This document shows, piece by piece, positions 1-27,934 of a stretch of DNA of 27,934 nucleotides. This DNA is from Prasinococcaceae sp. CCMP 1430 (taxonomy: Eukaryota; Plantae; Prasinodermophyta). Position numbers and translations under genes: made by a program. The notes under the pieces were generated by a model, which searched no databases, had not been told where the DNA came from, and saw only the letters and a list, made by a program, of their open reading frames with translations. The DNA is taken from assembly GCA_013416795.1 (NCBI GenBank), contig RQSC01000523.1:144084-172017 (forward strand), written 5' to 3'. How positions within the stretch are numbered: position 1 is the stretch's first letter; every line of letters starts with the position of its first letter.

Positions 1-844
1 ACACGCTGAGGTGGGCGCAGCAGTGCACGCGCTCGGCGCGTACGCGTGCGCACACGCGCACCTATTCTCCAGTCCTTCGATGCGCGAGGCATCCCCAAGC
101 GCTAAGATGTGCTCGGGTTCCAGCCGGCATCGCCAGGTTCCTTCAGGCACCCCCCACTCCCGCCGCCCGCGCGGCGTATGCCCTCCTCACCCCCTCCTCA
201 CCCCCCGCCACCCCCGGCGCCTCCTCCGGCACGCGCTGTCGGGGAACACAGCACCCCTCGCTGCCGACCCCGGTCTAAATCATGACCGGGTCTACCCACC
301 TCAAACACCCGCATTCACTCTCCAGTCCCAGTCCCGCGGGGGGGCACAGACCCGGTTCGGCCCTCCGTCGTCGGCGGCCATTTTCGAGCGCGTTTTGGCG
401 CACTCCGGGGGACGCGCGCGTTCTCGCGGAGTTGCTGCGTCCGAATCGCGCTCCGCACGTTTTTTCGTCCCCGCGGCGGCGCGCGCGCGCGCGCGCGCGC
501 GGCGCGTTTGAATTGCATCGTTTGATGGCGTTTGCGCATGCGTCGGTTCCCCGAGCGAGCGAGCGAGCGAGCGAACCTCTCCCCCTCCCCAGCGCCGCCA
601 CTCCCCCGGCGCGCGGGGGGCGGGAGCGAGGGCTGGCGGGGGGGGGAGTCGTGAGTCGTGGTGGAGGCGAGGCGCCGAAGGGGCGCCGGGGAGCGCCGGG
701 CGGCGAGCGAGCGCTCCGCCGCCAGAGCGCGCGCCGGCGCACGGCGCCGCCCCTCCCGCCCAGGCCGCCGCCACTCCCGCGCCGGGCGTCGGCCGGCGGC
801 CGAACGAGTCGGCCGCCGAGTACCTCGAGCGGCTCAACGCCGAG

Positions 845-3166
845 GTGGACCGCGAGCAGCAGCGGCTGCGCCAGGAGGAGCTGCAGCTGCGGCGCGTGGA
901 GAGGCAGGTGGCCGACGAGGAGGACCGCCGCGCCGCCCGCGCCCCCGGCGACGCCGGCGGGACGGACGGCCTGATGCGCGAGCTGCTCGACGCGTGCCGC
1001 CAGCTCGACGGCGAGCGGCGCGGCCACCTGGCGCCCAAGGACGTCTGGCTGGCGTGCGGCCGCTGCGGGCTGCCCACCAGCGCCACGGAGCTCAAGGCCA
1101 TGTGCGAGCGCTGCGACTTCGACGACGAGGGCGACGTCAACTACGCGCAGCTGCTCGGCCTCGTCGTGGGCGACCTGGAGGACCGGCAGCGCGCGATGGA
1201 GCCCGAGCCGCCCCGCGAGGCGCGGCCCGACCGCGGCGGCGGGCCCAGGGCGGTGACGTTCGACGACGGCGGCGACGACGAGCCCGGCTACGCGCCGCGC
1301 GACCAGCGGCCACACCGCGGCGGCGCGCCGCCGCCGCCCCGGCAACCGCAGCAGCAAAACCAGCAGCAGCAGAACACGCCGGAGCAGCAGCAGCGAGCGC
1401 CCCAGCCGCACGCCTCGCCCGGCGCGGGCGCCACGCCGGGCAGGCAGCAGTTCATGTCGGCGCTCTCGAACATGCACGGCGGCCGGACGCCCGAGGAGGT
1501 CTTCGAGCACGACCGCCGGCGCGCCGAGCTGCGTCGCGACCTCGACGAGCAGGTGGCCGCGAAGAGGGCGCGCGACGAGGCGCGCAGGGAGGAGCTGCGG
1601 CGCATCGAGGAGCGCGAGGAGCGCGCGGCGGCGGGGTACAACCCGTGGGGCAGGGGCGGCGGCGGCGCGCCGCTGCGCGACGCGGACGGCGCCGTGGTGA
1701 GCGACCTGCGCGGGCGCGGGCTCAGCGCGGAGAACACGCCCGAGAGGCACCCGCCACCGCCGCCGCCGCAGCAGCAGCACCACCACCACCAGCACAACCA
1801 GCACGGCGACGACCGCCGGCCGCGCTTCGACGAGCAGCAGCTGCGGACGCCGTCGGCGCAGGCCTCGCCCGGTCGCGGCCACTTCATGAGCGCGCTCAGC
1901 CAGCTGCACGGCACGCCCACGCAGGACGAGCTGAGCGCGCAGGAGGCGCAGCGGCTGGAGTACGTGGCCTTCCTGGACGCGCAGGTGCGCGAGAAGAAGG
2001 CCAAGGAGGCCGCGCGCAAGCGCGAGGAGGAGGAGGCGGAGATCCGCGCCGAGGCGGACGCCAGGGCCTACCTCGCCTCCAGGGCCAACGAGCGCTACGG
2101 CGAGGTGGGCATCCGGGGCGAGGAGCTCAACCTGCCGCCGCCGGTGGACGTGCTGCCGCCGCCCCCGGCGGCCGAGAGGCGCGCGCGCGGCGGCGCGCCG
2201 GCGTCCCCCATGTCGCCCATCCCCGGGCTCGAGCACCTGCACGAGGAGGGCGCGCCCGCGGCCGCGGACGCGGCCGCCGCCGCGCGCGCACCGCCCTTGC
2301 AGATCGGCGAGGCGACCGGCGAGGCGATCGGCTCCGAGTCGGCCGTGCGGCTGCTGCAGGAGCTGCGCGACGAGCAGGAGCGCATGCGGGACCACATGGC
2401 GCAGCAGGCCATCCTGATGGAGCGCATGCAGCTGGAGGCGGCGGCGGCCGACCGCCAGCGCGACGCGATGCAAGAGGAGCTCGAGGCGTACCGGCGTCGC
2501 CCGGCGCGGCGCGGCCAGCGCGGCGGGGGGCACGCGCCGGCGACGCCCAGCATGCCCGGCGGCGGCGACTTCTCCACCTCGAGCTACCTGGTGCAGAAGG
2601 ACGTCAACTCGGTGCCCTCGCCCGGCATGCTGCGCGGCGTGGAGTGGACGAGCCACGGCGCCTCGCACGCGGCCGGCGGCGCGCGGCACCAGCTGCAGGC
2701 GGAGGGCATCCACGACCAGGCCCCCACCGTGCGCAGGCCGACGTACGACGAGCGCGTGGCGCTCGGCGGCGGCATGATGGGCGGGGGCGGCGGCGCCAAG
2801 AGGAGCGCCAGGCCGCCGCGCCCGCGCCAGCAGCGCGGCGGCGAGAAGCTCGCGCGGACGGGGCACGCGAGGCTGGTCGGGCCGCGCGCGCCACGTCAGC
2901 GCGGCCGCGCCGCGCCGCCGAGGCCTGGAACGGATGCAAAGTCGGAGGTGGGGGCGGAGAGAAACGGGGCGAGGCTGCAGCCGAGGCTCGGAAAAAGATT
3001 GGACTTCGAGGTCAGCCAGTCACACCGGGGACCTGCTGCACATCGCAGTACAGCAGGTCTGCACTCTCTTCATCAGTCTGCATTGCATTTTTTGCACGCT
3101 GCACTCCGCGCCGGCAGTCGAAGGGGGAGAGTCGAAGACGCCGGGTGCGGGTCGAGTGCGTTTTGA
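845..3166 (+). CDS. CSPP1: CSPP1-like centrosome/cilia coiled-coil protein with an N-terminal EF-hand-like pair; start and C-terminus uncertain
   Basis: Strong GC3 bias in this frame. Motif YNPWGRGGGGAPLRDADG follows LDEQVAAK..., matching the conserved YNPWG(K/R)GGGGAPLRD motif recalled from CSPP1. EF-hand-like loops DGERRGHL and DFDDEGDVNY. The frame is open back to 512 with no ATG; a possible exon 1 is 525-650 with intron 651(GTGAGT)-763. Codon bias fades after about 2860. Confidence 0.7.
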   Translation: MDREQQRLRQEELQLRRVERQVADEEDRRAARAPGDAGGTDGLMRELLDACRQLDGERRGHLAPKDVWLACGRCGLPTSATELKAMCERCDFDDEGDVNYAQLLGLVVGDLEDRQRAMEPEPPREARPDRGGGPRAVTFDDGGDDEPGYAPRDQRPHRGGAPPPPRQPQQQNQQQQNTPEQQQRAPQPHASPGAGATPGRQQFMSALSNMHGGRTPEEVFEHDRRRAELRRDLDEQVAAKRARDEARREELRRIEEREERAAAGYNPWGRGGGGAPLRDADGAVVSDLRGRGLSAENTPERHPPPPPPQQQHHHHQHNQHGDDRRPRFDEQQLRTPSAQASPGRGHFMSALSQLHGTPTQDELSAQEAQRLEYVAFLDAQVREKKAKEAARKREEEEAEIRAEADARAYLASRANERYGEVGIRGEELNLPPPVDVLPPPPAAERRARGGAPASPMSPIPGLEHLHEEGAPAAADAAAAARAPPLQIGEATGEAIGSESAVRLLQELRDEQERMRDHMAQQAILMERMQLEAAAADRQRDAMQEELEAYRRRPARRGQRGGGHAPATPSMPGGGDFSTSSYLVQKDVNSVPSPGMLRGVEWTSHGASHAAGGARHQLQAEGIHDQAPTVRRPTYDERVALGGGMMGGGGGAKRSARPPRPRQQRGGEKLARTGHARLVGPRAPRQRGRAAPPRPGTDAKSEVGAERNGARLQPRLGKRLDFEVSQSHRGPAAHRSTAGLHSLHQSALHFLHAALRAGSRRGRVEDAGCGSSAF

Positions 3167-3704
3167 TGGGGGCGGCGCTGCGGCGGCGCGCGCGCAGCTG
3201 CTGCCTGGCCCCCCTTCCCGCCGCGCCGCGGCGCGCCACCGCCGAGCCTCCCTCGATGCAAAAAGACTCATTCATGGAAGTTCTCATCGCCGCCGCCCGG
3301 CCGCCTCGCGCGCGGGCGGGGGTTGTCGCGGCGCACCCGGCAGGTGCTCGGGTGGGGCGCGGGGGCGCCGCGCACATTTGCTTGATTGTGAGCATGCGTG
3401 CTGTAAGTGAGCGTTGGATCGATGCCATTTTGCGCGATCTGGGCGATCTCGAGCGAGCGACTCGCAGGAGGAGCGCGCGCGTGCGCGACGCACGCGCTCA
3501 CGAGCGCGTGTCCTTTCGCCGATCGAGCCTCGTCGCTTGGGTGTTGGTTGCTTTGGGGGGAAGGGCGATGCCCGGCCGGGCGCGCGCGAGAGGCCGGCCG
3601 CGAACGTTGGCGTGCGCGCGAGGCCTCGCGGGCGCGGCAACTTTGTCGGGCGCAGGGCCGGTGGTCGTCGGCCGCGCCGCGCGCGCGCGCGTCGTGCCTC
3701 CTCT

Positions 3705-5465
3705 TCATTCGGGCACCATGCTCCTGAGCGCGTACTCGGCGTGCAGGACCGCCGAGCGGTGCGCGTTGAGCAGCGCGAAGCCGTCCTCGGCGGTAGGCTC
3801 GAGGACGGCGCTCTCGCCCCACTCGTTCCACGCGTCGATGACGATCAGGTGGCGCCACTCCTGCGCGGCGCGCTCCGTCGCCGTGGAGGGAAAGAAGCAG
3901 GACTCGCCGGCGTCGGCGATGGCGCGCATCAGCTGCCTGAAGACGAGCACCTCGAAGGCGGACGCATCGGTGTCGTTGCCCCACGAGCAATGCACCTGCG
4001 CCTTGCCGGCGCTGGAGACGTGCCGCGGGTAGTTGGACCACCCGGCGAAGGCCCCCCTGAAGAAGTCCCAGTGGCCGTCGCGGACGTGCTTGGGCAGCAG
4101 GAGCGCGTCGTTGGCGCGGCGGGCCATCGCGCGCATGTAGCACGCGCAGGTCGGCGCGTCCTGGTCCGAGGTGGCGCGCGTGCCCACGCCGCAGTCGCTC
4201 CTGGCGGCCTTGAGCACGGGCATCTGGTTGCGGAACGCCCCGGGCATGAACTGCAGCATCGCGTCGAAGGTGTCCTTGCCCTCGGGCGCCGCGCTCGCGA
4301 GGCGGTCAACGCCCTGCGAGCCGAGCCAGCCGCCGACGGTGCCGACGAAGTAGATCCCCCTCTCGAAGCCGGCCTGCCGCGCGCGCCGCTGCCAGAAGGC
4401 CACCATGTCGTGCACGAGGCTGGGGCTCGGGGCGCGCGCCTCGTCGGGCGTGAACATGAGGCAGGGGTCGTACGCGGGCCACGCGCGGCCCTGCGCCCGG
4501 CCGACGCTCTCGTAGTGCCCTCGCGCCGCCGTGACGTCCGCGCCGACGTCGGGGTACCAGCGCATGTACAGCTCGGCGTGCGCGCACCCGCCCGGGCATG
4601 CGGGCGGGCTGGCGGCGGAGGCGCAGTGCTCGAGGGGCTCCTCGAGCGGCGTGTCGCTCTGCATGTGCTTGAGGTTGTACACGGCGAACACGGGCCGCCC
4701 ATCGACCTTGACGTACTCGTTCTGGCGGAAGAATGGCAGCAAGAAGTCGAAGTGCGCCGCCCACTCGACCGGGCCGCCGTAGCCCTGCCTGATGAGCGTG
4801 GAGGACCCGTCGTCGCCGTCCCAGCGCTTGCTCCACGGTTCGTTCGCCCACGAGAAGAAGTACGACAGGCCCAGACCTGCCGGCTCGGCGCGCGCCTCGA
4901 CCCCTCCTGCGCCGCCGGCGCCGCCGCCCACGGCGCCCGGCCCTCCGAGCAGGGCGTCCTGCAGGGGCTTGGTGAGGGTGGTGCGCCCGCCCTGGAACCA
5001 GTAGTGGTAGAACACGAAGGCGCTCACGCCGTGGGCGCGCGCCTGGCGCGCCTGGCGCCTGAGCGTCTCGCCGCCGTCCGCGATGTCGTAGTACACCGGC
5101 GGGTGGCGCACGCGCTGCCGAGCGACGGGGTCGTACTCGATGCCTCGAACGTGGTCCCACTCCGTCCAATTGGCGTACCAGAAGTTGTTGTTGTCCGGCG
5201 ATTCGTGGAAGCCCGGGTAGTAGATGGCAGCAGAGCGCACGCCGCAGCGCGCGAGGGCTGCCCCTGGGCGGGCGCGCGGACCGAGCGCGTCCGGAGGCTC
5301 GTGTGGGAATGCAGCCGCGTCGGATCGCGGCGCGGGCGCCGCTACGGCGCGTGCCTCCACTGCCGCGGCGAGCCCGAACACTTGCAGCACCAGCGTTGCC
5401 GCCGCCGCTGCTGCGCCTGCCACCGCCGCCGGGCGCGTGCGCAGAAATGCGCGCGGCGCCGGCAT
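3705..5465 (-). CDS. WbsX-family / GH99-like glycan-processing enzyme with N-terminal hydrophobic anchor, intronless
   Basis: Family motifs AIYYPGFH..DNNNFW..NWTEW, YYD, QARQARAHGVSAFVFYHYWF, SWANEPWSKRWDG, YVKVDGRPVFAVY and IDAWNEWGESAVLEP. Confidence 0.85.
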   Translation of the reverse strand: MPAPRAFLRTRPAAVAGAAAAAATLVLQVFGLAAAVEARAVAAPAPRSDAAAFPHEPPDALGPRARPGAALARCGVRSAAIYYPGFHESPDNNNFWYANWTEWDHVRGIEYDPVARQRVRHPPVYYDIADGGETLRRQARQARAHGVSAFVFYHYWFQGGRTTLTKPLQDALLGGPGAVGGGAGGAGGVEARAEPAGLGLSYFFSWANEPWSKRWDGDDGSSTLIRQGYGGPVEWAAHFDFLLPFFRQNEYVKVDGRPVFAVYNLKHMQSDTPLEEPLEHCASAASPPACPGGCAHAELYMRWYPDVGADVTAARGHYESVGRAQGRAWPAYDPCLMFTPDEARAPSPSLVHDMVAFWQRRARQAGFERGIYFVGTVGGWLGSQGVDRLASAAPEGKDTFDAMLQFMPGAFRNQMPVLKAARSDCGVGTRATSDQDAPTCACYMRAMARRANDALLLPKHVRDGHWDFFRGAFAGWSNYPRHVSSAGKAQVHCSWGNDTDASAFEVLVFRQLMRAIADAGESCFFPSTATERAAQEWRHLIVIDAWNEWGESAVLEPTAEDGFALLNAHRSAVLHAEYALRSMVPE

Positions 5466-5617
5466 TGCGGCGGCGCTTCAAATTCCGGCGCGGCCTCGCG
5501 CGCGGCCCGGCGGGAACTCGGTCCCGAGCCCGAGGGCGCAAGTCAGAGGCGCGATGGCTTGCCCGAGAGCGGCCGTGTGCGCCACGAGGGATGCGTGTGC
5601 GTGTTGTGTGTGTGTGT

Positions 5618-5649
<32 letters not shown>

Positions 5650-6070
5650 GAGAGAGAGGAGGCACCGGCGCGGGCGCGCGGTGTGGCAGCATTGGGCGCG
5701 TCGTCCAAAGGAAGCTCGAAATTGAAATCGCCATCAAATCGCATGGCGTCGATCAATGATCGAATGAGATATTTCGGTGCGCGCGCGATCGCGCGCAATG
5801 TCCGCGTGCGGACTTCTTTGGCGCTTCCGCCGTGCGCGACTGCCGCGCGGGCGCGGCGCTACAGCCCGCGCGCGAGCAGGGCACGGTGGGGCGACGCACC
5901 TGGGGTACGCGAGCATTTTTGCGAGCCGAGGGGCGGGAGGAGCTCGCGTCGCTCACGTCGCGCGGAGCCCCGCCTGTACTGCCGGCGGTGCGTCTGCCCT
6001 GCGACGCGCTCAGAAGAAGCTCGGCGGATCAGTCGGATCTTGCTTACTGCAACGCCAAGGGAGGCGGCCC

Positions 6071-7843
6071 ATGGCGGAGGCGGAGCGCCCCAAGGAGACG
6101 GGGGAGGCGGGAGGCGCCTCCGCTTCTGATGACGCGCCGCCGCAGGCGGGCGCGGGAGTGAACGTTGGGCTCGAGAGCATGCTGCCGAAGCGCGCGCTGC
6201 CGTCGCTGCCCAACCCGCAAAACGCTCTCACCGGAATCGGTGCGTCCGTCTGCGGCTGTCCGCCCGCGCGTGCAGTAGGACTGACTCACCGCTGACGCCG
6301 AGCGCGTCATTGCACTCTGGCCGACCACGACTGGATCATATATTTGTTTGATGCATCGTGCCACGACAACAGGCCAGGGCGTGGCGTTCGGCGCGGGCGG
6401 CGCTGCTGCGGGCGTGGTGACCCTCTTCGCCGCGCCGGTCGCCGGGGCGATCAAGGACGGCCCCATGGGTGCGGCGACCGGCCTCGCCGCGGGCGCGGTC
6501 GGCCTGGTGGGACTCACGGCGGTGGGGATCGGCGTCGGCTGCCGCCAGGTCGTGGTCGGCACGGTGAACACTCCGGCGACCATCGCAGCGCTGGTGACGG
6601 ACGACGACCTGCATGGCAAGACGACGATCGACCTCAGCGAGGTGAGCGCTGATCTGACTGAGGAGGAAAAGAAGTATCGACATGTGCGCTCCACCGTTTC
6701 CAGGGTCGCAGCGGCGCCCGCGGACACAGCGGAGTATGAGCCCACCAAAGAAGTCGCGGACACGAAGCTGTACGACGCCCTCGGCGTGGTCCCCGACGCG
6801 TCGCCGTCGCAGCTCAAGAAGGCCTACTACAAGCTCGCTCGCCAACACCACCCGGACAAGGGAGGGGATGCCAAAGCGTTCCAAGAGATCGGGGACGCGT
6901 ACCAGGTGCTCTCCGACCCGGCGAAGCGCCGCGACTACGACCGGGGCGTGCCGCTCGATCGCGGCCAGCTCGCCGACCCCGGCATCTTCTTTGCCATGAT
7001 GTTTGGCGACGAGCAGTTCGATCATTTGATCGGCGATCTCACGATCGTGATGGCTATGCGCCTGGAAGAGGACCTCAAGCCCGAAGAGCGCGTCGCGAAG
7101 CTCGACGAATTGCAGGCGAGGCGCGAACGTCGTCTCGCCAAGGTCCTCGCCCTGCGCCTCGAGAAGTGGGTGTCCGATGACGCGGAGGAGCGCGAGGCCT
7201 TCCTTCGCGAGGCGCTCGTCGAGTACGGCAAGCTGGCCACGGCCAACCTGGGCGAGCCCATGCTCGACTCAATCGGAAGGATGTACGAACTGGCGGGAGA
7301 CCGCCAGCGCGGCGTCAGGGGCTACCTGGGCATCGCGAAGGCCGAGCAGAACCTTGCGCGGCTCGACAGGTACAAGAAGGCGCTGCAGGCGGCGAGTGGG
7401 ATGGACGCCGCGCAAAAAGAGTTCCTCGCTAGGAGCAAGTCGCAGCAGGCCGAGCCCACCGCCCAGGCCGAGTTCCAGAGGAGCCTCGAGCTCTCGCTAT
7501 TCGAGATGCTCGCTCTAGACATCGAGAGCACGGTCAGCGCCGTTGCGATGCTGTGCCTCGGCGACACGAGCGTCACCAAGGAAGTGCGCCGGTCCCGCGC
7601 GCGCGGCCTGCAGAAGCTCGGGAAGGTACGCTTTCGCTTCTCCGCATGCGCGCGCTTGCATCACGACACACGCAACATGTGCTGACCGGACTACCGACGG
7701 GTCCGTCCGCACGCCTCCGCGAGCCGCAATAGATTTTTCAGGGCAAGATCCCCCGCTGCGCCGAAGATGCCGCGCGCTCGCTGCATGCATCCGAGGCCGA
7801 GGAGAACGAGGACGGTGCTGGCGCATCCTCTGCGACGGCCTAA
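6071..7843 (+). CDS. DnaJ domain + DnaJ-X domain co-chaperone (plant J10-like); exons 6071-6239, 6373-7625, 7733-7843; 510 aa
   Basis: J-domain LYDALGV...[15 protein letters not shown]. Introns 6240-6372 (GTGCGT..ACAG) and 7626-7732 (GTACGC..ATAG) have GCTGAC branch points. Splicing restores the X-domain ending [10 protein letters not shown]|IFQG. Confidence 0.9.
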
Positions 7844-8158
7844 GCTGCTGCGACGGCAAATGATCAAGTGGCGCGTGGGCACGCAGAGCAAGTCCTTGGC
7901 CGTACCAGCCACATAGCCACACTTCGTGAGGCGCGCAGCGCGCGCGCGCCGCACGTATCACACTTATCTACCGGTGCGGCGTTATAAATACTTCGTTCGT
8001 TGCTGTCAAAGAGACGAGGCGCGCACTGTAGGCGTGCTCCACGGACAGGGCAGAGCGAGCTTCGCAGCGCGGATTCTTTGGTGGTCACCTCTGAGGCGCC
8101 TCGAACCATTCCTGTAAGGGCCATGCGAAAGTCCGTCCGTAGTAGCACCCCGCTCTTC

Positions 8159-10033
8159 TCACTTCATCTCCTCCTCCTCGTCGATGGCGTGCACCACGGT
8201 GCTACTCCCGAATCCTCGGGGCCCGGGGCCACCATTCGAGTCGTCCAAAGGCATGTAGTTAGCCATGATGGAGCGAATCTCGCTTGACATGTGGTTGCTC
8301 ACGTGCCGCCTGTAGAAGAAGACGATCACGACGGACGCAACGGCCACGCAGACGATCACAATGACAAGCACCGACCAGATGGAAACTCCGTCCGACGACG
8401 AGGTGTTGATCGTGACGCCCGTGTTGTTCACATACCCCCCCTGGCAGTTTGCCGGACCTGTGCCCGTTTGATACGTACCGCACATGGCGTCGAGGACGCC
8501 AGCGGCGGCGAGAGTGCCGCGATATTGGTCTTCGTTGATGAGGATCGTCGGTGTGTACAGGATGGCGCCCTGGCAGCCCGGGTCTTCGGGGTGGCAGGAC
8601 GAGTTGGCAGTGCTCGCGAGGAGCTCGGCATCGAGTAGGTCGTTGGTGCCGGCGTCGCGGCCGTGCGGGCCCATGAGTTCCTCAATCCTGTTCACGTCTA
8701 TGCCGAGGCTCTTCAGGACGCCCTCGGCACACGCCTGGGTGAACTTGTTCTCGGACATTTTGCAGCGCTGGCCGAACTGGTATGCGAAATCCCACCACGC
8801 CTCGGGCTTGTCCTCCTGCCTGCCGTACTCACGCACGGCGATTTCCCGGAGGTTCTGGAGCATGACGTCGCTGCCCGTGTTCCCCGCGTCGAGGTCCCCG
8901 TCGGGGTCGTTCAGGCAGTACCGGCCACCGTTGATGCAGCCGTTGGAGCAACCGGGGTGAATGCCGGGGTCCATGAATTCCGGCGTGCACGCGGGGATTC
9001 CGTAATCCGTGTGGAAGATGGATTCCGCTCCGGCGCAGCACGGGGAGAGCAGGTAGTGCGGCGTGAAGTCCAGCTGGCCCTCCTTTTGCCACCGCACGAA
9101 CTCGTCGCGCGCCTGTGCCTCGAACTCGGCCTCGAGCCGATCGCTGACGTGCAGCTGATTCGACGTGGTCCAGTACTCCACGCTTATCTTCCCCGCGGTG
9201 ACGTTGAGGCTGGCAGTCCAGTCCAGCGTGACGATGAGCTGCTCGCCCGAGCCGTCGGCCTCGGCGCGCGCCAGATCCTTGAGCTGACCGCCCTGCGCCT
9301 TTGTTACCATGACGGAGGGGATGTTGACCTTCGAGATGAGCTCGTACACGCGGTCATCGGCGTCCAGGTCGGGCGCCACGCTCGTCACGAGGCCCTCGTA
9401 TATGTTGTCGACAATGACGACGGCGCTCGCGCCCTGCATCTGCGCGTTGAAGACCTTCTCGATGAAGGCGCAGTCGCCGCGGTCTATCAGAGCGAAGGTG
9501 GCGTACAGGGACGTTGGCGGGAACCTGCCTGCATACGCCGACTTCGTCCCATTCTGCGCCGGCCCGCCACAGCCGAGGAAGGGCTTCTCCGCGGCCGTGC
9601 CCTGCGGCACAAAGCTGTGCTCAGTCCCCACCCACGCGGGAGGATACACGAGCCGCCCGCGGATTGCAGAGCCGTACCTGCATGCGCGCGCAGGCGCGCG
9701 CGAGAGGGAGGCAGGCAACAATGGCAATCAAGGCGGTGGCGCGCCAGGGAGTCAGCCGCGGCGGTGGCATGAGCACGCCTGGCCGCGCAGTATCCGGCAG
9801 GCACCAACAATTCCACCGGACGTGACGTGATTTTTTTCGCGCGCCACTCACTGGGGCCTGCCAAAATCGCTGAGGCTCGCATTGAGCTGCCCCTTCTCGC
9901 TGGCGGGCTGCACAATGCGCAGGCCCGCCTGCTCGACGACGGCCTGCGCGGACGCCAGGCCCGCCGCGTGGAGCAGGAGCGCGCAGGCGAGCGTCGCCGC
10001 GGCGCCACCTGCCGGGGGGGAGCGCCGCGCCAT
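8159..10033 (-). CDS. VSR: Vacuolar sorting receptor (PA + TRX-like luminal domains, TM, YMPL tail); exons 10033-9852 and 9677-8159; 566 aa
   Basis: Signal peptide; FGRPQ|YGS across intron 9851-9678 (GTGAGT..GCAG). PA domain LIDRGDCAFIEKVFNAQMQGASAVVIVDN; CINGGRYC..DP; PTILINEDQYRGTL; TM segment; cytosolic EIRSIMANYMPLD. Confidence 0.92.
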
Positions 10034-10078
10034 GGCCGCCGCGAGGGCGGGGGGGGGCAAGGGGGGGGGCACACGCAC

Positions 10079-10338
10079 ATGTTGAGATCCTTCGCGCAGT
10101 GCGACATCATCTCCGTCCCCTGCTTGCGCATGCGCGCCTCCTGCTCGAACGTGATGCCCTCCAGCCGCGAGCGCGTCATCAAGCGCAGCTGCTTCTTGGA
10201 GAAGTACCAGCCTAACGAGGTCTCGAGGCTCGGCACGTTGTGCCGGAAAGCGTCTTCCTTCGCCTTGCGAGCGAGCGCAGCCTGCTCGGGCGTGCGCGCT
10301 GTTAAAGGGTGTCCAGTCTGCACCGCCATCGCCGCCAT
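10079..10338 (-). CDS. Orphan coding exon of unknown product (MAAMAVQTGHP...HCAKDLN) ending in a splice donor
   Basis: High GC3, protein-like composition, and a GTGCGT donor at 10078. No matching downstream exon could be identified. Confidence 0.5.
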
Positions 10339-10433
10339 GAACGCCACCTGCGTCCGCGCCCACCCACCCACCGCCACCACCTCGCCCCGGCGCGAGGGCG
10401 TGCCTAGCACGGGGGCGAGGGTGTGCGCAGCGC

Positions 10434-10532
10434 AAAAAAAAAAGAACGCGGGGAGTTGGGGTTCGGGTAAACCGCAAACCCGTACCGCTAGACATCGTCA
10501 AAATCAAAGAAAATGTAAACCCTGATTTTAAC
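10434..10532 (-). pseudogene. Diverged, internally deleted tandem copy of the tRNA-Pro gene
   Basis: Minus strand reads GTT, an intron-1 homolog (aaaatcagggtttacattttctttgattttgacgat), D-arm piece GTCTAGCGGTA, a hairpin, CCCCAACTCCCC, the same gcgt trailer as the main gene, then a T-run. Confidence 0.7.
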
Positions 10533-10538
10533 AAAAAA
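10533..10538 (-). terminator. Pol III T6 terminator of the tRNA-Pro gene
   Basis: TTTTTT on the minus strand 5 nt after the discriminator base. Confidence 0.75.
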
Positions 10539-10543
10539 TACGC

Positions 10544-10705
10544 GGGGAGTTGGGGGAATCGAACCCCCGGCCTCTCGCATTTACGCGCGCATTCGCGCGG
10601 AGTGGCCCCGAAGCGTTGGTCAAGAATACATTCGAATCCTTTAGAATCATACCACTAGACATCGTCAAAATCAAGGTAAACGCAAACCCTGATTCGCAAA
10701 CTCCC
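10544..10705 (-). tRNA. trnP-CGG: tRNA-Pro(CGG) with three introns; exons 10705-10697, 10660-10643, 10615-10607, 10579-10544
   Basis: Joined exons give a 72-nt cloverleaf: GGGAGTTTG|GTCTAGTGGTATGATTCT|CGCTTCGGG|TGCGAGAGGCCGGGGGTTCGATTCCCCCAACTCCCC. Acceptor stem GGGAGTT/AACTCCC, anticodon stem CTCGC/GCGAG, T-stem G5/C5 with TTCGATT loop, plant-type Pro D-arm. Confidence 0.92.
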
Positions 10706-11547
10706 AGTGGAAACCCCAAGTGGTGTTCGGCGGCCAAAATATTGGGCATATATTTCGGACAGGCGCGCGCGCCGCCGGCACTTCCACCTTTTCTCAGTTG
10801 GCTCCCAAAACGAATCCGAAACGCAAACGCGGGCTCGCTGCCGCGGACAAAAAAAAAGAAAAGAGCGGAGAATTGATCCCGACGTGGCGACCGGCGCCGC
10901 GTGGGATCCGGGGATCCCCGCTGCCGTGGATGGGGGGGATGGCAGGGTGGAAACCGAAAGATTCAATGGCGCGAGGTATTATCACGCGCGGGGATCAAAT
11001 GCGGCCCAGCGTCGGTGCAGATCCGGAAGCACTTGCAGCAATGCCAGCCACGAATTCGACCGCGCATTCACTCAACCCACGAAAGAAAGTCAGGTGCGCG
11101 TACGTCACATCGCCCACTTCGCCGCGGTATCAGATTCAAATTGCTGTGGTTCGGACCTTCATCATGGTGGTCCTGCATGCAAGCAAGGTACGGCGAGCGC
11201 CCGCTCCACCCGCGCTCCCTCCCGACGCGCAGCGCATCCTGTACTAGTCTCATCGCTTGGTATCGCGGTGCGTCTGGAGGTCAGGTCTGGCATCTGCTGC
11301 AGCGATTAAAAAGATTGCTCAGCTCGCATACGGAGCCGGGCGGAGCGCGCCGATGCTCCCGCTGTGGCGGGATGGGGAGGCGAGGGGGGGGGCGCGAGCG
11401 ACGCGGCGCGCCACAGCGTGTCGCCGGCGCGCGGCGTGCCTCCCTCGCGCGCGCGTGCGGCGGACCCCCTCGCCGCACGCTCGAGAGGACGGGGATACAC
11501 ACTACTGCGCACTGAGGGCGCGCGTGCACAGGCGCGCGCGCGCGAAG

Positions 11548-13321
11548 ATGTCGGCACCTCGCCCCGTGGATGGGACGAGCGCGAGCGTTGCGTGCGGCGC
11601 GCTCGCGGTGCGCTCAATCGCAGCAAGGACGATGCTTCTCGCGCTGGCAAGCGCGATGTTCCTCGCGGTCGCGGGGCTCTCCCAGCCACTCACCAAGTAC
11701 GCGGACACGTGGCTCGAGGAATTCAACAAGTACGCTGCCGAACGCGAGCCGAAGAACAAGGCTCTGCCGCCCGCCAGCGACGAGGCGGTCCGCGCCGTCA
11801 AGAACGCCGCGCGAGAGGCAGTCGCGCGAGGCGACCCCGACGCAGTCGTGTACTGGCTTCACCAGCGCAAGGCCGCGGGAGACCTCGTGGTCGGCTGCCA
11901 ACAAGAGGGCATCAAAGAGAGCACGCGCCGCTGCTCGAGGCGCTGGAGCATGCTCGCCAATACGAGCGCGCTGGCGGTGACCAACGAATGGATTGGCGTG
12001 CCGGCTGGCTGTTTGGGCATCATGCCACCGCCCCTCGATGATGTCGACCTTCGGGGCAGCCCAGCGTTGGCGCGACCGGGGGGCAAGCCGCTGAGCGTAC
12101 CCGCCGTCTTCATCGGGGTGGTGCGGCACCCACTCGAGCGCTGGCAGTCCGAGCTCTCGTACAGCTATGCGCCCGTCTTTGACATTGACCCGCTGGCCAG
12201 CCTCTTCCTCCCCCGAAGCGCCTTGGAGCTCTTGAACACGACAATCCCATTGAACCGTGACGGAACGAAGAATTGGAAGAACAAAGCATCAAGGTCGGTA
12301 CGGGCGCGTGCGTCCAACCTAGCCACCGTCGTCGCACTGACCGATGCGCCCGCATCCCACCCTCCCGCCCGCCCCCGTATCCTTTTGTCCTTCCATTCCC
12401 GCTCACGAATTCGTTGGCGCGTTCCCACACAGACGTGGCAGTATCCGGTGGGCATTTTGGAAGATGGGGATCGAAGGCAACGTGTCGCCCCGCGCCGACG
12501 CCACCGATGCGGAGATAACCGCCGGGGTGGACGCACTGCGCGTGTACATGCGCGGCGCGTGGCAGCGGCGCTTCGCCGACAAATGCATGCTGCACAACAC
12601 TCCACAAGCGCGTCGCATCGTAGACGGGCATTGGAATAACCAGCGCCCCACGCCCCTGCAGCTGGGCAGAGTGACCGCAACGACGTGTTACTTCGATAAT
12701 CTCATGGTGCGCCTCCTCGCGAGCAACGCGTGCAAGTGCCGCATGTACGACGCCGCTGCGCGCGCCAAGGCGGTGGCGCCCGACATGCGCATCCTCTTCA
12801 ACAGTGGCCTCCAGCTCGGCCCTCGAATCTACCCAAGTGCGGACGTGAGCGAAAAGCCCAGCCAGCCTGATGGTGAGAGGGAGCTCCTGCCGGAGGGCTT
12901 GGGCCCAACCAGAGTCGGTCACCGCACGGGCTGCGAGGTCGACTACGGCCAAGGGCAGCCGCCAAGAGCAGATGCGATCGGCTCTGGCATTATGCCAGTC
13001 ACGGAGAAAGACTACGAGCGTGCCAAGGAGGTCGTGCGCAGGTTTCACGCCCTGCTGCCAATGGAGAAGGTACACCGCGAGCCGACGTCCTTCGCAAGTA
13101 TATTGCGGGCGCTTGGGGGCCTGAACGTCTCCCACGACTGGTCGATGGGCGGCAACATGCACGCGACCATGACCACGTTGCGTGTCTTGGAGGTGCCCGG
13201 GGTTCGCGAGATCTTGGAGGAGGACAACAGGTGGGACATGAAACTGTATCGATACTTGCACGACGAGCTGTGGGAAGACTACAAGCGGCAGGCGAGCACG
13301 TCAGAGGCGCAGGGGCGGTAG
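11548..13321 (+). CDS. Golgi-type sulfotransferase-like protein; exons 11548-12293 and 12433-13321; 544 aa
   Basis: N-terminal TM; degenerate 5'-PSB motif WLHQRKAAG; 3'-PB motif VVRHPLERWQSELSY; C-terminal ILEEDNRWDMKLYRY. Phase-2 intron 12294-12432 (GTCGGT..ACAG, ACTGAC at 12336) joins the two ORFs in frame. Confidence 0.72.
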
Positions 13322-13766
13322 CGTCCGTCTGCCCAAGCCAGGTGCGCACCTGTTTGGCCACGATCCTGATAGTTGGTGACGCATCCACGAGCTAGCGCCG
13401 CACAGGCACAGCGAGATACTACTCGAGCAGCCAAGCACACAACAGCGGGCGCATCATCCATGAGCAGGCTCGGCGTTGACGGACAGCGCAGGTGCAGGCC
13501 TGCAGTAACATTTGATGGGTCCAATCATTTCATGTCAAAACTTACTGGATGGCGTATGCACATCGTTGCTTCGCTCTCGTCTCCTTGCCGGAGCACGCGC
13601 CACTCCAGCAAACGCGTGCGTCTGCGTCTTCATCTCACGTCGTCGTTCGCTCTTGCTTGCGCGCTGAAGGTTCCCGCCACGGACGAGCGTGGCCCTGCTG
13701 TATTTAGGAGTGCCTGCCTGGAAAAACTCCGGGGTTCGACTGCTAATGTGCGTGCCTCGCGCTGAC

Positions 13767-14342
13767 CTACGAAGCGCATCCCTGCGGTGTGTAGAAGCAG
13801 GGCGGATAGCCAGAGCACGTGTTGGGGCTGTTCAGACGGCCGGGGGTACAGGCTGCATGCGTGCGGATGTGCGAAGAAGCGGTGTCACGGTGTCAGTGCT
13901 CTGTATGCATGTTGCAGCATGCCCTGGACCCCACATGGCTTAGCCCATTCCAGCAGCGCGTTTAGCACGCTCACGTACCGCCGCAACACTTTTTTGGGCC
14001 GGCGCCAATGCAGATGGTGCCTGGCCACAAGCATGAGTCGGACGCGACGACCGAACGGTGCACCATCCCGCACACGCCGTCGACGCACTCGGCGTCCCCA
14101 CAAAAGGCGTTGTCAGTAGCGTTGGGGTCGAGGTTCATGACGCAGTCCTTCAGCATGCAGCAGTCCGCGGTCGTCGTGCAGGTCTCGTTCAAGCGCGCGC
14201 AGCTCCCGTTTGAGTCCCCGTCCTCCATCATGAGCGCTCGCGCGGCAAGAGCAGGAGCAGGCGCCGTGCACGCCACGACGAGCGCCGCCGCCACAGCGAC
14301 GAGAAGGGCGCCGCGGGGTCGCGCAACCAATGCAGCCGCCAT
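13767..14342 (-). CDS. Small secreted cysteine-rich protein with two knottin-like modules; exons 14342-13979 and 13852-13767; 149 aa
   Basis: Signal peptide followed by two C-x6-C-xn-CC modules. Intron 13978-13853 (GTACGT..GCAG, ACTGAC branch) restores KKCCG|ACTPGRLNSPNTCSGYPPCFYTPQGCAS*. Confidence 0.8.
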
Positions 14343-14811
14343 CGCGGACGCGCAGGGAGGAGGGGCGGCGCGCGCGGTCGCTGCGCTGGCTCTGGCGCGG
14401 CGGGTGCGAGTGAGCTCTGGCGCGCCCGGGGCATCCGCAAACGGTACGCACCAGTCGCGCCAGAGGCTGGTGCGCGTGGCGAAGCGTGGCCAGCGCGTGC
14501 GCAGGGCGCGGCGCGCATCGCGCCCCGCCCGGGCACGTGGCATTGTGTGCATGCCAATGGCAGATGCCTGCTTCTGCAACGTTGACAGTTAGACAACGCC
14601 CCGGACCATCAACAAACACCAGCAAATAACTGACCAAATCGGGCTGGTTTCGCCAAATCCAAGCCATCATGGTATCATTGATTTGTACTTGAAGTACGAT
14701 CCGTACAGGGTACGGACACACGTCGCCTCCCCAAGCCCTAAGAGGCCCGGGCCGCCGCGCCCGCGGGGTCGCCACAGCGCGCGCGGCTCGCGGAGCCAGG
14801 CGGGTGGCGCC

Positions 14812-16712
14812 ATGGCGGCGCTGGCCGCCGCACGCGCGCGCGACCGGCGGCGGCCGCGCGATCGGCGCGCAGGAGCGCCGCGCGCTGCGGGACGTTGCTC
14901 AAGGCGCGCGAGGACAACGGCTCCGGTCTGCCGCCGAGCACGCCGGCGATGAACGGGTTGTACTCGGCGGTGCTGGCGAGCCCCCTCGCCGCCGGCGCGT
15001 ATGCCGATCTGGCGCTGCCGCTCGGCGGGCAGTTTTACTTCCTCGCGCTTTCGTGCGCGGCCGTCTACCTCGGCGCGGAGCGCTCGGTGCGGCAGCCGCC
15101 CCCGCGCAGCCTGTCGTTCGAGCAGACGCTCGCGGCGCCGCTCCTGGCGTCGGCGTCGCTCTTCGGCTTCTACCTCGTGCTCCAGTACACCGACCTCGAC
15201 CTGCGCGCGTTCCTGCGAGCCTACTTTGGCCTCGTCGCGCTCGCGTGTGTGAGCGGCGCGCTCACCGAGCCCGCTCGCTCGCTCGCGCCGGGCGACCTCG
15301 GAGAGCCCGACCGTGTGGTGGACCTGCCGCGCTGGCTGCTGAAGGACGGCGAGGGCGAGCAGGTGAGCCTCGAGTATGCACCCAGCGACTTGGGCGCGCT
15401 CGCGCTCGCACTGGCCCTCGTGGCGTACTCGAGCGCGCACCCGTCGGACTGGGCGCTCGCCAACGTGGTGACGGTGTCCGTCGCAGCCGAGCTCATGTCG
15501 GTCATCTCGCTGGGCTCGTTCGGGGCGTCGGCCGCGCTGCTGGGCGGGCTGCTCATCTACGATGCCTTCTGGGTCTACGCGTCGCCTGCGGTTGTCGGTG
15601 CCAACGTCATGGTCACCGTCGCGACCTCAGAGCAGTTCAACGGTCCCACCAAGCTGCTCTTCCCCAGTGCGCATCCCGAAGTGATGCCGTTCTCCATCCT
15701 CGGCGCCGGCGACGTCGTCGTGCCCGGGCTCCTGCTCTGCCTGCTTCGGCGCTTCGACCAGAGCCGCGAAAACGCGGCGCGCGCGCGGCGGGAGGAGGAG
15801 CGGCGCGCGCGCGCGGCGGGGCGAAAGGGGGCTGGCGGCGGAGGCAGGCTCGCGGGCATCGCCGCTGCGTTCGGCTGGGGGCGCGAGGCGGAGGCCGAGG
15901 TCGAGGCCGAGGCCGAAAATGAGGACGAGGGAGAAGGCGGGGAGCCCAGCCTTTTCGCGGCAGGCCTCGCGGCGTATGCGGCCGGCGAGGTGATCACCGT
16001 CCTCGTCAACGTTACGACCGGCGCGCCTCAGCCTGCGCTCGTCTTCCTCGTGCCGTGCTGCCTGGGCACGGCGCTCGCTGCTGCCGCCGTCAGCGGCAGG
16101 ACGGTGCGTCGTGTCATTGCGCTGGCCTCGCTTTTCTGCGTGTGCGCTGGCTCTATTGGGGATGGGACAGGGTTGGGTGCGCGTGCGTGCGCTGGCGCGC
16201 CGCGCTGCCGCACGCCACGCCGCGCAGGTTGCGCGCCGGTGGCGGCGCGCCCGGCTGCCCCGGCGACGCACGCCGGGACGCGGCCGACCGCTCTCATTAA
16301 TCCCTGGGGGACTGGCGCAACGAGTGGCCCCCCCAGTTTCATAAGGAGCGAAGAACAGACCCGCGGGGCGCTCCGGGGGCTTCCCCCGGGGCAACGCCTC
16401 CTCACGGAGAGATTCGCTGACGGTACCACCCCGGCGGCGGCAGCACTTGTTGCCCCGCCGGACATCCTGTGGCACTATCTGATAGTACCTCTTCCGACAT
16501 CCGCATCGAGCGCCGTGTTTGCGCGGTCGCCTGCGCGGGCGCATGGGCTGGGGACGGGGGGGTGAAATGGGTTGCGTTCGGCCGCGCCGTCGTCGCTGAC
16601 CCGCGCACCGCCGCTGCTGGCGACTGCTGGACGACGCTTGCTGCCCTCGCGCCCGCAGGACGCGCTGCTGTCGTATCGCGATCCCACCGAGAGCGGTGAC
16701 GTCAGCGCCTGA
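14812..16712 (+). CDS. Signal peptide peptidase-like intramembrane aspartyl protease (A22B); last intron 16104-16658
   Basis: Catalytic LLIYDAFW, ILGAGDVVVPG and QPALVFLVP motifs. Last exon 16659-16712 encodes DALLSYRD...*. The ATG at 14812 is out of frame unless there is an indel in the (CG)n tract near 14835; the first in-frame ATG is 14949. Confidence 0.88.
16289..16502 (+). ncRNA. Intronic box H/ACA snoRNA guiding LSU rRNA pseudouridines (yeast-equivalent U2314 and U2349/U2351)
   Basis: Hairpin 1 (16289-16350) has pocket TTAATC / TTCAT. H box AGAACA at 16352-16357. The 3' hairpin is closed by CGGAGAG/CTCTTCCG with pocket TTCGCTG / GATAGTA. ACA at 16497-16499. Pockets complement conserved LSU AUGAA-U-G-GAUUAA and UACUAUCUAGCGAA at 14-16 nt spacing. 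Confidence 0.85.
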
Positions 16713-16814
16713 CCGACGACCACGCCGATCGCTTGTATCGTGTTTTATCATAATCTATATGCGACTATTCTTTTGTATAGTACAGTGTGTACACAGAGGG
16801 GTCACACGTCTCCG

Positions 16815-17548
16815 TTAGTGTGCCGTGGGCGTCTGCTTGCGCTTGACTGCCCCGCGCTCGACAGCGTCGGCGACGAGCAGCGCGGCCTTGGCGCTGTCCG
16901 CTGGCGGCGCGGGCACGCGGCCGTCGCCGCCGGCGACCGCATAGCCGCCTGCGTACATGCGCGCGAGCGCTCCGACCATGCGCAGGCAGTAGAGGCCGGC
17001 TGCCCACGCGAGGCCCAGGCCGACGACCATCAGCGCGCTCGCGACGTCGATGCAGCGCCGCAGGCCGCGCAGCGTGCCGTGCAGGCGGCCGAGCGCCTCC
17101 AGGCCCGCGTCGAGGCCACCGCCGCCACCGGGCGCAGCTGCACCAGGGATGGCGTCCGACATCGTGGCCGCACTCGCCGCCGCAAGCGAGGCGCCCGCCG
17201 TCGCATCTCCCTGCAGCAGGGCCTGCTCGCACACCGGCCGCAGCGTGCGGAGCGAGAAGAGCTGAGCAGCGCTGATGGCGACCAGGCCGAGCGCGAAGTA
17301 CACCTGGTAGCACCGCAGCGGGCCCGGCCGCCGCGCGAGCACGCCGTAGAGCCCCGCCACGCCGGCGAAGCTCTGAAGGCCGCCGAGCAACCAGCACCAC
17401 GCGGCCGCGCGCTCGAAGCGGCCGGGCGGGGTCGCGAGCTGTGCGGGCAGCGGCAGCGCGGCCGCGTCGGGGTTGGCGTTGGCGTCGGCCTGCGCCTCGG
17501 CGGCCACGAGCGCCGCGCGACACCGCCGCCGCCGCGGCGGGCGGGCAT
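16815..17548 (-). CDS. Small multi-pass membrane protein of unknown function (about 3 TM segments)
   Basis: ORF 17507-16815 has hydrophobic segments and GC3 bias. The good-context ATG at 17548 is out of frame by one base. Confidence 0.6.
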
Positions 17549-17986
17549 GGCGCGCGGCGTGTGCGCGCCCGAGCCCTCCACCCCCTCACAAAAAGCGACT
17601 CGCCGCCCACGCGCGTGAGCGGCGCCGATGGCGCGGCGCCGAGGCAGAGAGGCGGAGGCGGCGCGAGGGCGACGAGGTGGGCGAGGGGGCGGGCAAGGGT
17701 GCGCCCCCTTCCCCCGCTCGCGCCTGCTGTTGTGGGGCGCAACAGCCGAGGCAACCTCCCCCAAAAAATTCCCGCGCGCATTTTTGCATGCGCGCGGTAG
17801 GAGGGAGAAAACAGGGAGGAAGCGGGGGTGGGCGGGGAGGGGGGTGCCACAGCGCGCGCGGCGCGCGGCGCGGCGCGCACTCCTCGCGCTCCAAGGTCGG
17901 AGCTCGCCGGCCTCCCCACGTCGATGCCCCTCGCCGGGCTTTGCGCAGCGCAGCCGTAGCCGCGCCGGAAAACGCAACGGCCAGTC

Positions 17987-18772
17987 ATGCCGCGCCGACC
18001 GTTTGGCGCGTGCCGGCAGCGGCGCCTGGATGACCTCAAGAAAGTGGTCGTGCTGCCGACCATGCCCAACGCGGTCACCGACGAGGAGCTCGCCCGCATC
18101 GCGGCCTCGCTCGGCGATGCCGCGGCGGCGCCCGACGAAATCACCACGGAGCTACGGAAGCTGGCGTGCTATGGCGTGACGCTGAGCATGCTGACCCGCT
18201 TCAGCGACATGGTCAAGCGAGTCAAGGCGCTGCGCAAGCACGCGCACGCAGAGGTCGCCAGGCTCGCGAGCCGGCTCGTGCAGAAGTGGCGCGAAGAAAA
18301 CGGAGTCGGCGCCGGCAAGGCAACACAGCGCGGGCGCAGCGATCCCGTGGCGGCCGCGGCGCCGCCGTTCAGGAGAGCCGCCGCCGCTGCGAAGCTGCAG
18401 CTCAAGCCCACTGATATTGCGCTGCCGCCGCGCGACCGCATCGATGGCACGGCCACCACCGTCAGAGGCGGCGGCGCGCGAGCTCCACCGACGCCGCCTG
18501 TGGTAGCGCAGGCGCCTCCGAACGTCGAGCGGCGCCTCGTCGACCTGGCTGAGGCGCTGGGGCAACCGCAGTTGCCGGAGCGCGTTCGCACGCTCCTTCG
18601 TCAGACACAGTGGAGCATGCCACACGAGGAGGCGGTGCGCGCTGTGAGGGAGGACTCGAACGTTCGTAGCGCCATCCTCGGTGGGCTCGTGGGCGCCAGT
18701 GACCTCGCCACTGCGCGGAACGCCACACAACTCAGCCAAATGGCCAGCGACGCACTCAGCGCGTGCTGCTGA
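17987..18772 (+). CDS. TFIIS N-terminal (Med26/LW) domain protein
   Basis: LRKLACYGVTLSMLTRFSDMVKRVKALRKHAHAEVARLASRLVQKWRE fits the TFIIS N-terminal helical bundle pattern. Confidence 0.75.
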   Translation: MPRRPFGACRQRRLDDLKKVVVLPTMPNAVTDEELARIAASLGDAAAAPDEITTELRKLACYGVTLSMLTRFSDMVKRVKALRKHAHAEVARLASRLVQKWREENGVGAGKATQRGRSDPVAAAAPPFRRAAAAAKLQLKPTDIALPPRDRIDGTATTVRGGGARAPPTPPVVAQAPPNVERRLVDLAEALGQPQLPERVRTLLRQTQWSMPHEEAVRAVREDSNVRSAILGGLVGASDLATARNATQLSQMASDALSACC

Positions 18773-19000
18773 GGACGACTGCGCATCCTCTACTTCATCA
18801 TATTCCAGCCGTACAATGCCTGTTACATCATTGACCGACGACGACCGCGCCCCAGCCCTGCCCAACACAATACTGGCTGCTCGGGCGCTTGCATATGCGC
18901 ATGGCATGAAGCCCGTCACGAGACAAGCGGACGAGGCCTTTGTATTTTTCAGAAATGTACTTTTACTGCTACAGCACGAGTCACAGAGGCTTGCCTCCCT

Positions 19001-21339
19001 CTATTCTCCTCGCCTGATGGCGAGCGCCCGAAGCTCCTCCTTGTAGCTCTCGGCCTGGTTGCACGCCTTGAGCTCGTCGAGCAGCTCCGCCTCGCACCGC
19101 TCGATCTCCGAGTCCACGCGCGACGTGACCGCCGCGTCGAGCGCCATTTGCTTCGTCACGATGCGCATGCCAATGTTGGCGAAGCGCGTTTTGGTGCTCT
19201 TGTCCCACTTCTTGAGTTTCTTCTCCTCGGAGGCGAGCTCCATCAGCAGAATTTTCACCCGGTTGTTGAGCGAGTCGCCGCGCAAGAGGATGTCCTGCTG
19301 GGCTGCCCTCGCCGCGTCCTCGCGCGCGAACCGCGCCGCCTCGTTCACCATGCGATCAACCTGGCGGCCCCGCGCGAGGCGGCGGCGCATGCGGCGGTCA
19401 GCGCGCGCGGCTCGCAGGCAGCTCGCGCGCGGCTCGAGCGCGGGTCGCTCGCACCTCTGCTTTGGTCAGCGTTCCAGCGGTGGTGAGCGTGGCCGCCCTA
19501 CGCCTGCCCGTGGTCTCCTCGAGCGCCTCAACAGTCACCAATTGGTCCCTGTCGATCGAGAGCGTCACCGCGATCTTCGGCACGCCCTTGGGCGCGGGCG
19601 GAATGCCCTCGAGGTAGAGCTGTCCGAGCAGCTTGCTGTCCTTGGCGAAGACGCGCTCCCCCTGCAGCACGTTCACCAGGATGCGTCGCTGGTTGGGCGC
19701 GGAGGTCGAGTACACCTTGAAGCCCCGCGCGGGCAGCTTGGAGTTCCGCGGAATGAGGATCTCATTGCGATTGTCACCAACGACCGTCTTCTCGATGCCA
19801 ATGGAGAGCGAGTTCACGTCTGTCAGCACGATGCCAGTGATCTCCTTGCTCAGGATGGCGCCCTGCACCGCTGCGCCCAGCGCGACGGCCTCGTCGGGGT
19901 TGACGCCCGCCACTGGTTCCTTGCCGGAGCAGAGCTTTTTGGCGACCGCGCGCGCGCACGCCATGCGGGTGGAGCCGCCGACGAGCACGAGCTCGTCGAC
20001 GCTGCCGCCAGCCATGGGGAACGAGCGCCAAAGCCCCGCGTCCTCGAGGGCGAGCTGCGTGGGCGCCTTCAGCCGCTCCACGAGGTCCTTCACGAGGCGC
20101 TCGAAGACCTTGCGCGTGAGCGTCGTCTCAAGGTCCCGCGGCTTGCCGTCTGAGCCGTACGCGAGGAAGGGCAGGCTGATGGTCGTCTGCTCGGCCTCGC
20201 TGAGCTCGCACTTGGCGCGCTCCGCCGCCTCGGTGATGCGCTGCATCGCCGCGCGATCGGCGCTCGCGTCCACTCCGTGCTGCGCGCGCGCGCGAACCGA
20301 GGCGCCCCGCGATCGCGCGACCGCGCGCGCGCGGCGCACGCACGGTCAGCCACTCGCTGGCCTTGGCGACGGGGCGCGCGCGCTTGCGCTTCACGCGCGC
20401 GAGAGGGCGCACCTGCTTCTTGAACTCCTCCACGATCCACTGCGCGACGCGCGCGTCGAAGTCGTCGCCGCCGAGCCTGTCGTCGCCGGCGGTCGCGAGC
20501 ACCTCGAAGACGCCGTCACCCAGCTCGAGCACGGAGACGTCGAAGGTGCCACCGCCCAGGTCGAACACCAGCGCCGTCTTGCGTCTCTCGTTCGCGCCCG
20601 GCGAGCCGCCCTGCAGGCCGTACGCGAGCGCGGCTGCCGTCGGCTCGTTGATGATGCGAAGGACGTCGAGCCCGGCGATCTCACCCGCAGAGCGCGTGCC
20701 CTGTCGCTGCTGCTCGTTGAAGTAGGCGGGCACCGTCACCACCGCCTTTCGGACGCGCTCGCCCACAAAGTTCTCCACGTCCGTCGCGAGCACGCGCAGC
20801 ACCTCGGCGGACACCTGCTCGGGCGCGAGCGTGCCGTTGCCGCCGCTCGCCCGCGCGGCTGCCTCGGCGTGCGTGCCGCCGGCGTCGAGGCGCGCCGGGC
20901 CGGCGCCGTCGGCGCCCGAGGGCACGACGCCGTAGGGGAGAGTGGCAGCTACATCCTCGACCTCGGCGTACGTGCGGCCGATGAGCCGCTTCACGCTGCT
21001 GAACGTCGCGCCCGCGTTGAGCGCCGCCTGGTTCTTCGCGGCCTTGCCGACCAGCCGCTTGCCGTCGGGCGCGTACGCGACCACGCTTGGCGTCGTGCGC
21101 TCGCCGTCGGCGTTGGGCACGATGGCGGGGCTGCTGCCCTCGACGACGGCGGCCGCGGAGTTCGTCGTGCCCAGGTCGATGCCCGCCACGCGCTCCGCCA
21201 TCGCCGCCGCGCAGAGCCGCCGCTGCCGCGCCCGCCCGCCCGATGGTACTGCGGACGCATGTACGTCATCGCGCACTGATATGGGAGGGGGGGGGGGGGT
21301 GCAGGAGGGCGCGAGCGCGAGCACGAGTGTGCACGCCAT
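19001..21339 (-). CDS. HSP70: Divergent DnaK-type Hsp70 with organellar transit peptide; exons 21339-20413, 20279-19455, 19360-19001; 703 aa
   Basis: Motifs [57 protein letters not shown] and [14 protein letters not shown]. Introns 20412-20280 and 19454-19361 are both phase 0 with GCTGAC branch points. Confidence 0.93.
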
Positions 21340-21848
21340 GCGCCATTATTGAACAGAACACCCCCACGGGCGACTTCTTTCCAAGTCAAAATGCATTCAA
21401 TGCGCGGGACGGCGCTCGGCCGCGGGCGCGCGATCCGCTCGCGCATCGACGGATTAGATTTGATGGGGAGGACCGCTCGCCGCCCCGCGGCGGGAAAACA
21501 AAAAAACTGAAGCAGGAAAAACAAAAGAAAAAGGAAAAAAGAAAATGTTACGGCTTGGGCCGCAGTTGACCCTAAATATGTACCCTAATACCGGCTCGAA
21601 TGGTCACGTCAACAACAATACAGTACTGTACTGTACTGTGAACCGCAACCTGTGTCCGCCCGACCTAGTACAGAAAGCTTTTTGCTGTTGGAGGAGCTGT
21701 CTCTCTTCGCGCGCAGCGCTCGCCGCGCCGCGCTCGCTCCGGCGAGCCCGCCGGTCATCCGCGCGCCTCCCGCGCGCCGCCCCCGCCGCGGTCACTCGTC
21801 CCTCGGGCGACCCCCGTCCGCGATTGGGCGATAGCGCGATCCGCGATT

Positions 21849-22743
21849 NNNNNNNNNNNNNNNNNNNNNNNNNNNNNNNNNNNNNNNNNNNNNNNNNNNN
21901 NNNNNNNNNNNNNNNNNNNNNNNNNNNNNNNNNNNNNNNNNNNNNNNNNNNNNNNNNNNNNNNNNNNNNNNNNNNNNNNNNNNNNNNNNNNNNNNNNNNN
22001 NNNNNNNNNNNNNNNNNNNNNNNNNNNNNNNNNNNNNNNNNNNNNNNNNNNNNNNNNNNNNNNNNNNNNNNNNNNNNNNNNNNNNNNNNNNNNNNNNNNN
22101 NNNNNNNNNNNNNNNNNNNNNNNNNNNNNNNNNNNNNNNNNNNNNNNNNNNNNNNNNNNNNNNNNNNNNNNNNNNNNNNNNNNNNNNNNNNNNNNNNNNN
22201 NNNNNNNNNNNNNNNNNNNNNNNNNNNNNNNNNNNNNNNNNNNNNNNNNNNNNNNNNNNNNNNNNNNNNNNNNNNNNNNNNNNNNNNNNNNNNNNNNNNN
22301 NNNNNNNNNNNNNNNNNNNNNNNNNNNNNNNNNNNNNNNNNNNNNNNNNNNNNNNNNNNNNNNNNNNNNNNNNNNNNNNNNNNNNNNNNNNNNNNNNNNN
22401 NNNNNNNNNNNNNNNNNNNNNNNNNNNNNNNNNNNNNNNNNNNNNNNNNNNNNNNNNNNNNNNNNNNNNNNNNNNNNNNNNNNNNNNNNNNNNNNNNNNN
22501 NNNNNNNNNNNNNNNNNNNNNNNNNNNNNNNNNNNNNNNNNNNNNNNNNNNNNNNNNNNNNNNNNNNNNNNNNNNNNNNNNNNNNNNNNNNNNNNNNNNN
22601 NNNNNNNNNNNNNNNNNNNNNNNNNNNNNNNNNNNNNNNNNNNNNNNNNNNNNNNNNNNNNNNNNNNNNNNNNNNNNNNNNNNNNNNNNNNNNNNNNNNN
22701 NNNNNNNNNNNNNNNNNNNNNNNNNNNNNNNNNNNNNNNNNNN
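21849..22743. other. Assembly gap (895 N)
   Basis: Run of N. Confidence 1.
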
Positions 22744-22744
22744 G

Positions 22745-24481
22745 CTGTGCGCCGCGCAGCCCGGCCGCCCCGCGACCGCCGTGGGCACCACGGAGAGCCC
22801 GGCGGCCGGGGGCGCCAGCGGGACGGTCAAGGCAGCGGCGACGACCACGTTCGAGGTCGCGAGCAAGGAGCCCATGCCCGCGGGCACCAAGGTGCGACGC
22901 AAGCAGGCGCCGGCGGGCTTCGGCGCGCGCGCCAAGGCGCGGGCGTCGGCGGCCGTCAAGATCGCGGACGCCACGTTCGACCCCAAGGAGCGCAAGCCGC
23001 GCTCGTTCTACCGCAACTTCAAGAACCTCGAGAACGAGCTGCGCGCGTTCGTCGGGAGCTTGACCCCCGAGGAGCGCAAGCGCAACGTGCGCATGACGGG
23101 GCTGCCCACCATGCGCTACCTCCAGGAGGCGGGCCGCCCCGACCTCGTCGCGGCGATCTGGCGCCACGGCGGCGGCCTGACCGTCGCGGGACGCATGGCG
23201 GACGTGCCAGCGGCGTCGCCGCTGTCGGCGTTCGTCTCCACGGCGGCCAACCAGCAGCTGGCGAGCTTCAGGGACAAGAGCGAGGGCATCCGCTCGCGCC
23301 TCGCCGACATGCGGACGTCTCGCGCAGGGTTCACCGCCGCCGAGTTTCGGGAGGCGGTCGAGGGGCCGAGCGCGCGGGACGCGCTCGCGCAAGAGCTGCA
23401 GGAGCTCAGCCGGGCGTGGAATCCGGGCGCCGAAGCGAGCCCCGGGCCGCGGAAGGGCGAGGCGGCCGGCGGTGCCGCCGGCCGCGCGGTGGGACCCGGG
23501 GCCGCCAAGAGCAGGAGGACCGCCGGGGGCAGCCTGCTCAAGGACGCGCGCAAGTACACGCCCGACTCGAAGCGAAAAATGAGGGAGGAGGCGGAGGCGC
23601 GAGAGCGCGCCGACGCCACGGCGGTGACTCAGGCGCCCGCTGCGCCGACCGTGACGCCGCCTGCCAACGCGCCCGGACAGCCGATCGACATCGAGCAGGT
23701 GCGGCAGCAGCTCGCGCAGCTGAACGCCGACATCCAGGAGCAGAAGAGGAGCCTCCAAGGGGTGCGCGCGATGTCGGCGGCCGGCGCCACCGGGCGCGAC
23801 CCGCTGCTGGACGCCGCGGAGGGCGCAATGGCCGCCCAGGAGTCGGCGGCCGCGGCTGCGGCACACATGGTGGAGTTGGCTTCGATGGAGGTCGCAACGG
23901 GCGACTCGGACGGCACCGGGGTCTCGACGCTCGAGTCCGCGAAGGAGCTCATCGACGCGGCGCAGTCGGAGTCGAAGGTGGTGCGCGAGGCGGTGGCGGC
24001 GCGCGTGCAGCGGGTGACCGACTCGCTCGAGTTCGCCGAGAACGACACGCGCCAAGCGCGCAGGTCGATGGCGGACATCAAGACAGAGGCACACGACGTT
24101 AGGGCGCGGGCCCGGCAGGAGCTCGCCGATCTGGAGCGGCAGCAGAACGAGCTCGCGGGGCAGCTGGCGGAGGCTCGCGCGCGCGCGCTCGGCAACAACA
24201 CGGCGCTGGGCCAGCTCGTTGAGGTGCGCGTTGTGTGGCCGTACATCGCCAAGGAGGTGCAGCTCCATGGCTCCTTCAACGGCTGGTCGGAAGGCGTGAT
24301 GATGCCCCCCAATGGCGACCAGGGCTTCACGGCGTCGCTGCAGCTGTATCCGGGCCGCTACGAGATCAAATTCGTCGTTGACGGCCAGTGGCGCGTCGAC
24401 GGGCTCAGGTCGGTCATCAGTGACGAGATGGGTTCGCAGAACAACGAGCTCATCGTGGCTGCGCCCATCGGCTTCATCTGA
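22745..24481 (+). CDS. PTST2/PTST3 (FLO6)-like starch-binding protein with coiled coil and C-terminal CBM48; 5' end lies in the gap
   Basis: N-terminal LPTMRYLQEAGRPDLVAAIWRHGG motif typical of PTST2/3; long coiled coil; CBM48 VVWPYIAKEVQLHGSFNGW...LYPGRYEIKFVVDGQW...QNNEL. Confidence 0.82.
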   Translation: MCAAQPGRPATAVGTTESPAAGGASGTVKAAATTTFEVASKEPMPAGTKVRRKQAPAGFGARAKARASAAVKIADATFDPKERKPRSFYRNFKNLENELRAFVGSLTPEERKRNVRMTGLPTMRYLQEAGRPDLVAAIWRHGGGLTVAGRMADVPAASPLSAFVSTAANQQLASFRDKSEGIRSRLADMRTSRAGFTAAEFREAVEGPSARDALAQELQELSRAWNPGAEASPGPRKGEAAGGAAGRAVGPGAAKSRRTAGGSLLKDARKYTPDSKRKMREEAEARERADATAVTQAPAAPTVTPPANAPGQPIDIEQVRQQLAQLNADIQEQKRSLQGVRAMSAAGATGRDPLLDAAEGAMAAQESAAAAAAHMVELASMEVATGDSDGTGVSTLESAKELIDAAQSESKVVREAVAARVQRVTDSLEFAENDTRQARRSMADIKTEAHDVRARARQELADLERQQNELAGQLAEARARALGNNTALGQLVEVRVVWPYIAKEVQLHGSFNGWSEGVMMPPNGDQGFTASLQLYPGRYEIKFVVDGQWRVDGLRSVISDEMGSQNNELIVAAPIGFI

Positions 24482-24636
24482 TGCGCGCGGGTGCCGTTCG
24501 CACTTTTTGTATTATCCAACGTATTTACCGGCATGGCGTCCGTGCGCCGCGCTCGAGCGCGCGCGCTCCGTCGCGCGCGCTGGCCCATCATGTCCGCGCT
24601 GCCCTCGTGCGACCGCGGCAGGTCGCCGAGCCCGCG

Positions 24637-24918
24637 TCAGCGCGCCGGCGCGCCGGCGCCGCGCTGCTTGGAGCTGTCGTAACAGCTCCTGAAGGCGTTC
24701 ATCTCCCGCTGGCACTTGCGCCAGTCGCGATCGTTCTCGCCGAGGCACTCCTCCAGCGCCGCGTACATGCGGCCACACCCTTGCTGATCCACCATTGGGT
24801 CAATGTCGAGCTCGCCGTCGTCTCCGACCGCCGTGTGGCGCGTGTGGCGCGAAGCCTCGCACGGCTCGCACTCCGCCGGCAGCTCGGCCGGGGCGCCGGC
24901 GCCCCCATCGCCACTCAT
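24637..24918 (-). CDS. COA4: Twin Cx9C mitochondrial intermembrane-space protein, COA4/CMC3 family
   Basis: DPMVDQQGC-x9-C..RDWRKC-x9-C. Confidence 0.8.
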   Translation of the reverse strand: MSGDGGAGAPAELPAECEPCEASRHTRHTAVGDDGELDIDPMVDQQGCGRMYAALEECLGENDRDWRKCQREMNAFRSCYDSSKQRGAGAPAR

Positions 24919-24954
24919 CCTTTACACCGCTGCTGTCGTCGCCACCGCGCGCGC

Positions 24955-24955
<1 letters not shown>

Positions 24956-25035
<80 letters not shown>
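24956..25035. repeat. (GT)40 microsatellite
   Basis: Perfect dinucleotide run about 40 nt upstream of the COA4 ATG. Confidence 0.97.
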
Positions 25036-25036
<1 letters not shown>

Positions 25037-25919
25037 GGGGAATTGGAGGAGCAAGCGTCTGCCACACACGTGGCGCTCCCGCCGCGGTCGCCGGCGCCGC
25101 TCGGAGGGGGCTGTGCCCGCACCCGCAGCGCGCCGCACCGCTGCGCTGCGCTCGTGCTGGGTCGTCGAAGCAGCCTGCAGCAGGCAGCGGCGGGAGGCCA
25201 CGGCGGCGCCCCNTGACGTGGCCGGGGCCGGCCCGCGTGCCCCGTGCCGCCGCGCGGGGGGGGGGGCGATGCGCCCACCACCCACCGTGCTCTGAAGAGT
25301 GTAACGTACCCACGGGAGAATCAATCCCTGCGCCTGCTGCAGTTGGCGCGTGGCACACTCCCTGCACCAGCCGGCATGTATTAATATCCCACCTCGGAGC
25401 GCGCGCGCCGCGGTCGACGGCGCGCGCGCCCGCCCCGCCATACCCCGGACCCGATCCGCCGGGAGGATCGCGCGCCGCGGCGGATTCTCGGATCCCATCC
25501 CCTGTCTGGCTGTCCCGTCCCGTCCGCAAAAAAAAAAAAAAATCGGCGGCTTCGCTTGTTGTGCTTCCCTGCTCCTGTTGTGGTGCGGCGCGGCCGTCGT
25601 CAATCACTCAACAACGGACCGGCGTGGGCTTGATTCGATCATGGCACGCGTACACCTGTCTGTCTGTGAGGCATGCGTGCGAAGGCTTCAATCATCGGTC
25701 GGTTCGCTGGACGGCTGGCGGGAGCCGGAGGCGGCGGGAGGCGAAGCTTCCGGAGTCAGTCCCAGGCTCCCACGAGCCGCAGGCTGGGCGGCACGTGGGG
25801 TGGAAGGCGACGGAAGCGTAGGCTTCGGCCGGCGTCGGTCGGTCGGCGGGGAATGCGGGGGAAGGGCGGGCAGCCGGGAAAAGATGGGCGAGCGCGGCAC
25901 GAGCGAGTCCGCGCCGCGC

Positions 25920-26026
25920 GTCGGTCGGTCGGTGGGTGGGTCGGTGGGCCGGGTCGTCGCGTCGGGGTGTTGACATTTTTTTTTGTTTTTTCTCCCCCGA
26001 CCAACCAACCAACCAACCAACCCACC
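25920..26026. repeat. Tetranucleotide-like simple repeats, (GGTC/GGTG)n and (CCAA)n, forming an imperfect inverted pair around a T-run
   Basis: gtcggtcggtcggtgggtgggtcggtggg ... ccgaccaaccaaccaaccaaccaacccacc. Confidence 0.6.
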
Positions 26027-26547
26027 TCCAATCAATTGCTCTGGCGGCGCCGCCGCAATTTTTGGGTCTGGATGACGCTCGTCGCACCAGCCAGCGAACA
26101 CCCGAAATAAGGCTCGGAAGAGGGTCGATTTTTTTTTTCAAACGCGAGCGGGCGAAAGAAGGGCGCCGCGGGTGCGCGCGCGCGATCGCGCGCAACCCTG
26201 GGCGGGCGGCGGGGCGCGCACGTGGGCCGGAACGGGGAGAAGCACTGGGCGCGCCAGGGAGAGGGGACGCCGCGCTGGACAGTGCCACAGCGCGGCTGCG
26301 GCGCAGGCGTGCGGCGCGGCGCCCTGCGACAGAGCAGGCGGCGCGCCCTGGGCTCGCCTGGCGCGCCTGCGCCCGCTCGCCCGCTCTCGCACGCGGCTGC
26401 TCGGCGGCGGAGGTTGGCGCAGCGGCGGCACGCGGCGGCGTGGCGGTGCACGCACGGGGTCGGACGCGAGTGCGAGCGGCGAGCTCAGCTTTTTAGGCCT
26501 GGGAGTAGCACAAATCCCATCCCTGACACGTCCCGACGCCGCCCACC

Positions 26548-26859
26548 ATGGCGGACACCGTTCCTGCTGATCGCGAGGCCTTCCTCAAGATGGCCAAGTA
26601 CGCGTTGGTCAAGCACAGCGACATGATCGAGGAGATGCGTGTGGAGGCAGTCGAGTTCGTCATCAGCGCCGTCGAGAAACACGGCAACAACTACGAGCTC
26701 GCCGCCAAGTCTATCAAGGATCAGATGGACAAGAAGTTTGGCGCGCCGTGGCACTGTGTGGTGGGACAGAACTTCGCGTTCGAGGTCACGCACGAGGTCA
26801 AGAACATGCTCTACGTCTATGCAGCGGGCACGACGGCCGCCTGCATCTGGAAGGGCTGA
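26548..26859 (+). CDS. DNAL4: Axonemal dynein light chain 4 (LC8 family, DNAL4/LC10-like)
   Basis: LVKHSDMIEEMRVEA...AAKSIKDQMDKKFGAPWHCVVG..F.FEVTHEVKNMLYVY..GT.A.CIWK closely follows the DNAL4 sequence pattern. Confidence 0.88.
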   Translation: MADTVPADREAFLKMAKYALVKHSDMIEEMRVEAVEFVISAVEKHGNNYELAAKSIKDQMDKKFGAPWHCVVGQNFAFEVTHEVKNMLYVYAAGTTAACIWKG

Positions 26860-27146
26860 GCGCGGCCATTGTGCGCACGCGAGCGCGGCGCATGCGACGC
26901 GAAGGCACAGCTGCGTGCGCGCGCTCGTAGCGTGTACAGTAAGTACGGCAAGGACAACCATGAAGTACAGTATGGGGCGCTGGCCGCCCGGGGCCAGCAA
27001 TTCCCCAGTTAGGGTTAGGGTCCGCATGCAAAATTCGATACGTCCAGGCTTGGGGGGCGTACGGCGCCGTCCCCCCGTGCGTGCGTGTGCATACGCGAGG
27101 GACACCACTTGCGCCACACGCAGCAGACTTGCGCGCGGTCAACCCC

Positions 27147-27668
27147 ATGCGCGGGGCCGCCGCCGCGCGCGCCGCGGCGGCGGCCGCCGCTCTCGCCGTG
27201 CTCGCGCCAACGCCCTGCCCACACGCGCTGGCGCTCGCCGCCGGTGTAGTATCGCTCCCGCCTCCGCCAGAGCCAGCCGTGCCACCAGTACCACCCCCCT
27301 CACCAGCGAATTCCGCGCCACCTCCGATGCCTGCGCCGCCTCCCCCCCTCATGGGGGGCGTGCCGTGGATTGGTGCGGTGATAGTGCTCCTGGTGGTGCT
27401 TGCAGTGGTCACGAGCGCCATCTTTGTCGCGCGGCAAGTGCATGACAATACACGACCTTCATCCGGCTCGAGCTCGGGCGGCACGTCAGCCAATGCAGGC
27501 TTCGACACGCGCGACAATGGCCTCGAGCTGGGCGAGCAGGGCTGGGATGGCAACGCCGACGCCCAGGGTGTAGTGGACGCAGATTTGGAGGTCGAACTCG
27601 GCACTGACGTGGGGCTGGGTGTTGCAGGCAGCTTCCGCGGCGGCAAGAACCGCTACGCGCATGTATAG
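27147..27668 (+). CDS. Proline-rich single-pass membrane protein of unknown function
   Basis: Signal-peptide-like N-terminus, Pro-rich ectodomain, TM WIGAVIVLLVVLAVVTSAIFVA and acidic tail. Confidence 0.65.
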   Translation: MRGAAAARAAAAAAALAVLAPTPCPHALALAAGVVSLPPPPEPAVPPVPPPSPANSAPPPMPAPPPPLMGGVPWIGAVIVLLVVLAVVTSAIFVARQVHDNTRPSSGSSSGGTSANAGFDTRDNGLELGEQGWDGNADAQGVVDADLEVELGTDVGLGVAGSFRGGKNRYAHV

Positions 27669-27934
27669 TACTGTACTAATACTCACTTATCGTCAGGGCC
27701 CAGCGCCAACGCGGCGAGCGCCGGGCCCTTTGCCCCCTCGACCCCCTTCATCTCAGTGCGCAACAGCTTCCAGCGACCCCAGCCACGTGTGTGCAGGTGG
27801 TGCTGCGCTGCGCATCCCCGCGCGCTGCGGCGTGGCTTGTTTTCTCGAATTCACACAGCCGTGGCGCCTGTGGGCGTCACTCTGCGTGCGCCGAGCGCCT
27901 GCGCGAGCGAGCCGGTGGGGTGGGGGGGGGGGGG

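What the first reader, a model, noticed from the sequence alone, without database searches (positions are those of the whole stretch)
10544..10705. tRNA-Pro(CGG) gene split by three introns, two at non-canonical sites with BHB-like junctions
Seen: four exons of 9, 18, 9 and 36 nt reassemble into a well-formed 72-nt tRNA-Pro cloverleaf. Introns are at 9/10 (36 nt, 10696-10661), 28/29 (27 nt, 10642-10616) and canonical 37/38 (27 nt, 10606-10580, with U32 opposite the antepenultimate intron A). Introns 1 and 2 each fold into a hairpin (aatcaggg/ccttgatt; aaggat/attctt). In both, the cut sites fall after the 2nd base of 3-nt bulges flanking a 4-bp helix with one mismatch, i.e. relaxed bulge-helix-bulge, and both end in TTGAC plus 3 nt. 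Established: multi-intron BHB tRNAs occur in Thermoproteales archaea and the red alga Cyanidioschyzon merolae, and permuted tRNAs occur in Mamiellales prasinophytes. Inference: this alga uses archaeal-style, structure-guided tRNA splicing, probably in a fixed order because intron 2 interrupts the anticodon stem. The 9/10 site is very unusual, and standard tRNA scanners would likely miss the gene.
Basis: partly seen in the sequence, partly recalled or inferred. Interest (0 to 1): 0.88.

Follow-up and report, generated by a model that had tools for sequence, protein, structure and literature searches.

The report
Three-intron proline tRNA gene, Prasinoderma
The green alga Prasinoderma coloniale has a real, single-copy proline tRNA gene cut into four pieces by three short inserts, one so near the start that the normally discarded leader probably has to help form its cutting signal; the splicing is predicted, not shown, and the assembly has placed the gene in the wrong spot.

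Summary
Observation confirmed. Four exons (9, 18, 9, 36 nt) give a complete tRNA-Pro(CGG). They match an uninterrupted algal Pro(CGG) gene at 69/72 bases, two of the differences being one compensatory pair. Introns lie at 9/10, 28/29 and 37/38 and cannot be slid. One contig of a public DNA run holds nt 1-71 without differences at single-copy depth and shows no intronless copy. All three junctions have relaxed bulge-helix-bulge geometry (3 of 4 central pairs).

Added here: (1) the outer helix of the 9/10 intron needs five leader bases that pair perfectly with the D-loop, replacing the acceptor stem in the precursor; (2) a paralogue shares this intron; (3) window 10044-10765 is a mis-joined gap fill, absent here in eight wild contigs and in that DNA run, so the neighbourhood is unreliable.

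Organism: Prasinoderma coloniale. Three-intron tRNA genes are known in Cyanidioschyzon, the Guillardia nucleomorph and Thermoproteales; I found none reported for green algae, nor a 9/10 site. The scan already noted many ectopic-intron tRNA genes elsewhere in this genome, some with four introns. New variant of a known kind.

The parts
10736..10755 (-). Two AT-rich TATA-like blocks, at -50 to -43 and -38 to -31; candidate upstream Pol III promoter element (inferred)
   Evidence: inside the same X8 contig as the gene
10706..10710 (-). 5-nt leader CCACT, Watson-Crick complementary to D-loop nt 14-19; extends the outer helix of the intron-1 motif to 8 bp
   Evidence: the paralogue's match ends exactly at 10710
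10697..10705 (-). Exon 1, tRNA nt 1-9
   Evidence: identical to uninterrupted homologues L002 and L003
10661..10696 (-). Intron 1, position 9/10, 36 nt; splits the A box; relaxed hBHBh' with 9-bp inner hairpin, 3/4 central helix and 8-bp outer helix using the leader
   Evidence: shared with a paralogue
10643..10660 (-). Exon 2, tRNA nt 10-28 (no position 17)
   Evidence: 17/18 identical to L003
10616..10642 (-). Intron 2, position 28/29, 27 nt; HBh'-type (6-bp inner hairpin, 3/4 central helix, outer helix only 1 bp)
10607..10615 (-). Exon 3, tRNA nt 29-37 with anticodon CGG
   Evidence: identical to L003
10580..10606 (-). Intron 3, canonical 37/38, 27 nt; hBH-type with U32-A pair
10544..10579 (-). 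Exon 4, tRNA nt 38-73, intact B box (10565-10555), no encoded CCA
   Evidence: 34/36 identical to L003
10533..10538 (-). T6 run, Pol III terminator. It lies on a different X8 contig, joined through a 30-mer shared with the paralogue, so it may belong to either gene
10434..10529 (-). Relic partial copy: intron 1 plus nt 10-21 (89% identical), a second intron-1-like hairpin, acceptor 3' strand and T-run; not a tRNA
   Evidence: present in X8 contig 13
10044..10765 (.). 722-bp segment foreign to this place: tRNA gene, relic and first exon of a cyclin gene, replacing a 76-84-bp GC-rich stretch upstream of the vacuolar sorting receptor gene

Best explanation
A functional nuclear tRNA-Pro(CGG) gene of Prasinoderma coloniale with three endonuclease-type introns. 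SHOWN: sequence, exon boundaries, single-copy depth in a DNA run, base-pairing potential of the three junctions, and a paralogue with the same 9/10 intron. INFERRED: Pol III transcribes it from the upstream AT-rich element plus the intact B box, since the A box is split. The precursor first folds as a long 5' hairpin in which five leader bases and G1-G3 pair with nt 11-19, which frames the 9/10 intron as a relaxed bulge-helix-bulge and leaves intron 2 free to form its hairpin. A tRNA splicing endonuclease of relaxed, structure-guided specificity (as proposed for Cyanidioschyzon merolae) cuts introns 1 and 2 on the leader-bearing precursor. The acceptor stem then forms, RNase P and RNase Z trim the ends, the canonical 37/38 intron is removed last, and CCA is added. 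Confidence is about 0.85 for 'functional and spliced' and about 0.5 for the leader-dependent step.
For: Exons 69/72 identical to an uninterrupted Pro(CGG) gene with a compensatory pair; all conserved tRNA positions intact. X8 contig with 0 differences at single-copy depth. The depth in every bin is fully explained by the listed contigs, so no intronless copy with this exon 4 was laid. CCG is 43 of 104 proline codons in five neighbouring genes. All three junctions show the BHB register. The real leader ranks 3rd of 1024 possible 5-mers in stabilising the intron-1 domain; the leader helix has probability 0.88-0.99 while intron 1 is present, and the acceptor stem takes over (0.6-0.94) once intron 1 is removed and intron 3 remains. 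The three uninterrupted-at-9/10 homologues lack this leader; the paralogue's match stops exactly at leader -5. Precedent for ordered BHB splicing with 37/38 last in C. merolae (PMC3728597).
Against: No RNA evidence: three RNA-like runs do not cover the gene (they appear to be mRNA assemblies, so this is uninformative). No orthologue from wild relatives was recovered, so conservation of exons against introns is untested for this gene. The central helices are not the minimum-energy register: -18.6 versus -23.4 kcal/mol for intron 1, +0.3 versus -2.9 for intron 2, and P of the intron-2 central pair is 0.02 or less, so the enzyme must select a minor fold. The transcription start is unknown, so the leader may be shorter than 5 nt. 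In the fully spliced RNA with leader, the 2D model still gives the leader helix 0.55-0.62. The endonuclease subunits were not examined.
Confidence: 0.8

Rival explanations
1. The gene is functional and spliced, but intron 1 is cut without the leader: the enzyme needs only the intron hairpin, one bulge and part of the central helix (HBh' or 'no H' motif, as in C. merolae and cryptophyte nucleomorphs), and the leader complementarity is chance or a leftover.
For: Intron 2 has almost no outer helix yet must be cut too. 'No H' motifs are spliced in C. merolae. The intron-1 hairpin is stable on its own.
Against: Five consecutive Watson-Crick pairs in exact BHB register (5-mer frequency 0.0008; rank 3 of 1024). 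The paralogue's match ends at leader -5. The central helix uses nt 4-7, which are locked in the acceptor stem unless something displaces it.
Confidence: 0.35
2. A tRNA pseudogene inactivated by three insertions; CCG is read by another gene (an unseen Pro(CGG), or Pro(UGG) by wobble).
For: No expression data. A box disrupted. A decayed partial copy lies next to it in the assembly. Insertions in eukaryotic tRNA arms are usually taken as pseudogenes (PMC4090602).
Against: No damaging exon change, and the stem differences from the homologue are compensatory. One insert is at exactly 37/38 with the U32-A pair. All three junctions are in BHB register. No intronless copy in the DNA run. Intron 1 is shared with a paralogue.
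Confidence: 0.08
3. The gene is an assembly chimera or comes from a contaminant, since it sits inside a mis-joined segment.
For: Window 10044-10765 is absent at this place in eight wild contigs and in X8.
Against: nt 1-71 and 74 upstream bases lie in one contig of a separately assembled DNA run, with 0 differences and host single-copy depth. The breakpoints of the chimera fall outside the introns. Eukaryote-type sequence without CCA.
Confidence: 0.04

Closest known systems
Cyanidioschyzon merolae multi-intron tRNA genes (Soma et al. [quoted passage not shown]
   Same: Nuclear, up to three short introns, ectopic plus 37/38, relaxed BHB types, split internal promoter with upstream TATA-like element and T-run.
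   Different: Red alga, splicing shown by RT-PCR. Its listed sites are D-stem, D-loop, variable arm, T-stem, T-loop and 37/38; none in the anticodon stem. The exact D-stem positions are in a figure I could not read, so 9/10 cannot be fully excluded there.
Thermoproteales multi-intron tRNA genes, e.g. Pyrobaculum islandicum tRNA-Pro(UGG) with introns at 25/26, 37/38, 56/57, and the 3/4 introns (PMC4090602)
   Same: Three introns in a proline tRNA, relaxed HBh'/hBH motifs. A 3/4 intron must by geometry also use leader bases (my inference).
   Different: Archaeal, (alpha-beta)2 endonuclease, different positions. No homology claimed: this tRNA is of the eukaryotic algal type, and no prokaryotic genome matched.
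Guillardia theta nucleomorph and Chondrus crispus ectopic tRNA introns (PMC4090602; bioRxiv 10.1101/2021.12.21.473619)
   Same: [quoted passage not shown]
   Different: Red lineage. C. crispus sites are fixed at 20/21 and 58/59; most G. theta introns cannot form a BHB (PMC3728597).
[quoted passage not shown] 2010, via PMC3978253)
   Same: Green-lineage BHB-dependent disrupted tRNA genes; one O. lucimarinus gene has an intron at 27/28.
   Different: This gene is collinear, not permuted. Those algae are described as having almost no atypical introns.

Membership tests
Eukaryotic nuclear tRNA-Pro(CGG) gene | Cloverleaf with conserved residues and anticodon CGG after intron removal | tested here: met
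Eukaryotic nuclear tRNA-Pro(CGG) gene | Homology to uninterrupted tRNA-Pro genes, no encoded CCA, B box, T-run terminator | tested here: met
   69/72 to L003; B box intact; T6 present though its attachment is ambiguous
Eukaryotic nuclear tRNA-Pro(CGG) gene | Contiguous internal A box (nt 8-19) | tested here: not met
   split by the 36-nt intron at 9/10; also true of expressed C. merolae genes
Eukaryotic nuclear tRNA-Pro(CGG) gene | Expressed as mature, CCA-bearing tRNA | not testable with these tools
   only contigs of mRNA-like runs were available, none covers the gene
BHB-type multi-intron tRNA genes (C. merolae / Thermoproteales kind) | Two or more short introns, at least one outside 37/38 | tested here: met
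BHB-type multi-intron tRNA genes (C. merolae / Thermoproteales kind) | Strict hBHBh' motif (perfect 4-bp helix, two 3-nt bulges) | tested here: not met
   each central helix has one mismatch
BHB-type multi-intron tRNA genes (C. merolae / Thermoproteales kind) | Relaxed motif (hBHBh', HBh' or hBH) with cuts after the second bulge base | tested here: met
   intron 1 relaxed hBHBh' with leader, intron 2 HBh', intron 3 hBH; shuffle P 0.02, 0.0007, 0.08
BHB-type multi-intron tRNA genes (C. merolae / Thermoproteales kind) | Excision by the tRNA splicing endonuclease, ordered intermediates | not testable with these tools
   needs RT-PCR or an in vitro assay
BHB-type multi-intron tRNA genes (C. merolae / Thermoproteales kind) | Endonuclease of broadened specificity or altered subunit set | not tested
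   SEN genes are not in the window; no note in the scan
Permuted or split tRNA genes | 3' half upstream of 5' half, or halves at separate loci | tested here: not met
   exons are collinear in one contig

The most novel reading that the evidence does not exclude
The deepest-branching green plant lineage runs a structure-guided tRNA splicing pathway in which the 5' leader is an obligatory part of the splice signal: leader-D-loop pairing builds the motif for a 9/10 intron and holds the acceptor stem open, so splicing must precede RNase P cleavage and acts as a conformational switch. The same intron and leader are kept in two proline isoacceptors, and related intron sequences appear to have been copied between sites.
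Probability: 0.4. Interest if true: 0.75.

Novelty: new variant of a known kind. Interest (0 to 1): 0.58.

Why it matters
Reviews up to 2026 describe ectopic, multiple tRNA introns as a feature of red algae, cryptophyte nucleomorphs and archaea, and say green algae have almost none (PMC3978253, PMC13578239). A three-intron gene in Prasinodermophyta, which split before Chlorophyta and Streptophyta (PMC7455551), bears on whether relaxed tRNA splicing is ancestral in Archaeplastida or arose repeatedly, and gives a culturable green alga in which to test how a eukaryotic endonuclease handles substrates without a folded tRNA body. The 9/10 intron gives a sharp test of processing order (splicing before leader removal) and of Pol III transcription without an A box. 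Practically, such genes are invisible to standard annotation, and this assembly contains gap-fill chimeras that can mislead neighbourhood arguments.

Tried and rejected
Default ARAGORN and Rfam gathering scans: nothing; Rfam by E-value gave only a T-arm match to the tmRNA model, rejected as no tmRNA body is present. Metagenome scan with part of exon 4: five loci, none from Prasinoderma, none with ectopic introns. Three viral scans: nothing. Two prokaryotic genome scans: nothing, then two chance 19-mers without tRNA context. Wild orthologue through neighbouring genes: failed, because the true neighbours of the sorting-receptor gene and of the cyclin exon do not include the tRNA. Idea that intron 2 arose as an inverted copy of nt 7-27: not significant (P 0.10), rejected. 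Idea that the relic is a second tRNA or a permuted gene: no anticodon arm or T-loop, rejected. The sigma-70 promoter scan is irrelevant to a eukaryote. Literature searches for a 9/10 intron or for Prasinoderma nuclear tRNA introns found nothing, but key papers (Sugahara 2008, Marck and Grosjean 2003, Maruyama 2010) and figures were not readable.

Full report
Observation. Checked by position, the exons give all acceptor, anticodon-stem and T-stem pairs, three of four D-stem pairs, anticodon CGG and every conserved tRNA residue. ARAGORN and Rfam at default settings miss the gene. Inside a script, ARAGORN calls the exon model tRNA-Pro(cgg), and on the raw DNA with relaxed settings it finds the same outer ends but miscalls the gene.

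Independent definition of the exons. A metagenome scan with part of exon 4 returned eukaryote-type tRNA-Pro genes without ectopic introns. L003, an uninterrupted Pro(CGG), differs from the four exons at three bases only: a compensatory T28-A42 versus C28-G42 pair and position 47. The two 9-nt exons match it exactly and in order, which chance would not give, and none of the three introns can be slid. The positions are therefore 9/10, 28/29 and 37/38.

Organism. The window is a GC-rich eukaryote with spliceosomal genes. The cluster of the neighbouring vacuolar sorting receptor includes the EukProt Prasinoderma coloniale protein PRCOL_00004099, and the GC content fits the published 69.8% (PMC7455551).

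The DNA is real but mis-placed. In DNA run X8 one contig covers 10546-10779 with no difference at depth 58.8, like flanking single-copy DNA. However, eight wild contigs at 97-99% identity join window 10766 to 10043 through 76-84 GC-rich bases and lack 10044-10765. The loose ends of the X8 contigs at those two points are the same GC-rich bases. The inserted segment is itself three pieces whose X8 contigs each run on into other sequence, and one piece is the first exon of a cyclin gene whose remainder is not in the window. The simplest reading is a gap-fill chimera; a strain-specific insertion is less likely. The gene body and 74 upstream bases lie in one piece, so the finding stands, but the terminator and the relic are joined through a 30-mer shared with a paralogue and could belong to either gene. 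X8 was not flagged as a possible source of this DNA, but it may be the same strain.

Paralogue and copy number. X8 contig 15 matches 10650-10710 (6 differences in 61) and 10546-10575, with a different middle. It thus shares exon 1, the 9/10 intron, nt 10-21 and the end of exon 4. If the 30-nt piece lies at the contig end, the gene is 179 nt long, the length of the four-intron Pro(AGG) gene noted earlier by the scan (s1-409011). The observed depth in all six bins over the region equals the sum of the listed contigs to the decimal, so no further contig, such as an intronless copy with this exon 4, was laid. The tool filters some records and a gene with a divergent exon 4 would be missed. CCG makes up 43 of 104 proline codons in five nearby genes.

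Splice motifs. In BHB geometry the 5' exon ends with a 4-nt helix strand plus two bulge bases and the intron ends likewise. All three introns pair 3 of 4 in that register. Intron 2 has a 6-bp inner helix starting exactly at the expected base (P 0.0007 by shuffling) but only one outer pair (HBh'). Intron 3 is the usual eukaryotic hBH form with the U32-A pair and three outer pairs. Intron 1 has a 9-bp inner helix with one extra base (strict-register P 0.02). These registers are not the minimum-energy folds, so the motifs are relaxed and would need enzyme selection, as with crenarchaeal enzymes (PMC5829648).

The leader. For a 9/10 intron the central helix uses nt 4-7 and the outer helix nt 1-3, all of which belong to the acceptor stem. 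G1-G3 pair with nt 11-13, and the five bases before the gene continue this helix with five Watson-Crick pairs to nt 14-19, giving 8 bp. The real leader ranks third of 1024 5-mers for stabilising this domain. With intron 1 present the leader helix has probability 0.88-0.99; after its removal, with intron 3 still present, the acceptor stem forms instead (0.6-0.94); in the fully spliced RNA with leader the two are about even in a model without tertiary contacts. Homologues without the intron lack this leader, and the paralogue's match ends at exactly base -5, though I could not see where its six differences lie. This suggests intron 1 is cut on a leader-bearing precursor before RNase P acts. It is inference from folding; the start site is unknown.

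Order and transcription. Three anticodon-stem pairs can form with intron 2 in place, so intron 2 does not by itself block intron 3. But acceptor stem and D-arm are absent until introns 1 and 2 are gone, which fits the C. merolae result that 37/38 is removed last (PMC3728597). The order of introns 1 and 2 is open: the intron-2 hairpin forms only while intron 1 is present in the model (0.74 versus 0.01), while the energy rule favours intron 1 first. The A box is split, the B box is intact and AT-rich blocks lie at -50 to -31, as described for C. merolae genes.

Comparison. It works like the multi-intron genes of C. merolae, the G. theta nucleomorph and Thermoproteales; a three-intron tRNA-Pro is known from Pyrobaculum islandicum, and a 3/4 intron from Thermoproteales (PMC4090602). 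It meets the architectural criteria with relaxed motifs; enzymatic excision is untested. Reviews state that green algae have almost no atypical introns (PMC3978253; PMC13578239), PlantRNA 2.0 does not mention prasinophytes by name, and I found no report on Prasinoderma nuclear tRNA introns or on a 9/10 site, within a library that lacks several primary papers. Earlier notes of this scan list many ectopic-intron tRNA genes in this genome; I treated them as leads and checked only the paralogue, partly.

Method note. Searches of collections used single exon parts, contiguous genomic text, or exon parts with N gaps for introns. The joined spliced sequence was built only inside scripts from the window file for pairing, folding and an ARAGORN check; it was not searched against reads or collections, and that step is left out.

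Verdict. A real and very probably functional three-intron tRNA-Pro(CGG) gene; a new variant of a known kind, notable for its lineage, the 9/10 site and the probable role of the leader. Splicing is predicted, not shown. Interest 0.58.

Noticed in passing
window 10044-10765: Gap-fill chimera of three unrelated pieces replacing a 76-84-bp GC-rich stretch; any finding that relies on gene order here is unsafe. The sorting-receptor gene's true upstream region continues at 10766.
   Followed up: yes
window 10079-10338 (-): First exon of a cyclin gene (Cyclin_N homologue P0033); the remaining exons are not in the window, RNA contigs splice at 10078 to them.
   Followed up: yes
window 10434-10529 (-): Relic with two intron-1-like hairpins; it breaks after nt 21, the same point where the paralogue's match ends, so it may derive from a gene with a further intron at 21/22 that is related to intron 1 (15 of 16 aligned columns). 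Possible trace of intron copying.
   Followed up: partly
window 10696-10580, three introns: All three introns contain CGAAT (P about 0.005 by shuffling, noticed after the fact), and introns 1 and 2 share a 5-base run before their last 3 nt; may reflect common origin.
   Followed up: partly
window 10605-10601 and 10724-10720 (-): The leader 5-mer CCACT recurs at the start of intron 3 and about 15 nt further upstream; intron 3 can pair with the D-loop in the model of the late intermediate. Unexplained.
   Followed up: partly
L004 1101-1180 (-), same in L005: A permuted tRNA-Pro(AGG) (junction 37/38, 8-nt spacer) directly follows a Pro(CGG) gene with a canonical intron, a possible dicistronic pair in another GC-rich eukaryote; ARAGORN calls the re-ordered halves Pro(agg).
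   Followed up: partly
window 21849-22743 and 25213: N runs (895 nt and 1 nt): the assembly is scaffolded.
   Followed up: no
window 3708-5465 (-): Glycosyltransferase of the WbsX family, conserved next to the DnaJ-X gene in wild contigs.
   Followed up: no
window 10766-11335: Intergenic region is only 85-93% identical to wild contigs, against 97-99% in flanking genes; at least two wild haplotype groups.
   Followed up: no
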